This document shows positions 1-64,000 of a DNA stretch of 64,000 nt, one piece after another. The stretch lies in IMG/VR virus record IMGVR_UViG_3300031418_000007. One strand, written 5' to 3'. Under the pieces are notes generated by a model that was given only the letters and a program-made list of their open reading frames with translations, did not search any database and had not been told where the DNA came from. Made by a program: the position numbers and the translations under genes. Source of the DNA: a virus (taxonomy: Duplodnaviria; Caudoviricetes). Each line of letters starts with the position of its first letter. Position 1 is the first letter of the stretch.

Positions 1-535
1 CCACGGCTGCAGCGTTAAACACGTCCAGTGTTAAGTTCTGATTCGCGGCACCCGCTTCTTTTTTCAAGGCGTAAGCCTGGTACTTGTACGAGTTAATTGC
101 TTGGGTAACAAAAGAAAACGTCTGTCCCGCTACTGCGCCGTTGCGTTCAAAGGTCAGAAAGTCGTTGGGACCCGGCATGTCCACCAACTGCTTAGCCGCA
201 ATCAGAATCTGATTCTTAGCCGGATCATAACCAATGGTAACACCGGCACCCGGTTTAATAATCTTGGTCATTAAGTCACTGACGTGAGGATCTAAATCGG
301 TGACATCTGCTGAGACGTGTAAATGAGTCGCCTTAGCTGCTCCAATTTTGTCCGGCGTTGTATTTGCAATATCGGTCGCGTTTTTCTCTGCGGCTGCTTT
401 TAAGAACTGTGTGCGATTAGCCAAAGCAATAGCTTGCTTGTTTGCCGCGCCATCAGCGCCACCTTTCACCTGATCGCCGACATCGATCAATGGAACATCA
501 TCGAAAGTGCCGGTAGGTGTGATATTTGTTGCCAT
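1..535 (-). CDS. Tail fibre protein, N-terminal part (runs off the window)
   Basis: Not in the ORF track. ATG at 535 with GAGG upstream; translates MATNITPTGTFDDVPLIDVGDQVKGGADGAANKQAIALANRTQFLK. The GG.DG.AN.QA..LA.RT..LK motif is typical of tail-fibre N-termini. Confidence 0.75.
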   Translation of the reverse strand, partial: MATNITPTGTFDDVPLIDVGDQVKGGADGAANKQAIALANRTQFLKAAAEKNATDIANTTPDKIGAAKATHLHVSADVTDLDPHVSDLMTKIIKPGAGVTIGYDPAKNQILIAAKQLVDMPGPNDFLTFERNGAVAGQTFSFVTQAINSYKYQAYALKKEAGAANQNLTLDVFNAAAV

Positions 536-554
536 GATGTTCTTTCCTCAATGC

Positions 555-1142
555 TTAGTAAGTCATAGTGCCGTCGTATTTATAAGTTCCGTCATAAAGA
601 AACTCGGTGACCGATGAAGCTAAAACTTTAATAGTGTCAACAAAAGTTTTAGTCCCCACTGTGATTGTGCTACCGTCACCGATTTTTGTCAGCTCCGTGT
701 CCTGCAAGTCAAACAAACAAGACGCTTTAATAACTGCCACACCTTCCGCATAAAGATCTTTTGGCGCGCGAAGGACAACGGCGCAAGCAAGCCGAGGCGG
801 CTCGAAATTTGTATCGTTATAGAAATAAAGTCCTGTTTTAGCTTTTGTCGGTAAATCGCTTTCATTGACAGGGGCAGGGTCGGTAGGTTTTGACACCAAA
901 GGACTTGCGAAATCCAATGTATAATACTTTTGCGCCTGCGCCACCAGCTTGTCAGTAGCGTCCAGATCCACAGTTTGTTGAACCGGACCGTCTGCGATTT
1001 GAGCCGAATGCCAATTGGAAAAAGAAATATCGGACAGGGTAAGATTGTTTAAAATATTCAAAGCAAAGCTGTCATTTTTGTAACGTTCTTTGTTGATAAA
1101 TAAAAACCGATCTAAGAAAAGTTGAAGGGGATTTCCGCTCAT
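555..1142 (-). CDS. Putative virion/tail-associated protein
   Basis: Lies in the fibre cluster. Its N-terminus (LFLDRFLFINKERY) resembles the N-terminus of the 4003-5661 protein (LMLEKFVTVNKVRY). Confidence 0.5.
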   Translation of the reverse strand: MSGNPLQLFLDRFLFINKERYKNDSFALNILNNLTLSDISFSNWHSAQIADGPVQQTVDLDATDKLVAQAQKYYTLDFASPLVSKPTDPAPVNESDLPTKAKTGLYFYNDTNFEPPRLACAVVLRAPKDLYAEGVAVIKASCLFDLQDTELTKIGDGSTITVGTKTFVDTIKVLASSVTEFLYDGTYKYDGTMTY

Positions 1143-1255
1143 GTGAACCTCTTATATAAAAAGAAAAAGTGAGGTCATTACTTATAGACCTGTGCCACTA
1201 TAAAATCCTGATAATGACCCTGAGGTTTCCCCCAAGGCCATTTAATCAAAGAGGA

Positions 1256-2197
1256 TTAGTTAGTTAGGTCCAAAACAAACACCGGCCAGAAAAGACGACC
1301 AAACGCAGGATCAGACCAGTTAGCCTGGGTCAAATTACCGGCATAAATCATTGGTCTTTGGGATGTACCGTTGTCGCTTGTGCTGGAACTCAGGTAGAAA
1401 GAGCCGGTCCAGAAATAACTGCCAAAAGTTGTGGTATCCAATAGAGGTGAATCCGCATACCACATATTAACCCGCATGCGCTTGACGTTGGTGTTGTCAC
1501 TACCAGAGAAACTCGCCAACAATGCCATAACTTCAGAAATAAGGTAAGACCCGTTGTCTGAAGTTATGCCTGAATTGCTGATGAATAAACTGCCATCCCC
1601 CGCGGTCGATTCACGGTTATCGAGATAAGGGGTGCGAATAATGTATTTGTTACTTCCTTTGGTAAAGGAGAACAAATCTTTATCCGTTTGTCCTAGTGCC
1701 GGCATCAGTTTTTTCTGCATCAATGTGTAACCTGATGCAGTGGTATTAACGCTCATCATTGCGCAATCAGGAATGAAAAGAATTCTACCGCCCACAATCC
1801 ATTTGTGGAAAACTTTAAGCGTTGAGATTGCAGCTGAATCAGTAGTGATGCCCGCGGCGGCAGCGACCTCGGTAAACGTAGGCATTAACGTTTTGTCTAC
1901 ACTACCGAAATAACCAAATTCCCAGTTGCCGCGCAGCAGCTTATCAGACCCTAATCCCGTGCTTTCAAAACTCGCCAAAGGTTGTTCAATTGACCAGGTC
2001 TTCAGGTCATCTTGATACACCAATGACGAATAATAATAAACCCGGTTTATTTGCGCGGTGGTATCCTCATAAGCCAGTGCTGTAGGGGGCAAGGTCGCCA
2101 ACAGAGTTTTATCTCCCCCTCGTTTAGCTGCCCGGTAGATTTCGATTTTGGTGATCGCATCTTTATTAGGGTTGAGCCAATCATAAACAATAGACAT
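1256..2197 (-). CDS. Virion structural protein, phiKZ gp131/134/135-like paralogue
   Basis: FN3-like N-terminus (KIEIYRA...YEDTTA...YYY), LLRGNWEFGYFG core, KWIVGGRILFIP, C-terminal FWPVFVL. Confidence 0.65.
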   Translation of the reverse strand: MSIVYDWLNPNKDAITKIEIYRAAKRGGDKTLLATLPPTALAYEDTTAQINRVYYYSSLVYQDDLKTWSIEQPLASFESTGLGSDKLLRGNWEFGYFGSVDKTLMPTFTEVAAAAGITTDSAAISTLKVFHKWIVGGRILFIPDCAMMSVNTTASGYTLMQKKLMPALGQTDKDLFSFTKGSNKYIIRTPYLDNRESTAGDGSLFISNSGITSDNGSYLISEVMALLASFSGSDNTNVKRMRVNMWYADSPLLDTTTFGSYFWTGSFYLSSSTSDNGTSQRPMIYAGNLTQANWSDPAFGRLFWPVFVLDLTN

Positions 2198-2207
2198 TTA
2201 GCTCTCC

Positions 2208-3101
2208 TTAAAGCACGAGTTCCAACACAGGCCAAAAACGCAGGGTAGTGCCGGTGAGCTGACTGATCGAACCGTTGGATTGCAAACCCCACGACGCGCT
2301 TGGGTTAGAAGGCGGCTGTGCGCCCACTGGAACATAGCTGGTATAAGACAAATCCAACAGGTGGTATTTCGTCCCTGCACCGGCACTGTTCAATGCATTC
2401 GCCCAGGCTGGGTTTTGGCTCTGGTTGTTAAACATTCCGGCAAACAGTCCAGCTTCACTTCCTAAGAAGTCAGCATTGCTACCATCGAGAGTCTGAACGG
2501 TCATGTATTTCGCCGGATCTTTTGACGGATTAGGCAAACGATAAATATATTGCCAGCCGTTACTTTCCATGCGATACGAATCTTTAACCGTTGCAGGATA
2601 GCCGTGGCCGGCATACATAGCCAGCGTGGTCGTCTGACCGCCGTAGGTCACGTAGTTGTTGGGAACAAACAAAATCTTATTATTCACAACGAACTTATGA
2701 TATTTGTCAAACAGTGTCGCCAAGAAATTTGGATTCAGATTAACCGCACCCAATGCTGCTTTGATCTGACCTTGGGTAAGCACATCTGTGACGTTGACTT
2801 CACCGAAATAACCAAACGTCCAATCACCACGTAACAACGTTGCAGGGCCGGGGCCGGATTCAGGAAAATAACCCACGGCAAAAGGCTCGCCCATAGTTTC
2901 AACGTTATTATCGTCGACGCTAGAGATGGCAAACCAATAGGTGGTATTACGAACGACATCATCGTAGGTTTTAGCCGTTACATCGTTTGCCACTTCTGTC
3001 ATATCACTGGGTAAAGTTGCGTTAGTAAATTTCGCTGTTGCGCGATAGATTCGATATTTAGCCGCCCCTACCGCTGCGTTCCAGTTTACCGTTAAAGACA
3101 T
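2208..3101 (-). CDS. Virion structural protein, same paralogue family
   Basis: YRIYRA...TYDD..RNTTYWF, GPGPATLLRGDWTFGYFGEV, KFVVNNKILFVP, SEAG, FWPVLEL. Confidence 0.65.
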   Translation of the reverse strand: MSLTVNWNAAVGAAKYRIYRATAKFTNATLPSDMTEVANDVTAKTYDDVVRNTTYWFAISSVDDNNVETMGEPFAVGYFPESGPGPATLLRGDWTFGYFGEVNVTDVLTQGQIKAALGAVNLNPNFLATLFDKYHKFVVNNKILFVPNNYVTYGGQTTTLAMYAGHGYPATVKDSYRMESNGWQYIYRLPNPSKDPAKYMTVQTLDGSNADFLGSEAGLFAGMFNNQSQNPAWANALNSAGAGTKYHLLDLSYTSYVPVGAQPPSNPSASWGLQSNGSISQLTGTTLRFWPVLELVL

Positions 3102-3104
3102 GGA

Positions 3105-3992
3105 TTATTCCTCTACTAGTTCAAGAATGGGCCAGACCATGACCTGGGTAGCCACCGCAACGGTTTTTACAGCTGACACGGCGCTGCGTGTAGCGCTGTT
3201 GGTGCCGCGAACAAGTGATTGCGTCCCGTCGGCGCTGGTTTCATTGCAGAGAACTGGATAGGCATTTAAACGAAGCTGAGTATAAGTCATCTGCGCCAGG
3301 TTGGGTAGACGCTGACCCAACGGTGTAAAGTCGATCATGGGATAAATTAGATCGTTAAATTCATTGGTCTGAGACAACAGCGTTTCAAAATCACCTGTGA
3401 AGGCGTTGGCGGGAAGAGTGCTTCCATCCTCATTCCACCCTTTGGCTAGCCGAACTTTGTATTTGTTTCCACGCAACGTCAGGATCTTTGAACCATCTAA
3501 AGTTCCCGCTGCTTTAGCCTGAGCACTGGTGATCCCGTAAACCAATGCTGTGTTTGGGACAAACAGCACTTTGTTATTGCGAATGAACTTATACCAGTAG
3601 GTATAAGGGAACTGCGAGCCGTTGTTCAGACCCAGCGCAGTATAAAGATCCGCAGAACTGATCAATGAGTCAGCCAGCAGTGAGTCCATGTAACCCAGGT
3701 TAGCATCACCTACCAAAATCTTACTGCGCCCTTCTCCACGTGTTTCAGTGGCTTGCAGATAGAAATCGCGACTTAACTGACGATCTTTAGCACCCACAAC
3801 TTCAAACACATAATGGTAGAAATTATCTTGCACCGCGGTAGGGTCAGTAAAGACGATAGGATTACCCGTGACCTGGGTCAAACTCAACAAAGCCGTTGGT
3901 AAATTGTCACGATCGATAACACTGTCACTGCGATAAACATTAACATTTACCGGCACAGTGTTGTTGTTTACAAGCGAAAGGCGAATAGCCAT
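3105..3992 (-). CDS. Virion structural protein, same paralogue family
   Basis: NVYRSD...FTDPTA...YHY, ILVGDANLGY, WYKFIRNNKVLFVP, NEFNDLIY, VWPILEL. Confidence 0.65.
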   Translation of the reverse strand: MAIRLSLVNNNTVPVNVNVYRSDSVIDRDNLPTALLSLTQVTGNPIVFTDPTAVQDNFYHYVFEVVGAKDRQLSRDFYLQATETRGEGRSKILVGDANLGYMDSLLADSLISSADLYTALGLNNGSQFPYTYWYKFIRNNKVLFVPNTALVYGITSAQAKAAGTLDGSKILTLRGNKYKVRLAKGWNEDGSTLPANAFTGDFETLLSQTNEFNDLIYPMIDFTPLGQRLPNLAQMTYTQLRLNAYPVLCNETSADGTQSLVRGTNSATRSAVSAVKTVAVATQVMVWPILELVEE

Positions 3993-4002
3993 GAAAATTT
4001 CC

Positions 4003-5661
4003 TTAATTACCTAATTGGGAATAATCGGTTGTGGGGATTGAGATTGCCGCTGGGCGTGGCATGGCCTGCAATGCCAATGGTGCAGGACTGGCGGCAACTA
4101 TCGCAATGGTTCGTATTTCACGGGAGTAATCCACGCTGGCCGGTTTAGGAAGCGGCGGTTCTGTAACAAACCTCGGCTGTTCTATCCGGTAAATACCTTG
4201 GAATTCCGTTGTCATTACCGTAGGTTTAGGAACAGCCTGCGGGGTAATGTCTTTAAACATTACCTGTCTCATCCCTATAACCGTATTGGTCACGGCCGAA
4301 TCTTTGAATAGCGGCGGTGGGACGGTTTCGTCTTTCCTTAGCTGCACAACACGGATTGGAATAACCGCTTCATCGATAGAGAAAGATTTAAACTTCGGCA
4401 CCGGCGTTACAAACTGAGTAGTGGCGCCTTTAATCGGATGTGCGTCAGTGGTGCCTGCAATGGCATGATTCAAGGGGACCAAGCGCAAAGGTGGGGTCAT
4501 TTGGAAAACCGGATCCCATTCGATGCCCTCTACACCCTTCATAATCAATACAGGACGGAACCCCCGATTTTTACTTGCGACATTTAGCAAACTGCTTGTA
4601 TTGCCGGTGATGTTTCCGGTACCGCCGCGTATGCTCGTAGAAGCGACACTGCTGTCTTCCTGATAGACCCAGGACCATTCACCTTTCTGAAGCGCGCTCC
4701 CGCCCACCAAACCAATGCCTAAATCTTCATCAGCAAAACTTTCCCAGAATAACTTCTCCGGATCGTTTACACTGACGTGGTACAACAAGTCTTCCCATTC
4801 GTTGTACAGCGTCCCTGGTGTTCCGTGAGGAATGCGTACATTATAATCTGCTCCCTTTATCGTATACAGCCGATCACCTTCTGTGAGGTTTAACGCCTGT
4901 AACTGTAAGTATGTTAAATTGTTGGCGGTAGGCTTTTGCGCAATAAGAATAGTTTTGCCGTTGTAGCTGAACTTAAACCACAAATTCTCACCCTGATAGA
5001 TGATGTTCTCTTGTGGAACGCCGATCATTTCCGTTAATACTTCAGGAGAGATAAAATCACTAGGCAGAACTTGACCGTAATAACCCTTGACCCACGTACC
5101 CACGGATAACTTGTTGGGGTCCTTACGCACAATCGTGAGTTCACCGTAAATCGTGTCGCCATTAACAAGGATCTTGAAAATATCCGCACTGATAGTATCG
5201 GTTATAGAGACTTCACGACTTTTAATTAAATAATTTGAAGAGGCATTGATTTCCAGCATCGCGGCTGAAAGAATATCGGACGGTGATGTGAACTCGGTCG
5301 GAATAACCAGCACGACCACATCTTCATTGGTGGCATTATCTTTATACTTATAAAAACCCCGTGTTTTAGTGGAAACAATATCATTTAAGGATGTGTAGAG
5401 TGTGTTGTCACTGAAGTTTAACACCCTGTCACCATTGATTGAAGCGCATTCCCAGGATTGCTCCTCGGCTTCAATAAATAACGACGATGATGCAAGATTA
5501 GACACGCGTCCTGTAACGGGATTCGCAGGATCCGCTGCTATGGTGTCAAACTCGATCGATTGCACATTAACCTTGTCTAAACGGCTTGTGTAATCCGGGT
5601 ACCTCACCTTGTTTACAGTGACAAATTTCTCTAGCATCAATTCGCGAGAATCTAAGGCCAT
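4003..5661 (-). CDS. Modular virion protein: 555-type domain, fibre-paralogue domain and Pro-rich degenerate repeats
   Basis: WFKFSYNGKTILIA, NEWEDLLY, WSWVYQE...IRG...NRGFRPVL, followed by roughly 25-aa Pro-containing repeats. Probable start MALDSRE at 5661 (track start 5700). Confidence 0.6.
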   Translation of the reverse strand: MALDSRELMLEKFVTVNKVRYPDYTSRLDKVNVQSIEFDTIAADPANPVTGRVSNLASSSLFIEAEEQSWECASINGDRVLNFSDNTLYTSLNDIVSTKTRGFYKYKDNATNEDVVVLVIPTEFTSPSDILSAAMLEINASSNYLIKSREVSITDTISADIFKILVNGDTIYGELTIVRKDPNKLSVGTWVKGYYGQVLPSDFISPEVLTEMIGVPQENIIYQGENLWFKFSYNGKTILIAQKPTANNLTYLQLQALNLTEGDRLYTIKGADYNVRIPHGTPGTLYNEWEDLLYHVSVNDPEKLFWESFADEDLGIGLVGGSALQKGEWSWVYQEDSSVASTSIRGGTGNITGNTSSLLNVASKNRGFRPVLIMKGVEGIEWDPVFQMTPPLRLVPLNHAIAGTTDAHPIKGATTQFVTPVPKFKSFSIDEAVIPIRVVQLRKDETVPPPLFKDSAVTNTVIGMRQVMFKDITPQAVPKPTVMTTEFQGIYRIEQPRFVTEPPLPKPASVDYSREIRTIAIVAASPAPLALQAMPRPAAISIPTTDYSQLGN

Positions 5662-5729
5662 TGAAAAGTTCTCTCTGTGGGTAAAAAACATAAAATTCAA
5701 AAGACAAAAAAAAAAGACGCATACATATG

Positions 5730-5760
5730 ACAGGCCCGGGGTTGTTACCCCCAGGTCTGT
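5730..5760 (-). terminator. Stem-loop followed by U-tract
   Basis: acagacctgggg-gtaacaa-ccccgggcctgt on the minus strand; a 10-T run at 5706-5715. Confidence 0.55.
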
Positions 5761-5928
5761 GTATGAGTTGTGAGATTAATAGTTATTGTTTTTAACAGGT
5801 TGATTGTAACCCACTCGGTTTTATTATGGTGGCAAACCATTGAGACTGCTACCTCAATGTTTTTTACTAACTTTGTTTACCACTCCTATATAATAGAAAC
5901 TTTCAGTGAAAAAATAAATAAGGTAAAG

Positions 5929-5956
5929 TAACTACCTGACCGAAGCCAGGTAGTTA
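5929..5956 (-). terminator. Intrinsic terminator with UUCG-type loop
   Basis: taactacctg-gcttcggt-caggtagtta directly after the 5964 ORF, followed by a T-rich tail. Confidence 0.8.
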
Positions 5957-5963
5957 GTCTTTA

Positions 5964-6263
5964 TCAGAAATGATCACGTGCAATGATCAACAACTCGTCT
6001 TTGTCTACAATGAACGGAGGTTTGCCATCAACGCTTAACTTAAAGCTGTGACGGTTTACTGATTCGTCAAAGGTGACGTGGAACTTGGTGTCAGCGACGC
6101 AGCCATCAATAAACCCTGCTCCCTTGACATAAGTGGTGGTTAGCTCCGCTTCTTTGCCGAATACTGTTCCGACAGTTTCTACGGTTCCATATTTGCCTTC
6201 ATCCTCAATGTTTGCAGGATCCAGCAGAAAGTCCAGTGCCATTACCAGAATGTTGGTGATCAT
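5964..6263 (-). CDS. Hypothetical protein
   Basis: 99-aa ORF with an AGGA RBS, in operon context. Confidence 0.6.
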   Translation of the reverse strand: MITNILVMALDFLLDPANIEDEGKYGTVETVGTVFGKEAELTTTYVKGAGFIDGCVADTKFHVTFDESVNRHSFKLSVDGKPPFIVDKDELLIIARDHF

Positions 6264-6278
6264 AGGGTTTCCTCTTTA

Positions 6279-6770
6279 CTAACGATAGGTACGGTAACTC
6301 CCGTCCAAGATCTCCTCGTGACTCACTAAGCGGTAGCCAGTTGCCTCCAAGGAGACGTTGATAAAACGCTTGTCGGGAATAATTACCTCGTGCAGATGCC
6401 CATGGATGTTTAAACGCCCACGTAGGTGATCGGCATGCACGGGTATGTGAGTAATCCAATATGGATGGTTCTTCCAGCGATACCCGCCTTGGATGTCATC
6501 CACAACCCCCAGAAGATCCGACCAACGAATTCCTTTCTCAAAATCATGGTTACCCACGATTAGTCTTTTTCTACAGGGTAGCTTTCTGAATTCATCTAGC
6601 ATATGCCGCCCGACGATACAGTCTCCTACCATTTCCAATTCATCATTGGGTTTCAACTTACTTAACAAATCCATTATGAATTCGTCATGGTAGCCTAGAG
6701 TGGGGAACTGCTCGCGGTACTTGATAATGCTTTTATCGCCAGCGTGTAAGTCTGCTACAAAGTACTTCAT
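6279..6770 (-). CDS. Calcineurin-like metallophosphoesterase
   Basis: DLH, GD, GNHD, TH.P and HGHLH metal-binding motifs. Confidence 0.9.
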   Translation of the reverse strand: MKYFVADLHAGDKSIIKYREQFPTLGYHDEFIMDLLSKLKPNDELEMVGDCIVGRHMLDEFRKLPCRKRLIVGNHDFEKGIRWSDLLGVVDDIQGGYRWKNHPYWITHIPVHADHLRGRLNIHGHLHEVIIPDKRFINVSLEATGYRLVSHEEILDGSYRTYR

Positions 6771-6824
6771 TATAACCCCAAGAAAAGAGTGTCAAGATAC
6801 ATATAACACGCTTGGAGTTTAAAT

Positions 6825-7199
6825 TCATTTTGGCTGAACAGGCTTTATGTCGTAATCTTTCAGGGGAGGAACGATGTCTAAGTTCTCCACAATCAGGATT
6901 TCGCAGTTGTCGCGATCTACTCGTCGCAGCTCTGTTATAACGTCAAAATGGTCGAAGCCCTGGATGCGGGTATAACGCACTTGCTGCGAGGTTCCTTTAT
7001 CACAGAGAGCTTCTAAGTGGTAACCTGGCTTAGCAACATACTTGAAGCTAAAGAAAGGAAGAGGTACGGCTTTGATGTTGTACTCTTTGTACTTCCAGTT
7101 GTACCAGGTGACGTAGCAGTCAACGGTCATACTCGAGAGCCCATACAGTACTAGCAATCCGGCAAGACCGACGCCAAGAGAACGCATTAGTGCCTTCAT
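6825..7199 (-). CDS. Membrane-anchored hypothetical protein
   Basis: Start MKALMRS at 7199 after GAGG; N-terminal hydrophobic segment LGVGLAGLLVLYGL. Confidence 0.6.
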   Translation of the reverse strand: MKALMRSLGVGLAGLLVLYGLSSMTVDCYVTWYNWKYKEYNIKAVPLPFFSFKYVAKPGYHLEALCDKGTSQQVRYTRIQGFDHFDVITELRRVDRDNCEILIVENLDIVPPLKDYDIKPVQPK

Positions 7200-7266
7200 A
7201 ACACATAACCTCAAAAAATTAAAGAAGCGAGAGTGTTGTCCCGAAGGACAACTAGCTCTCATAAGA

Positions 7267-7530
7267 TTACTGCATTTTCGCCTGAATATCCTTTAACACA
7301 GCCCGTGCGTCCTCAACTAAGCTATGCAGCTCGTTGATACGTTCTGGTAAGGTGGCGTCTTTCAGCTGCTGCTGGAAGTGATGCAGGTAACGCGAATACG
7401 TTTCGAACTTAGCCTGTAACCATTCCTGATCAATGTCACGCTGTTCTTTTTTCTGCGTGAATTGACGTTGTACCTGAGCATTGCTTTCAGGTAAATTGTT
7501 GTGAGCAAAATAAACGCCACCGATATTCAT
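7267..7530 (-). CDS. Hypothetical coiled-coil protein
   Basis: 87-aa ORF with a GAGG RBS. Confidence 0.6.
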   Translation of the reverse strand: MNIGGVYFAHNNLPESNAQVQRQFTQKKEQRDIDQEWLQAKFETYSRYLHHFQQQLKDATLPERINELHSLVEDARAVLKDIQAKMQ

Positions 7531-7538
7531 AAACTACC

Positions 7539-8336
7539 TCATCGTGTTAAACAGTAAGTGAAGATATCGTCGCAATTAAAGAACTTCTCAATTGCCTCTT
7601 GTTTTTCCGACCCGCCATCATGAGATAACCATCCCGGCGTTGACCCACCGTGCTCTTCCATCTCTAAAGCATTTTCTAGAATGTGGAAACTGTTGTACCA
7701 CTCACCCGCGTAGTTATCAAACACCGGGTCCACCAATGCCTCTAACTTTTCCCGCTCGCTGCGGTCAGTAAGTGAAAACGGTATGTCGTGCTTGTTCTTT
7801 AAATAGCCGCCAAGAATTCCGACATAAACCAATGCAGCTGCAAAGTCGATTTCAGGCGCGCCGGTGACATCCCCAAACACTTCCTTAATGACACCAGGTA
7901 ATGCCGCTGGATCAGACGTTAACGCCGGGAGCGAATCGTAGGCAAAGCTAACACACTTGAATTTGTCGTAGCCTTCCCATTCTACCTTAAAGAAGAGATC
8001 GGGGAGCGCCAACAGTTCTTTGCCCTTTTCAGTATAAGAAAGGTCTTTGTTAATTAACCCGTCTTTCCAGCACGCAAACTTAAAGAGTTCCAACCCGCCC
8101 GGTAAACGGTGATAATTTTTACCTGACGCTATGTCGCCGAATTGAGCGAAAAAGAAGCTGGTGGCTTCATCCGGTCTTCCGCAGCCACAGCCCCAGGCGT
8201 TTTCACAGAGGGCGGTGTTGAGGAAATCTAAAATGTCTTCCTGTTCACACCCGTCATAATGTAAAACACCTTCATATGTTGCCAACTTAGTAGCGTCAAA
8301 AGGTTTGCAGTGCATCTCTATTAATGATTGGGTCAT
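7539..8336 (-). CDS. Hypothetical protein with GCGCGRP and EHGGSxxGW motifs
   Basis: First gene after the CTATATTAC promoter-like motif at 8376-8384. Confidence 0.6.
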   Translation of the reverse strand: MTQSLIEMHCKPFDATKLATYEGVLHYDGCEQEDILDFLNTALCENAWGCGCGRPDEATSFFFAQFGDIASGKNYHRLPGGLELFKFACWKDGLINKDLSYTEKGKELLALPDLFFKVEWEGYDKFKCVSFAYDSLPALTSDPAALPGVIKEVFGDVTGAPEIDFAAALVYVGILGGYLKNKHDIPFSLTDRSEREKLEALVDPVFDNYAGEWYNSFHILENALEMEEHGGSTPGWLSHDGGSEKQEAIEKFFNCDDIFTYCLTR

Positions 8337-8375
8337 AATGGTTCCTCAAAATTAATTAGTGGTTTATCTACCCGG

Positions 8376-8384
8376 GTAATATAG
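8376..8384 (-). promoter_or_regulatory. Putative early (virion RNAP) promoter core CTATATTAC
   Basis: Identical 9-mer also at 23298 and 25774. All three are intergenic, follow a terminator and have AT-rich upstream sequence. Matches the phiKZ early TATTAC element. Confidence 0.7.
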
Positions 8385-8403
8385 AACCAAAAAAGAATGT
8401 ATA

Positions 8404-8433
8404 CTAACTCCTACCCATGTGGGTAGGAGTTAG
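8404..8433 (-). terminator. Intrinsic terminator
   Basis: ctaactcctaccc-atgt-gggtaggagttag, a 13-bp perfect stem. Confidence 0.8.
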
Positions 8434-8442
8434 GAGTATTAC

Positions 8443-9150
8443 TTAAAGTGAAAGAAATTCAACGCGTGGGTTTTCAGGTGTCAGGTCGAAACACACCAGG
8501 TCGGTAATGTGTTGGAGTTCAACCACGCCGTTGGTGGTGTTCTTTGTCTGAGGAAGTGTCAGACTGCGAATACCGAAATAGGGCTGAGCACCACCATCTA
8601 TATACGCCTGAAGCGCTTTCGAAGGACTGACCACACCCGTGACCGTGATAACGCCAACCGTACCCGCTTCACTGCGTGGGGAGTCGATGATGTCGTAGTC
8701 AAGCAGTGTGCCTGATTCGTTTTCAGCTACTACCGTGGTGATACGACCCAGCCAGCTTTCCGGAGTTTCAGATTCCGCTGCTTTTGGGAACGCCATCTCG
8801 CCTACACTTTTACCCAGCATTTGCTGTAAACGTTTTTCGATACGATCGCGATCTAAAATAAAGATCTGATTGTTGCGATTGATCTGCCCGAAGACCCCCA
8901 GTGTAACCTTGATGGCACCGTCTACCGTTGCACTAGCCGGATCATACTTGGTGAATTTCTCCTGGAACTCCGCCAGTGAACGTGTGTACCAGTTTACGTC
9001 ATCAGTGGCATCGGTACCTTCACGGCAGTAGACCACCGTGGCGGGAAAGCCGGGTCTGTTACTGTCCTGGTTAGAAACACCCAAGACGTGATAACGGTTA
9101 CCTGAATGGTGAACAGCACGATCACCTTTTTTGAAGCTGATTCCTGACAT
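8443..9150 (-). CDS. DUF1653-like domain fused to a degenerate prohead-protease-like domain
   Basis: N-terminus: KGDRAVHHSGNRYHVLGV...TVVY...WYTRSLAEFQEKF. C-terminus: QINRN, GEMAFP, FGIRSLT, LVCFDL, matching the T4 gp21/phiKZ gp175 motif order with the catalytic His and Ser replaced. Confidence 0.6.
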   Translation of the reverse strand: MSGISFKKGDRAVHHSGNRYHVLGVSNQDSNRPGFPATVVYCREGTDATDDVNWYTRSLAEFQEKFTKYDPASATVDGAIKVTLGVFGQINRNNQIFILDRDRIEKRLQQMLGKSVGEMAFPKAAESETPESWLGRITTVVAENESGTLLDYDIIDSPRSEAGTVGVITVTGVVSPSKALQAYIDGGAQPYFGIRSLTLPQTKNTTNGVVELQHITDLVCFDLTPENPRVEFLSL

Positions 9151-9175
9151 TGTACTTCTCCCGTTAGTGACAGTG

Positions 9176-9832
9176 TTAGCCGGCGATCTGCGTATTTGCG
9201 TTTAACCAACCTTTCAGGTAGTCAACAGCCGACGGTGAAAGACTGTCGATTGTTTCCAGCCAGTTAGATACTTCAGCCGGCGTAAAGTCCTGCTCTTTAA
9301 CAAAAGCAGTGCCGATCATTAAGCCACGGCGATCTTTGATATCGTTCCAGGATGCGGTGACACATTCGACCAGCGACCAGCCCTGACTGTTGGCAATCAG
9401 AGACAAGATTTTGAAGATCGGATAAAGCTCCTCACCCTTGGTCTTCAGATCTTCACTGTCACACGCCTGGTAACCACCACCAAAAACAGCGTGATCCAAC
9501 AGCACGAGATCAGTTTTCAATTCACGGGCACGGAAACGCACGCGCCCTTTTTCTAAATCGTTAACCACAACTGCATTAGGATTCAGAAGACGCAGATCGA
9601 CGACATCTTCGATTTTGATGCCGCTGCACGCAAACGCATTGGTCAGACAGACGATAACATCACCTACGTCGTCTTTCAGCTTAGCGAAGCGGTTACCCGC
9701 GGCATGACTGCACAGCTCGCCTGCTTCGCTCTGTGCTTTCAGGAACTGACCTTCAAAGTCAGACTGAGAGATGATATTACGGTCAGTTGCCCAGCCACGG
9801 ATAAGTTCAAACAGTTGATTCATCGTAAACAT
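9176..9832 (-). CDS. MazG-like nucleotide pyrophosphohydrolase
   Basis: W...RNI...QFLKAQSEAGEL...KDDVGDVIVCL and a C-terminal ECVTASWNDIKDRRG motif. Confidence 0.8.
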   Translation of the reverse strand: MFTMNQLFELIRGWATDRNIISQSDFEGQFLKAQSEAGELCSHAAGNRFAKLKDDVGDVIVCLTNAFACSGIKIEDVVDLRLLNPNAVVVNDLEKGRVRFRARELKTDLVLLDHAVFGGGYQACDSEDLKTKGEELYPIFKILSLIANSQGWSLVECVTASWNDIKDRRGLMIGTAFVKEQDFTPAEVSNWLETIDSLSPSAVDYLKGWLNANTQIAG

Positions 9833-9863
9833 TTTTTATTCTCTTATTGAGGATTACTGCGCG

Positions 9864-10424
9864 TTAAAGGGAGAAGTCGTTTTTCTTGATCTTGACCATA
9901 TCGCCGGTAGTTGGGTGATGCCAAACAATACCTTCGATATTTCGTTCTTTCAAATACTGCCTGACAGCGTAGAAGTCGGTTGGGCAATCTTCCAAGACAT
10001 CCACACCATGTTTAATCAATACATGCTCTTCCAGTTTTTCTGGATTCGCACCGTGACGCGTGCCGATCTTGGGACCACACAGTTCATAGGTGCCGTCTTC
10101 TGGCATGCCGTTAGGGAAACGGGTTAATGCTTCCTTGACGTATTTGTCCTGACCCTTGCCAGGCTTAACCCAACCGGGCCAGTGCAGAGAAACAGGATCA
10201 GGGTGGGGTTGTGCTGGGATAAAGTCTTCAGGCGGAGTACGACCTTTCTTAGCATCGTAACGCAGATAGACCTGGCCGTCTTTGATCAGCACAGCCTGAC
10301 CATCCCACTTACGGGTAGCAATACCCTCACCTTCCTGCACCCACTCCGCACCCTTGGTCACGTCGTTATAGACCTTACGATCATTTTCAAAGCTACGCAC
10401 AAACAAAGATTTAATCTTTTTCAT
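9864..10424 (-). CDS. DUF5565/RLIG1(C12orf29)-like RNA ligase
   Basis: TRKWDG (motif I, KxDG), RYDAK, FIPA, HWPGW, TYELCGPKI, LIKHG, IEGIVWH, MVKIK, collinear with recalled RLIG1 motifs. Confidence 0.75.
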   Translation of the reverse strand: MKKIKSLFVRSFENDRKVYNDVTKGAEWVQEGEGIATRKWDGQAVLIKDGQVYLRYDAKKGRTPPEDFIPAQPHPDPVSLHWPGWVKPGKGQDKYVKEALTRFPNGMPEDGTYELCGPKIGTRHGANPEKLEEHVLIKHGVDVLEDCPTDFYAVRQYLKERNIEGIVWHHPTTGDMVKIKKNDFSL

Positions 10425-10438
10425 AACGATCTCTATTG

Positions 10439-10906
10439 TTAAGGTGCGCGAGCATCATCGCCGTTGGTGTAGAAAGGTCCGTAACCTTTGAGTTCCCATC
10501 GGCCGTTGTAATACCAGAGAGAATCAAGAGAATCCATTCCCTCATGGTACAATGTGACAGCTTCGTTGAATGTGCTGGCTACTTGCTTACCTACAATGTG
10601 TGCCGGAATATTGTCACCCGTTGCACGATACCAACCTAGCCAGATTTCAAACTCTTGGGCTTTGGGAACGTGGGTATGAATGAATTCATGAAACGGACGA
10701 GATAAAACATCACGCTTGCCCTGTTCACGAAAGACGACCGTTGTTTTGGTGGGTTCGGTTTCGAGCATCGCTTTGTTAGCCAGACCAATGATCTCAACGA
10801 CCACATCATCTTCATTAATTTGAAGATTGCCTGCTCTGAATAGATCGTCCAGATTGGTCTTATAAGGAAATAGTGAGATCAATCTTTCTTCGACTTGTGC
10901 AATCAT
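10439..10906 (-). CDS. Protein with a central DUF1653-like domain
   Basis: VEIIGLAN...TVVFREQGKRDVLSRPFHEF. Confidence 0.45.
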   Translation of the reverse strand: MIAQVEERLISLFPYKTNLDDLFRAGNLQINEDDVVVEIIGLANKAMLETEPTKTTVVFREQGKRDVLSRPFHEFIHTHVPKAQEFEIWLGWYRATGDNIPAHIVGKQVASTFNEAVTLYHEGMDSLDSLWYYNGRWELKGYGPFYTNGDDARAP

Positions 10907-10910
10907 ATTT

Positions 10911-11267
10911 TTAGTCCCAATAGATCCAGGTTAAAACATGTGTATTAAAGTCAGTGCTTTCAATACACGACATTAAGCGATCTTCCCACATTTTCTTTTC
11001 TTCTGGACATTTCCAGCTTTCATCACCGTTCATGGTGGCGATGACCTTCATGATGTCCTGAACAGGGAGAACGTGGAAAACCCCTTCGCTCAATTCACCC
11101 AGTGCCTTAAAGAAATAAACGATGAGGTTAGTGCCATTGCGGAAGTTCTTGATGTCCTTATAGTCTACCTTGCTGGTAGCGGCATCAAAATCAACCGTCT
11201 TCTCATCCATGGACAGCTCTTCAAACTTCTCGACAGTCCAACGACTAATATCGAATTGCAAGCTCAT
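10911..11267 (-). CDS. Hypothetical protein
   Basis: 118-aa ORF directly downstream of thyA. Confidence 0.6.
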   Translation of the reverse strand: MSLQFDISRWTVEKFEELSMDEKTVDFDAATSKVDYKDIKNFRNGTNLIVYFFKALGELSEGVFHVLPVQDIMKVIATMNGDESWKCPEEKKMWEDRLMSCIESTDFNTHVLTWIYWD

Positions 11268-11276
11268 TATCGTTCC

Positions 11277-12143
11277 TTACACGCTGAATGGATAGACAAT
11301 TGGATCGTGGTGACGATACCCAATCAACTCTACGTGATCCAACGTCATCTTGTTGACCACATCATCCCAGGTTTTGATTTCAGGACTGATGATCAGAGAC
11401 GGTGGAAGTTTAGGTTCACGATCAAGTTGGCCTTTTTCCATCAACACAGGATACTGGTTGTCATAGATGTGGGCGTTCACGATCTTGAGATTGGCTTTAC
11501 ACGGACGCGTGCCGGTGATATGCGCCATCAGTTGCAGGAAGAAAGCAACCTGGACGATGTTCGCTGCACCGCCGAGTAAGATGTCCTGACTGCGTTGGAA
11601 TGAGTTTAAATACAGGTCGTTGCCCAGCAAAGAGAACTGATGCGTGTGCATGCATGGGCGCAGGCAACCCAATTCGAATTCACCCGGGTTCCAGAAGGTA
11701 ACGATCTCACCCCGGTTATCTTTACCTGCCTTGAGGTCCTCATAAACCTGACGGAACAGGTCAATAGAAGAACCATCATGCTTTGGCCATTCGGTAGCAA
11801 CAGCGCCGTACACTTTGCCCATGTGGTCAGTGCCGATACGATGGCGGTTCTTTAACCACGCTTCGTTTTCGTTGGCATTAGCATCCCAGGTCTTGGCACC
11901 CAGCGCACGAAAAGCACCTGCGTTAGTAAAGCCCTTGTAGTAGCCCAGGGATTCAGCGATCGCCATCTTCCAGTTAAACTTACGGGTGGTTGGTACAGGC
12001 AGTTCACCGCGCCGCATATCGATATCGATGTCTGCGTTGATCACGGTGAGACATTGCGTGCCGGTGCGTGGGTTATCGACCCAAACCCCTTCGTCAACAG
12101 TGCGTTGGATTAGATCAAGGTATTGCCGTTCTGTACTTTTCAT
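11277..12143 (-). CDS. thyA: Thymidylate synthase
   Basis: RTGT, LRPCMH (catalytic Cys), QRSQDILLG, N, and AHIY motifs. Confidence 0.95.
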   Translation of the reverse strand: MKSTERQYLDLIQRTVDEGVWVDNPRTGTQCLTVINADIDIDMRRGELPVPTTRKFNWKMAIAESLGYYKGFTNAGAFRALGAKTWDANANENEAWLKNRHRIGTDHMGKVYGAVATEWPKHDGSSIDLFRQVYEDLKAGKDNRGEIVTFWNPGEFELGCLRPCMHTHQFSLLGNDLYLNSFQRSQDILLGGAANIVQVAFFLQLMAHITGTRPCKANLKIVNAHIYDNQYPVLMEKGQLDREPKLPPSLIISPEIKTWDDVVNKMTLDHVELIGYRHHDPIVYPFSV

Positions 12144-12595
12144 TATTTATCCGCCAGCTTGGCCCATTCATCGGTCATGGCTTTAACACCTTCGCCATGA
12201 CCATTAAAGATTTCATCGTCACTCAGCGTGAGTTCCTGAGTAATCGGCGCTAATGCATCGAAATAGGGGGTGAGTTCTTGCCGTCTGTGTGGGTTGTTTT
12301 CCACCCAATTAAAAATACCTTTCAGTTCAGCATTGAACCCCATGTTGATGCCTTTGTTTTCTGCATCAATCTCGATATCGAAACCCGCCTTGCAAAAAGC
12401 GTACATCGTAAAGAGGTCGGGGTAATAACGGAACAAGAGTTCCAAGCTGCGAAACATAGCGGGGCGAAGTTCAGCCTGGACAGCCGCGATCATCTGTTCT
12501 TCACTGAGGTAAGTTTCACCGACCATCTTTTCAGAGGCAAAATTAAAGCGACGCATAATCGCCTCTTTTACATTCTCTACGTCTTTATTCGACAT
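12143..12595 (-). CDS. Hypothetical protein
   Basis: Start MSNKDVE after GAGG; its stop overlaps the thyA start. Confidence 0.6.
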   Translation of the reverse strand: MSNKDVENVKEAIMRRFNFASEKMVGETYLSEEQMIAAVQAELRPAMFRSLELLFRYYPDLFTMYAFCKAGFDIEIDAENKGINMGFNAELKGIFNWVENNPHRRQELTPYFDALAPITQELTLSDDEIFNGHGEGVKAMTDEWAKLADK

Positions 12596-13160
12596 CGTGA
12601 TCAAACCTCGTTTGGTAATCGACATAAGAAACGGTAGATGGAATAGCGACTTCGGTCACCACGTTACAACAAACCGGATCTTCAACCTTTTCTTTATGGA
12701 TAGCGCGCGCTTCTTCTTCGGAATGCGCAAACACCATTTCAACCTTTTCACCCACCACTACCGGAATAAATAAGAAAAGCTTTAGTGGCTCTTTCATTTT
12801 CGATAACGCCAGAAGGGCATTGGCTTTGGCTTCAGCCGGCGCATTAACGTGTCGAGAGGTGAAATCGACAGCCTTGTTACCCGCCCACTTTTTATTGTGT
12901 TCCATGCTGGCAGCAACAACTTCACCGTGGACGATGGTAACAACCAATAACTTCATGCTGCCTTTAGAACAGTACTCAAGCGCCTTGGGATCAACCATGG
13001 GGAGTTTCCCCAGACCGCGACGACTCTCATTGATGCAGTTACCGTAACCGTCTACAAACATCACGCCGTCTGCTTTCTGAGTCGGGTGACGACCACTGAG
13101 GATTAATTCAACATCAGAACACATCTCAGCTTTTAATTCATCTAGTGTTTTCTCGGACAT
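12585..13160 (-). CDS. Hypothetical protein
   Basis: 191-aa ORF with AGGAAG RBS, overlapping its neighbours. Confidence 0.6.
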   Translation of the reverse strand: MSEKTLDELKAEMCSDVELILSGRHPTQKADGVMFVDGYGNCINESRRGLGKLPMVDPKALEYCSKGSMKLLVVTIVHGEVVAASMEHNKKWAGNKAVDFTSRHVNAPAEAKANALLALSKMKEPLKLFLFIPVVVGEKVEMVFAHSEEEARAIHKEKVEDPVCCNVVTEVAIPSTVSYVDYQTRFDHDVE

Positions 13161-13390
13161 AATGACTTCCTGAAGGTTTTAATAAAGATACTTTCTTCCA
13201 GACACCATTGTTCGCCAGCTTTGGCATCTTTGGTATCCACCAGGTTCGTGTACATCACAAAACGAGAGGTGCAGTTCAACCCGTAACGCATGAAGTCGAT
13301 AAGCATAAACGGCAAGCCCGATGCGCTTAAATAGATTTCACCAATTACCGGTTCGTAGATACATTGTTCTTCAGCGATGGCGTTCGGCAT
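13142..13390 (-). CDS. Stand-alone DUF1653-like protein
   Basis: Start MPNAIAE after GAGGG; PVIGEIY..SG..F...VMYTNL...QWCLEESIFIKTF. Confidence 0.5.
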   Translation of the reverse strand: MPNAIAEEQCIYEPVIGEIYLSASGLPFMLIDFMRYGLNCTSRFVMYTNLVDTKDAKAGEQWCLEESIFIKTFRKSLCPRKH

Positions 13391-13793
13391 ATTTCGGTCC
13401 CTCATTCTTACGAAATGCCATAACAACTGCACGGAAACATTTAAGCTTAAGCTTAACTTCCACAGGCAGGTCATTAAAGTCGACTAAGTGAGGATGGGAC
13501 TTTATTTCACGGTTACGTTCACCTAAGGTCCAACCCTGGTGTAAGCGTTGTTTAACCCAACGATTGTGTAACGTGCGGCAACTCGGAGCAGATAATAGGT
13601 ACTGTTCGGCCTGATTCACCAGCGAAGCTTTATACCAATCACTGCACAATTCCCACTGTCCCAGCTTGGGTACGCCGAATGCTTCACAAATGGCCTGCAT
13701 AGCGCCGTGTCCCGCTTTAGCAGCGAGGTTAACTTCTTCTTCAGTAAACGTTTCGTAAATAGGGTGTTGCTTGTAACTCTCTGATTCTGTCAT
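13371..13793 (-). CDS. RyR-domain protein
   Basis: HNRWVKQRLHQGWTLG...KSHPHLVDFNDLP matches the ryanodine-receptor (RyR) repeat signature. Confidence 0.8.
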   Translation of the reverse strand: MTESESYKQHPIYETFTEEEVNLAAKAGHGAMQAICEAFGVPKLGQWELCSDWYKASLVNQAEQYLLSAPSCRTLHNRWVKQRLHQGWTLGERNREIKSHPHLVDFNDLPVEVKLKLKCFRAVVMAFRKNEGPKYAERHR

Positions 13794-13810
13794 AAAGGGT
13801 CCCGAATAAG

Positions 13811-14338
13811 TTAGCCGCCGAAGGAATGTGAACTGCTAAAGCTACGCCCTACGCTACTGCCAAATCCACCGCGCACCGTTGTTTTAGTTCTAGGAGCCAC
13901 GGGTGAGGTTGCTCTTGCAATATACGGTGTGCCGTTAGACTTGTTGAATCCCTGACTTAAGGGAGCGCGATAGAGAGCAGCAGCATGCCCACTTTCATTA
14001 TTGTAAGAAAAATAACGAGGCTGGTTATAATAGAAATAATGACTGCCTGTACCAGCGCTTTGGCAATCATTCGTGGGATCATCGCGTAAGCACTCTTCCC
14101 GGCTTTTGTAACGACGTCCGTGGTTCTGTGCATCACGATAACTCTCTTGTTGTAAACGACGACATTGGTCTAAATTAAAGCTCCCTCTTTGTGAACAATC
14201 TGTCACTGAGCCATAAGGTGTTTCGCTATAGGTTTTACCGTCACAGCCTGCTAACATCAGCATCACACTCACCATGCCGGTTGCTATCAACGGTTTGTAA
14301 TGAAACTTACGAACTTTGCGAAAGCGTTCGTAGTTCAT
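13811..14338 (-). CDS. DUF1190 (YgiB-like) lipoprotein
   Basis: Lipobox LAGC, Y.S..DC...C...Y.S.EEC, and a C-terminal TVRGGFGSS. Confidence 0.8.
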   Translation of the reverse strand: MNYERFRKVRKFHYKPLIATGMVSVMLMLAGCDGKTYSETPYGSVTDCSQRGSFNLDQCRRLQQESYRDAQNHGRRYKSREECLRDDPTNDCQSAGTGSHYFYYNQPRYFSYNNESGHAAALYRAPLSQGFNKSNGTPYIARATSPVAPRTKTTVRGGFGSSVGRSFSSSHSFGG

Positions 14339-14342
14339 GACC

Positions 14343-14780
14343 TTAGTTCTTTTCATTATGTAATCGTAACTCCCCCGAGCAATAATTACGTTTGTATAAG
14401 CGATGATGCGCATTGTTAAAGCGCTTGATCAAAACAAAAACTTGTTTAAAGAGGCACCAATAGTTGTTAGCTCGCCATTCTGCTACGCCGGCAAAATAGT
14501 ACAGAGCTTTACGTACATCGACGCCAGAGGGCATACCGCAGATATGTCGTGTGACATATTCAACGGTTTTACAAATCTGGTGTTGTTCTGGATGATCCTT
14601 GATGGGTAACGACTCTATTGCTATCGCCACTGCCACCGTAGGGATCTCTCTTAAATTATAACCCCTGAGAGCCATGTCTTCAGCTACTCTTTTAGTAAAG
14701 TCTTTCTCTGCTGGAAAGCTCACACGCATTTCGCGTGCATAATCATTGAATTTAAAACGGAAAGCATGCTTGATGCTCAT
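14343..14780 (-). CDS. Hypothetical protein
   Basis: ORF following the terminator at 14807; start MSIKHAF. Confidence 0.55.
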   Translation of the reverse strand: MSIKHAFRFKFNDYAREMRVSFPAEKDFTKRVAEDMALRGYNLREIPTVAVAIAIESLPIKDHPEQHQICKTVEYVTRHICGMPSGVDVRKALYYFAGVAEWRANNYWCLFKQVFVLIKRFNNAHHRLYKRNYCSGELRLHNEKN

Positions 14781-14806
14781 GCGGGTAGGTCCTTGTAACA
14801 AACAAA

Positions 14807-14835
14807 AAATTAAGGGAAAACTACTCCCTTAATTT
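14807..14835 (-). terminator. Stem-loop with T-tract
   Basis: aaattaaggga-aaactac-tcccttaattt. Confidence 0.65.
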
Positions 14836-14854
14836 AGTTTACAGTTAAGAGTTA

Positions 14855-15373
14855 TTATTTCACGTTGTGTGGCATATTCCACAGTTCCAGTTCAGACTGG
14901 TCCAAACGCATGTACCAACGAGGTAACGGAGTCTCATAGCGATAACCTGCCACTTTTGCATAGAACCAACCTTCGTGATCTTGACGACAAATCACAAAGA
15001 TCGCTTTCTTCAACGTAGAGGGTCTGTCTATCGCCTGTGACGCCGAGCTAACGATTTGTGTTGCTACCGCTTTGCCTAAACGGAACCCACCCACGGTGAC
15101 GGGTGTGCACGGTCCCAGCGGATCCACCATGCGATCGAGTTTGAAACGCAACATTGCCAAGTTAGTATCAAATTGTACAGTGATAGTGTTGTTGGGATTT
15201 AACCCCTGACTCACAAAGAAGCTGTTGACAATAGAACACGCCCCAGAAGTGTTGATTGTCATGTGCGGTAACAGGTATTGCTTCTCACGAACTGCTGGTC
15301 TTTTAGTAACGTTACGGAAGTTGCCTGCCGTACGACCATACCCCAGATGAGCCCTTTCAAATTTCTCAAACAT
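14855..15373 (-). CDS. Hypothetical protein, possible AbrB-like fold
   Basis: MTINTSGACSIVNSFFVSQGLNPNNTITVQFD. Confidence 0.4.
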   Translation of the reverse strand: MFEKFERAHLGYGRTAGNFRNVTKRPAVREKQYLLPHMTINTSGACSIVNSFFVSQGLNPNNTITVQFDTNLAMLRFKLDRMVDPLGPCTPVTVGGFRLGKAVATQIVSSASQAIDRPSTLKKAIFVICRQDHEGWFYAKVAGYRYETPLPRWYMRLDQSELELWNMPHNVK

Positions 15374-15886
15374 TTACTTCTCCAAAATAGCACGAACATA
15401 ACGAGTGTATTCGGTTTCCAGAAAACGATCCAGATCACCTTCCACGGGACACGTCACGTCGACGTTCTCATACTTGGCCAGACGCTTACGAGCAACCAGC
15501 AGGAGTTTCAATACCTGAATCAATGCACGACTCATCCAACGCATACGTTCCTTGCCTGCGGTCAGCACCGCAATGCGGGAATAACGATTCGTGTACTCGT
15601 CACCCCACATAAACACCGCGTTTGCTAAGGTGTCGTCTGGAAGATGTCCCAGCGCGGTTTGTGAACGCTGCTGGGAATAAAGCTTGCCGTGGGGATCTTC
15701 TTCTTGCTTGGCGATCCAGGCAGCAGGAGGCGTCTGTACACACAGCAGACCCCGTTCCGTTAGCAAGTAACGGAGCATGTCATCCTTATCCTTGTCGCTG
15801 AATGTATCCAGCTTCTCATGGATCTCCTTGGCGCCTGCTGACGTTATCAACTGGTTCTGTAGTTCTGTGCTGAGAGGGAATTTCAT
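15374..15886 (-). CDS. Hypothetical phage protein
   Basis: GHLPDDTLANAVF...LTAGKERMRWMSRAL, a motif I recall from unnamed phage proteins. Confidence 0.55.
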   Translation of the reverse strand: MKFPLSTELQNQLITSAGAKEIHEKLDTFSDKDKDDMLRYLLTERGLLCVQTPPAAWIAKQEEDPHGKLYSQQRSQTALGHLPDDTLANAVFMWGDEYTNRYSRIAVLTAGKERMRWMSRALIQVLKLLLVARKRLAKYENVDVTCPVEGDLDRFLETEYTRYVRAILEK

Positions 15887-15900
15887 TGTTGTGCTCCTAA

Positions 15901-16254
15901 TTATACTTCTGGAATGTTAGAGACTTTATTGGCTACCAATTCGCCCCGGATAAGGCCGTTGGGTAGAACACTTAAAACGTAAACACCTTTATAGGGATAA
16001 GGGTAGTTGTCAGGTTTGTTTTCCATCATGGCACGAATGATCTCGTTACCCTTGTTGATACCTAAACGGACAATGCCCTTACGCATAGTGAGCTTGCCGA
16101 TACAGATTTCAAGTTCAAAGCTTAAGCCATCTGGCGCACCCACAAAAGAAACCGGACCTGAATGTGGAAGGTTATTCCGGGTTAAGAAAGTGTGGGGAAT
16201 ATACATGTGACCGTTGCCGCGAATTGTACCGTGGATAAATGTTGCTTTACTCAT
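15901..16254 (-). CDS. Hypothetical protein, possible AbrB-like fold
   Basis: TIRGNGHMYIPHTFLTRNNLPHSGPVSF resembles the AbrB/SpoVT swapped-hairpin start. Confidence 0.45.
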   Translation of the reverse strand: MSKATFIHGTIRGNGHMYIPHTFLTRNNLPHSGPVSFVGAPDGLSFELEICIGKLTMRKGIVRLGINKGNEIIRAMMENKPDNYPYPYKGVYVLSVLPNGLIRGELVANKVSNIPEV

Positions 16255-16462
16255 CTCTATTTTCCCGCCATTCTTTCTTGGCCATTGTGCGAGCCGTGGC
16301 TTTACAATGACCTTGTTTAATGAATTCTTTTGTTTTCATGGTGATAAAGTCTTTTTTATCTTCTTTGATCTCACCACTGCGCGGTGGTCGTTGTGCAGTC
16401 GAGGCATGCAACGCCAGAGCACTTATTGCCAGTTGATTAGTTAAATGCCTTTTATCTTTCAT
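16247..16462 (-). CDS. Small basic hypothetical protein
   Basis: 71 aa, Lys/Arg-rich, AGGA RBS. Confidence 0.45.
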   Translation of the reverse strand: MKDKRHLTNQLAISALALHASTAQRPPRSGEIKEDKKDFITMKTKEFIKQGHCKATARTMAKKEWRENRDE

Positions 16463-16507
16463 CTTTTAAAATCCTATGATACTAAAACAATATAAAGGGG
16501 TTTGACT

Positions 16508-16930
16508 ATGTTGAATAAGTTCTTTGGGGATTTCTTTAAACGAACGTTAAGTCCGTTTACGTACCCCGACATGCCAATGCAGTTTTTAGTAAAAGAAGAC
16601 AAGTTTCAGTTCACCGAAGATTACGTCACGCCTGAGGTAACGATTCCCAAAGGTTTCATTACTGATGGTGCGAGTACACCTCGTTGGCTGAAAGGGTTGT
16701 ATCCGGGGTATTACAAATATTTTCCGGCAGCAGCAGTGCACGACTATCTTTACGGACAAGGTGCCGTATCGCGTAAAGATTGTGATGCGCTTTTACGAGA
16801 CATCATTCGCACACGACTCAACATGAGCTGGCGCTATTGGCTGGTAATGTGGATCGCGGTACGTGCGGGCGGGACATCTCATTACACTAAACGTATTATT
16901 GAAGGCAACACCGTAGAACCAGTTAAATAA
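16508..16930 (+). CDS. DUF1353 family protein
   Basis: TIPKGFITDGASTPRW...AAAVHDYLY...R..CD.LL...W.AVR.GG. Confidence 0.85.
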   Translation: MLNKFFGDFFKRTLSPFTYPDMPMQFLVKEDKFQFTEDYVTPEVTIPKGFITDGASTPRWLKGLYPGYYKYFPAAAVHDYLYGQGAVSRKDCDALLRDIIRTRLNMSWRYWLVMWIAVRAGGTSHYTKRIIEGNTVEPVK

Positions 16931-16942
16931 GGATAAGTGACC

Positions 16943-17536
16943 ATGGCGGACGAACAACAAACATCTATCATTGAAAATCAACCCGGCGGAGAAACTTACC
17001 CCGAAACCATTTACCTTGTACAAGAAGGTGACGCGGTTAAGGGTGGGGCAGAAGGCATCGCTAATAAACAGGCAACGGGCTTAGCAAAACGTTGTCAGTG
17101 GTTACGTGCGGTACTGATACAGTTCAACGGTATCGTCGGTTCGTTGATGGCCCAGATCATTTCAGGTGATGTTACAGCAGCAGGTTCCGGCGTAGGAAAT
17201 ACCGTTTCCAACAGCATGGTAAATTGTTCGGTTGAAAATGTGTCTGCCACCATGTGTCAGATTGCACTCACCTCCCTTACTGATCCCTACACTGCCGATG
17301 TTTACATCAAACATATCAAGGCGGTGGGCGGACAAGACCTTATACGGAAAACCGGGTTAGTACTGGATGTCAACGTAAAGGTTAATTTATTTGACGAGGC
17401 AATCTCGTTTGATGATCTGGTGGAAGTCATGGTTTACCTTACTGACTCTAAAGGTGCTGAGTTTAAATTCAGCGCAGCGGAAAACGGTAAGCGCGTACAA
17501 ATTTGGGGGCGTTCTTTGACGTATATCCCAGCGTAA
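16943..17536 (+). CDS. Short tail-fibre-like protein
   Basis: IYLVQEGDAVKGGAEGIANKQATGLAKRCQWLR, paralogous to the N-terminus of the 1-535 fibre. Confidence 0.65.
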   Translation: MADEQQTSIIENQPGGETYPETIYLVQEGDAVKGGAEGIANKQATGLAKRCQWLRAVLIQFNGIVGSLMAQIISGDVTAAGSGVGNTVSNSMVNCSVENVSATMCQIALTSLTDPYTADVYIKHIKAVGGQDLIRKTGLVLDVNVKVNLFDEAISFDDLVEVMVYLTDSKGAEFKFSAAENGKRVQIWGRSLTYIPA

Positions 17537-17563
17537 TATTCGGTTATCAATGCAAAAAAGAAA

Positions 17564-17593
17564 ATACTAGATCGGGGCTTCCCGATCTAGTAT
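17564..17593. terminator. Bidirectional terminator between convergent genes
   Basis: atactagatcggg-gctt-cccgatctagtat. Confidence 0.75.
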
Positions 17594-17606
17594 ACCTACC
17601 TTACCT

Positions 17607-18176
17607 TTAGGATAATTTCTTTTCAATTGCACGAGCAACGATGTAACCCATGGCGTCATTGCTGATCACCGCCGTGTTGTACTCTACGTACACAGCCACG
17701 CCTCGGTGTTCATATTTACCCACACGGTGAAAATCAGAGTGTGCATCGACCACAGTAGGATGAACGCGGTAAACAAACACGAGTTCACTGCCTGTGCTGC
17801 AAGGACAATAAATGCCGTCCTCTCGTCGCGCAAATGAACCAAACCCGGAACACACCAGATCCCAGATGTCTTCTTCTATATCTCGATCATCAAGGAAGCT
17901 CTTGGGTTGGGCGTTTGCTAGCAACAGTTGCTCTCGCGTTTTAAAGCGACGACTGATCTCGGTTAGCAACTGACGTTCAACAAGTTCATCAAGTGACTCG
18001 TTGATATCACTGCAACGTGACAAGGCTTTGATGAAACGACGGATTTGGTTCTTGGCCATGACATTGTTGCTAGGAGTAGGATTGCTCTGCTCCCATAGTG
18101 CAATAATACCCTTCTGAATTTCGAACTTGTGCTTAAAGGATTTAAACTGAACGGTAAACGAGGACGTGGCTTTCAT
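17607..18176 (-). CDS. Hypothetical protein
   Basis: 189-aa ORF, AAGGA RBS. Confidence 0.6.
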   Translation of the reverse strand: MKATSSFTVQFKSFKHKFEIQKGIIALWEQSNPTPSNNVMAKNQIRRFIKALSRCSDINESLDELVERQLLTEISRRFKTREQLLLANAQPKSFLDDRDIEEDIWDLVCSGFGSFARREDGIYCPCSTGSELVFVYRVHPTVVDAHSDFHRVGKYEHRGVAVYVEYNTAVISNDAMGYIVARAIEKKLS

Positions 18177-18178
18177 GG

Positions 18179-18808
18179 TTATTCCTTTTTGACCATCTGA
18201 GTGGTTAAGGCGTTTCGGTTAGATAAGGAGAACTTATCTTTCCCCAGTGACATCAGTGTTTTTTCTTCAGTGATAGCAACAACATGAGGTTGAATCTTTT
18301 CAAGGTCCTGAGTAATCTTCAGGAAACTTTCGCTGAGCTGATCTTCCACTGACGCAATATTGAGGTCTTCACCGTGGGTCATGTAATAACCGTAGAATGC
18401 CAACGTGTCTTCGTTATACGCTTCGTTGGTTTTGAACAACGCCTCACGCATCTCTTTCAGTAGGAATTCGCCGTCACGCCCCATGATTCCAAGGTTGGCA
18501 TCTTGAATCACCAGAGAGGTTGGAATCACCTCGATGCCTTCTTCTGTTTTGAAGTAGTGCATGGCAACCATAGTCCAGGGACGTGTCTGAATACATAACC
18601 AATCAAAAGCATGTTGTTGAGCAATGCGGAGGTCACTGCCTTTGAGGTGTTGGGCTAACTCAGCAAAGTGGAATGCGGTAGGGAGATGGTTCATGTCACC
18701 AATCACATGGAACTTGCCCATGACAACACGCAGTACGCTGATGATGTGCGCGGTAATACGTTTGGATTGCGGTTTTACTGCTTTACGGGGTTTCTTGTTA
18801 CCAGCCAT
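18179..18808 (-). CDS. Hypothetical protein with MAGNKKPRK basic N-terminus
   Basis: AAGGA RBS; preceded by the TATATGTATATTGAC motif. Confidence 0.65.
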   Translation of the reverse strand: MAGNKKPRKAVKPQSKRITAHIISVLRVVMGKFHVIGDMNHLPTAFHFAELAQHLKGSDLRIAQQHAFDWLCIQTRPWTMVAMHYFKTEEGIEVIPTSLVIQDANLGIMGRDGEFLLKEMREALFKTNEAYNEDTLAFYGYYMTHGEDLNIASVEDQLSESFLKITQDLEKIQPHVVAITEEKTLMSLGKDKFSLSNRNALTTQMVKKE

Positions 18809-18843
18809 TATAATAATCCTTATATGGAGTCAATATACATATA

Positions 18844-18873
18844 TAACTAACTAGGGAATTCCCTAGTTAGTTA
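18844..18873. repeat. 30-bp perfect palindrome, probable terminator
   Basis: taactaactagggaattccctagttagtta is its own reverse complement. Confidence 0.8.
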
Positions 18874-18877
18874 AAAG

Positions 18878-19111
18878 TTATGCAGAGAAAATGTGTCGAT
18901 CAAGAGCAGGTTCAATGACCTTACGCAGGCAGTTTTCAACCGTAGCATAGTTCAGTGAATGTTTCTTACAAAACTGATCCAGCGCAATGTACAAAGCCTG
19001 TATATCAGTCATCGCGTCGAGTTGTTCTTTGTGTTGGGCAAAGAACTCGTCAATCTTTTCTTGCGGGTTATCGCGGATGCCTTTGTTTGCAATACAATCA
19101 AGCATCAACAA
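18878..19111 (-). CDS. Hypothetical protein
   Basis: 77-aa ORF overlapping the upstream gene. Confidence 0.55.
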   Translation of the reverse strand: MLMLDCIANKGIRDNPQEKIDEFFAQHKEQLDAMTDIQALYIALDQFCKKHSLNYATVENCLRKVIEPALDRHIFSA

Positions 19112-19442
19112 CTTCCTTTTCTTTCTGTGCTTCAGCTTTGGCCTTGGCAGCTAACGCTTCTTTCAGAAAGATATCGAACTGCGCACGGTTATGCACTTTC
19201 CCGCTGAGGGTGAACAGCACATCATCGTTGTCGTTCAGAATCAGCACCGCCAAAGAGGCAGGAAGATTTGCCGACAGTTGACCTGGGCGGGTAATGCGCT
19301 GAACATCTTCTACACGTATTGGGTTAGAGCTTGATACCCACTTGCCGTCTTCCTTTACGAACACTACGTGCGTGATTGGTTCCTGTTCCATGCGTGGGTA
19401 GGGTTTGTATTCTTTCTTCCGGTACTGCAATGTATTTTTCAT
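19098..19442 (-). CDS. Hypothetical protein
   Basis: 114-aa ORF. Confidence 0.6.
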   Translation of the reverse strand: MKNTLQYRKKEYKPYPRMEQEPITHVVFVKEDGKWVSSSNPIRVEDVQRITRPGQLSANLPASLAVLILNDNDDVLFTLSGKVHNRAQFDIFLKEALAAKAKAEAQKEKEVVDA

Positions 19443-19483
19443 AAAGGAATCTCTCAGTGGTAATCACAACATAACATAGGTGA

Positions 19484-19909
19484 TCATCCAGCCATTAATC
19501 TGAACGTGACATAGCCCGCGATAAATAGAGCAATGAGGACGACACCCGCCACCGACATGGCAATGGTGTTTAATCTCTCTTTGCGCTTTCTGGCCTTTAC
19601 CCGGAGACGGTAATTGTCCACGGTTTCATCAAGAGTTGTTATCAACCCCTGGGTGCGATTACACAGGCTTTCAACACGGTTGATTTCACCCATCAACTCA
19701 TTAGCGGTGGGGGTCATCTTTTTGCGGTTCTTTAAGCCCACGGAATATTCTTCAAGCAGTGCCTGACCATCATCAATGAGTTTTCCTACTTTGTAAATGT
19801 AAGTCCACTCTTCTACCAGGTTTTTGATCTTTTTAGCGAACTGGTCAGAGAGTTCAGCAAAACGAGAATCACACTCCTGGAGTTTCTTCTCAGGTGTAAA
19901 CAACGCCAT
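19484..19909 (-). CDS. Tail-anchored membrane protein
   Basis: Helical/coiled-coil body with a C-terminal TM segment IAMSVAGVVLIALFIAGYV. Confidence 0.65.
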   Translation of the reverse strand: MALFTPEKKLQECDSRFAELSDQFAKKIKNLVEEWTYIYKVGKLIDDGQALLEEYSVGLKNRKKMTPTANELMGEINRVESLCNRTQGLITTLDETVDNYRLRVKARKRKERLNTIAMSVAGVVLIALFIAGYVTFRLMAG

Positions 19910-19911
19910 AA

Positions 19912-20325
19912 CTATCTCCCAAAGAAATAAACAAACAAACCAATGACAGCCGCGATCGCAACCATATAGGGGAAATTACTTTTACCGACATCTTTCCCTT
20001 CTTCAGGAAGGGGTCGTGTCTTGGTATGGGCAATTTCTCCGTGCAGGTGAGTAATGGCGCGCGCCAACACAGGTATGACGTGTTCTACATCGACCAACGC
20101 ATCTACCTTAGCCTGCGTTCTTCCTGACAGGATAGCGTTGTTTACGGCGCTGTGGGTGTCGTTCTTCAGAGTCAGCGCAATCAACAGCAGGTCTTCGGTA
20201 ATCCGGTTATCAAGGATGTGGGTAAAGTGCGGATGTTCTCTTACCTCATCAATGAGATTATCGAGAACGTCTGCTTTCTGTAGGAAAAACGAATAACGAG
20301 CCTTAAGGTGGTGGTCGATGTCCAT
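19912..20325 (-). CDS. Tail-anchored membrane protein
   Basis: Start MDIDHHL after GAGG; ends YMVAIAAVIGLFVYFFGR. Confidence 0.65.
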   Translation of the reverse strand: MDIDHHLKARYSFFLQKADVLDNLIDEVREHPHFTHILDNRITEDLLLIALTLKNDTHSAVNNAILSGRTQAKVDALVDVEHVIPVLARAITHLHGEIAHTKTRPLPEEGKDVGKSNFPYMVAIAAVIGLFVYFFGR

Positions 20326-20327
20326 AA

Positions 20328-20777
20328 TTACCTCGTGAATAAATAAACAAAGAAACCAATTACGCTCATGAAAGCGACAAGCCCGCAGCATGAATTACAC
20401 AATACATTTAGGGTGTCTTCATCAGTAGTCGGTTTAACTTCATTCAGCGCTCGGGTTTTGGTAAAGTCCGCCTTTAACTCTTCACGAAGTTCGATCATGT
20501 CGTTGACACAACTCGTGACTAAGCTGAGCGCACGTTTATCAATGGCGGGGCGATCTTCCACCGGCGTATCGTGATACGCTGTTACCCTGAGGTCAAATTC
20601 TTTCCAAACGATATCGCCTGCTTGGAAATATTTCTTGAAATCATGAGTGATCTCCAGTGCATTGGTATAACGAACAAATTCCATGATCTCTTTAATTAAT
20701 AAATCGCATTGTTCAGAGAACATATCCATTGCGATTTTTATTTCAACGTTTTCAATGTCAGATGTCTTCTCGTTCAT
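20328..20777 (-). CDS. Tail-anchored membrane protein
   Basis: Start MNEKTSD after GAGG; ends GLVAFMSVIGFFVYLFTR. Confidence 0.65.
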   Translation of the reverse strand: MNEKTSDIENVEIKIAMDMFSEQCDLLIKEIMEFVRYTNALEITHDFKKYFQAGDIVWKEFDLRVTAYHDTPVEDRPAIDKRALSLVTSCVNDMIELREELKADFTKTRALNEVKPTTDEDTLNVLCNSCCGLVAFMSVIGFFVYLFTR

Positions 20778-20898
20778 TAAGTACCTCGGACTGCTTAAAT
20801 ATAAAGAATATTTTCTTAACCCAAATAAAAACTTCAGCAATTAAACCCAAACCTAAAAGGACTGCAAATAACCATAATAATTTTTGTTCACCCGACAT
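20758..20898 (-). CDS. 46-aa single-pass membrane peptide (not in ORF track)
   Basis: MSGEQKLLWLFAVLLGLGLIAEVFIWVKKIFFIFKQSEVLNEREDI, with AGGAG upstream; fills the gap between genes. Confidence 0.5.
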   Translation of the reverse strand: MSGEQKLLWLFAVLLGLGLIAEVFIWVKKIFFIFKQSEVLNEREDI

Positions 20899-20913
20899 CG
20901 ACTGCCTGTTCTC

Positions 20914-21369
20914 CTACTTTGTGAAGTCCAATCTGAAATAGTGGACGTTTTGAATAACCAACCTGCCGCGATCTGACGCATCAGGCATAAACTCGCCGTC
21001 TCCAACCAGCGTAGAGATAAGGGGGAACTCATCTTCTATCATCTGGTTAAAGATCTTTTTCTTGTTACCCCCCGCCATCAGTAAACCATACACGATACCG
21101 CCTCGCACCTTGGTTTTAACCACGGTTGCACAACGGTTGGTTAGAGGCGTGTGGTCTGATAAACGCGGTGAGGTCACAATAGGGATCAAACCATCCGCAA
21201 TCATGCGGGTGAGTTTTTTATAGGTAACGATATGGAGATCAACCGCAACCAAATCCACCAGAGGTAACCAGTGAAGCAGTTTCCCATTATGCAGGGTGGG
21301 GACCAGCTTACCCTTAATCTGGTTACCCATTAACCCACCGCGGGATTTTTCAATCTTCTTTGTCTTCAT
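20914..21369 (-). CDS. Hypothetical protein
   Basis: Probable start MKTKKIEK; overlaps the upstream gene. Confidence 0.5.
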   Translation of the reverse strand: MKTKKIEKSRGGLMGNQIKGKLVPTLHNGKLLHWLPLVDLVAVDLHIVTYKKLTRMIADGLIPIVTSPRLSDHTPLTNRCATVVKTKVRGGIVYGLLMAGGNKKKIFNQMIEDEFPLISTLVGDGEFMPDASDRGRLVIQNVHYFRLDFTK

Positions 21370-21826
21370 CTTGTAATCTGTAGTTAACGTCACTGTCCTT
21401 GTAATCACGAGCTTTCTTGGCAATGGCCTGCCGCTCAAAGACACGGTAACGTAAACCTGCTTTAACCGCTTCCGGTCTTTGCAAGAATTCCATAATCGTG
21501 ATGTTGTGTTTCTTTAGATCGGTTTCAATCAGTGCCGAGAACATGCGGTCCCAATCATTGCCGTCATGAAAGAACAGAGTGATATTTGTTGGCAGTTTAA
21601 CAAACCCGCGCAGTTTACCGAAATCAGAGGTTACACAGAAGGGAATGTTGTTTTTACCGAGACACACAAAGCGCATAGTGCCTGTGCCGTCATCACCCTG
21701 ATAACAGAACCCGTGAGAGATCTGCTTACGATGAGCTACCACGCAGTCATTGAAGTCGTGGTAATAGGCGCTACGGGGTTTGAGCGTATCCAGAGACACC
21801 ACATGAGTATTATCAATGATGATCAT
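21350..21826 (-). CDS. Hypothetical protein
   Basis: 158-aa ORF coupled to the upstream stop (ATGA overlap). Confidence 0.6.
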   Translation of the reverse strand: MIIIDNTHVVSLDTLKPRSAYYHDFNDCVVAHRKQISHGFCYQGDDGTGTMRFVCLGKNNIPFCVTSDFGKLRGFVKLPTNITLFFHDGNDWDRMFSALIETDLKKHNITIMEFLQRPEAVKAGLRYRVFERQAIAKKARDYKDSDVNYRLQDEDKED

Positions 21827-22326
21827 CTTACTTTCCTGATAAGCTTAAGGGATTTAGCATGGAAGACATCGTAATCAGTGGTGACCATGAAGTTATCAAT
21901 AAAAACCATAGCCTTATAGATTTCTTCCGCAGTTAATTTAAGTGAGTCGTAGAAGCGATATGACCCATTAGGTGAGATATAGATGTCGTGCTCTGCGTCA
22001 CGGAAAATAACCTTTTCGTTCTCCCGCACAACGGTGTAGAACGAACGACGTGTTACCAAAACCAGCTTAAAGTCTTGATCGAAATCCAGCGCGGGTTCAT
22101 CGTCACTTAACTTTCCGCTTTCATAACGCCTTATATACAATAACACCGGGTCGAGGATTTCAGGCACCACGTCATTGTCAAACACGTAGGCGATGTCATT
22201 CTCGGGAGTAACGTTGATTTTGGCACCGATGTGTTCGCGGAACTTATTGATGCCTGCGATGTTTTGTTTGTGCACAACCAGGTGGTCAGCGACCAGCGTG
22301 CCTGCACGATAAACGATCAAAGTCAT
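21823..22326 (-). CDS. Ntn-hydrolase/HslV-proteasome-like protein
   Basis: Start MTLIVYRAGTLVAD after GGAGG; resembles the MTTIAY..G.LAAD start and TAEEA...D end of phage HslV-like peptidases. Confidence 0.5.
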   Translation of the reverse strand: MTLIVYRAGTLVADHLVVHKQNIAGINKFREHIGAKINVTPENDIAYVFDNDVVPEILDPVLLYIRRYESGKLSDDEPALDFDQDFKLVLVTRRSFYTVVRENEKVIFRDAEHDIYISPNGSYRFYDSLKLTAEEIYKAMVFIDNFMVTTDYDVFHAKSLKLIRKVR

Positions 22327-22367
22327 AATGCCTCCAAGTGGAGAGCCGAAGCTCTCCACCGGTTAGA

Positions 22368-22679
22368 TTAACGTTGAGGGAAACGATGTGACATCTGAGA
22401 CATCGCTGGGTGGGACTTCACAGGTGTATCGACACCAGCTTTGGGTTTGGCTTTTGCCACAGTACCTTCTGGTTCCAGGCTCAGCACACCTTCGTGGTAA
22501 TAGAGCTTGTCACCCACGCGCAGCTTGTCCATGGTTTCCTTGTCCACGCTCAGGCGCAGCAGGGCGTCGTTGTAGCCGACATACACTTCATCCGCACCGG
22601 CTTTGCCAGTAACCACAACCGTGGTAGCGAAACGAACTTTACCGTGCTCTTTATCACTGATCTTAATTGCAATAGACAT
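22368..22679 (-). CDS. Hypothetical protein
   Basis: AAGGAG RBS, 103 aa. Confidence 0.6.
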   Translation of the reverse strand: MSIAIKISDKEHGKVRFATTVVVTGKAGADEVYVGYNDALLRLSVDKETMDKLRVGDKLYYHEGVLSLEPEGTVAKAKPKAGVDTPVKSHPAMSQMSHRFPQR

Positions 22680-22688
22680 GATGTCTCC

Positions 22689-22889
22689 TTAATAATGACG
22701 GGTATCCAACAGCTGTCGGATTCTTTCTTTAATGATGACTTGTTCGTACTCAGTACCAAGCCATCCCATTTTGCTAAACACAACGGTAGCCGTTCCATTG
22801 GTATTGAAGAAGATGTTTTTAATCTTGACTTCAACTTCACGTGTTTCCCGCTGGACTTTGAATTTCAAGCCAGGAATAGAAAACACCAT
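22689..22889 (-). CDS. Hypothetical protein
   Basis: Probable start MVFSIPG after GAGG; start uncertain. Confidence 0.4.
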   Translation of the reverse strand: MVFSIPGLKFKVQRETREVEVKIKNIFFNTNGTATVVFSKMGWLGTEYEQVIIKERIRQLLDTRHY

Positions 22890-22959
22890 CGCCTCAATGA
22901 TGTCACGCCAGTGCACAGACAACTGGGTATAGGGAACAGTAACGACTAGACAAGAACTA

Positions 22960-23253
22960 TCACCAGTACTCAACATGTTCAATTTCCCCCTTCCAGTTAG
23001 TAGACAGATCGAAGGAGTGTGTGTAATTAGGTGGAATATCCATATCAACGATCAAGGTGTTGCTACGCTTCTTGTCATTGAAGCGCAGGCTTACAACAGT
23101 CCCCACGTTTTCTTTACCTACCTTGGAGGTATAACGCTTGGCGTTAAAGATCGGCAGTCCCTCGGGAGAATTGATCTTTTCCCGGAGCTGACGTTTAAGA
23201 GTGGGTGTCAGTTTATTGTGCGACAAGTTTAATTTACTTTTGAACAAAGCCAT
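22960..23253 (-). CDS. Hypothetical basic protein
   Basis: First gene after the promoter motif at 23298. Confidence 0.6.
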   Translation of the reverse strand: MALFKSKLNLSHNKLTPTLKRQLREKINSPEGLPIFNAKRYTSKVGKENVGTVVSLRFNDKKRSNTLIVDMDIPPNYTHSFDLSTNWKGEIEHVEYW

Positions 23254-23297
23254 CTTTATAACCCCTATACAAAGTTTTATTGTTGGAATACATCATA

Positions 23298-23306
23298 GTA
23301 ATATAG
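23298..23306 (-). promoter_or_regulatory. Putative early promoter core CTATATTAC
   Basis: ATTTAAATTCAAACCTATATTAC on the minus strand, closely matching the phiKZ early promoter layout. Confidence 0.75.
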
Positions 23307-23334
23307 GTTTGAATTTAAATAACAACGCATAAAA

Positions 23335-23364
23335 AAGCCCCACCGGGTTTCCCCAGTAAGGCTT
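23335..23364 (-). terminator. Intrinsic terminator with GAAA loop
   Basis: aagccttactgggg-aaa-cccggtggggct followed by a T run. Confidence 0.7.
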
Positions 23365-23380
23365 GATTTAATTGCAGGTG

Positions 23381-23800
23381 TTAAGTCGTGAGCTTGTGTT
23401 CTTTAATTTCTTCTAAGATACCGAGTGCCATCTGCTGCTGCTGTGCTAACTGAGCCACAGCCTTTGTCAGAACCAGCTCAAGGTTCCGGCTCAACTCAAT
23501 TTCCATGTAGTCGGGAGCGGCCTTCAACGTTTGGATTGCCACCAACAGTTCTTGTAGGGTGTGTTTAAAACTGTCATCCACTTCGACTTCATACTTGGCT
23601 TGCTGCTTTTGTACTTGCTCGAAGTAAATTTCAATCACACCTAGAAGCTCTGCCTGATTACGTTCCAGACATTGTCGTAATTCGTTACTCAGTTCTTTAC
23701 GGAAACGTTTCGCTAATAAGGACGGCAGCAGCTTATAACGAAACCACTCTACCACCACCAACATTGCCATAACCGCCAGAATCCCTTTTACAAATTCCAT
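23381..23800 (-). CDS. N-terminally anchored coiled-coil membrane protein
   Basis: GILAVMAMLVVVEWF followed by a heptad-rich region. Confidence 0.6.
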   Translation of the reverse strand: MEFVKGILAVMAMLVVVEWFRYKLLPSLLAKRFRKELSNELRQCLERNQAELLGVIEIYFEQVQKQQAKYEVEVDDSFKHTLQELLVAIQTLKAAPDYMEIELSRNLELVLTKAVAQLAQQQQMALGILEEIKEHKLTT

Positions 23801-23830
23801 ATACTACCCCCTAAGTAACAGTCGAGCCAA

Positions 23831-23911
23831 TCAGATAAAGAAATGACGAAACAAGAAACCGAAGATCACACCCACGACAATGTAAACAATAACAGTCAAG
23901 GCCATGGTCAT
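23831..23911 (-). CDS. 26-aa membrane peptide (not in ORF track)
   Basis: MTMALTVIVYIVVGVIFGFLFRHFFI with an AAGGA RBS. Confidence 0.5.
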   Translation of the reverse strand: MTMALTVIVYIVVGVIFGFLFRHFFI

Positions 23912-23952
23912 GACACGTTCCTTATAATGAGCTGCGGTATACAGCATAGTAT

Positions 23953-24084
23953 TTAGTGACACGTAGTCCGAGGGGAACGGAATACATAAAGCGCGTATCG
24001 AGCGTAATCTGAATAGGGGTCAATGTCAACAATGACACCATTGATTTTAATCGTTATCAGGCCAGAGAAAAAGATTCCAAACAT
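23953..24084 (-). CDS. 43-aa hypothetical peptide (not in ORF track)
   Basis: MFGIFFSGLITIKINGVIVDIDPYSDYARYALYVFRSPRTTCH; weak RBS. Confidence 0.3.
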   Translation of the reverse strand: MFGIFFSGLITIKINGVIVDIDPYSDYARYALYVFRSPRTTCH

Positions 24085-24116
24085 AGTCCACTCGACAAAA
24101 AAATAAAGAAAAGGAA

Positions 24117-24138
24117 GAGGGGAGCCGAAGCCCCCATC
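24117..24138 (-). terminator. Intrinsic terminator with UUCG loop
   Basis: gggggc-ttcg-gctcccc followed by a long pyrimidine/T tract. Confidence 0.75.
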
Positions 24139-24140
24139 TA

Positions 24141-24614
24141 TTATAATACAACAACCGCCTTGCGTGGTTTGTAACTGACGTTCAGAACACGGAAGACATT
24201 ACCTTCTTTGTCTACTGTGTGACAGAGTTTAAAGTCCATCTCTTCTTTCTTGTCAATTGCATCGCGCAGCTCGCGGTACTTGGGACCGAAAGGGCGGATC
24301 ACTGCGGTGACTTCACCCTGCTTGCCATCGGTGCTTCCGTTCATATGAATCTTAACTTCATCGATCTTGAAGCCGGTGGCAGGGAATGGGACTTCATGGA
24401 ACTGACAGTATTCCACATCAGCATTAACACCCGGCTGGGTGCCGTGGTTGGTACTAACAAAGCCGCTGCGCAGAATACGCGTAAAAGTCTGACGAAGATC
24501 AGTGGCGAGTTTTACGCCGTGATCCTTGCCGCCTTTGCGGTTATCAAACAGAACCACGCGGAAACCTTTCTCGCTCTCGCTTACTGCAACTTCTTCTTTG
24601 ATCTTCATGAACAT
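24141..24614 (-). CDS. Degenerate prohead-protease-like protein
   Basis: VTAVIRPFGPKYRELRDAID...DFKL resembles the G.IKP.GPYG..L...L...FSIR segment of phiKZ gp175-type proteases; the HP and FSIRS motifs are absent. Confidence 0.45.
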   Translation of the reverse strand: MFMKIKEEVAVSESEKGFRVVLFDNRKGGKDHGVKLATDLRQTFTRILRSGFVSTNHGTQPGVNADVEYCQFHEVPFPATGFKIDEVKIHMNGSTDGKQGEVTAVIRPFGPKYRELRDAIDKKEEMDFKLCHTVDKEGNVFRVLNVSYKPRKAVVVL

Positions 24615-24776
24615 GGTAGTGCCTCTTGACTAGTTAATAAGAATATCTAAAAAAGAACCCCCTACAATAATGGGGGCGAACCTAATAGGTGGCTCTCAGG
24701 GGTTTTGTCCTGTTCTTATTTAGATACTCTCCTTAATAATAGGCGGAGCAGTTAAAAACCACTCCGCCACCGTTTA

Positions 24777-25703
24777 TTACAGGTAAGCAGCTAGTTCAGC
24801 GGTAGTCGCCGGAATAGCATTGGTGTTGTTATCGATGATGGTCTGAATCTCATCGGATGCCGATTCAATGATGTCACCACCAAAGAAACGGTTCTCGAGA
24901 TATTCGCCCAGCATCACACCACCCAGGCCCAGACCTGTACCCGCAGAAGCTGCCAGTGCGGTTTTCACCAGCTCTGGTAACTTGCGTACTGCGTCTACTT
25001 TGGTGAACAGGTATTCTGCACCGAAGTAAGAAGCAGCGGTACCGGTTAAGCCACCTGCAATTGCGCCCACAGTGAACTTCTTGTTGGCAACGACGTTGAA
25101 GCCCGCGGCTGCCAGTGCAGTACCGGCGGCGATGAACTTAGGCTGTAACCAACCTTTGCTCGCTTCATCCAGACCAATCAGAGACTGTTCAATCTCTTTG
25201 GCGATGGCATCGTTTGCCTGCTCAGCTGCTTCTTTTGGATCAACGCCTTTTTCTACAGCAGTGTCAAATGCTTTGACGGCGCTGCGGTTAACGTTCAGCA
25301 GAGTCATTTCTTCACCGGACAGTGTTTCGCCACGCTTGATGCGCGCTTCCAGTGTGTTCATGGCTTTACGTTGAACTTCGATCGGTGTAGCAACACCGCT
25401 TTCCAACAGCACTGGTGTGGTCAGGTCGTAGTCCTTCAGTTCGTTCACGGTGTAATGCAGCCCGGTACGTTTATTTACCAGGCCATTGAACTCACCGTAC
25501 TGCGCTGGCTCGATCATAGTCTGCAGCTCATTGGCATACAGATGTTTGATGTAGTCAGGGTGAGCGTTCTGCTCACGCAGGTGCTTGATTGTTTCCACCA
25601 GTGAATGTGCAGCAATCTGAGCAGTTGAACGCTGTGGGATAACTTCGTGTACAGCAGCATCAGTGTTGTTGTTGTTAGCAGTGTTCTGTGATTTGTTTGA
25701 CAT
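24777..25703 (-). CDS. Early protein with C-terminal Gly/Ala-rich (glycine-zipper-like) hydrophobic helices
   Basis: Start MSNKSQN at 25703; segments FIAAGTALAAAG, VGAIAGGLTGTAASYFG and ALAASAGTGLGLGGVMLG. Confidence 0.65.
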   Translation of the reverse strand: MSNKSQNTANNNNTDAAVHEVIPQRSTAQIAAHSLVETIKHLREQNAHPDYIKHLYANELQTMIEPAQYGEFNGLVNKRTGLHYTVNELKDYDLTTPVLLESGVATPIEVQRKAMNTLEARIKRGETLSGEEMTLLNVNRSAVKAFDTAVEKGVDPKEAAEQANDAIAKEIEQSLIGLDEASKGWLQPKFIAAGTALAAAGFNVVANKKFTVGAIAGGLTGTAASYFGAEYLFTKVDAVRKLPELVKTALAASAGTGLGLGGVMLGEYLENRFFGGDIIESASDEIQTIIDNNTNAIPATTAELAAYL

Positions 25704-25773
25704 GATATATACTCTCTCAAAGTTTATATGGGATATAAGGGATGTAAAACATTTCCTATGTTTATACACCTGA

Positions 25774-25782
25774 GTAATATAG
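25774..25782 (-). promoter_or_regulatory. Putative early promoter core CTATATTAC
   Basis: Follows the terminator at 25834; the predicted transcript begins with a hairpin (ggtgtataaacat/atgttttacatcc). Confidence 0.75.
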
Positions 25783-25833
25783 ACTTGAGAAAAACTATAA
25801 TCTAAATTTGCAGCTAAAAAAGAAAGCCAAATA

Positions 25834-25863
25834 ATAACCCTATCCCGCAAAGGATAGGGTTAT
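25834..25863 (-). terminator. Intrinsic terminator
   Basis: ataaccctatcc-cgcaa-aggatagggttat. Confidence 0.75.
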
Positions 25864-25867
25864 AGAG

Positions 25868-26593
25868 TTATTTGATTAGGTTTTGGAAGCGTGTAAATAG
25901 AATACGGAAGTACAGTTCTGCCGGCACGTTGTCTTGTGCACCCAGCGAGAAAGCATCATTAACTTCTACCAATGTCCATTTACCATCCAGCTTTGCCACG
26001 TCGAATGAACCGTGGGGTTGACCGAACTCAGTTAATAGATTGGCAATCTCCCGATTCATGTTCGTTAACTCAGGATCTTTAACCGAGCAGTGGATGTCAA
26101 ACAGTTCTCGATCCAGCTCAACGTAATAGTAGACGCGGTTCTCCTCTGTGAATTCCACAGGCTTACAAACGTGGATCTCGGTATTCTGAGACACGCCTTG
26201 TAAACGGAAGTCTTCCAGATCCTTACAGACAAACCCAGGGAAACGCTTAACTTCTTTAGCCGGCTTAATGAACTTGGGTAAGTGTTCCGGCTTGAGATCA
26301 GCCAAGGTAAGTTGAGTGACCTGACGACGCAGATAGCCCAGCACACAATACGGGTAATCGTAAGGCAGTGGGAGTTCTTTGTCGTACTTGCGTAACACTT
26401 CACGCATAAAGCCGATGGAACCCGACGCAAACACAAAGCCATCAGGAAGTTCTAACTTCTTAACCTGCTTCTTACCCACGGGTACGATTTGAATACCGGT
26501 TTTGAAGTTCGCTTCCAGGAAGGTTTTGATTAACTCTTCCTCAGGTCCATAAACACCTGTACCTCTTTGTTCTAACCAAAAGACATGCTGCAC
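25868..26593 (-). CDS. ATP-grasp protein, R2K clade (DUF4343-like)
   Basis: GSIGF, DYP..L..YL.R.V, FIKP...KRF.GFV, E.RVY, FDVA...W.LVEVNDAFSLG. Confidence 0.8.
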   Translation of the reverse strand: MQHVFWLEQRGTGVYGPEEELIKTFLEANFKTGIQIVPVGKKQVKKLELPDGFVFASGSIGFMREVLRKYDKELPLPYDYPYCVLGYLRRQVTQLTLADLKPEHLPKFIKPAKEVKRFPGFVCKDLEDFRLQGVSQNTEIHVCKPVEFTEENRVYYYVELDRELFDIHCSVKDPELTNMNREIANLLTEFGQPHGSFDVAKLDGKWTLVEVNDAFSLGAQDNVPAELYFRILFTRFQNLIK

Positions 26594-27168
26594 AGTGATT
26601 CCCCCTGTTTGATTTTTTCGACGATAAGACCCGGGTCAATAGGACCGAGGTGTGTTCGGGTTGGATTAGATAAGCCACGTTCAATGATCGTGCGCGATTC
26701 CCCTCGCTGCGCATATTTCTCGATTTTGATCATTCCCCCGTAACGATGGTGATATTTCCGCATTGACAAAATATAGTGGAATCCATCATGTTCGAATTCC
26801 TGCTTAAAGCGACCATCTATGAAACAGGCTGGACTGCTCTTGGCTTTAAATTCTTCTTCTTCATCACCGTACTCTTGAAGATGAACAGAAATCCCCAGCG
26901 TTGCCAGCGTGCGTTCGATGCCGCGGAAAAGCGTAAGGTGTTCGAAGTTGCTTTCATCATAAGGCAGTGCGCGTAATGCCATCTGTCGGTAGATTTCCGC
27001 TAATTCAATCAGGCCAACATCAAGGTGCTCTGGTTCCATTGAGAAAACAGTTGTTCCCAACTTTACGGATAACAGACCTGAAGCTGAGCCAGACTGGAAG
27101 ATAAAAGAGTGGTCGAGTTCGCCAGTTTTGATACTCCATTTGCCGCGGTGTAATTCAGTGATGATCAT
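26572..27168 (-). CDS. Hypothetical protein
   Basis: 198 aa, AAGGA RBS, overlaps the ATP-grasp start. Confidence 0.6.
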   Translation of the reverse strand: MIITELHRGKWSIKTGELDHSFIFQSGSASGLLSVKLGTTVFSMEPEHLDVGLIELAEIYRQMALRALPYDESNFEHLTLFRGIERTLATLGISVHLQEYGDEEEEFKAKSSPACFIDGRFKQEFEHDGFHYILSMRKYHHRYGGMIKIEKYAQRGESRTIIERGLSNPTRTHLGPIDPGLIVEKIKQGESLCSMSFG

Positions 27169-27229
27169 AATGATTCCTTGAAGTTGCGTGCATAATCCTT
27201 ACACCTGATAAAGGGTGTAAGGAATGAAG

Positions 27230-27661
27230 TTATTGACAGTTTCTAACGGTTTCGTTGGAGAAGGTCAGGGTTTGTCCTAACCAATGATCCAGTCCTGCTT
27301 TCACGACTTCTAACTCATAGCCGTCGGGTTTGTACACCAAACTCATATGTAACAGCAGTGAGCCGAAAGAGTGTTCGTAACCGGCTTCACGCAGGCGGGT
27401 AAATTCGCGCTGTAAGCCGATGGAGTGCAGTTCTGCTACGATGGCATCACCCAATGGCTTAAAGCCCAGCACAGTGGCTGTGAACAACGCATCGGGGTTA
27501 ATGACACAACGGGTTTCTTCGCATTCACGATCATCAAACATCATCGTGACGTGGAACGGAAATTCAGATACCGGATGCAAACCCAGTTCAGCAATATCAC
27601 GACTGAGTTTACGTTCTTCTTCTTTCACCAGGTTAACGGAGATATAACCGAGTTTGGTCAT
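27230..27661 (-). CDS. 2H phosphoesterase, T4 gp57B/Acb1 (anti-CBASS)-like
   Basis: Two Hx(T/S) motifs (FHVTMMF, LHMSLVY); GYISV start; L...F..LR.AGYEHSF..L.HMSL.Y parallels the Acb1 segment L..RH...RALGATHDF..Y.PHITLSY. Confidence 0.75.
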   Translation of the reverse strand: MTKLGYISVNLVKEEERKLSRDIAELGLHPVSEFPFHVTMMFDDRECEETRCVINPDALFTATVLGFKPLGDAIVAELHSIGLQREFTRLREAGYEHSFGSLLLHMSLVYKPDGYELEVVKAGLDHWLGQTLTFSNETVRNCQ

Positions 27662-28196
27662 GTTGGTTCCTTAAGTGCGTAGTGAATCGTTTCATAGCAT
27701 CCCTACGTCGGTTCCAACTGCGGTACTTACTGCGACGTTGAAGAAACTTGCGTAACCCATTAGGTAATGTTAAACCGTGTGGGGTCAACAGGTGTTCGAC
27801 AAAGATGGCTCGATCACGACCGTTAAAATAATAACCCTGTAAATCACAAATTGTTTTAATCGCACTGCCCTGATAAAAAGGCGGTTCGTCATCACCCATG
27901 TCATTGAGTTGTAGTGCCTTGACACCTTGACGACTGATGCCGTTGGGGAAATACGCGTCAAAGATAAGGCCGTTCTCTTCTACCCATACGTGCCAACCTC
28001 CGGCACAGATGGTGGGTGACAGTCCTTGCGCTTTGGCTAACATATAGACCAGCGTTGCCATGACGTAGCAGTCGCCGTTATTGATTTTTGTTTCCAGCGA
28101 CAGTTTGCTTTTGGGCTCTTGCTTGTTGTACAGCGTACGAAAGTGGGGCAGCATACTGCGAATGATGTCAGCATACTGCGCCCGTTTGTTATCCAT
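27633..28196 (-). CDS. Papain/transglutaminase-like Cys-His-Asp protein
   Basis: INNGDCYVMA, WHVWV, IFDAY; the ATGGATAA overlap with the RNase H stop fixes the start at 28196. Confidence 0.55.
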   Translation of the reverse strand: MDNKRAQYADIIRSMLPHFRTLYNKQEPKSKLSLETKINNGDCYVMATLVYMLAKAQGLSPTICAGGWHVWVEENGLIFDAYFPNGISRQGVKALQLNDMGDDEPPFYQGSAIKTICDLQGYYFNGRDRAIFVEHLLTPHGLTLPNGLRKFLQRRSKYRSWNRRRDAMKRFTTHLRNQHDQTRLYLR

Positions 28197-28680
28197 TGGT
28201 GACATATCCAACATCTGCTTCCGTGGGGTTCTTGAGGGCTTCGCCAGCGGCTTCATCTGCCATGTCATTATACTTATCTCCAGAATGTCCCTTGACCTTG
28301 AAGAAGCGCACCTTGTTCTCTTTCAACAATGCATGCATCTCTTTCCAGAGGTCGAGGTTCTTGATGGGTTTCTCAATACCGGTTTTCCAATCCGTGTTGA
28401 TCCACTTCTTCCTTGCCCACGCCCAGACCCAGGCAGAACAACCCTGCTTGACATAGTTGGAGTCGAGATAGACATCAAAGGTTTTGTTAGGACCGAACTC
28501 TTTCAACAGTGCAATCAGTGCCATCATTTCCATTCGGTTGTTGGTGGTTAAATGGTAGCCTTTTGATAAAGTGAGTACTTCTTCACTGCCTTCAATCGGG
28601 AGTATGACCCCGTAACCACCTGGACCTGGATTGGGGTTTGCACCGCCATCCGTATAGGCCACTATAATCTTTTCATCCAC
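28189..28680 (-). CDS. rnhA: Ribonuclease HI
   Basis: YTDGG..PNPGPGG.G, TTNNRMEM.A, DS.YV..G..W..W...W, KN.DLW, VKGHSG...ND.AD. Confidence 0.97.
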   Translation of the reverse strand: MDEKIIVAYTDGGANPNPGPGGYGVILPIEGSEEVLTLSKGYHLTTNNRMEMMALIALLKEFGPNKTFDVYLDSNYVKQGCSAWVWAWARKKWINTDWKTGIEKPIKNLDLWKEMHALLKENKVRFFKVKGHSGDKYNDMADEAAGEALKNPTEADVGYVTNG

Positions 28681-28695
28681 GTTTACTCACCTTAA

Positions 28696-28719
28696 TAAAA
28701 GGGGGAGGTTTCCCTCCCC
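28696..28719 (-). terminator. Stem-loop with T-tract
   Basis: ggggagg-gaaa-cctcccc-cttttatt. Confidence 0.65.
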
Positions 28720-28727
28720 AATGTGTG

Positions 28728-30236
28728 TTACCAGAAATTCGAATACCCTACGGTTTCCAGTTTCTTAACTGCGGCCACAGAACGGGCAATTTCGATACGA
28801 TCACGTAGCGTGTTGGTTACGTGACGGGTTACCTGTGCACTGACTTCGCTGACACCGAATGAGGATTCGATAGCGCGACGCACGTACGCTTCCATGTTGT
28901 CGTCCAGTTCAGCATACTGCATGCCGGAATGACGGAAACGGAACGGAGGACAGCCACGACGATCATCTTCAATCAGCGCAGAACGTTTTGGCTGTTTCGC
29001 GACTTCATAATGCGAGCTGCCGTATTCGTCATTGCCGTCGATGTTCAACCAGAAAGATTCACCGCCGTTCAGCAGAGAAATTCTCAGGTTACCGTTGACC
29101 GGAATCACCGTGATGTCAAAGATGCTGTTAACTTCAACGCAGCCTTTAGACGTCAGGTAAGTACGGTCGGTTTGGTGACACGCTGTTTTGTTGATACGGA
29201 TGCTGGTTGTCGCATTAATGTGCAGTCCAGTTAAACGACTGCCTTCAATGCTTACCAACTTGGACGTGAACTCGCTCTCTTTGATTTCAGAGCGCTTAAC
29301 GTTAATTGTTGATTCGCCAAAGCGCACATCTTTCAACTGCGACTTGCTGATAAGGTGACGACCAAACGGCTTTTCACTGCCGTAGGTGGTAACCTGCACC
29401 AGGGTACTGTGGCTAACAAACGCATTTTTCAGACAGCACTGTGCGAAGTCGTCAGAAATAACCCGCGAGCTCTGCACGATGACGTTATTCCATTTCTGGT
29501 TCACGATCAAGTTGTCACCCGCAGCCACGACGTTGGTCAGCGCAGACTCTGCCACTACCATCACGCCAAAACGACGCTGTAACGCCGGGCCGGTTTTTTC
29601 CCAATGGCTAGGTGCTTTGATATCTTCGGTCAACGTGACTTTACTGCCGTGCGCCAGAATCAGCACCTGATAGATACGGTTATCGATCAGTTTGCTACGC
29701 AGCGGTGAAGTCAGTTCGTCGTGGTGGTTATGCATGTCGTCTTGCTTTGGTACGACCGCATAGACATAGACATCCCACAGACGTTCTTCTTTAGATACCT
29801 TTGCCCAGACCTGGTTGCGGCTAAAACTGTAGTCAAAACCGCGCTCTTCGAAATAGACACGGGAGATAGGTGCCTTGTAACCTTTCACCACCGGCTGGAT
29901 AGTTTCACCCGCGATAATCAGTTCACTGCCCGCTACGGCATCCGGTTGGTTACCCCACCCATGGTAGTAGCTGCGCATTTCAGCGGTAGCCACCTTTTCC
30001 ACTTCCAGCGTGTTCAGCGCCTGGATCTCGAGGTTTACTTCCTGAGTTTGCACAGCCGGTCCCGGGATTTCGATGCCCATGTAGCTTTTCTTCTGCACGG
30101 GCGCAGCAACTTCTTCTTTGATTTCAGCTACCACTGTGGCTGGCGCTTCAACGTTTACCGTAACAGCATTTTCAGCGCCTGCATTTTCCACGGGTGCTGG
30201 CTCAACGACTTTCTTCTTGTCCTGTGCTTTTGACAT
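28728..30236 (-). CDS. Hypothetical protein with acidic disordered N-terminus and possible beta-solenoid core
   Basis: Repeating (S/N)x(L/I/V) short-strand pattern (SALTNV, SRVISD, STLVQV, SQLKDV, SEIKES, SRLTGL). Confidence 0.55.
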   Translation of the reverse strand: MSKAQDKKKVVEPAPVENAGAENAVTVNVEAPATVVAEIKEEVAAPVQKKSYMGIEIPGPAVQTQEVNLEIQALNTLEVEKVATAEMRSYYHGWGNQPDAVAGSELIIAGETIQPVVKGYKAPISRVYFEERGFDYSFSRNQVWAKVSKEERLWDVYVYAVVPKQDDMHNHHDELTSPLRSKLIDNRIYQVLILAHGSKVTLTEDIKAPSHWEKTGPALQRRFGVMVVAESALTNVVAAGDNLIVNQKWNNVIVQSSRVISDDFAQCCLKNAFVSHSTLVQVTTYGSEKPFGRHLISKSQLKDVRFGESTINVKRSEIKESEFTSKLVSIEGSRLTGLHINATTSIRINKTACHQTDRTYLTSKGCVEVNSIFDITVIPVNGNLRISLLNGGESFWLNIDGNDEYGSSHYEVAKQPKRSALIEDDRRGCPPFRFRHSGMQYAELDDNMEAYVRRAIESSFGVSEVSAQVTRHVTNTLRDRIEIARSVAAVKKLETVGYSNFW

Positions 30237-30251
30237 TTCACTACCCTTTTA

Positions 30252-30521
30252 TTAACGGTTTAAAGAACGTGCTAACAGATCGATGTTGTTGTTCAGATTG
30301 GGTTCAATAAGGAAGATGAACACCTTGCCGTTGGCACGACGAGTTTCCTTGTTTGCCCAATTGCTCAGGAAAGGCAGTTCGCGACGGTCCAGCACCGCAC
30401 GAATATACAGTGCGTTTTCTTCCACAATGTATTTCACCTTGTCCTGCATGTGCATGCGGAAGCTGGCGATTTGATCAGCCGGACCTGAGATTTCTACTTC
30501 ATCGTAATCTTCATAGCTCAT
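30252..30521 (-). CDS. Hypothetical protein
   Basis: 89 aa, ATGA-coupled to the ligase stop. Confidence 0.6.
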   Translation of the reverse strand: MSYEDYDEVEISGPADQIASFRMHMQDKVKYIVEENALYIRAVLDRRELPFLSNWANKETRRANGKVFIFLIEPNLNNNIDLLARSLNR

Positions 30522-32434
30522 AGTGCTTTAATCTCCTTAACGATCTGATTGAACTCGGTATCACGACGTACATGAAGCAATGCGATACCCAGCTTACGGG
30601 CTTCTTTCATGGAGTTGGTTTCGGTGTCATCAACCGTCGAACCAACAATCACACACTTAACCTGCTTGGTGAGCCGTGGCACGACTTCTATGCCACTTTT
30701 CAACAACAGCTCGGTCATGACATTCCGCGGAGAATCAAACACGCCTGTGAGCACCACACGCACTAGATTAGGGCGCTGTGTATCAGGACGCACTGTTACT
30801 GCCGCCGCCAGACGTTCGATATAACGCATCTGGTTTTTGTCACTGCTGTGTTTCAACAAACTCAGTGCTTTGGCCGGGGTAAGTGCTTCCTTTACACTTT
30901 CAGGTTCTTTGATAAATTCCAAGAACGTTTCCAGTGTTCCCAGCTTGTGGCTTAACTTGGCGGATTCCGTGATGCCGAACTCTGCCATGTTCAAGACATA
31001 GATGAACTGACTCAGCGTCATCTTACGGGCATTTTGAATAGCGGCGTAGTGTCGCGCACCGGCCTGGGCTTGGTCTAAACCAAACAAATCCAACGGCGTC
31101 TTCACTAGCCCTTGTCCAACCCACTCTTCCAGCGTATTGGGACCCAGACCCTGGATATCCAATCCCTCTTTTGCCACGGCACGCTTTAACGTACTCAGTA
31201 GTTGATCGGTACAGCCTTCGGGATCATTACACACCAGCGATGGACCGATACGACTCACTGACCCTTTACAGCACGGACAGCGTTCAGGCAAGGTAAACCG
31301 CGCACCCTGACCTACCTCAATCACGGCATGTAGGTGAGGAACACAATCCCCGCTCATCACCACACGGATCTTGTCCCCGCGCCCCAGCTTTAATCGTAGG
31401 AAGTTACCGGCGTTAAACAGGTTAGCCTGTGAACACTTACTGCCGTCGATATTAACTTCTTCGTACACCAGCTTGGGAACGATCTGGTTCTTGTTAACAC
31501 TCCAGGTTACGTCCAGCGCTTCAGTGTCACCAAACAACGTGTTGTACTTAAACGCCATAGAGGAAAACGGGGCTTTGTCTTGATGATCAACACGCTCGTG
31601 GTAATCGAGCTGGTTGGCTTTCAGCACATACCCATCAAACGGCACGGTCTTGTTGCGAGCCTGTGACATCAGGTCTTTCTCTGACACCAAATCAGGCACG
31701 GCAAAACCTTGCTTCACCAGCCATTCACGCACCTCTTTACCGGTGGTGAACTTCAGTGCTTTGATTACTTCCGGCGAGACTTCATAAGCACTTAACGTAA
31801 TCATGCCGCGCGCGTTCCGCGTAGGTTCTGCACTGCGCACCCAACCTGATACCTGATTGCGTTGTTTCTCGATTTTCACACCATTGGCTTTGAGATGCGC
31901 AATGTCGTCAAAGGTCAAGTGAGCTTCACAACGGATATCGAACGCGGGAATGTCTTTGGTGTCTTCCAGCAATTGCGGCAGGGACTTAAACAGTTTGCTG
32001 TTGTGGGAGACATCTTCACCCTTGGTTGTGGTGCCTTTAGTCAAGACATGCGCCAGACGACCGTAACGGTAAATCAGCTCAATCGCTAACCCGTCAATCT
32101 TGGTTTCGATATAGCTTTCGCGGTACAGTTTCTTAAAGAAAGCATACTGGTTAAAGTCATAGGTGCGGCGCAGGGAAATGAAGGAACGTAGGTGGGGAAC
32201 TAACTTCAACGCGGTTCTCTGTTCAAACAACGCCACCGCCCTGTCTTCGCTCTGAAGGGCTTCGAGCTCTTTTACTAGGTCGGGGTTGTCTTCCAGCAGG
32301 GACACCAGAGACAGCTTTAACAGGTCATATTCGCTGTCGCTGATCTCGCTTTCGTTGAGCACAAAGAACAAGTTATCGTGATAGTCGATTTGTTCTTGTA
32401 ATTTCAACGCTTGTTCAATGAGTGGGGTTTCCAT
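30518..32434 (-). CDS. ligA: NAD-dependent DNA ligase
   Basis: YHD..F...SEISDSEYD, KIDG adenylation motif, GEDV, FDGYV.K, AFKY, GD.IRV..SGD..P, C4 zinc finger, HhH repeats and a C-terminal BRCT. Confidence 0.93.
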   Translation of the reverse strand: METPLIEQALKLQEQIDYHDNLFFVLNESEISDSEYDLLKLSLVSLLEDNPDLVKELEALQSEDRAVALFEQRTALKLVPHLRSFISLRRTYDFNQYAFFKKLYRESYIETKIDGLAIELIYRYGRLAHVLTKGTTTKGEDVSHNSKLFKSLPQLLEDTKDIPAFDIRCEAHLTFDDIAHLKANGVKIEKQRNQVSGWVRSAEPTRNARGMITLSAYEVSPEVIKALKFTTGKEVREWLVKQGFAVPDLVSEKDLMSQARNKTVPFDGYVLKANQLDYHERVDHQDKAPFSSMAFKYNTLFGDTEALDVTWSVNKNQIVPKLVYEEVNIDGSKCSQANLFNAGNFLRLKLGRGDKIRVVMSGDCVPHLHAVIEVGQGARFTLPERCPCCKGSVSRIGPSLVCNDPEGCTDQLLSTLKRAVAKEGLDIQGLGPNTLEEWVGQGLVKTPLDLFGLDQAQAGARHYAAIQNARKMTLSQFIYVLNMAEFGITESAKLSHKLGTLETFLEFIKEPESVKEALTPAKALSLLKHSSDKNQMRYIERLAAAVTVRPDTQRPNLVRVVLTGVFDSPRNVMTELLLKSGIEVVPRLTKQVKCVIVGSTVDDTETNSMKEARKLGIALLHVRRDTEFNQIVKEIKAL

Positions 32435-32436
32435 AG

Positions 32437-33096
32437 TTAGCCTTTGGGAAATAATAAGTCATTAATATGGTGGTCCAGTTTAATTACATCGCTGGCTTTA
32501 CGCTGGTTGATGTAACGTGGAATGGTGTGCTGTTTGTCCCAAATAATCAGCCGACTGTCGGTGTCTAACGCAGTTTCACCAAAGATTGGGTTATCGTCTA
32601 CCAGCACAAATGCACCGTGTTGCTTTTGCAAATATGCCACCTTGTTGGGGTGGGTTTTGCGGTCAAGCATGTAAACGTGTTTGAACTGAATGCCGCTGTA
32701 GTCACGTGCTAACGCAGCCTGGGTCAATGACCCATCTTTGTCAATGCTTAGACGGTGAGTGCAAATACCCAGATCCACTTCTTTATTAACCAACAGACGG
32801 AGCACGTACTGACGGAGCTCTTCATCGGGTTTGGCTTCACTGATAAAGGTAGTGCGTTTTAAGCCGTGTTCCCACACGCGCTCATCAATGATCTTTGCGG
32901 TGGCGGGGTCAGTGTGCTCGAGGTCTTCACGCAACGTCAAGAAGTCTTGCTTGGGGATAAACAACTGGTTTAACATTAAGCGGTCAGCGTGATCCATCCC
33001 CTTGCTGTTACGCAAGTAGGCGGTCATATTGGTGTCGATATAGGCACCAGTCAAATAGAACACATCGTCCAGGTCAAAAAAGATAATTGGTTTCAT
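32437..33096 (-). CDS. HAD-superfamily phosphatase (5'(3')-deoxyribonucleotidase-like)
   Basis: FFDLDDV (motif I), CTHR (motif II), K, LVDDNP (motif IV); start MKPIIFF at 33096. Confidence 0.75.
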   Translation of the reverse strand: MKPIIFFDLDDVFYLTGAYIDTNMTAYLRNSKGMDHADRLMLNQLFIPKQDFLTLREDLEHTDPATAKIIDERVWEHGLKRTTFISEAKPDEELRQYVLRLLVNKEVDLGICTHRLSIDKDGSLTQAALARDYSGIQFKHVYMLDRKTHPNKVAYLQKQHGAFVLVDDNPIFGETALDTDSRLIIWDKQHTIPRYINQRKASDVIKLDHHINDLLFPKG

Positions 33097-33122
33097 TATT
33101 ACGAATCTCGCAAATGGCAAAC

Positions 33123-33152
33123 ATAAAGGAGAGGTGTTACCCTCTCCTTTAT
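33123..33152 (-). terminator. Stem-loop terminator
   Basis: ataaaggagagg-tgttac-cctctcctttat. Confidence 0.7.
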
Positions 33153-33162
33153 AGGTTGGTTT

Positions 33163-33405
33163 TTATGGTTTGATTGTAGAGGCGACGAACTGTAATGAGG
33201 CGTCGACATCGAACTGATCGGTGAAGCCGGTAGAGAGACATTCCGGTTTACCACTGTTAAAATTGATATAACCCAAGATTAAAGACCCAACCATAACACA
33301 GTAGTTGGCATTATTGTTTTCAATAATAGTGACGTTACACGGCATGCCTTGAGAAGCATTTATTACGCCGTTATTAATGTAACATTGCAGTGGAGACTTC
33401 TTCAT
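33163..33405 (-). CDS. Hypothetical protein
   Basis: 80 aa, overlaps the transglycosylase 3' end. Confidence 0.45.
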   Translation of the reverse strand: MKKSPLQCYINNGVINASQGMPCNVTIIENNNANYCVMVGSLILGYINFNSGKPECLSTGFTDQFDVDASLQFVASTIKP

Positions 33406-34093
33406 AGTTCCCGCTCTGTATTGTATTAATCAGTTGTTCATACTTGGTGTTGTTAACCAGTTGCGAACACTGTTGTTTGTTATGACGAATTTTGGCATTC
33501 ATTTTCTCACGGAACTGGGCGACTGTTGCCACCTTACCGTTCACCGTGAACATGCTTCCGTTACCCCGTGAAATACGAACATACTTAGACACCTTGGCAT
33601 TGGGATTGCCTTTTAATATCTTCTCTGCTCCATATAAACCCACGAACCAACTCATATAGACATCGCCGTCACTCACCGGTCGATGTACCTTGCTTTCAAG
33701 GTATTTACGGTTCTCTGCTAAACCTGCTGCACCCACAAGGATATTTGCTCGCTTATTGTGGACAGAACTTTTAGCAGAAACGCCCATCTTTCTGGCATGT
33801 TTCTGAAGATCATTGCGCCATTGTCGATCGCTGTACTGCATTGCTCCTTTTACACTGGAATACTTGTTATGGACGTTGTTACCGAAATTACTTTCGATGT
33901 AGAGCACGGCAGCTAACAAGTCCGCATTGGTCCCGGATTTCTTTTCTGCTTCTACGATGTATTGATCGATTTTTGCATAAGCCTTTGCATCGGCTTTGGA
34001 TATGCCTGTTCCGCTGTAGCTCGCATGAGCGGCGGTTAACGAGGATAGAGCCAGTAACGCACCTAAGATAAAAGATTTAACGATGGACTTCAT
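33374..34093 (-). CDS. Lytic transglycosylase (SLT/phiKZ gp144-like) with signal peptide
   Basis: AVLYIESNFG (catalytic Glu), SS..G.MQ....W, AN.L.GA, YM.WF.G..GA; N-terminal MKSIVKSFILGALLALSSLTAAHA. Confidence 0.8.
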   Translation of the reverse strand: MKSIVKSFILGALLALSSLTAAHASYSGTGISKADAKAYAKIDQYIVEAEKKSGTNADLLAAVLYIESNFGNNVHNKYSSVKGAMQYSDRQWRNDLQKHARKMGVSAKSSVHNKRANILVGAAGLAENRKYLESKVHRPVSDGDVYMSWFVGLYGAEKILKGNPNAKVSKYVRISRGNGSMFTVNGKVATVAQFREKMNAKIRHNKQQCSQLVNNTKYEQLINTIQSGNYEEVSTAMLH

Positions 34094-34152
34094 TTTTTAT
34101 TCTCCGACATTTACACAAGGTAGAGCAAGCTTTTACACTTGCATCTACCCTA

Positions 34153-34175
34153 ATAATGTAGGCCTAAAATTAATT
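34153..34175. repeat. Imperfect direct repeat 1 flanking the HNH gene (promoter-like)
   Basis: ataatgtaggcctaaaattaatt versus ataatgtaggcctgaattaatt at 35247-35268; the minus strand carries CTACATTAT. Confidence 0.85.
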
Positions 34176-35199
34176 AGCCTTTTTGGATGACAGTTACGCG
34201 TTTAAATACGTAACCTTTGTGAGTTCTCAACTTACCGTTAACCACGGAATAAACATTGCTGGCGTGGAAACCTTGCTCCACCATATCTCTCCGACCAGTG
34301 AATAACACTTTATGACCGGTAACTGTGTGGGTACCTTCGATAGCACCTTTTAAACGCAAAGCGCGTGTTTTCAATGCCTCGATAAAACCTAAATCATACT
34401 TAGCATTATTGTGGTTGATGATGTCCTGGTTAGTAGCTCGGCGCCAAGTGCAACCATAAGTAATGCTTTTACCCGACTTAACGGCGTACGACAGAGCATT
34501 GGGTTTAAAACCTAAAGCCCTCATGCCGCTCGAGCCAGCTAATAACACTTCCTTTCCCTCATAACCTTCCAAGACACATGTGCCAATGACGGGTTTGGTT
34601 AACGGACTATCCATGCCTGTTGGATGCAAACCGGTATTCACCGCATGCTCGACATTTTCTTTCCGCGTACACCATTCGAGATTAGTGAAGTCGTTATTGT
34701 TCTTGATCCCTACGATGTGGTTAACTTCAAGCTCGTGGTAAGGCCTGTCCTTTAAGTGGTCTGGGCGTGGGATGAACACAGCCGCAACTAAACGGTGTAT
34801 GCGCGTTCCGGTATGCGGTTTGTTGAACCCTTCCAGCTTTAAATGCACTGAACGGTAACCATCTGAATTACCCCCAGTATTTCCACTCTTGCTCTTGTAC
34901 CCACGTAGATTGATGAATCTCCCTTTATTGCTGACGAACTGATACTGAGTGGCGTAATGGCTGCATTCATTATCTAAATAAAGCCCCCACGTCAGATACA
35001 CGGCGGGTACCCAGACTTCGTAGTCGGGATCTTCCTCGATACGTTTCTTCAGCGCATCATGAAGAATGGGGACGTTGTCAGGATAGTCGCTGGCGTGATA
35101 CACCTCCAGTTCCTCTGCCGTTAACAAGTCCTCTGCACCGTTGTGTTCTTTCAAAAAAGCTTCCAATGCGAGCTGATACTTCACTTCATCTTTCTTCAT
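34174..35199 (-). mobile_element. Free-standing HNH homing endonuclease
   Basis: IHRLVAAVFIP...EVNHI.G.K.NN...NLEWCT.KEN..HA, C-terminal NUMOD-like repeats; probable start MKKDEV at 35199. Confidence 0.88.
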
Positions 35200-35246
35200 A
35201 TTCAAAATCCTACCCAAGGCAATAAACGGGATTGTTTATTACCTGG

Positions 35247-35268
35247 ATAATGTAGGCCTGAATTAATT
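35247..35268. repeat. Imperfect direct repeat 2 flanking the HNH gene (promoter-like)
   Basis: See repeat 1; includes the SbcC stop codon. Confidence 0.85.
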
Positions 35269-37743
35269 TGCGCGGGAGATTACCGTGTGTGCATTGACTT
35301 TCCCCTGAATGGTTAACCCGTCACTGTTAATGGCAATGATGTTTGGGTTATTGAACATCCCATGCTGCGCCGCATAGTGCGACACCATAAAGAGTTGTTC
35401 GTGCTCTTTATCAGCAAAGATGCTTTGAATGTAGGCAAAGAAACGCGTCCGGTTAACTTCATCCAGAAACGCACCTACCTCATCCATAAACATCGGGAAC
35501 CAACTTGGCTTGTAACGCATACCGACTTTGCGAATAGCCCAGTTAAGGATTTCGCTTTCACCTGCTGAACAATCAGAGATGTCAGAGGCTTCGGTATTTT
35601 GTCCATTCACCACGGGGAAGCGATACGTGAGATCGCCATTATCTTTGTTACACGGTTTCAGCATCAAGGTTATTGCACTGAACTCTTTGATAATCGCATT
35701 GGTGTTACCGCAGAACGTTTTGATAAAGTCAAGCATGAGCTTACCAATGAACCCTTTGTTTGGACACAGTCCATCCATCAGGGCTTTTACGATCTTGGTG
35801 CGGCGTTTAAGACGCTGAATATCCTGGTCAATGGAATCCACAACAGAGTGCAAGCTCTTGCTACGGATGATCTCAGACATGCAGTGGTTCTTCTCTGCAC
35901 TGCGCCCGGCAATACCAAAATCCACCTCTTTCTTGAGTTGGTGTTGGAACTCGCCGACCAGAGCACTGTGAAAAGAACGCAGTTGAGTTTTAAACAACTC
36001 ACGGCGCGTATCGAACTTTTCCATCTGTTCCAATAAATAACGGTCGTTCCGCAAATGAGTGTTCACTCGACGAATCGCGACGTTATGATAGTGGATACTT
36101 TCCTCAGAAGTTTTGATCTGTTTGATCAGCCCTCCTATATAATTTTGCTTAAGGAGATTAATCTGCGAGTTATTCACTTGCTGCTCTTTCTCCAACGGCT
36201 TGATATTCTCCACTGTGTCATCGTAATCTGCCAGACGATCAATGGCGTTCACCAGGTTTACCCCGTTGACTTTACCAATGTCGTACTCACGAATCACCAT
36301 GGCTAAATCGGCTTCGGTGTATCGTTGACCGCGCAGGAAATTATACAACGCTTGCATGCTGAGGAACCAGTCACTGTCGTTTTCAATCAGCAGGTCTACT
36401 TTGGCAATCTCAATGTCGTACCGCTCGACTTGTTTGGTCAAGCCCGCTATTGCCGATTCCAATTGGCGCATGTCCTGTTCCGTGACACCCACTTTAAAGG
36501 TGTGCGTACACTTGGGACAATCCACTGTTTCCATGCCACGATAGTGAGCCAGGCGATGTTGCTTTTCGTTAAGGATATGTTTGGTTTTAGTCCGTTCATT
36601 TCCCATTTCGTCGCGCTTGGTTACCCACTCCTGATATTGCTGACGAGTCAGCGCAGGCAGAGAGGCAGGTGTTACGTTGATGAGGTACTGCTTCATCTCA
36701 CTCATCGCCACCACGAAGCGACTACCGAAATTCGCGTAAGCTTCCATCAATATAGGATGGTCTTGCAGATAATTTTTAAGATTCGTCCGCTTTTCATTCC
36801 AATGTTTCAGGTCACTTTCAATCGCCTTTGCACGCTGCTCCAACACCTTGGGATCTTGTTGGATATCCTTTAAGCTCACCTGTTCGTTAAGCTCGGCTAA
36901 CTTCTTGGAGTGGTGTTCGTGTTTGTTCTGATGATGCCGCAAGAAGCTTTCGTGGTGCTGAACCCGTTCCTGTGCACCAGCTCGACTCATGCCTTCTTTG
37001 TTTGCCACCGTGAACTTCAACAGAAACGCGGCTGTTTCCATTAACGAATCGTGCATCCGCTGCAAGTGTGGGTGTTCTTTGGCCAGTGATAAACGCCCCA
37101 CCATTAACAAGCCTTCACGAATTTCTTCGTCCAGCACAGCAACACGCCCCAGCAGTTCATCTTCCGATAACTTGTTCAGAGTTTCCAGCGTTTGTTTCTC
37201 CACAGCATACCGAGATATCTGATTACGCAAAGCGCCACGTAATGAGTTCCACTCTTCTTTTAACTTGCTGTAGACGCCCATGGCATAGGTGGTGTCATTG
37301 GGGTAAAGGTCCATCAGGAAGTCTTTACGTTTCGCCGGAGACATGCCGTTGAACAGATCAGTGATGTGCAAACCACTTAAGATCCTTGCCGTGCTCTGGC
37401 TAATACCAAAATGACTTTCTGCCAACATGCGCTGTGCAGTCGCGGTGTTGCCGGTGTTAAGGTTCTCACCATCCACTTCAAAACGGTGGTAGCCTTCTTT
37501 ACCAATCACTGACGTCATTTTATAGATTTTACCATCGAGTAGAATGGAGATAATCTTTGTGCCGCCGTCTTCGAATTTAGAACCATCAGGTGGGAAAGGA
37601 TGCAGTTCGCGCATGATGCTGCTTTTGCCTGCACCGTTGGTACTGATAAAGATATTGATTTGATCCTTCGTTATCATCTTTATCTCTTTGACGTTGCTGG
37701 TCGCCAAAGGAATGAAACCTTTTAAATAGAAATCTAAGATCAT
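35263..37743 (-). CDS. sbcC: SbcC/Rad50-like SMC ATPase
   Basis: Walker A NGAGKSS, CPKC zinc hook, signature CSAGE, Walker B/D-loop MDEVGAFLD, SH loop, long coiled coils. Confidence 0.92.
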   Translation of the reverse strand: MILDFYLKGFIPLATSNVKEIKMITKDQINIFISTNGAGKSSIMRELHPFPPDGSKFEDGGTKIISILLDGKIYKMTSVIGKEGYHRFEVDGENLNTGNTATAQRMLAESHFGISQSTARILSGLHITDLFNGMSPAKRKDFLMDLYPNDTTYAMGVYSKLKEEWNSLRGALRNQISRYAVEKQTLETLNKLSEDELLGRVAVLDEEIREGLLMVGRLSLAKEHPHLQRMHDSLMETAAFLLKFTVANKEGMSRAGAQERVQHHESFLRHHQNKHEHHSKKLAELNEQVSLKDIQQDPKVLEQRAKAIESDLKHWNEKRTNLKNYLQDHPILMEAYANFGSRFVVAMSEMKQYLINVTPASLPALTRQQYQEWVTKRDEMGNERTKTKHILNEKQHRLAHYRGMETVDCPKCTHTFKVGVTEQDMRQLESAIAGLTKQVERYDIEIAKVDLLIENDSDWFLSMQALYNFLRGQRYTEADLAMVIREYDIGKVNGVNLVNAIDRLADYDDTVENIKPLEKEQQVNNSQINLLKQNYIGGLIKQIKTSEESIHYHNVAIRRVNTHLRNDRYLLEQMEKFDTRRELFKTQLRSFHSALVGEFQHQLKKEVDFGIAGRSAEKNHCMSEIIRSKSLHSVVDSIDQDIQRLKRRTKIVKALMDGLCPNKGFIGKLMLDFIKTFCGNTNAIIKEFSAITLMLKPCNKDNGDLTYRFPVVNGQNTEASDISDCSAGESEILNWAIRKVGMRYKPSWFPMFMDEVGAFLDEVNRTRFFAYIQSIFADKEHEQLFMVSHYAAQHGMFNNPNIIAINSDGLTIQGKVNAHTVISRAN

Positions 37744-37803
37744 ATTGTTTCTCTTTTCTATCGTATGTTCAATAAACTTACACTAATATATAGGTTGGCC
37801 AGT

Positions 37804-38754
37804 ATGAATGTAATACAGTGGGTCGGGCAGTCAACCGTGGCTTCCACCAAAGAAACCAACTCCCATGAGATCATGGTTTATCCACCTTTGCTGTTCCCTA
37901 CCGCTGACGGTGGTGTCACTGCCGATGTAGCACGCGTTAAGAAAGACGCCGTGGACTCCATGGGTAAGAAAGTCAACACTGACATGCTCAAAAGCAACAA
38001 AACCGTACCGGCTACCTGGAAACCCATTGGTGAACCCAACCGACTAACACCCCCTGATGTGCGTGAGGGGACACCTGTGAGTCTCTACCAGTTCGCAGGC
38101 AGTTCAGACTACTACTGGACTACCTTTGGCTTTGCGGCTGAGACAATGCGTTGTGAAACGATTGTGTACGGTTGGAACGCCATGCCGGACGACAACGAAG
38201 ATTCCAAGTACGATCTGTCCAAGTATTACACCGTGACGATCGATACGCGGGGCGGTTCAATGTCGGTGCGTAACAGTAATGCCAACGGCGAGAAGAGTTT
38301 GATTGAAGCCAAGCTCAACTTCATGGAAGGCAATATCATGTTATCGGGCGCGCAGGGCTCTCTGTTTGTGTGGGACGATGTTAATCACTCTATGACATAC
38401 CATAATGCTGAAGAGTCAGTGTTCACGGTTGACAAGGATCAGCTCTTTGCCTTTACCAAAGGTGGGATGATGTTCCAGACTGACGAAACCATCCACATGC
38501 AATGCGAACAATTGTTGGTGGGTGCAAATACCGTCATCATGGAAGTGGCCGAGAGCACCACGATCACGTCACCAGAAACACTACACACAGGCAATGTCAA
38601 AATCGACGGTACACTGGACACCACAGGCAATGTCACGTCTGAAGCCACCATAACTGGTAAGAGTGGGGTTAAGACTGGTGCAGGTATCGATGTCGATGGT
38701 CACCACCACCCCAATGGTAACGACGGCAAGGATACCGGCAAGGCTGCAATGTAA
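37804..38754 (+). CDS. Baseplate central spike protein
   Basis: OB-like N-terminus (RLTPPDVR.G..V..Y), beta-helix body, C-terminal GHHH iron-binding HxH tip as in gpV-type spikes; start at 37804. Confidence 0.75.
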   Translation: MNVIQWVGQSTVASTKETNSHEIMVYPPLLFPTADGGVTADVARVKKDAVDSMGKKVNTDMLKSNKTVPATWKPIGEPNRLTPPDVREGTPVSLYQFAGSSDYYWTTFGFAAETMRCETIVYGWNAMPDDNEDSKYDLSKYYTVTIDTRGGSMSVRNSNANGEKSLIEAKLNFMEGNIMLSGAQGSLFVWDDVNHSMTYHNAEESVFTVDKDQLFAFTKGGMMFQTDETIHMQCEQLLVGANTVIMEVAESTTITSPETLHTGNVKIDGTLDTTGNVTSEATITGKSGVKTGAGIDVDGHHHPNGNDGKDTGKAAM

Positions 38755-38761
38755 ACATAAA

Positions 38762-38795
38762 TATAACTACTGCTCCTTGCGGAGCAGTAGTTATA
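38762..38795. terminator. Bidirectional terminator
   Basis: tataactactgctcc-ttgc-ggagcagtagttata between convergent genes. Confidence 0.85.
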
Positions 38796-38798
38796 GTG

Positions 38799-40031
38799 TT
38801 ATTGGTTAACTTGTGTATTAAGCTTCATGGTGTAAGTGCCGGCTCCACCTGATGGATCATCAATAAAGATCACCACAGTGAAATCGTTTGCAGCAGAAGG
38901 TGCCTGTGTAATTTTCACACTGCCTCGCCCTACCACATCACTCAGCCAAGCAGAAACTCCACTGGAACGACCGATGTTTACGTTCGCTGCTCCATTGAAA
39001 GTATGACTGGCTTCCATGAATTCTTTCGTGCTTCCTCCGCCCCCATCCCAGATCAGTCCGCTATCCCAATATTCGCCGCTTCCTGTTACATGACCACCGC
39101 CTGAACCACGCCCTGTGTTCACGCGTACGTTGTAATATCCCGTCCGCATGTTAAAGGTGATGTATCCGGTGTCATCTGGTGTAACAAAGATATCCAGCAT
39201 TGGTGTTGCAGTACGTGCCCACGGAATAGGGCTGCCAAAGAAGCTGTACGAACCTGACACTGCATTCCGGGCTTGTCCACCTATGGATCCGTTTACCGTG
39301 AGCTGGGTCCAAATACGTCGTTCACCATCGCTGGGATCGTAATACTGAACATAGACACGGGTCGCTGAACCGTTGGAGACGTTCCCTGGATTCCAATTCA
39401 GTGAACTCGCCCACGGACCGTTTGGATAGAGACTGTAAGAGAACCGATTCGCCTCTCCATTAGCACCCCCAATAACAAAGTTGGCGCCCGGAAAGGTGTC
39501 ATCTAAATTCAGCGTAACAATCAGTGATCCAATGTTGGCGTTGTTGATGTCGGCTTGTGTTCGCTCGTTTCCCGCATTATCAAAATACCGGAAGCTGATG
39601 GCATCAGCACGCACCCCCACCAGATCGTAACCAAACACTGGTGTCAACCACGTAGGTGGCTGCCAATCACCGCCCGGCGTAAGACGCAAGCGAGCAGCAG
39701 CGTGTTCAGAACGATCGTAGTTGTTTTGTGTTCGCACAAAGACCCGCAGAGAACTGCCCCGCGGGATAATACTTTTCTCAACCTCCAGGGTTTTGTACCA
39801 CGGACCGTTAGCAGATAGCCCATAGGTAAATGGGCTAGTTGAACCCGCAACATCGATATTGGACAGAAAGAACCATGGCCAAATCAAATCGCGACTGCTG
39901 TTAAACGTGATATCAATAAAGCTGATACGTCCGCCAGAACTGGTGTCCTGGACCTGGTTATTCACGTTGTACTGTGTGTAACCAAGTGATCCCTCGAGCA
40001 TGGCTTTTACCCAGTCGTAATCAACTAACAT
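38799..40031 (-). CDS. Tail-fibre-associated protein with internal repeats
   Basis: Two F.Y.L..NGPW repeats; C-terminal VKITQAPSAANDFTVVIFIDDPSGGAG. Confidence 0.55.
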   Translation of the reverse strand: MLVDYDWVKAMLEGSLGYTQYNVNNQVQDTSSGGRISFIDITFNSSRDLIWPWFFLSNIDVAGSTSPFTYGLSANGPWYKTLEVEKSIIPRGSSLRVFVRTQNNYDRSEHAAARLRLTPGGDWQPPTWLTPVFGYDLVGVRADAISFRYFDNAGNERTQADINNANIGSLIVTLNLDDTFPGANFVIGGANGEANRFSYSLYPNGPWASSLNWNPGNVSNGSATRVYVQYYDPSDGERRIWTQLTVNGSIGGQARNAVSGSYSFFGSPIPWARTATPMLDIFVTPDDTGYITFNMRTGYYNVRVNTGRGSGGGHVTGSGEYWDSGLIWDGGGGSTKEFMEASHTFNGAANVNIGRSSGVSAWLSDVVGRGSVKITQAPSAANDFTVVIFIDDPSGGAGTYTMKLNTQVNQ

Positions 40032-40039
40032 AGCAGCCC

Positions 40040-42913
40040 TTATGTATCGCGAATAACGTCTTTATAACGGAAGAAGTTGGTTGCACCCAATTCAGTGCCG
40101 TCATTGACAACAAACGGAATGGTAGCGCCCTTACGCGTGCTGCTGATCAGATGTTTGTCTAACACGATAAAGGACCGTGTATAACGCACACCCGTGCCGT
40201 CACTGTCGTAACCAATCATGATGGCGTTGTTATCAGGCTTCTGTTCTTGAGTGTAGCGCACCAGTTCAATAACCCCGGTGTTCTCCTCAAGGTAGAAATA
40301 ACTTGGCCATGTCGAGTAAGCCAGCTCCTGGGTTTCATCCACCGAAATACCCACGCCGTTGATAACACAGCGGTAGCCTTCGGGAATAATCACCAGCTTC
40401 TGATTAGCCAACTGATACGGTTTAAACAGAATCGTTGCGTCACGCGCGCTTCCCAATACCACATCGGTGTTGATCCCTGCGGTGCACTGGAACATACCAA
40501 TACGCGGAACCATCGTTAATGGATAGTGGTCATCACTGACGTCAAAGAACTCGGTACCTGCAAAGGTTTTGGCCGGAACGTTGTTCAGCGGAGTCAATGT
40601 CGGTGCTGCTGCCAGGAAGTTATCAGTGGTAAAGGTAATGTCCCCACTCATGCTTTCCCACGGACGGTTCAGACCAAACACCCACTGGTTGTCACTGAGC
40701 TTGTAGGCCAGCAAGTCACTGTGGGAAGAATGCAAACCGTCGTTGCTCTGACTGGTGCGTTTGCCTTTGTTAGGGGTCGTTGCTTTACTCACCACCGATA
40801 ACACGGTATCCGTTTTCAGTCCCAGCGTCATTACACCGTTGGACAGGGTATACGGCACCACACAGGCATGCACGACCGCACAACCGTCACTCCACCAACA
40901 CAGTGCACGCAAGCCACCCACAATCATTGCCCCCATACTGCGAGCACGAGGATACTGTTCCGGTACGCCGTTGTACATCTGCTTAACCGCAGCAGACGCT
41001 TCTGCTTCTGAGGCTTTTAAACGCATCACGATCAGCGAATTAGGCGACAAGCTTACGTCTGCACCCAGCACGACTGCGCCACCGGAATACTGGAAGCTGT
41101 CAGAACCCTTGAACCCGTTCAGGCTGGTAAAGCTCAATGCACTTACCGTTACCCCGCCCGACACAGCTGTAACCGACGTCAGTGAGTTAGGCAGCTTGGT
41201 GGTCAGATCGCGCTCAGTGATGAGGTCAGGACGCGTAATGCCGTAAGTCTTGGTATTGGCATCGTACTGTGTGTTGCTACCGGTTGCCCACTGAAGTTCT
41301 TTGTACTTATAACCAAAGCGATCCACAGCCAAGCAATAGCTCAGGTAGGTGATCTGGTTAGCGTCTTGTGAAATTGGCAGAATACGCTCAGGCAATTCCC
41401 CCAGCGAGAAGTGACGCGTGGGAACAAAGGTCTGGGTAATGCTGTCTTTCACTGGACGATACAGTGCGGGGTTCTCTAGCAGTGGCACCACACCCTTCAT
41501 GTCGGTAGGCGAGACTTTGATACGCAGACAGGTCGGTGTTGTATAACCATTGAGGATCAAACCATTGGTGTTGATCACTCCTGGACACTTCACCAAGTTC
41601 AACAGGTTAGTAGGATCATTGTCCACCAACCACTTGCACTTCGCCAGATCAGCTTCTGTGGTGATGCTGTCTTTGCTATAACCTTTCAGCATATCAATAG
41701 CACCGGTATCCGCAATAACCAGCTTGCCCGGGTGAACCGATTCCGTGAAGTTAAAGATCTTGTTAAAGGTCTTACCCCCAATGGTTACCGTAACCGGCAT
41801 GGCGATGTTCATCAAGAACTCAAGGTTCAGATAACGCCAATCTGCACTGATCGTGGGTTGTTCACCGGCTTTTAATGCAGAGACAACCGAGACACCCGCA
41901 CCCAACGTAAAGAAGTCATTCAGTGACATGGTCCGCGTTTTGTTGATGCTGTCGTTAACGTTGTTCATGTTAACGGTGTTGTACGTGGCCTTGTAACTGG
42001 AGTTGACGATCTGCGTCAGCGTTGGATTAGACTCAGGGTCGTTGACACCAAAGAAGTAGTGCCCCAACGTTAAGGTGGTTCCCGTATAGCTTGCGCTTAA
42101 CAGGCAACCTTTGTGGGAGATATCACCAAACGTCGAACTCAACACCACAAAGAAGTTACCTGAGCCCGGTATCGAACTGTTGTAGTTGTAGATGCCTTTG
42201 TTCGCCAACGGACGGAAGATCCCGATACGCCCCAGATTGTCAATCGCCCCCTTCATGTTCCAGCCCGATCCCCAATAACGAGAAGCAATCTGACGTTCCT
42301 CGTTCAAGCCAATGCTGGCGCCCATTTTCACCGTATCAGAGTAATAGAGTGAATAGGGGCCGGCGTTAGCCGTGGGGTACTGTGGTGAGGCGATAACACG
42401 GTCACCGTTCATGATCAGAGTAACTGGCCCGCGTTGAAAGAACAGCGCGTTGCCCGGGTCTTTCTCTGCGCGATCAAACTGGTCGATGTGGTGCAGGGCA
42501 GCAAACGGCATTCGCACGTTTTGCTGGAAATCCTGCGCGTTAAAGCCATTGACCGATTGGGTGATGGCTGCCTTCATACCCGCTGGATTAACAAACGCAT
42601 CATCCACAAAGTTCAAGTGATCCTGCACCGTGGCGCTACGAAAGTTATCGACTTTCTCTAACTGTACAGTGGTTGAGGTTTCCCCGTGTACTGGGCCCGT
42701 TAACGCAATATGGGCATCCACCGGTACGCCCACCGCGGCAACGAAGTTACCCACTGCTTGGGCGATATACGTGAGGTTGGCACTGGTTTGCGCATCGTTG
42801 CTGTCTTGCGCCTGTTCCACCTTGCGACGGAGATTGTTAAGGCTCGACAACAGGGAACCGTATCGCGGTTCTGGATCTGCAATAACCGGACGTTCCCCAC
42901 CAATGATTTTCAT
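40040..42913 (-). CDS. Large tail fibre/virion protein (phiKZ gp145/146-like family)
   Basis: H.....VHGET...V.L.KVDNF..AT motif; C-terminal S.TRKG..IP shared with its neighbours. Confidence 0.7.
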   Translation of the reverse strand: MKIIGGERPVIADPEPRYGSLLSSLNNLRRKVEQAQDSNDAQTSANLTYIAQAVGNFVAAVGVPVDAHIALTGPVHGETSTTVQLEKVDNFRSATVQDHLNFVDDAFVNPAGMKAAITQSVNGFNAQDFQQNVRMPFAALHHIDQFDRAEKDPGNALFFQRGPVTLIMNGDRVIASPQYPTANAGPYSLYYSDTVKMGASIGLNEERQIASRYWGSGWNMKGAIDNLGRIGIFRPLANKGIYNYNSSIPGSGNFFVVLSSTFGDISHKGCLLSASYTGTTLTLGHYFFGVNDPESNPTLTQIVNSSYKATYNTVNMNNVNDSINKTRTMSLNDFFTLGAGVSVVSALKAGEQPTISADWRYLNLEFLMNIAMPVTVTIGGKTFNKIFNFTESVHPGKLVIADTGAIDMLKGYSKDSITTEADLAKCKWLVDNDPTNLLNLVKCPGVINTNGLILNGYTTPTCLRIKVSPTDMKGVVPLLENPALYRPVKDSITQTFVPTRHFSLGELPERILPISQDANQITYLSYCLAVDRFGYKYKELQWATGSNTQYDANTKTYGITRPDLITERDLTTKLPNSLTSVTAVSGGVTVSALSFTSLNGFKGSDSFQYSGGAVVLGADVSLSPNSLIVMRLKASEAEASAAVKQMYNGVPEQYPRARSMGAMIVGGLRALCWWSDGCAVVHACVVPYTLSNGVMTLGLKTDTVLSVVSKATTPNKGKRTSQSNDGLHSSHSDLLAYKLSDNQWVFGLNRPWESMSGDITFTTDNFLAAAPTLTPLNNVPAKTFAGTEFFDVSDDHYPLTMVPRIGMFQCTAGINTDVVLGSARDATILFKPYQLANQKLVIIPEGYRCVINGVGISVDETQELAYSTWPSYFYLEENTGVIELVRYTQEQKPDNNAIMIGYDSDGTGVRYTRSFIVLDKHLISSTRKGATIPFVVNDGTELGATNFFRYKDVIRDT

Positions 42914-42924
42914 GAGAACTCCTT

Positions 42925-42946
42925 GTGGGGAGGTTGCCCTCCCCGA
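42925..42946 (-). repeat. Intergenic hairpin-RBS junction repeat
   Basis: ggggagggcaacctcccc-acaaggagttctcATG, near-identical to the junction at 46431-46477. Confidence 0.7.
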
Positions 42947-42953
42947 TTAACTG

Positions 42954-45900
42954 TTAGCTGCTGGGGAGATCATGCTGGTACACATAGCTCAATGTACCTT
43001 CATCCATTGGCATGCCGATTGATACCGGGATTGACCCTGCTTTACGTGACGTGGAGAGAATAGCATCTCCGATCATCACAGTAGAGTAACGGTCAATGGT
43101 AAGAATTTGCTTGTCATTGGTGACCACTTTAGCAGCTGGAATCAAACTCAAGTTATGACGAATGCGTTTACCGGACACAATGTAATACGCTGTATCGCCG
43201 TAACAGGTGATATAGATGTAGAACGTTTTGTTAGCCGGAGTGGGGTCGATATCGCGCAGGTCCACTGTACCAGTTGGAGCGTCATACGACGTGCCGTTAA
43301 TTACCAGCTTGGTGCCTGCTTTGAAATAGATAATCCAACCGCTATCAGGATACACAGACGCCAGCAGGTAGTTCTGGTTATTGACGTTGGCGATCATCAC
43401 TGCCGCCCCCGTATAGCTGCGGTCGTACTGTGTACCGTAACCCACACGCGGGATCAACGGAACAGTATCCTCGCGACCATAACCGGTCCCTCGCCAACCC
43501 TGAGACACGAAATCCTGTGTGCCAATATCCCAGACGTAATCAAACGATGGAGCATAGGCACCGCCAGGCACGGTCACCATCCAGCCTGTGTGCAGTTTCA
43601 CCGTATAACGGTTCCCTTCTTTATAGAACGGCCAGTGGTTGCTACCGCCTTGAGAAGGAATATAGATGGAGCGGTTGGTGCCCTGACGTTTATCCCGCCA
43701 AACTGCTCCCTGCCTAACCAAGGTCGGGTTCGTTAACTGAATAACGGGAACGCCCACGCTGCTGGTCGGGTAATTAGTCTGTTGGAGATTCAGTGCAATT
43801 ACCTGCCCCATGATCATTGACCGATCTACGTCTGAGTAACCAAAGATCTGCGCAAAGCACGGTAAGCCCGCTGCCAACGGCGTCGTGGCTTGTGCCTGGT
43901 ACGGAATCATAACCTTGATCACCGCATAAGACATTTGAGCAGCTTCAGTGACGAACATGGCTTTGATCTGGTTCAACACCCCGGGGTTAATTCCGTAATA
44001 GGACGTTGGAGTCACTACCATCGTCAGGTTGTCATCGTTGTACACTTTCTGGAAGGTACGCGGAACAGAAATCAAACTGTCAACCATGTCATTGATGCGG
44101 TCACTGTACGGGAATTGAGAACGCCAACCATTATTCTCAAAGATCGCCTGTACCACTGACATAGACATGTCGCCACACTCCACACCTGCGGCATCCAGCG
44201 CCGCACTGTTTCCCGTGAACATCGCCATAGGGTAGTTGAAACCTACGTTGGTGCTGTAGACGGTGTTGACCAGAGGACGCCCTAACAGATTACCCAGCTT
44301 TAAGTTAGTCAACCCAGGACGAGACGCGTAGCCACCGCTAACCTTACGATAGATTTCTACCTGACTGCGACCCACTTTATCCCACGCTGGCACGAACTCA
44401 CCCTCACGGTCCCACACAGGATGTAACGCACCGGTGCCTTCTGCGGTGGGTGCAGTGACTGCCTGATTGGTGCGGGTGTAGACGATGTTGTTATTCAACA
44501 GATGCGTCTTAACGCCATCGGCGGCGTTGTTCGCCGCAGTTACCGCTACCCCTAACTGCATAGGAAAAGTTGTGGTGGAGTTCTGAGACACAACGAAGAT
44601 ATAGTCGCCAGTAGGCAACACCGCCATGGCGCAGGCAAAGTCAATGCCCACGGACTGATCAACAAACCCCACACTTTCCGCACCAGGAGGATATACACCC
44701 GTGGTGGTATCCGCTGTGACAATCGGTGAACTGTCTAGCAGTGACATTTGACCACTGTTCACATCCATGCGATAGGCATACTGGAAGTTCATGTAGAAGT
44801 TAGTCTGAGGCACACGTTGGTCATCAAAGATAAACGGTCGAAGATGAAAACGCATAACCAGAACATCCGTAGATTCTTCAGCAAAGAAAATCGGGTCCGA
44901 GAAACGATAGGAAATACCGCGTGTAGGTGGATTGAAGTTCCATAAGTAGCGAACGATCATGCCGTTACCGTCACGTGCGGTTTCGTCGGGGAAGAACCAC
45001 TGCTGGTTACTTTTACCGCGGCCAGCGAGATCAATGTAGTTCACATTCATCAACGCAGGAGTTAACACATTGCCCTGACCCAGTGATGATTTCGACACAC
45101 GGTAGAATGCCATGCCGTTGTTGTCACCGTTAGGGTTATTCGCCGCAAAGATAATCCAGTTCTTGGTACTCATTACCGTGTTGGGGTAATAACCCTGTTG
45201 GAAGTCCTGGTGTGGCAAACTCGAGAGATTCACTTCGGTAAAGACATGCGTAGCTGGGTTCAGTGTGCCGTTGGTCAATGACACCCACCATTTGTTTTTA
45301 GTAGAATCCCCAACCACCAACACGTCCTGTCCCGATCCACGCATCACTGTGTCCAGCACATAACCTGCGGCTTTCAATAACGGGTTCTCGTACTTGAAGC
45401 CAGTGAATAACAGATTGGGAACCTGGGCCTTATAGTTCTCGATATAGCTGAAATACAGAGCCTTAACACGTCCATCGAAGTGACGCTTGATCATCATCAC
45501 ACGACCGTTGTTTTCCAGACAGATCGCCGCCATGTTGGTGTCGGTGCCGATGCCTTCAAAACTCCCGTCGATCACAGGAGGCAGGTAGTCAGATGAACTC
45601 AACATAGAGATCGGCAACGTACCGTTCTTCATCAGCATCGAGGTATCAGGCGATTGTGCAATAACCGCCTGAACTGCGCCGGCTGGCGTTGAGAACAGGT
45701 CAGAACGTGTGCCGTCGATATCCTGCTGAATCGTGGCTGTGGCAAAGTTATCCACGTTGCCCAACAGTAGATCAAAGGCGGTTACCTTGTGCGGGTTACC
45801 GTAATTCTTGCCGTGCGCATCCAGCTTGTTACTCACCAATTTGTATTGTGTGATCAACGCATCCAACACTTGACGGACGTTGCTGTAGATCTCATCAACG

Positions 45901-46433
45901 TTCTGCTGCGTACGCACTTGACGTTCGGCTAATGCCAGCATATAACGACACATCATAACGATGTCGTCCCAGCCCAGCAGTTCTTCAGGCAGGTGCCAGT
46001 GTTCACTGGGTGGTAACGTGGCCGGGATCTGGATGACCTTGCTCCACGGAATCTTGTCTCCACCATGGATAATGGCGTAGATCTGTTCTTCCAGAGAAGC
46101 CCGCGGAACATAGGCGACACCCACTGAGTGGTAACTGATTACCAGACTATCTTCCTGCTCTAACAGAGAAGAGTCCAGCTCAATAAAGGTGTTGATGTCC
46201 AGTCCGGTCATCTCAATAAGCGGCATGGGTTTAAAACATTCTTTCCAACCCGTAGTAACAGGTTGTCCGTCCGAGGTTTTGATCTTTACTGAACCTGCGA
46301 CAAAAGGAGCACCGTTGGGAACAATCCAGGGACAGGTTTTATCGGTAAGTTTCTGAACCTCATCTTTTATATCGTTATTGGTATTTGTCCCATGCGGATC
46401 AAACGCCAAGTTTGGCCACATTTCAATAAACAT
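42954..46433 (-). CDS. Large tail fibre/virion protein, paralogue
   Basis: PFDP-like N-terminus, HGKNYGNPHKVT...LGNVDNFATAT, PPVIDGSFEG.G, LSTSRKAGSIP. Confidence 0.75.
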   Translation of the reverse strand: MFIEMWPNLAFDPHGTNTNNDIKDEVQKLTDKTCPWIVPNGAPFVAGSVKIKTSDGQPVTTGWKECFKPMPLIEMTGLDINTFIELDSSLLEQEDSLVISYHSVGVAYVPRASLEEQIYAIIHGGDKIPWSKVIQIPATLPPSEHWHLPEELLGWDDIVMMCRYMLALAERQVRTQQNVDEIYSNVRQVLDALITQYKLVSNKLDAHGKNYGNPHKVTAFDLLLGNVDNFATATIQQDIDGTRSDLFSTPAGAVQAVIAQSPDTSMLMKNGTLPISMLSSSDYLPPVIDGSFEGIGTDTNMAAICLENNGRVMMIKRHFDGRVKALYFSYIENYKAQVPNLLFTGFKYENPLLKAAGYVLDTVMRGSGQDVLVVGDSTKNKWWVSLTNGTLNPATHVFTEVNLSSLPHQDFQQGYYPNTVMSTKNWIIFAANNPNGDNNGMAFYRVSKSSLGQGNVLTPALMNVNYIDLAGRGKSNQQWFFPDETARDGNGMIVRYLWNFNPPTRGISYRFSDPIFFAEESTDVLVMRFHLRPFIFDDQRVPQTNFYMNFQYAYRMDVNSGQMSLLDSSPIVTADTTTGVYPPGAESVGFVDQSVGIDFACAMAVLPTGDYIFVVSQNSTTTFPMQLGVAVTAANNAADGVKTHLLNNNIVYTRTNQAVTAPTAEGTGALHPVWDREGEFVPAWDKVGRSQVEIYRKVSGGYASRPGLTNLKLGNLLGRPLVNTVYSTNVGFNYPMAMFTGNSAALDAAGVECGDMSMSVVQAIFENNGWRSQFPYSDRINDMVDSLISVPRTFQKVYNDDNLTMVVTPTSYYGINPGVLNQIKAMFVTEAAQMSYAVIKVMIPYQAQATTPLAAGLPCFAQIFGYSDVDRSMIMGQVIALNLQQTNYPTSSVGVPVIQLTNPTLVRQGAVWRDKRQGTNRSIYIPSQGGSNHWPFYKEGNRYTVKLHTGWMVTVPGGAYAPSFDYVWDIGTQDFVSQGWRGTGYGREDTVPLIPRVGYGTQYDRSYTGAAVMIANVNNQNYLLASVYPDSGWIIYFKAGTKLVINGTSYDAPTGTVDLRDIDPTPANKTFYIYITCYGDTAYYIVSGKRIRHNLSLIPAAKVVTNDKQILTIDRYSTVMIGDAILSTSRKAGSIPVSIGMPMDEGTLSYVYQHDLPSS

Positions 46434-46443
46434 GAAAACTCCT

Positions 46444-46466
46444 GGGGGAGAGTTGTCCCCTCCCCG
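46444..46466 (-). repeat. Intergenic hairpin-RBS junction repeat
   Basis: ggggaggggacaactctccccc-aggagttttcATG. Confidence 0.7.
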
Positions 46467-46474
46467 TTAAAAGG

Positions 46475-49400
46475 TTAGCCTTGAATAATTTCAGGTGTAC
46501 GAATCCACGCCATCTGACCTTCCTCTGTAATCGCGCCTGTAACCGCCGGTATGGCGCCGCCACGTTTCACTTCACTCACACGTGCGCCATTAAGTAACAG
46601 GGCGTTAAAACGCGTGATATCGATGATTTGCGTGGCATTGGTGGTTACGGTACCAATCCAGATGTTGTAGATGGTGTCAAAGGTTTTGGTTTCACTGATG
46701 ACATAGGTCGCTACGCCATTGACCAGACGAGCATACAGATAGAACTTCGTATTACCCGGATCACCCTTGATAGAACGCAAGTCAACAGCGCCGGAACCCA
46801 ACTGGTAACTCTTGCCGTTAAAGATCACGTCGATATCGGTTTGGAAGAACAGCGTCCACGCCGGGTCTGGATAACAGGAGATCAATGCATAGACAGTACC
46901 GTTAGCATTGACGATCTCAGCCGTTGCACCAGTGACGTTGGGGTTGTACTTTCCACCCAAGCCGACCTTCGGAATCATCACCTGGTTGTTTGCTCCTTCC
47001 CATGACTGGTTATAGTTCGGGAGCAGGTTACTCACTGCCTGAGTAGAGGTGTCTACACTGAACACCGTACCGCAGCACGCTGAGTTGCCGATGTGACTCG
47101 TTCTGTACAGCGTGTTAAACGCCACACGGATGGTGTTACCGCTGTAGTAAAGACTTACAACGTTTTCACCCTGTCCATCAGAACCGTAGGTGAACTCCCA
47201 CTGTGTTGGTGTCAACCACAGCTGCTGGTTCATCGACTGGATATCACCACTGCTGATTACCGAGAAGCCGGTAACAATCCAGTTATTCGCATCAGCCTGA
47301 TTGTAGGTAACACGAATAGTGGCAACCACGTGACGACGTGCCTGATTCTTGACATCTCCATAAACCACCTGAACCAGAATCGGCTTCGTACCCACATTAC
47401 CCGGGATGGTGCTGACATCCGCAATTGACACCAGGCTATCGGGAGAATCCTGATAAGCCGCGGGAATCAATGCTTTGGCAATCTGACGCACCATGGCATC
47501 GGGATAGGTAATAAATGACGTCGGCAGGAAGTTCCAATCCGTGCTGTTGATCTTGAAGTTGTTATTGGTTCTCGCCAGCACGATTGTGCGGTCCGATTTA
47601 ACAACTGACGCCCAGGCACTGTGCGGATTCTTGTAAATACGTCCCTCAACACCCACACCCAACGAGGTCGCACCAAAGTTCAAGCCAGAGTTGGACAGGA
47701 ACGTGGTATCACCTGAGATACCCACACGCGGTTGAGCGTAGGGAATCCCTGTACGATAAACAGCATTCGACAATGGACGCGAATAGATGTTAGCAATATC
47801 CAGGTTGGTTAAGCTGGGCCGAACCGCGTATTCTCCACTGACTTCACGGAAGAAGATCTCACGACCACCATTGGAATATTTGGTTACTGCATTAAAGAAC
47901 TCACCCGCACCAGACCAACTCACCGCAGTAGGGTAAATCGAATACGCCAGAGGCGATGCGATGGCCTCTGTGGTAAGAACGACTTGTATGTTAGGGAAGT
48001 TGGCTTTTTCCAAACGTTTGGACAGCGTCTCGTAAGCAGACTTACCGCCGGTTTTAATTAAGTAACAACCGTGTGGGGTGCGGAAAGCCGAGTTCGTTTG
48101 AGACACCAACAAGTTACCGTCACTGAACGCCATCGTGCAGTTTTCTGCAAAGTACTGAGTTAAGTATGAATTTTCCCAACTTCCCCAATAACTTGTCAGC
48201 TGACCATCAATCGTCAACGGGTTCGACGAATCAATAGTCGGAGAAGCCTTGCTTTGAACTTGTGTCATTACGCCTGAGAACACATTAAACTCGTAGTTGA
48301 GTTCATAGGTATGACTGAACGAGTAGGAACCTCGTGTTGCGTCGATACCAGGCGTAAACGAGTGACTCAGGAACTTCATCAAGAAGATGCCCGGTCGGTT
48401 AGGGATAGCACAAGTCACGGTGGCGGCAGTGCGGTAAAAGGTATTGCCGACCTCGGTTAAATTAAGCGGATTACTATACCGGTTAATCAATCGAGTCACC
48501 AAGCCATTAGCGTCGCGCTGGATCTCGGCCCAAACAAAATAATCGTTGTTGCTGAAAGCACGACCGTCTTGGTTGGTAAACGTGAGCTTCATTGGTGTAG
48601 GGGTGAGTGTGTTACCTGACACAAAACTGTTCTTCGCCAAACGCCAAATACGACGATGACTGCGTCCGATGTTCTCACCACCTGTAGGATCCGCCATAGC
48701 CTGAACAATGATGACGTAATCACCCATGAGATGCGCAGACAGGAAATCCGTTTGCAGGTAGTTCTGGTCAAAACCGGTGACGTCCAATTCGCACATCACG
48801 TGGTAGCCCGGATCCAGTGTGCCATTCGTCAGGGCAATAAACCAACGCTTGGTGCGGGAAGAACCCACCAACAGCACTTCACCACCGCTGCCTTGTCCCA
48901 CCATGTTGGGGTTCTGGCTTTTTGCCGTTAACACCGGATGGGTATAACGGTAGCTCTGGTAGTTCATCTTCAGCGCATTCGGGTAACCGGTGATGATACT
49001 AAAGTAGAGTCCCTCGCTGCGCCCGTCGAAGTGGTTAGACAGGTAACTGATCGTACCGTCACTCTCTAGGCAAATTGCCGCACCTTCATGCTGTGATCCC
49101 AACCCCTCAAAGCTTCCCCCGATAGCAGGTGGAATAAACGACGTATTACCGTAAAACGAGATCGGCAGAACGTTGGACTTCAAAAAGGCGTCAGTGGAGT
49201 AACCGTAACGTCTGATGATCTGTTCCAAGGAGCTCGGCGTCAGCCGCATGTTGGGTGTGCCGTTGATAGCCTGGTCCAGAGAGGCCGTAGGGATGTTTTC
49301 CACTAGCCCCTTGCCAATCTGTGTCTTGGTGAGTCCATGCTCGTCATACTGCTCTGTGTGGCGTTTCAGCGCCTTCTGGACAATGACGGTATTGCGGTCA

Positions 49401-49972
49401 AAGTAGTTCTTTACCAGATTGGTCTGTGCCTGCAAAGCAATAGGGCTTACTGCTGGACTGATCTTGCTAAGGTTATCCGCCCAGATATCAATCAGTTCAA
49501 TGATGTCCTGGAAGTTGGTAACATCATAAGGCAGCAGATGCGTGTGGAACATTGGATCAAACACCACCGGTTTATCGTGGATGTTCTTCCACTTAATCAA
49601 CCGAGTGTCATTGGCTGCGGAGTTAATCAGCTCAATCAGTGAACGATCGAACAGGGGCGAACTCCCTACCGCATGGTAATCCATGTACATGGTTTTCAGG
49701 TTGGGGTTCAGCACTTCTATCAGAGCAGCGACACTCTGCGCACACATCGCAGAAAGCGAACCCATCATACGAAAGATTCGGTAGTCAGTGCCTTTAATCA
49801 GTTCCCGCCCCTTGTCATCACGTAACACTAATGAGTCACTAAAGAAGGGAGCATGAAGCGGAACAAATACGTTCTGGTCATCACGTAACACGTATTGTTC
49901 GTTAGGAACTTTGTTAACCTCGAACTCACGATTGATGTCGAGCTTGTAATCTCGAATGATGGGGTAGTTCAT
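46475..49972 (-). CDS. Large tail fibre/virion protein, paralogue
   Basis: FVP.HAPFF..S, EHGLTK.QIG.G.VEN.PTA, PPAIGGSFEGLG, KRGGAIP; collinear with 42954-46433. Confidence 0.75.
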   Translation of the reverse strand: MNYPIIRDYKLDINREFEVNKVPNEQYVLRDDQNVFVPLHAPFFSDSLVLRDDKGRELIKGTDYRIFRMMGSLSAMCAQSVAALIEVLNPNLKTMYMDYHAVGSSPLFDRSLIELINSAANDTRLIKWKNIHDKPVVFDPMFHTHLLPYDVTNFQDIIELIDIWADNLSKISPAVSPIALQAQTNLVKNYFDRNTVIVQKALKRHTEQYDEHGLTKTQIGKGLVENIPTASLDQAINGTPNMRLTPSSLEQIIRRYGYSTDAFLKSNVLPISFYGNTSFIPPAIGGSFEGLGSQHEGAAICLESDGTISYLSNHFDGRSEGLYFSIITGYPNALKMNYQSYRYTHPVLTAKSQNPNMVGQGSGGEVLLVGSSRTKRWFIALTNGTLDPGYHVMCELDVTGFDQNYLQTDFLSAHLMGDYVIIVQAMADPTGGENIGRSHRRIWRLAKNSFVSGNTLTPTPMKLTFTNQDGRAFSNNDYFVWAEIQRDANGLVTRLINRYSNPLNLTEVGNTFYRTAATVTCAIPNRPGIFLMKFLSHSFTPGIDATRGSYSFSHTYELNYEFNVFSGVMTQVQSKASPTIDSSNPLTIDGQLTSYWGSWENSYLTQYFAENCTMAFSDGNLLVSQTNSAFRTPHGCYLIKTGGKSAYETLSKRLEKANFPNIQVVLTTEAIASPLAYSIYPTAVSWSGAGEFFNAVTKYSNGGREIFFREVSGEYAVRPSLTNLDIANIYSRPLSNAVYRTGIPYAQPRVGISGDTTFLSNSGLNFGATSLGVGVEGRIYKNPHSAWASVVKSDRTIVLARTNNNFKINSTDWNFLPTSFITYPDAMVRQIAKALIPAAYQDSPDSLVSIADVSTIPGNVGTKPILVQVVYGDVKNQARRHVVATIRVTYNQADANNWIVTGFSVISSGDIQSMNQQLWLTPTQWEFTYGSDGQGENVVSLYYSGNTIRVAFNTLYRTSHIGNSACCGTVFSVDTSTQAVSNLLPNYNQSWEGANNQVMIPKVGLGGKYNPNVTGATAEIVNANGTVYALISCYPDPAWTLFFQTDIDVIFNGKSYQLGSGAVDLRSIKGDPGNTKFYLYARLVNGVATYVISETKTFDTIYNIWIGTVTTNATQIIDITRFNALLLNGARVSEVKRGGAIPAVTGAITEEGQMAWIRTPEIIQG

Positions 49973-49981
49973 GCGATTGCC

Positions 49982-50728
49982 TTATGATAAGTTCAAGTTA
50001 CCGTTTGCCAGGCGTTTCAGGACTTCCATCAGCAGACCCATGGTAATAAACACGTTGGGGTTTTTACCGCCGATATCCTGGACTGTGCCGGTAGGGAAGT
50101 TGTCCACCTTGCCCAGGCCCACCATTGATGCGTCTGCTTTGTGCGCGGTATCCAGCTCGGCATCCAAGTGTGCCTGCAACAGCGACATGATAGTGTTGGG
50201 GTCAGTGGTGCGTACGGTGATGATCTGACGCAGCAGCTGCATCATGTCATAGACGTTGTACACCAGATTAACCGGGTGTTCGTGTGGGTCAGACGGCCAT
50301 TCAGTGGGAATGCCAACAAAGTCTTCCCAATACGCTTCGCGGTCGTGGTTCAGCAGGTTCGCCACCATCTCTGCGTAGGCGATCTCATCCAGCACAAACT
50401 TACCACCGATCGTGTTGTAACGAATCACATAGTTGCCGGTGTTGGGTGCGGGAATAACCACTGAACCCATGACGTTGATTTGGTACTTTTTGATAAAGAC
50501 GTCAAAGGGGTTCGCCAACGCCGCCTGGTTTCCCAGGGATAGGCGGGTTCCGGTGATGGTACCGTCTTGGTTAATAGTGGCGTTGCTGTACAGCTCAAAA
50601 TCGTTTAAGAAAAACGGTGCTGCACGGGGAATATAAAGGTTGCGTTCAGGGGTCAGGGTGAATGACTCAGTCACGCGGTTATTAACGTTGGTGTTATACG
50701 GATTGTACGGATACGTAATCTGTGCCAT
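49982..50728 (-). CDS. Virion protein, short member of the same family
   Basis: YPYNPY...N.V.ESF, PRAAPFF, WE...P..WP.DPHEH, AH......VGLGKVDNF. Confidence 0.75.
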   Translation of the reverse strand: MAQITYPYNPYNTNVNNRVTESFTLTPERNLYIPRAAPFFLNDFELYSNATINQDGTITGTRLSLGNQAALANPFDVFIKKYQINVMGSVVIPAPNTGNYVIRYNTIGGKFVLDEIAYAEMVANLLNHDREAYWEDFVGIPTEWPSDPHEHPVNLVYNVYDMMQLLRQIITVRTTDPNTIMSLLQAHLDAELDTAHKADASMVGLGKVDNFPTGTVQDIGGKNPNVFITMGLLMEVLKRLANGNLNLS

Positions 50729-50815
50729 TGCAGCCTCTGATTAAATTCTATGTTAAGTCTATTAAAGGGGAATGAATTCATAAAATCTCCCCGACCTCAC
50801 AGAAAAGGGAAAAGC

Positions 50816-52045
50816 ATGTATACCTTTAAACGTTCTATCATTCGCTACGTCACCGGACCTATGGGGTTAATTCCGTTTGATGTTTCCGCGATTCCCTTGA
50901 ATGCTTTTTACAAGTATTTCAAGGAAGCCATTATTGTGCTCGAGGATTCCCTGTATAAAAACACGGTGTCTATCAAGTACACTGACTATCAGGCGGCATT
51001 CTCGGCGTATGCAGGGACAATCCAGCAGTGGTTAAATGATCACCAAGCAGATGTCCTGAAAACCTACGACGAATTCCCTAAAGACGTTTACCGTACGGTT
51101 ACGCTGCACGACATTCAGTACGAATGGTTTAGTCTGCTGCCGGGTAATGTCGCGATGAGCTCTCGTGACCAAGATTTGATTAACATCAATGACGCGCCTG
51201 ACATTCGTGTTAAGAAAACCAATCACAGTCAAGTTGACTACGCTGATCTGCAAAAGTCCACATTGTGGTTAATGAACAACCATGTGGTGCGCAGCACAGC
51301 GGACGACAGCAACATCTATTTAGTGGGTGCGGGTAAACACTTCAAGGTTAATAGCAATACCCATGTTTGCTGCATGAATTTCAAAGGTATAGGGGAGATC
51401 CATCAGTCACCGATTACGAATGATGATATCTCTTATGTGGTGGATGGTTCTTCTCGCCATCTTAAAGTACGTTATAAGGAGACACTGAAAGACAAAACCG
51501 TATGGATGGTTATTGGAGGTCGGCTGTACATGAGTGACGTCATTGCTCAGACAGACGACAACGCCGTAATGGTGAATATCACCAAGGTCGATTGGTTTGA
51601 TAAGATCTTTACCAGTCGTGGATGGCTTGATCTCTCACGGGTGTTGAAACCAGACGTAGTAGCAGTGGGACCTGAGTTCTTTGAAACCGAAGAATTCTTC
51701 CGTAATCTGTTGACCGATGTTTCTTCGTTCTTTGTGGTGATCGATAATCCCAATCTTGTGGTAACCCATATACCCGTCGGCGAATACCACTTCCCGTTTA
51801 CGTATTACACTGAACGGAAAGACAAACTGCCGTTGCTGCTTAGCAATGGATTAATGCCCAAATATTCGTTACGTAAACACGTGGATAAACGTTTGCTGGA
51901 TATCGATGCCGGTTTACACAAGCGCTTTACTTTCCACTCTTCCGGGTTAAACAACGGTGGTTTATATCATGGGGTAGTCAATCTTGGCTTCTCAGAACGC
52001 TACAACCGTGGCTACCTATTAGAAATCAAAGCCCTATTGCAATAG
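50816..52045 (+). CDS. Conserved phiKZ-like virion structural protein
   Basis: Start MYTFKR at 50816; LWLMNNHV, LVGAG, VWMVIGGRLY and LTD.SSFFVVID motifs recalled from phiKZ-like virion proteins. Confidence 0.55.
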   Translation: MYTFKRSIIRYVTGPMGLIPFDVSAIPLNAFYKYFKEAIIVLEDSLYKNTVSIKYTDYQAAFSAYAGTIQQWLNDHQADVLKTYDEFPKDVYRTVTLHDIQYEWFSLLPGNVAMSSRDQDLININDAPDIRVKKTNHSQVDYADLQKSTLWLMNNHVVRSTADDSNIYLVGAGKHFKVNSNTHVCCMNFKGIGEIHQSPITNDDISYVVDGSSRHLKVRYKETLKDKTVWMVIGGRLYMSDVIAQTDDNAVMVNITKVDWFDKIFTSRGWLDLSRVLKPDVVAVGPEFFETEEFFRNLLTDVSSFFVVIDNPNLVVTHIPVGEYHFPFTYYTERKDKLPLLLSNGLMPKYSLRKHVDKRLLDIDAGLHKRFTFHSSGLNNGGLYHGVVNLGFSERYNRGYLLEIKALLQ

Positions 52046-52057
52046 GATTTACTCACT

Positions 52058-52528
52058 ATGATCGAACAAGTTGAAAATGTTGTTGAGACTGCTGTTAAGT
52101 CTCGTTTACCGGCGTTTGCCAAATACGGGGCCTGGTTCCTGGTGTTGGCATTAAGCGTTACCGCCCTCTTGCTGAGTGGTATCGCACTACAGCGCAGTAA
52201 GCTGGACAACAACACGATTAAGAACATTAGTCAAATAACTGAACGTCTGGAACGCACTGCCTCGCGTCTGGACGCGATCACCAACAACAGTAATATGTTC
52301 AATCGGAACCAGAGTGATTATCTTCACTCTACCGATCGAGACGCACAGGGGAATTACGATGCCTTCTCTAAAAAGTTTGGTGGTGTTGATCTGTCTATTG
52401 ATGACGGCACTAACAGCTGGTTGTTCTCACAAGACAACAGTTTCGGAAGCCAGCAATCAAATGGAAATCAAAAGTCAGGAGATTCTGATAAATGGCTACG
52501 TGAACAAGGTGGTCGCTCTAAAGGCTGA
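52058..52528 (+). CDS. Inner-membrane spanin (Rz-like)
   Basis: N-terminal TM (WFLVLALSVTALLLSGIAL) followed by a coiled coil; overlapped by a lipoprotein ORF in another frame. Confidence 0.7.
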   Translation: MIEQVENVVETAVKSRLPAFAKYGAWFLVLALSVTALLLSGIALQRSKLDNNTIKNISQITERLERTASRLDAITNNSNMFNRNQSDYLHSTDRDAQGNYDAFSKKFGGVDLSIDDGTNSWLFSQDNSFGSQQSNGNQKSGDSDKWLREQGGRSKG

Positions 52529-52814
52529 TCTCACCAAAGTCGCACCGGAACTGGATGTGCAGAACAATCCAGAACCTACGTCGGTACAGCCTGAACTCGG
52601 TACCTTCTTAACTGCCAACGATTGCAGCACAGCAGCGGATAAAGATGTCTGCTATACCCGGACCAAACTTGTATTGATCAAGATGGCTAGACGTATTGAT
52701 TATCTGTCCAGTCGTCTCTATGTAAGTAAAGGCACAATCAATAATCTGGTACAAAATCTCAACGAGGTTATTTCTGGATTGGATTCTGTTAAGTTACAGC
52801 AAAGCAAAAAGTAA
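52359..52814 (+). CDS. Outer-membrane lipoprotein spanin (Rz1-like)
   Basis: MPSLKSLVVLICLLMTALTAGC lipobox; its start lies 170 nt inside the i-spanin gene. Confidence 0.7.
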   Translation: MPSLKSLVVLICLLMTALTAGCSHKTTVSEASNQMEIKSQEILINGYVNKVVALKADLTKVAPELDVQNNPEPTSVQPELGTFLTANDCSTAADKDVCYTRTKLVLIKMARRIDYLSSRLYVSKGTINNLVQNLNEVISGLDSVKLQQSKK

Positions 52815-52823
52815 AGCATATTA

Positions 52824-52853
52824 CTACTCTACTCCCACCAGGGAGTAGAGTAG
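52824..52853. terminator. Bidirectional terminator
   Basis: ctactctactccc-acca-gggagtagagtag. Confidence 0.8.
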
Positions 52854-52919
52854 CTTATAGTTATGTTTAACCCACCTCGTCCCGGGTATTGTCGAGACTG
52901 TCATAAAAGGTAGGGGGTA

Positions 52920-53450
52920 TTACTTTACCGAGATCCAAACTTGATTGTTGAGATCCCACAGGTCACCGGGTGATGGCTGTGGTGTAGTGGTGCGGACAAA
53001 GCCAGCGCCACTGAGATCGGTAGTGTCATTAACGGTAAGAAACGTGCGGGTTTGAGCATTCCACCAGTAGAACGACGGCTGGTCTTGAGCAGGGTCTTGA
53101 GCACCGAGCCTACGCAGCAAGATGTTCTTGGCCTTTTCACCTAAACCGGTGTTCGACAAAATCGTGGAGATGGTCTTGTTGGCATTGCTGAAACTCATGG
53201 CGCAAATCGTCACACCCACTGTCATGATGAAGAAGTGCCATTCGCCTGGCCAGCCTTTGCCTGCCTGTACAGAAAGGCGGGTAGTGTAGGCGTCCATAAC
53301 GGCGATTAAGCACATTGTGAACACCACCACCGTACCGCACAGGTACCGTACAATCGCCCCCCACTTGCCAAAGAACTGGGATTCAAGTCCCGTGCCTTTG
53401 GCCGGCGGGAGTGTTTCTTCCCGGGGCAGTTCTTGTTCTTGTGTAGTCAT
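52920..53450 (-). CDS. Two-TM holin-like membrane protein with C-terminal extension
   Basis: TM1 YLCGTVVVFTMCLIAV, TM2 WHFFIMTVGVTICAM; converges on the spanins. Confidence 0.45.
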   Translation of the reverse strand: MTTQEQELPREETLPPAKGTGLESQFFGKWGAIVRYLCGTVVVFTMCLIAVMDAYTTRLSVQAGKGWPGEWHFFIMTVGVTICAMSFSNANKTISTILSNTGLGEKAKNILLRRLGAQDPAQDQPSFYWWNAQTRTFLTVNDTTDLSGAGFVRTTTPQPSPGDLWDLNNQVWISVK

Positions 53451-53463
53451 GAGTACAAAACCC

Positions 53464-54069
53464 CTAAGCCGTTTCCATTAGTTCCTGGAAATCTTTCTTT
53501 ATAATTTCACACTGGTACAGGGTAATGGCCACAGAGTCCGATGAGTGTTCATCAATATCCGTGAGGTCAATACCACAGTGATCCAGATCTTCGTACGCCA
53601 ACACACCCTGTTTGACATCTTCCTTGGTACTACCAGAGAAGTAGGCACCCACGGTTTCTTTAGCGGGGTTAGGAAGCACGTAGATAAGGTGACACGGCTT
53701 GTCCGCGCTGTTACATGCTTCACGAAGTAAACTCACTGCTTGAATGAGTTGTTTAAAGGTGCCCGGCGAGACACCCAGGAAGTTATCTTCACAGATGGTT
53801 ACGTCTGGAAGATACAGGTTAATGATTTCCTTTAAGGCTCGACTTAGACCGTAACTGCGTGCCAGCACGCTGGTTGCATTGGTGTCATCGAACTGTTTTG
53901 GAATATCATATTTAACCTGCTCCCCCTGAATGGTATTAACGTAACGCAGCTGTAATTTCTTCCCCGCCACCAATGGAATGTCGATAACGCAAACACCCAT
54001 GTTGGTGGTCGATGGATCTATCCCAAGAACGCGAATCGATCCCGCCGCTACTGCGGAGCGAGAAAACAT
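53464..54069 (-). CDS. ruvC: RuvC-like Holliday junction resolvase
   Basis: VLGIDPSTTNMG, ICEDNF, P..AKE.VG, KEDV, EH.SD.VAI. Confidence 0.85.
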   Translation of the reverse strand: MFSRSAVAAGSIRVLGIDPSTTNMGVCVIDIPLVAGKKLQLRYVNTIQGEQVKYDIPKQFDDTNATSVLARSYGLSRALKEIINLYLPDVTICEDNFLGVSPGTFKQLIQAVSLLREACNSADKPCHLIYVLPNPAKETVGAYFSGSTKEDVKQGVLAYEDLDHCGIDLTDIDEHSSDSVAITLYQCEIIKKDFQELMETA

Positions 54070-54677
54070 ATTAAGCCTTGATGTTGGCCACTTTGGATCT
54101 TAACTACGACCACAAAGTTGGCAGTGTTGTTGAGCGCTAATTCTGCTGGAGCGGAGTTCGCCCAGCCGCGGTACACCAACGTAAACTTCGCCGTAGAGTA
54201 TTCGGCAAATGAGCTGTGCTGCCACACCGGTGTTTCTGTATAGAGGTTCAACAGCTTGCTGAGCGTAAAGCCCAGGTCGTTGGTGGGATTCATGGCATCA
54301 TAGAGATAACCATTAGAGAATGATTTAAACACATCTAATTGCGATGCGTCGTAAACCAGCACTGACTTCGCTAACCAGTTGGTGTCGTTAACCGAACCAA
54401 ACGTCACGGTAGGTGGATTGCCTGCCACGGGTTCTACCACCGGTGTCCCGGAAGCCTGGTTAACAAACTGGGTAATGAGTTCCCCGTCTTTACCAATGAG
54501 GTCGAACTGAATCAAGCCGGTGCTTTTTGCACGATACGTTTGCGTGGCCTTATAATCTTCTACTTTGAGTACAAGGTTATAAAAGTTTTTCACTAAACGC
54601 ACGACATCAGCAACGCCCTGTCCAACCTCAAGAGGTAGATGTGGGGAGTTTAACAGATAAGCTGGAACTCCCGACAT
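54048..54677 (-). CDS. Putative virion protein
   Basis: Located in the baseplate operon between the gp130-like gene and RuvC. Confidence 0.5.
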   Translation of the reverse strand: MSGVPAYLLNSPHLPLEVGQGVADVVRLVKNFYNLVLKVEDYKATQTYRAKSTGLIQFDLIGKDGELITQFVNQASGTPVVEPVAGNPPTVTFGSVNDTNWLAKSVLVYDASQLDVFKSFSNGYLYDAMNPTNDLGFTLSKLLNLYTETPVWQHSSFAEYSTAKFTLVYRGWANSAPAELALNNTANFVVVVKIQSGQHQGLICFLAPQ

Positions 54678-54679
54678 GA

Positions 54680-55627
54680 TTAGCTCCCGGTAGTAGACGT
54701 GGTGGAATCAGATGCCAGCAGCATTGGATCACTGTTGCCGTGATCGAAGCGCAGGGTGATTGCAGAGTTACTGCCTGCTGAACGTGCATCTTTCTCGCTC
54801 AGGAAGTGGGCAGGGATCATGCTTAACGCTTCCTGATAACGAATCTTAGCACCGCCGGTGATATCACCTGACACCGTGGCATCGATACCCCACATCACCG
54901 CGACTTCATTAATAGAAGCGACAGAAGGGTCGCCGTACACGATTTTACAGGCGTTTACGATCTCAGCCAGTTCAGTGGCATCCAGAGAACAGTCGATGAT
55001 GGCAGAGCCCATGACGTAGCGCTTGGCAACAGGCACAGTGCCATTGCTGGTGTAGTTCAATGGTTCCGGTTCCATGAGGTCATCTTTGAGATGCACATAC
55101 GGGTCCTGGATTACCTGGCTGTTACCTGACGTCTCATCAACCTCAACCAGCAGTTCATGCGGATTGTAGCTGTCGAACTTCGCGACCATCGCCCAGTAAA
55201 CTTCATAAGCAACGTCGTTGTAAGTTCCCACGGTACGACCACGGTACTTCTTACGTGTCTGTTCATCCAGACCGTTATCCAAAGGACGAGCGATCAGTGG
55301 ACACAGCACATACAGACGCTGGTCGATTGGCTGGTGACCGTTGACGCGCATGGCGGATAAGCCGTTGGCCTGCATGCCGTAGCAGTTGCTGCCGCGCAGT
55401 CCGTAGGTCACATATTTCAGCTCGAAGTCACGTGAGTTCTTTTGACCTAGTGATTCGTCTCCCCATAAACCCAGGTATTCGTTCAGCGTGGTGTACTTCG
55501 GCACAGTGAACGGTTGGTTGGTTGCCATACATTTATACAGCAGCCCACCCAGTGAGTTATTGGTAAAGATTTGTGTGGGGTTATCAGAACGTGCCTGATC
55601 TTGTAATTCAGCACTTGACAGCGCCAT
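54680..55627 (-). CDS. Virion/baseplate protein (phiKZ gp130-like)
   Basis: TLNE.LG, LKY...G..G, H.P.D..LY...P...RP..N.L....R.KYR, INE.A..WG.D. Confidence 0.65.
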   Translation of the reverse strand: MALSSAELQDQARSDNPTQIFTNNSLGGLLYKCMATNQPFTVPKYTTLNEYLGLWGDESLGQKNSRDFELKYVTYGLRGSNCYGMQANGLSAMRVNGHQPIDQRLYVLCPLIARPLDNGLDEQTRKKYRGRTVGTYNDVAYEVYWAMVAKFDSYNPHELLVEVDETSGNSQVIQDPYVHLKDDLMEPEPLNYTSNGTVPVAKRYVMGSAIIDCSLDATELAEIVNACKIVYGDPSVASINEVAVMWGIDATVSGDITGGAKIRYQEALSMIPAHFLSEKDARSAGSNSAITLRFDHGNSDPMLLASDSTTSTTGS

Positions 55628-55636
55628 AAAAACTCC

Positions 55637-56026
55637 TTAAGCGGTACGCAATATAAAAGAATTGGCAAAATACATAGAATCCAGGGACATCATCACCTGA
55701 GACTGCTTACGGTCAATCGGGTTGATAAAAGCAATATCTCCGATAACCATTCCCAGACTCGTACAACGGTTGATGTAGTTCACCACGGTGACGGGTGTTA
55801 ATGGAACACCCTGTGGAAAACTCCAGTCTTTAAACGTACTCACGTCGTATTTAGTTAATGCCCAGCTTTGTGGAACAGGGTTAAGTGGAGTATAGACGTC
55901 AAACACCGCCTCATACGTCTCATTTACATCTCGGAAGATTAACCAGATCTTACTGATTGTTTCCTTGTCCGTGATGCCCTTCTCCAATATGTATTCGCGT
56001 TTGGCTAATACGAGATCGACGTTCAT
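55637..56026 (-). CDS. Hypothetical virion-operon protein
   Basis: GTGA/ATGA coupling to the upstream gene. Confidence 0.55.
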   Translation of the reverse strand: MNVDLVLAKREYILEKGITDKETISKIWLIFRDVNETYEAVFDVYTPLNPVPQSWALTKYDVSTFKDWSFPQGVPLTPVTVVNYINRCTSLGMVIGDIAFINPIDRKQSQVMMSLDSMYFANSFILRTA

Positions 56027-58248
56027 TTCTGGGTCCCTAGCACGTCATAATAAGTTGGCGGGATAATCAGCATGGGGTCTTCTCCTGGATCCGCCAATTC
56101 TCCATAATAGGTTGGTGGCAATTCCAGATCGAGCAGCGGTATGCTTTTTGCCTCCACAGAAATAAAGGAGGTGTTGGGAATACGCAGTGCGGTAAGAGGT
56201 CCAATATCTTTGCTGTGATCCAGTCGTGGTTTGGTCGTGTCGGTAAACCGTGCCTTGACGGTGGCTGACGCCTGATCAAGTTTGGGCTGAGTGGTATCCG
56301 ATAACCGTAGTGTGAGTTCCGGTATCGCATCCAGCGCCAGTGCATGATTGAGTTTTAGCTGAACGTTTGAGAAGTCCGCCTCCAGTTGATGTCCCAATCC
56401 CATATAAGCAGAATCACCCATGGTGTTGTCAGACAACAACTCAATCACGTCAGAACCGTCATCCATGGTTTTAATGGTGTGGACGGTATAGGAGCTCAGC
56501 TTCATCATGAGGTCAATCAAATCATTCTGAATGCTGCGCAGTGACGGATTGTTATTGAGATCCCAACCTGTAAAGGTTTTAAAGATTACCCAGGCGAGGT
56601 TAGTGAGCTCTTCACGATTGTAGTCGTCAAAGTCCAATGCGTACTTCTGCAAGAAACGCACGTAACTGTGGTCTTCTACTAATGAGATTTCACCTGTCTC
56701 GTACATCAGCTTGGTGGCGTTCTTTACCGCCGCACGTGTTACCTGATCACCGTACGAACTGTAGAGCTTGCGGTGCTTCCACATCGAAATATAGATCGAC
56801 TTGGAAACGTTTAGCAATTCCTCAGCAGAACCCACTGACACCACGTCTACAAACTGATCACGAATGCTACCCACAACAGCATCAGTTATGTATTTGCTTC
56901 CCAATCCCACTTGGCGTAATTCTTTTGCCGTAGGGGGCAAGAGACGCATGACGTTATAATAGAAGGCATTCTCAATGGTGGTGAGTTCATGACCCGCGGC
57001 TAACCGAGTGATATAACGCCACAGCGTAAAGGCATCCCGCGCATCCAGTCGTAATAAACGACCGTCTTTAGGGTTCACCACCGCCATGTTAACCTGATAG
57101 ACACCTTTACCAGCAAGATAGATCCACTGGTTAAACACCACGGTCATCATGGTGTCGCTGTGACGGTTGGTGTAATCCGCCATCTCAGATTCCAGGACTT
57201 TGGTAGGCAGCTCGGTGTGCAAACTGTAGGTCCCTTCAAAAGTCGCTTCCTCTTGATAGATCGAGGTCATCAGCGTGTTGTCTACCGCCATTGGCCTTTC
57301 TTTCTCAATGAGCTTCTCGGTTTCGAAATAGACAGGTGTGATTTGCTTGTCGTCATTCATGTTCAACTGAGTTCGCTTCCACTGAGGCGTCGGTACCAGG
57401 TCAGTTAACTGTGATTTGGTGTTCAGTACCATCTCATATTTCGAGAGCGGAATCTTGCGCGGCGTAAGCAGCTTGTCCATCAGCTGATCAAAGGTGAACT
57501 CCTTACCGGCGTTGTTATTGATCCACTCGATGTTACGATGCAACCACATGACCTGTTCACGATCCAACGAGTTCTTGTAGACCGAGAACTCACCGTAGGA
57601 ATCGATATGACTCCAGATATAGAAGTCATGGGCATGTCGGGTCTTGATAGCTTGGAAACGCGTCAGGTGTATGCACTGAACGATCCCACTATAAAGGTCG
57701 ATAACCATCTGGCGCAGCATCAGGTCTTCAGAGACATGATACTCTGTTTCAAACATTGCCGGTGCGTTACCGTTTATCCAACGCTGTACCTGCGGAATCA
57801 ACGGCCCTTCGTTCCACAAAACCAGATTCTCATTATAACGAAGAATCTTATAGTTTGGGGCAGCAATAGAAACATCATATGTAATCGGAAACAGAATTCC
57901 ATTAATCAGGAGTGTCTGTCCGTCGTAAACTTCAGTAAGACGCTTGTACAGGTCACCGCCCTTTAAATACTGGCGATAGGTGAGAAGATGCTGAGCCATC
58001 GTCTCTTTGGTGAAAGGTATCTCTTCACCTGTGTCCAAGGAAATCACCTTCATGACTTTATCAGTCTCGTGGTAATCCCCGTTTAAATTCATGTAATAGC
58101 GCCAGGTGCGCTTATTATTGAGAACGGTGTATCCGGCCTTTTCCAACACTTCATTATCACGTTTAGCAATGGCTTCTATTTTTACTACCATTGTTCGAGC
58201 GAGTTGGAAAGTGTCGGAATAGAAATTATCGAGATCTATTCTATTCAT
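56023..58248 (-). CDS. Virion/baseplate protein (phiKZ gp128-like)
   Basis: WRYYMNLNG.YH.TD..M.V.SLDT.EEI.FT.E, LDR.Q..WL.RN..W...N.GK..TF..L, ELPTKVLES; start MNRIDL at 58248. Confidence 0.7.
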   Translation of the reverse strand: MNRIDLDNFYSDTFQLARTMVVKIEAIAKRDNEVLEKAGYTVLNNKRTWRYYMNLNGDYHETDKVMKVISLDTGEEIPFTKETMAQHLLTYRQYLKGGDLYKRLTEVYDGQTLLINGILFPITYDVSIAAPNYKILRYNENLVLWNEGPLIPQVQRWINGNAPAMFETEYHVSEDLMLRQMVIDLYSGIVQCIHLTRFQAIKTRHAHDFYIWSHIDSYGEFSVYKNSLDREQVMWLHRNIEWINNNAGKEFTFDQLMDKLLTPRKIPLSKYEMVLNTKSQLTDLVPTPQWKRTQLNMNDDKQITPVYFETEKLIEKERPMAVDNTLMTSIYQEEATFEGTYSLHTELPTKVLESEMADYTNRHSDTMMTVVFNQWIYLAGKGVYQVNMAVVNPKDGRLLRLDARDAFTLWRYITRLAAGHELTTIENAFYYNVMRLLPPTAKELRQVGLGSKYITDAVVGSIRDQFVDVVSVGSAEELLNVSKSIYISMWKHRKLYSSYGDQVTRAAVKNATKLMYETGEISLVEDHSYVRFLQKYALDFDDYNREELTNLAWVIFKTFTGWDLNNNPSLRSIQNDLIDLMMKLSSYTVHTIKTMDDGSDVIELLSDNTMGDSAYMGLGHQLEADFSNVQLKLNHALALDAIPELTLRLSDTTQPKLDQASATVKARFTDTTKPRLDHSKDIGPLTALRIPNTSFISVEAKSIPLLDLELPPTYYGELADPGEDPMLIIPPTYYDVLGTQK

Positions 58249-58272
58249 TTTGTTTCCAAAAAAGAGGCTATA

Positions 58273-61200
58273 ATGGTCCAAAGTCGAGATATGACCAGAG
58301 GAACGCAGCGCGCACAACTCTCTCGTTTAAGAGAGAGTATTAAGTCCACGAATCCCCTGGTGGCAGCAACGCTTCGTAATGCTACGCCCAAGAATGGCCG
58401 CGCACCGGAAGCAAATGAACTCACTGCGGGAAATGAGCGTAATGCGATTATGCCGCACAAGCTCGAACGCATCAGCAACATCATTGCTAACAACATTAAC
58501 GCTGCTAATGACCTGCGCGCGATTACACCCTATATCGACCGTGCTGAATTAATCTGGTCTTCGCTGCTGCTGTATCCCAACGGGAAACAGAAAAACATCC
58601 TGGAATACTCGACTCGTGCTTCTCGTTACAAAAATACGCCGTTGCATATCGCATTATTAAAGGTTTGGAAAGATTACTTTACAAACGACTATAAAATCGA
58701 AGACGAGTTGCGCACCCAGATCGATGACATGCTCTGGAACACCGGCAGCTACGCCACATTGACACTCAGTCGCATTTCGTTGGACTATTTGATCAACGGT
58801 ATGGAAGTGGTGGATCGTTCGGGTAACGAGGATCTGAAGGCGGTTCACACGTATCAGCAAACGCAGGGTAACTTTGTCTTTGACAAGAAAACCGGCAAGC
58901 TCAAGGTGATGAACGTCGGCACATATGTCCGGCCTGTTCATGATGAGTCCAAAGACGTGTTTAATGTCGCCGGACTGGAATCAATGATGGGTGGTGGGGA
59001 TTTTAAAACATCCAACCAACCTGAGTTCGATATCCTTAAAGGCTCTGAGCTTGACGGCAACGAAGGCTTCTTTATTTCCTTTACGGATAACCCCGCGGTA
59101 CTGGCGACTAATCTCCTGGCCGAGAAGCGTAAGAAGTTCAATGAGAAGTTCTACGCAGGTAACGAAGATTTCTCCTCGTTGATTCAAAAGACGTTGAGTA
59201 ATCAGGGCGCCAAAGAAGATGATCGCGATAAGTCTGTAAGAAAGCCAGATGACAAGAAAGGCCGTCGTCCTGATCAGCCAAAAGCACGCACCACGAATAT
59301 GTCGATGGGTACGCTGAACAGCTTACAGAACGATATCTTCCCTCATCGCCGTGCTCCGAATCAGTTCATGCAGTTTGTCAAGCAAGACACTGATTTAGGT
59401 GTGCAGAACTACGGTACGCCGATTGACTGGCATGTGCCATCTGCTGCTATCATTCCGATTCACATCAACGGCAATGTGCGCAAGCGTAAAGACTACATCA
59501 TTCTGTTTGATCCAGACACGGGTGAGTTCCTGAACCCGACCATGGACTTCCAGTTCTACCAGAGCTCGAAGAAACAGCAAGATGGCATCACCAACAAGAA
59601 CCAACAGGGCGGAACGAATTCACTGATCGATAACCTGAAACAGATTCAACAGGGTAAAGACTGTGACTTTGATATGACCGAGTTTGCTGAACTGAGCAAG
59701 GGCATTATCATTGAATCGTTTATGAAGTCTGTGATCTCTGGTCGTTCGGGTTCTATCTCTGTAGATCTGGATGAAGAAACCAACAAGATCTTCATGGCGC
59801 GTATGTTCCGTGGTCAGGGCATCCGTGCTCTGTATGTTCCGGGTGAGTGTGTCACGTACTCCGCGTTTAAGTTCAACGCACTGGGCGTGGGTCAGTCACT
59901 GACTCAGGCTGCTAAAATGCACATCGCACGTTTAGCGGCAATGGATCTTGCAGACGCCATGGCAAACATGGAAGCTGCGCAGTCCACAAACAAAATGCGC
60001 ATCACGTTGGACAAAGATGACCCGAACCCAGAGCGCACTATTGCAATGGCCAGGGAAGTCTTCTTCCGTGCTAACCCACGTTTCTATAACGTGTTAGCCA
60101 CTAACCAGATGAGTATTCCTGTGCTGGTTGATGCTTTCCGTGAACTCTCGTTGACGTTGGAAGTGGATGCTGGTGAAAACCCGTATTTACCTGTGCCGGC
60201 TATCTCTGTGGAACCTCAGGAAAAACAGCACTTCCGCAAAGTGGATTCTGACAGTCGCAACGAAGTGTTGAACAAGATCGCCAACTACTTCATGTTGCCG
60301 CGTAGCTGGTTGGACGTCGCAGATGAAAACAATAACTTCCAGATTGAAGCGCTGAATGAACACCGTTTGGTGTATAACCAGGCATTGAACTGGCAGGAAC
60401 AGATTGCAGACTTTGTTATCGAGCGTGAACGTAAGTACGCGCGTGTTAACCAACCTCTGCTGCTGAGCCTGATTCAAGTTATCAGTGATCAAAAGAACCT
60501 GTGGAAGCCCGACAACAAGGAGATTGAGATCGAAGGCGGTACCGATGCTGAGAAGATCGAAACCATCCTTGAAGACTTCCTCAACAACATTGAGTGCTCG
60601 TTGCCTGCGCCTGCTGTAATGGAACAGGCCAACAAACTCAAAGAGGGTCTGTCTACTGCTACTGATCTGGTAACGCAGTGGTGGGAAGCTAATGGCAAAA
60701 CCGCCTTAATCAGTAAGGCTGTGGAAACCATGAACCTGGGCGGTGAATACAGTCCAGAACAGGTTGAGGCGATGGTCAAGGCTTACCTCTACCAGAAAGC
60801 GCACAAGTTCCTTAACATTCCTTCACCGTTTGATGATGCTGTTGATGATCCATCAGGTGGCGGCATGGCAAGTATTGTGGAAAGCGTGGTCACTCAGAAC
60901 AAGGCGTTGTATAACTTCCTGGGTAACTTAGCGATTCGTGATCTTGATGAGCGTACGAAGGTGGTGAGTTCGCTGAGCGGAAAGATCGAGAATAAGCTCG
61001 AGAAGTTCCAAACGAAAACTGGTGGGGAACAAACCGAAGAATCTGAGCCAAGTGCGGATCCATTTGCACCACCGGCTGGTGATGGCGGGGAACCTCCGGT
61101 AGACAACCTGGACGACAATGGTGAGACAAAGCCGGATGACTTTAATCCGGATGATCTCAATGACGACGCGAATAACAGCGACAACGCTGATGACACGGGT

Positions 61201-61338
61201 GAACCAAAGGATGACGACGCGGGTGTAAAACCTGAAGATGAATCTGGTGAAGCCAAGCCAACAGACGACGACGCCGTTGATCCTAAGTCAACTGAGCTCT
61301 CCGACAGTAAGAAAGGTAATGATAATCCGTTTGGTTAA
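58273..61338 (+). CDS. Portal protein (phiKZ gp129-like)
   Basis: Divergent from the gp128-like gene as in phiKZ-related phages; roughly 1020 aa with an acidic C-terminal tail; L.TG.Y, FTDNP..L, P...I.P.H, LYVP.E..TY..F. Confidence 0.65.
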   Translation: MVQSRDMTRGTQRAQLSRLRESIKSTNPLVAATLRNATPKNGRAPEANELTAGNERNAIMPHKLERISNIIANNINAANDLRAITPYIDRAELIWSSLLLYPNGKQKNILEYSTRASRYKNTPLHIALLKVWKDYFTNDYKIEDELRTQIDDMLWNTGSYATLTLSRISLDYLINGMEVVDRSGNEDLKAVHTYQQTQGNFVFDKKTGKLKVMNVGTYVRPVHDESKDVFNVAGLESMMGGGDFKTSNQPEFDILKGSELDGNEGFFISFTDNPAVLATNLLAEKRKKFNEKFYAGNEDFSSLIQKTLSNQGAKEDDRDKSVRKPDDKKGRRPDQPKARTTNMSMGTLNSLQNDIFPHRRAPNQFMQFVKQDTDLGVQNYGTPIDWHVPSAAIIPIHINGNVRKRKDYIILFDPDTGEFLNPTMDFQFYQSSKKQQDGITNKNQQGGTNSLIDNLKQIQQGKDCDFDMTEFAELSKGIIIESFMKSVISGRSGSISVDLDEETNKIFMARMFRGQGIRALYVPGECVTYSAFKFNALGVGQSLTQAAKMHIARLAAMDLADAMANMEAAQSTNKMRITLDKDDPNPERTIAMAREVFFRANPRFYNVLATNQMSIPVLVDAFRELSLTLEVDAGENPYLPVPAISVEPQEKQHFRKVDSDSRNEVLNKIANYFMLPRSWLDVADENNNFQIEALNEHRLVYNQALNWQEQIADFVIERERKYARVNQPLLLSLIQVISDQKNLWKPDNKEIEIEGGTDAEKIETILEDFLNNIECSLPAPAVMEQANKLKEGLSTATDLVTQWWEANGKTALISKAVETMNLGGEYSPEQVEAMVKAYLYQKAHKFLNIPSPFDDAVDDPSGGGMASIVESVVTQNKALYNFLGNLAIRDLDERTKVVSSLSGKIENKLEKFQTKTGGEQTEESEPSADPFAPPAGDGGEPPVDNLDDNGETKPDDFNPDDLNDDANNSDNADDTGEPKDDDAGVKPEDESGEAKPTDDDAVDPKSTELSDSKKGNDNPFG

Positions 61339-61364
61339 TTGAAACAAAAAAAAAAAAGAAACAA

Positions 61365-61395
61365 CCTTACTCCTACCCTTGCGGGTAGGAGTAGG
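61365..61395. terminator. Bidirectional terminator
   Basis: ccttactcctaccc-ttgc-gggtaggagtagg, with a 12-A run on one side. Confidence 0.8.
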
Positions 61396-61410
61396 AGTTA
61401 TTTCTAAGAG

Positions 61411-63774
61411 TTACCCAAATGCCGGGTTCAAGAATGTACGCGTTGGTTTCACCGTTCGGATCGACACAACGTTTTCATCATAAACAGTCGGCGTTACCAT
61501 GAACAAGTCATGGGTATTTTTATACATCACCAGGATGTTTTGTGATTCCAGCGTAGTTCCTTTGGCCTGAGCCTGTGAGCGAAGAGTATCGATCAGACTA
61601 AAGAACTCAGGGTTGTTACTACGGCGCAGCATGATCAAGCGCCCGTTGGTAGGACGTGGACCTGCTTCGTTCCAGATCACCACACTTTTGTACTTACGGC
61701 TGCGCATCAGTGACAGCGAGTGTTCTTCGCGTTCAGTGTACGACATGTCTTCCGTTGGCGACGTAGGCAGTTCGAAAAGCTCAATCTGAGACTTCACGAT
61801 CGTATCCACACCGGTTTGGTTAAGCAGGTCATACACAACCTTATCAGTTTCCAACAGCACAGCTTTCAGTTCGTTATAGTCCAGCAGGATGTTGTCTACG
61901 CTCAGCACATCGCCTTCGTGTGGGTTCAACACATAACCGCACGCATTCACCAACCAGTTATTCAAATCGGTGGTCAAACGGTCACTGAGGAAAGTGTCAA
62001 AGCGCACACTTGGATCAGTGTCTTCAGTATCGATTGGTGTCCGTGACATCTGACGATGGATCCGCTCGATAATGCTGAAGTATGATTCATCCTGGTTGCT
62101 GTCGTTGCCCTGGAACAGCATAGGGAAACGTGCAACTACCGTGTCACGCGCACCACGGTTTTCAAACATACGGGAACCTGCGAAATTGAAATCACCCAGG
62201 AACGCCATTGGTTTGTTGGTTTCTTCAGCCAGTGAGATGCCGGTTGCTACCAGACGATCAAAGACTTTCTTAACATTATCAGTACGCAGTTCATCACCGG
62301 TATCAATAACTCGGAAGTCATAGCCTGGCTCACGCAGCTTCTCAAAGACTTCAGCTTCTGGACCTAACTTTCTACCTTCCTCATCAAAGAACGCTTTAGC
62401 TTCCGTTACAGGCAGTACAACTGTCTTGTTCTGGAAAGAGTCAACGTCCAGGTGAGGCAACAACTTATCAGGATCTGATAGAATCATTTCTTTTGTCGCT
62501 GCATCAGTGAAGCGAATAGCACGCGTCCGCCATCCTGGGAACGAGTTTTCGTGTTCGAAGTCGTACTCCACAAAACGAAGACAATCTTTCGTTATGGAAT
62601 CTTCCGCACGCATACGACCACGACGCTTCATGGCTCGTTTAAGGAAGGTCCAATCTCCCTCTTTGACAATGTACCAGTTCTCGCATACCGTGGGCTTGAA
62701 ATAGCTACGGATGTCGAACAGGTGGCGATTGTGGATATCAATGTTCTCGATATCCGTACGGTATTGTTTGCCGCTACCGTAAACATTCAAATCATCATAA
62801 CTGTCCCGCTGCACTGGCCGAGGTGGTGGATTAAGACTTGGCGGCGCACCGCTGTTCTTTCTCACCAGGTCAAACGCAATCTGCATTAACTCTCGGTTCT
62901 CTGAAGACATCCCGTCGTGGTAGTCCGGCACGTATTCACCCGTGTAATCCGTAACACCCGTTCGTTTGTCCGCAGGGAGGCGCTGATCAATACCGAGTCT
63001 TGCGAACTCTGGCATGATGTTGGTGATGTTTCCTTCGCTGACGCGATCACCCGAGAAGTTGGCTGCATCATAAGGAGAGGTTTCTTCAAAGAAATTAAAG
63101 ACCTTTGAAGCCGCTTCTTTACGCAGACCAAACTTCTGCACCAATTCCTGAATCTCTGGTGTTGGGTTATACAAGAAAGCAGCTGCCTTGCTTGAACCGT
63201 TTAACCAGGTCACAATTTCCAGATTCAGGATATTCAGTGTTGCTACTTTTACGGCATTTAATACGACAGGACGCTGTGGGCGGCCATCTGACTTACGGAT
63301 CTCGTTGGCTAAGATAAAACCAAACCAAACCGAGGCACGGATGGCCACAGTGTCAAGCAGGTCAATGCGGTCGGTGAGGACCTTAACATACTCGCGTTTC
63401 ACATAACTGTTAACGGTGTTGATTTCCGCATAGTTATCCACAATGTCACGGAATGTTGCATGGACGGGACCATGGCGATAGATCTTACATTCCTGAATGA
63501 ACTGAACGATATAAGCCGACGCGTGTTGACGGAAATACGCGATCTGTTCTTCGCTGCCTTCACTTGACTGTTGTTTAAACTCCTGTAAAGTTTTATCTTC
63601 ATAAATGTTGTTATAAACTGGATCGTAGTTAGCCGGTTGCGATGACTGGCGAACCAATTGTTTTACCAAACCCAGTGCGTCCTGCTGACCTGGGTTTTGT
63701 CCCGCTGTCTGTCCCGGAGCAGCTGGTATGGACGAAGGTTGAACCGAAGCTCGGTGTGTCGGTGCGAGTGCCAT
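61411..63774 (-). CDS. Large conserved hypothetical protein
   Basis: 787 aa with a Gln/Pro-rich N-terminus; lies between the gp123-like gene and the portal. Confidence 0.6.
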   Translation of the reverse strand: MALAPTHRASVQPSSIPAAPGQTAGQNPGQQDALGLVKQLVRQSSQPANYDPVYNNIYEDKTLQEFKQQSSEGSEEQIAYFRQHASAYIVQFIQECKIYRHGPVHATFRDIVDNYAEINTVNSYVKREYVKVLTDRIDLLDTVAIRASVWFGFILANEIRKSDGRPQRPVVLNAVKVATLNILNLEIVTWLNGSSKAAAFLYNPTPEIQELVQKFGLRKEAASKVFNFFEETSPYDAANFSGDRVSEGNITNIMPEFARLGIDQRLPADKRTGVTDYTGEYVPDYHDGMSSENRELMQIAFDLVRKNSGAPPSLNPPPRPVQRDSYDDLNVYGSGKQYRTDIENIDIHNRHLFDIRSYFKPTVCENWYIVKEGDWTFLKRAMKRRGRMRAEDSITKDCLRFVEYDFEHENSFPGWRTRAIRFTDAATKEMILSDPDKLLPHLDVDSFQNKTVVLPVTEAKAFFDEEGRKLGPEAEVFEKLREPGYDFRVIDTGDELRTDNVKKVFDRLVATGISLAEETNKPMAFLGDFNFAGSRMFENRGARDTVVARFPMLFQGNDSNQDESYFSIIERIHRQMSRTPIDTEDTDPSVRFDTFLSDRLTTDLNNWLVNACGYVLNPHEGDVLSVDNILLDYNELKAVLLETDKVVYDLLNQTGVDTIVKSQIELFELPTSPTEDMSYTEREEHSLSLMRSRKYKSVVIWNEAGPRPTNGRLIMLRRSNNPEFFSLIDTLRSQAQAKGTTLESQNILVMYKNTHDLFMVTPTVYDENVVSIRTVKPTRTFLNPAFG

Positions 63775-63792
63775 TATTAATCCTGTTGAGTG

Positions 63793-64000
63793 TTACGAGC
63801 GCGATTCCCTTATTTTCAAACGCGTTTCCGTGGCCTCTGCCAACGGAATCCGCTCCGGACGTATGCCTGTTAGGTTACCATTGATGGTAAACACACAAGG
63901 GGCTGCAAAGCCTCTGGCATCGGGGTCTGGTTTGGTTACACGTTGGTAACTGAAGACAAAGGGCATGGTTGCGCTTGTGAGGTTAGCCGTGTCGTGCACG
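63793..64000 (-). CDS. C-terminus of a non-virion RNA polymerase beta-like subunit (phiKZ gp123-like), partial
   Basis: Open frame to the window edge; SYQRVTKPDPDARGFAAPCV resembles the recalled gp123 C-terminal motif Y.N..K..PDGRG..NP; synteny with the portal block. Confidence 0.5.
   Translation of the reverse strand, partial: VHDTANLTSATMPFVFSYQRVTKPDPDARGFAAPCVFTINGNLTGIRPERIPLAEATETRLKIRESRS

What the first reader, a model, noticed from the sequence alone, without database searches (positions are those of the whole stretch)
25868..28680. Coupled operon RNase HI - papain-like - Acb1-like - unknown - R2K ATP-grasp: possible tag/untag counter-defence system
Seen: five co-oriented genes between two terminators, with overlapping stop/start junctions (8, 29 and 22 nt) and one internal hairpin (about 27197-27222). 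They pair a predicted peptide ligase (R2K ATP-grasp) with a predicted Cys-His-Asp peptidase/transglutaminase around a cyclic-nucleotide phosphodiesterase. Established: R2K ATP-grasps are predicted peptide ligases enriched in conflict contexts, and several bacterial defences use protein conjugation. Inference: a phage-encoded reversible protein-modification module acting with Acb1 against host immunity. I know of no description of this combination.
Basis: partly seen in the sequence, partly recalled or inferred. Interest (0 to 1): 0.65.

Follow-up and report, generated by a model that had tools for sequence, protein, structure and literature searches.

The report
Co-inherited accessory enzymes in jumbo phage
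Five neighbouring genes of a giant phage are real and include three interesting enzymes, but relatives keep, lose and reshuffle them separately, so they look like independent tools in one long transcript and not a single protein tag-and-untag system.

Summary
The five genes, overlaps and hairpins are present, in an EL/RisingSun-like jumbo phage. The labels hold:
- RNase HI.
- A papain/transglutaminase-fold protein with invariant Cys43-His69-Asp80.
- An Acb1-family 2H phosphodiesterase that lacks Acb1's Trp lid.
- An orphan protein.
- An R2K.2 ATP-grasp with intact catalytic motifs.

The tag/untag system is not supported. Overlaps and hairpins are routine in this genome (15 of 63 junctions overlap), and the transcript probably starts about 5.5 kb further upstream. 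The block is inherited within one uncultured clade, as are its neighbours. Of 8 lineages, R2K is intact in 5, frameshifted in 1 and missing from the locus in 2. Its order also swaps with the orphan. The papain-like gene keeps its triad and its evolutionary rate where R2K is gone. Outside the clade, 3 of 5 R2K-bearing jumbo phages lack this papain family and 2 carry it 11-75 kb away; about 62 of 64 papain-bearing phage records have no R2K match.

R2K and 2H enzymes in jumbo phages are already reported. The scan noted the same block in a related genome (e1-5357225). Best reading: independent, vertically co-inherited accessory enzymes.

The parts
28702..28719 (-). G/C hairpin 22 nt before the RNase HI start; probably an internal or leaky element, not the 5' boundary of a five-gene operon
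   Evidence: Terminator-like, but z -0.8. Near-identical hairpins precede the RBS at the 42913/42954 and 46433/46475 junctions. No promoter-like motif lies between it and the start.
28189..28680 (-). RNase HI, core replication gene of phiKZ/EL-like phages
   Evidence: PF00075 119.6 bits; syntenic in EL and RisingSun; dN/dS 0.05-0.10
27633..28196 (-). Papain/transglutaminase-fold protein (phrog_6870 family), C43-H69-D80; start may be 28196, 28205 or 28214
   Evidence: Triad invariant in 22 homologues. AF2 pLDDT 91. Best folds: protein glutaminase Z 6.7, NAT 6.2, LapG 5.8. phrog_6870 E 9.5e-9. dN/dS 0.07-0.10.
27230..27661 (-). Acb1-family 2H phosphodiesterase (HVT/HMS), without the C-terminal Trp lid of T4/FBB1 Acb1
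   Evidence: PF23474 27.1 bits vs cut-off 27; orthologues 33.5-50.5. Fold hits 9q2y Z 13.7 and 7t27 Z 12.0. Alignment to T4 gp57B.
27196..27223 (-). Hairpin right after the Acb1-like stop, positionally conserved out to EL and RisingSun; likely the ancestral 3' end or stabiliser of the RNase HI...Acb1 segment
26572..27168 (-). Clade-restricted orphan, about 190 aa, fast-evolving, motif CFxxGxF; mobile in position
   Evidence: No family. Homologues in L010, L021, L022, L025, and about 4 kb away in L023. None in EL, RisingSun, Miami or Noxifer.
25868..26593 (-). R2K.2 family ATP-grasp, K110, K116, D198, E210-x-N212 intact
   Evidence: PF18299 77.4 bits vs 26.2; invariant motifs; dN/dS 0.05-0.09; clade copies monophyletic, support 0.975
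25834..25863 (-). Strong hairpin, likely terminator; followed by a TATATTAC motif (25774-25781) for the next gene
   Evidence: z -5.6

Best explanation
This is the 3' half of a long co-oriented transcript. It probably runs from the TACATTAT motif at 34160 through transglycosylase, HAD-like gene, NAD+ ligase, two unknowns and RNase HI to the terminator at 25863. RNase HI and the 2H/Acb1-like gene are old residents of this slot in EL-like phages. The ancestor of one uncultured clade added three unrelated accessory genes, which have since been inherited with their neighbours and lost or shuffled one at a time. Each enzyme most likely acts alone. RNase HI removes RNA primers (established for the family). 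The 2H enzyme hydrolyses cyclic phosphates: CBASS-type signals or 2',3'-cyclic ends (inferred). The papain-fold protein is a thiol acyl-enzyme hydrolase, by fold most like Gln deamidases, acting on a host or phage protein (inferred). The R2K enzyme uses ATP to ligate an amino acid or amine to a protein, or acts as an ATP-driven chaperone like its relative CDC123 (inferred). It is the most dispensable member. Shown: genes, motifs, folds, selection, distribution. Inferred: transcript extent, all substrates, independence of action.
For: Overlaps and hairpins are at background level. No promoter-like motif lies between 34160 and 25781. EL has RNase H-DHH-Acb1 and RisingSun has RNase H-6 genes-DHFR-Acb1; neither genome has papain or R2K. 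In the clade R2K is absent from the locus in L010 and L023, frameshifted in L022, and swaps order with the orphan; L048 has an extra gene between papain and Acb1. Papain triad and rate are unchanged without R2K, 3.04 vs 3.22. DT01, FLC9 and Noxifer have R2K but no papain-family or Acb1 gene; AH06 and YC1 carry the papain gene 75 and 11 kb away. OBP, Miami and Moabite have papain but no R2K. Flanking genes are just as syntenic.
Against: Within the clade, papain and an intact R2K share the locus in 5 lineages down to 35% and 25% identity, and R2K is never seen there without the papain gene. L010 and L023 are partial contigs (54 and 28.5 kb) that could not be searched whole, so R2K may have moved. 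The L022 frameshift rests on one assembly. There are no expression data.
Confidence: 0.76

Rival explanations
1. Writer/eraser pair: R2K tags a host immunity or translation protein and the papain-fold enzyme removes the tag, alongside Acb1.
For: Both enzymes are catalytically intact and under purifying selection. They share the locus in 5 clade lineages, and loss runs only in the permitted direction, writer lost and eraser kept. Ligase-plus-hydrolase operons have been proposed elsewhere (PMC4431377, PMC6376114).
Against: No relaxation of the papain gene after R2K loss. No linkage outside the clade. The genes are never adjacent, and a conserved hairpin lies between them. The nearest folds are deamidases and acyltransferases, not isopeptidases. 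No modifier gene is present. The one biochemically studied R2K member I found, CDC123, is shown to be an ATPase chaperone (PMC12860950).
Confidence: 0.07
2. R2K and the orphan form the real two-gene unit, the orphan being substrate, adaptor or modifier.
For: They are adjacent with overlapping or near-touching ends in both orders (orphan-R2K in the window group; R2K-orphan in L021, L022, L028), both behind the conserved hairpin.
Against: The orphan persists without R2K at the locus (L010, L023). R2K occurs without it in the L048 contig and in Noxifer, and tblastn finds it in no GenBank phage.
Confidence: 0.08
3. Anbu-like three-enzyme system, with the Thr-initial, Ntn-like gene at 21823-22326 as the third part (idea from e1-5357225).
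For: The N-terminus MTLIVY is conserved in all 6 clade loci checked and resembles HslV-family starts. Noxifer has an HslV-family gene 4 kb from its R2K.
Against: The gene lies 3.5 kb away beyond terminator-like hairpins and TATATTAC motifs. It has no Pfam or NCBIfam hit. It is kept where R2K is missing, and in five Miami-like phages with no R2K match. There is no alpha-E gene, and R2K is not the glutathione-synthetase-like ligase of Anbu operons.
Confidence: 0.04
4. Separate question about one gene: the 2H protein is not an anti-CBASS enzyme but a 2',3'-cyclic-phosphate (RNA end or ADP-ribose cyclic phosphate) hydrolase.
For: It lacks the W147 lid and the W74 loop, with Arg in the E141 region (features from PMC9117128). 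It is kept like a core gene in 88 phage records. Jumbo-phage 2H enzymes were predicted to have this role (PMC7824862).
Against: The best sequence and fold matches are Acb1 structures, above all other 2H enzymes. Y12, F107 and the His tetrad equivalents are kept.
Confidence: 0.4

Closest known systems
R2K.2 (DUF4343) ATP-grasp family (Burroughs 2015, PMC4431377); R2K in jumbo phages (Iyer 2021, PMC7824862)
   Same: Family score, both lysines, Asp and ExN; sporadic in phages; predicted host-protein modifier.
   Different: The reported partners are GNATs, other R2Ks and ADP-ribosylglycohydrolase. No papain or peptidase partner is mentioned there (0 occurrences). No ligase activity has been shown for any member that I could find.
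Acb1 / T4 gp57B (Hobbs 2022, PMC9117128; PDB 7T26/7T27, 9Q2G/9Q2Y)
   Same: Compact 2H fold, His tetrad, Y12 and F107 equivalents, Pfam Acb1 over cut-off.
   Different: 15-22% identity; second motif HxS; no Trp lid; W74 loop shortened; activity untested.
Protein glutaminase / Tox-PL / phage YunG-like papain-fold proteins; phrog_6870 (OBP gp078, AH06 gp123, Miami gp165, Moabite gp302)
   Same: Helix-borne Cys, then His and Asp on adjacent strands; INxGDC motif shared with phrog_6870 members.
   Different: Below the cut-off of every Pfam family; Z only 5-6.7; no member characterised; neighbours differ in every genus.
Anbu operon (ATP-grasp, alpha-E, transglutaminase, Anbu; PMC6376114)
   Same: An ATP-grasp gene and a transglutaminase-like gene in one region; tagging hypothesised.
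   Different: Different ATP-grasp clade, no alpha-E gene, no fixed order, no adjacent Ntn gene. The Anbu tagging hypothesis is itself unconfirmed.
EL gp122-127 / RisingSun gp108-122 region
   Same: Ligase ... RNase HI ... Acb1-like, hairpin, then the homologue of the 24777-25703 gene.
   Different: The slot holds a DHH phosphoesterase (EL) or six unknowns plus DHFR (RisingSun) instead.

Membership tests
R2K.2 ATP-grasp | Profile score over the curated cut-off | tested here: met
   PF18299 77.4 vs 26.2 bits
R2K.2 ATP-grasp | Strand-2 Lys plus a second Lys in the following loop; Asp; ExN (not ExGD of R2K.3) | tested here: met
   K110, K116, D198, E210, N212 invariant in 9 sequences (definition)
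R2K.2 ATP-grasp | Peptide-ligase activity (predicted only) | not testable with these tools
   CDC123 shown to be an ATPase
Acb1 | 2H fold with HxT/HxT tetrad | tested here: met
   H37-x-T39 and H105-x-S107; Z 13.7 and 12.0 to Acb1 structures
Acb1 | Pfam PF23474 cut-off | tested here: met
   27.1 vs 27, marginal; orthologues 33.5-50.5
Acb1 | Stacking residues Y12 and F107 | tested here: met
   Y6 and F99 align
Acb1 | C-terminal lid 145-152 with W147 | tested here: not met
   The chain ends at residue 143 with no Trp after the last strand in any aligned clade member
Acb1 | W74 and adenine-reading E141 | tested here: inconclusive
   Five-residue gap at W74 and conserved R140 near E141, by sequence alignment only
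Acb1 | Cleaves cyclic di- and trinucleotides | not testable with these tools
   needs assay
Papain/transglutaminase-like superfamily | Conserved Cys-His-Asp | tested here: met
   Only three invariant columns in 22 sequences: C43, H69, D80
Papain/transglutaminase-like superfamily | Core fold | tested here: met
   All top-ranked structures belong to the superfamily, best Z 6.7, rmsd 4.6, 121 aligned; middling Z
Papain/transglutaminase-like superfamily | Triad geometry formed in 3D | tested here: inconclusive
Tox-PL-2 (PF15643) | Curated cut-off | tested here: not met
   16.4 vs 25 bits
Phage_YunG-like (PF24591) | Family profile match | tested here: inconclusive
   Atlas features 0.92; weak HMM hits in 2 of 22 homologues only
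RNase HI | PF00075 and acidic catalytic residues | tested here: met
   119.6 bits; the four acidic motifs are visible
Anbu operon | Four genes in fixed order: GS-like ATP-grasp, alpha-E, transglutaminase, Anbu | tested here: not met
   No alpha-E or Anbu family hit; order varies
Ubiquitin-like conjugation systems (CBASS Cap2/Cap3, Bil) | E1/E2, JAB and modifier genes | tested here: not met
   No such family among the five genes in Pfam, NCBIfam or PADLOC

The most novel reading that the evidence does not exclude
In this one clade, R2K and the papain-fold enzyme are a phage-encoded, ubiquitin-independent writer/eraser pair for a host protein, with the orphan as adaptor or modifier. The eraser also has a second job, which would explain why it survives loss of the writer unchanged.
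Probability: 0.07. Interest if true: 0.75.

Novelty: new member of a known kind. Interest (0 to 1): 0.2.

Why it matters
As a system it matters little: the evidence points to co-inherited neighbours. The separate parts keep some value. The R2K.2 enzyme is an intact member of a family whose predicted ligase activity seems untested. The papain-fold protein belongs to an uncharacterised family in at least 64 jumbo-phage records with a strictly kept triad. The lid-less Acb1 relative could test whether nucleus-forming EL-like phages degrade CBASS signals. If the writer/eraser reading were true, it would be a phage-encoded reversible peptide tag of a kind I found no report of.

Tried and rejected
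- Complex prediction of R2K with the orphan: no verdict (score 0.06, mark 0.32). Not used as evidence either way.
- The search for related loci with the divergent alignments A2 and A4 failed for lack of conserved stretches.
- Foldseek against PDB gave no match at E <= 0.001 for the papain model. Single-sequence PDB search of the Acb1-like protein gave only chance hits. The R2K profile found no solved structure.
- The orphan gave nothing usable in Pfam, PHROGs, NCBIfam, PADLOC or Atlas.
- Paper searches for YunG and BCSR5 found nothing relevant. RisingSun gp120 was not found in the text of its proteomics paper.
- I considered a programmed frameshift for the split R2K of L022 (lead e1-371793) and rejected it as unlikely. 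The break is an apparent 8-nt deletion inside the two-lysine loop, so even a shifted product would lack 2-3 residues there.
- GC and GC3 of the five genes do not mark a recent insertion.

Full report
Setting. The window belongs to a 109-kb virus record. Identical proteins occur on a 224-kb contig. RNase H and Acb1-like hits are best in Pseudomonas phage EL and Erwinia phage RisingSun, so this is an EL/RisingSun-like jumbo phage of an uncultured clade.

Observation. The five minus-strand ORFs, the three overlaps and the three hairpins are there. They are ordinary for this genome. Among 63 junctions, 15 overlap and 35 have gaps of 15 nt or less; 16 of 25 longer gaps carry a hairpin, and a run of four consecutive overlaps occurs at 12143-13390. 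The 22-nt overlap is derived from a 4-nt overlap in close relatives. The downstream hairpin is strong and is followed by TATATTAC, the phiKZ-type early promoter motif (from my own knowledge), at 25774-25781. The upstream hairpin resembles those before the RBS of genes at 42913 and 46433 and leaves 22 nt before the RNase HI start. The nearest promoter-like motif upstream is TACATTAT at 34160. I infer that the five genes are the 3' half of an 8.3-kb unit that includes the ligase. This is not shown by RNA data.

The genes. RNase HI: PF00075, present in all group 1 jumbo phages for primer removal (PMC7824862). Papain-like: C43, H69 and D80 are the only invariant residues of 22 homologues. The model is confident. 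Its best structural matches are protein glutaminase (Z 6.7), arylamine N-acetyltransferase, LapG, SseI and other papain/transglutaminase folds. It belongs to phrog_6870, with structural relatives in Moabite and FBKp24. 2H protein: Acb1 family by Pfam (marginal here, clear in orthologues), by PDB profile search and by fold (9q2y Z 13.7, 7t27 Z 12.0, next 2H enzyme 10.1). Against the features in PMC9117128 it keeps the His tetrad (second motif HxS) and the Y12 and F107 equivalents, but has no W147 lid and a shortened W74 loop. Orphan: no family, clade-restricted. R2K: PF18299 77 bits with K110, K116, D198 and E210xN212, hence R2K.2. All five are under purifying selection, dN/dS 0.05-0.2.

Co-conservation inside the clade. 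Eight lineages have the whole slot:
- Window, L011 group and L018 group: RNaseH-papain-Acb1-orphan-R2K.
- L021/L028 (L028 is a complete 231-kb genome): RNaseH-papain-Acb1-R2K-orphan.
- L022: the same, with R2K split by a frameshift in the two-lysine loop.
- L048: RNaseH-papain-X-Acb1-R2K, no orphan in the contig.
- L010: no R2K at the locus.
- L023: no R2K at the locus, orphan 4 kb downstream.
 The clade's R2K proteins are monophyletic (0.975) and occur on both sides of the tree, so R2K was probably acquired once and then lost or broken three times independently. The papain gene keeps N-G-D-C, H and D in all of them. Its branch length relative to RNase H plus Acb1 is 3.04 in the R2K-less lineages against 3.22 in the others, so its constraint does not depend on R2K at this locus. 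Flanking genes (ligase, 502-aa, 308-aa, 157-aa) are equally syntenic, so linkage alone says nothing about coupling. Caveats: R2K never occurs without the papain gene in the clade, which a writer/eraser pair would also predict; L010 and L023 are partial contigs; L022 is a single assembly; the rate test has few branches.

Outside the clade. EL and RisingSun have the RNase H ... Acb1 slot with other cargo and have neither papain nor R2K (positive controls). Five GenBank jumbo phages carry a related R2K, none with any of the four neighbours nearby. DT01, FLC9 and Noxifer have no papain-family or Acb1 gene. AH06 has two papain copies about 75 kb from R2K. YC1 has one 11 kb away and its Acb1 elsewhere. 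The papain family is found in 64 phage records, of which only AH06 and YC1 appear among the 10 R2K records. OBP, Miami and Moabite were checked by profile and have no R2K. More distant papain-like proteins could be missed by these profiles.

Mechanism. Most likely each enzyme works alone (0.76): primer removal; cyclic-phosphate hydrolysis (anti-CBASS about 0.6, RNA or NAD-derived cyclic ends about 0.4); thiol-dependent deamidation or cleavage of an unknown protein; and ATP-dependent amide ligation or chaperoning by R2K. Ligation is a prediction (PMC4431377), and the R2K member CDC123 has been shown to be an ATPase in eIF2 assembly (PMC12860950). The hairpin after Acb1, conserved in position out to EL and RisingSun, probably marks the older end of the segment, behind which the orphan and R2K were added. 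Rivals: writer/eraser pair 0.07, R2K-orphan pair 0.08, Anbu-like trio with the gene at 21823-22326 0.04.

Comparison and novelty. R2K enzymes and 2H phosphoesterases in jumbo phages are already described, with predicted roles in host-protein modification and counter-nucleotide defence or RNA repair (PMC7824862). The block fails the defining features of the Anbu operon and of E1/E2/JAB systems. I found no paper on this gene combination, but it does not behave like a system. Verdict: new members of known families in a clade-specific gene run; interest 0.2.

Noticed in passing
window 21823-22326 (-): Gene beginning MTLIVY, an Ntn/HslV-like start conserved in all 6 clade loci checked and with homologues in Miami-like phages; phrog_36648, no Pfam hit.
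   Followed up: partly
L022 7020-7746: R2K gene split by an apparent 8-nt deletion in the two-lysine loop; pseudogene or assembly artefact.
   Followed up: partly
window 27196-27223; L001 11783-11820; L002 6427-6470: A hairpin directly after the Acb1-like stop is kept in position, with unrelated sequence, across EL-like phages; in L021, L022 and L028 it abuts the next RBS.
   Followed up: partly
window 28702-28719, about 42925-42942 and 46445-46464: Near-identical GGGGAGGG-loop-CCTCCCC hairpins sit just before ribosome-binding sites of co-oriented genes; possibly transcript-stabilising or processing elements.
   Followed up: no
window 24777-25703 (-): Gly/Ala-rich C-terminal membrane-like protein, homologous to RisingSun gp122 and EL gp127; a conserved downstream anchor of the variable slot with its own TATATTAC motif.
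   Followed up: partly
window 28728-30236 (-): 502-aa orphan upstream of RNase HI evolves fast (42-50% identity, dN/dS about 0.33) where neighbours keep 80-95%; weakly related to EL gp123.
   Followed up: no
L048 2705-3094: 129-aa gene inserted between papain-like and Acb1-like genes, GNAT-like by eye; no NCBIfam hit and no homologue in the other loci.
   Followed up: partly
L050 93-2197: A distant papain-family gene directly follows a cREC_REC gene and an AcrVA2-like gene in another phage contig, a hint of a conflict role for the family.
   Followed up: no
L044 882-1607 and 7866-8420: Erwinia phage AH06 carries two paralogues of the papain-like family 7 kb apart.
   Followed up: no
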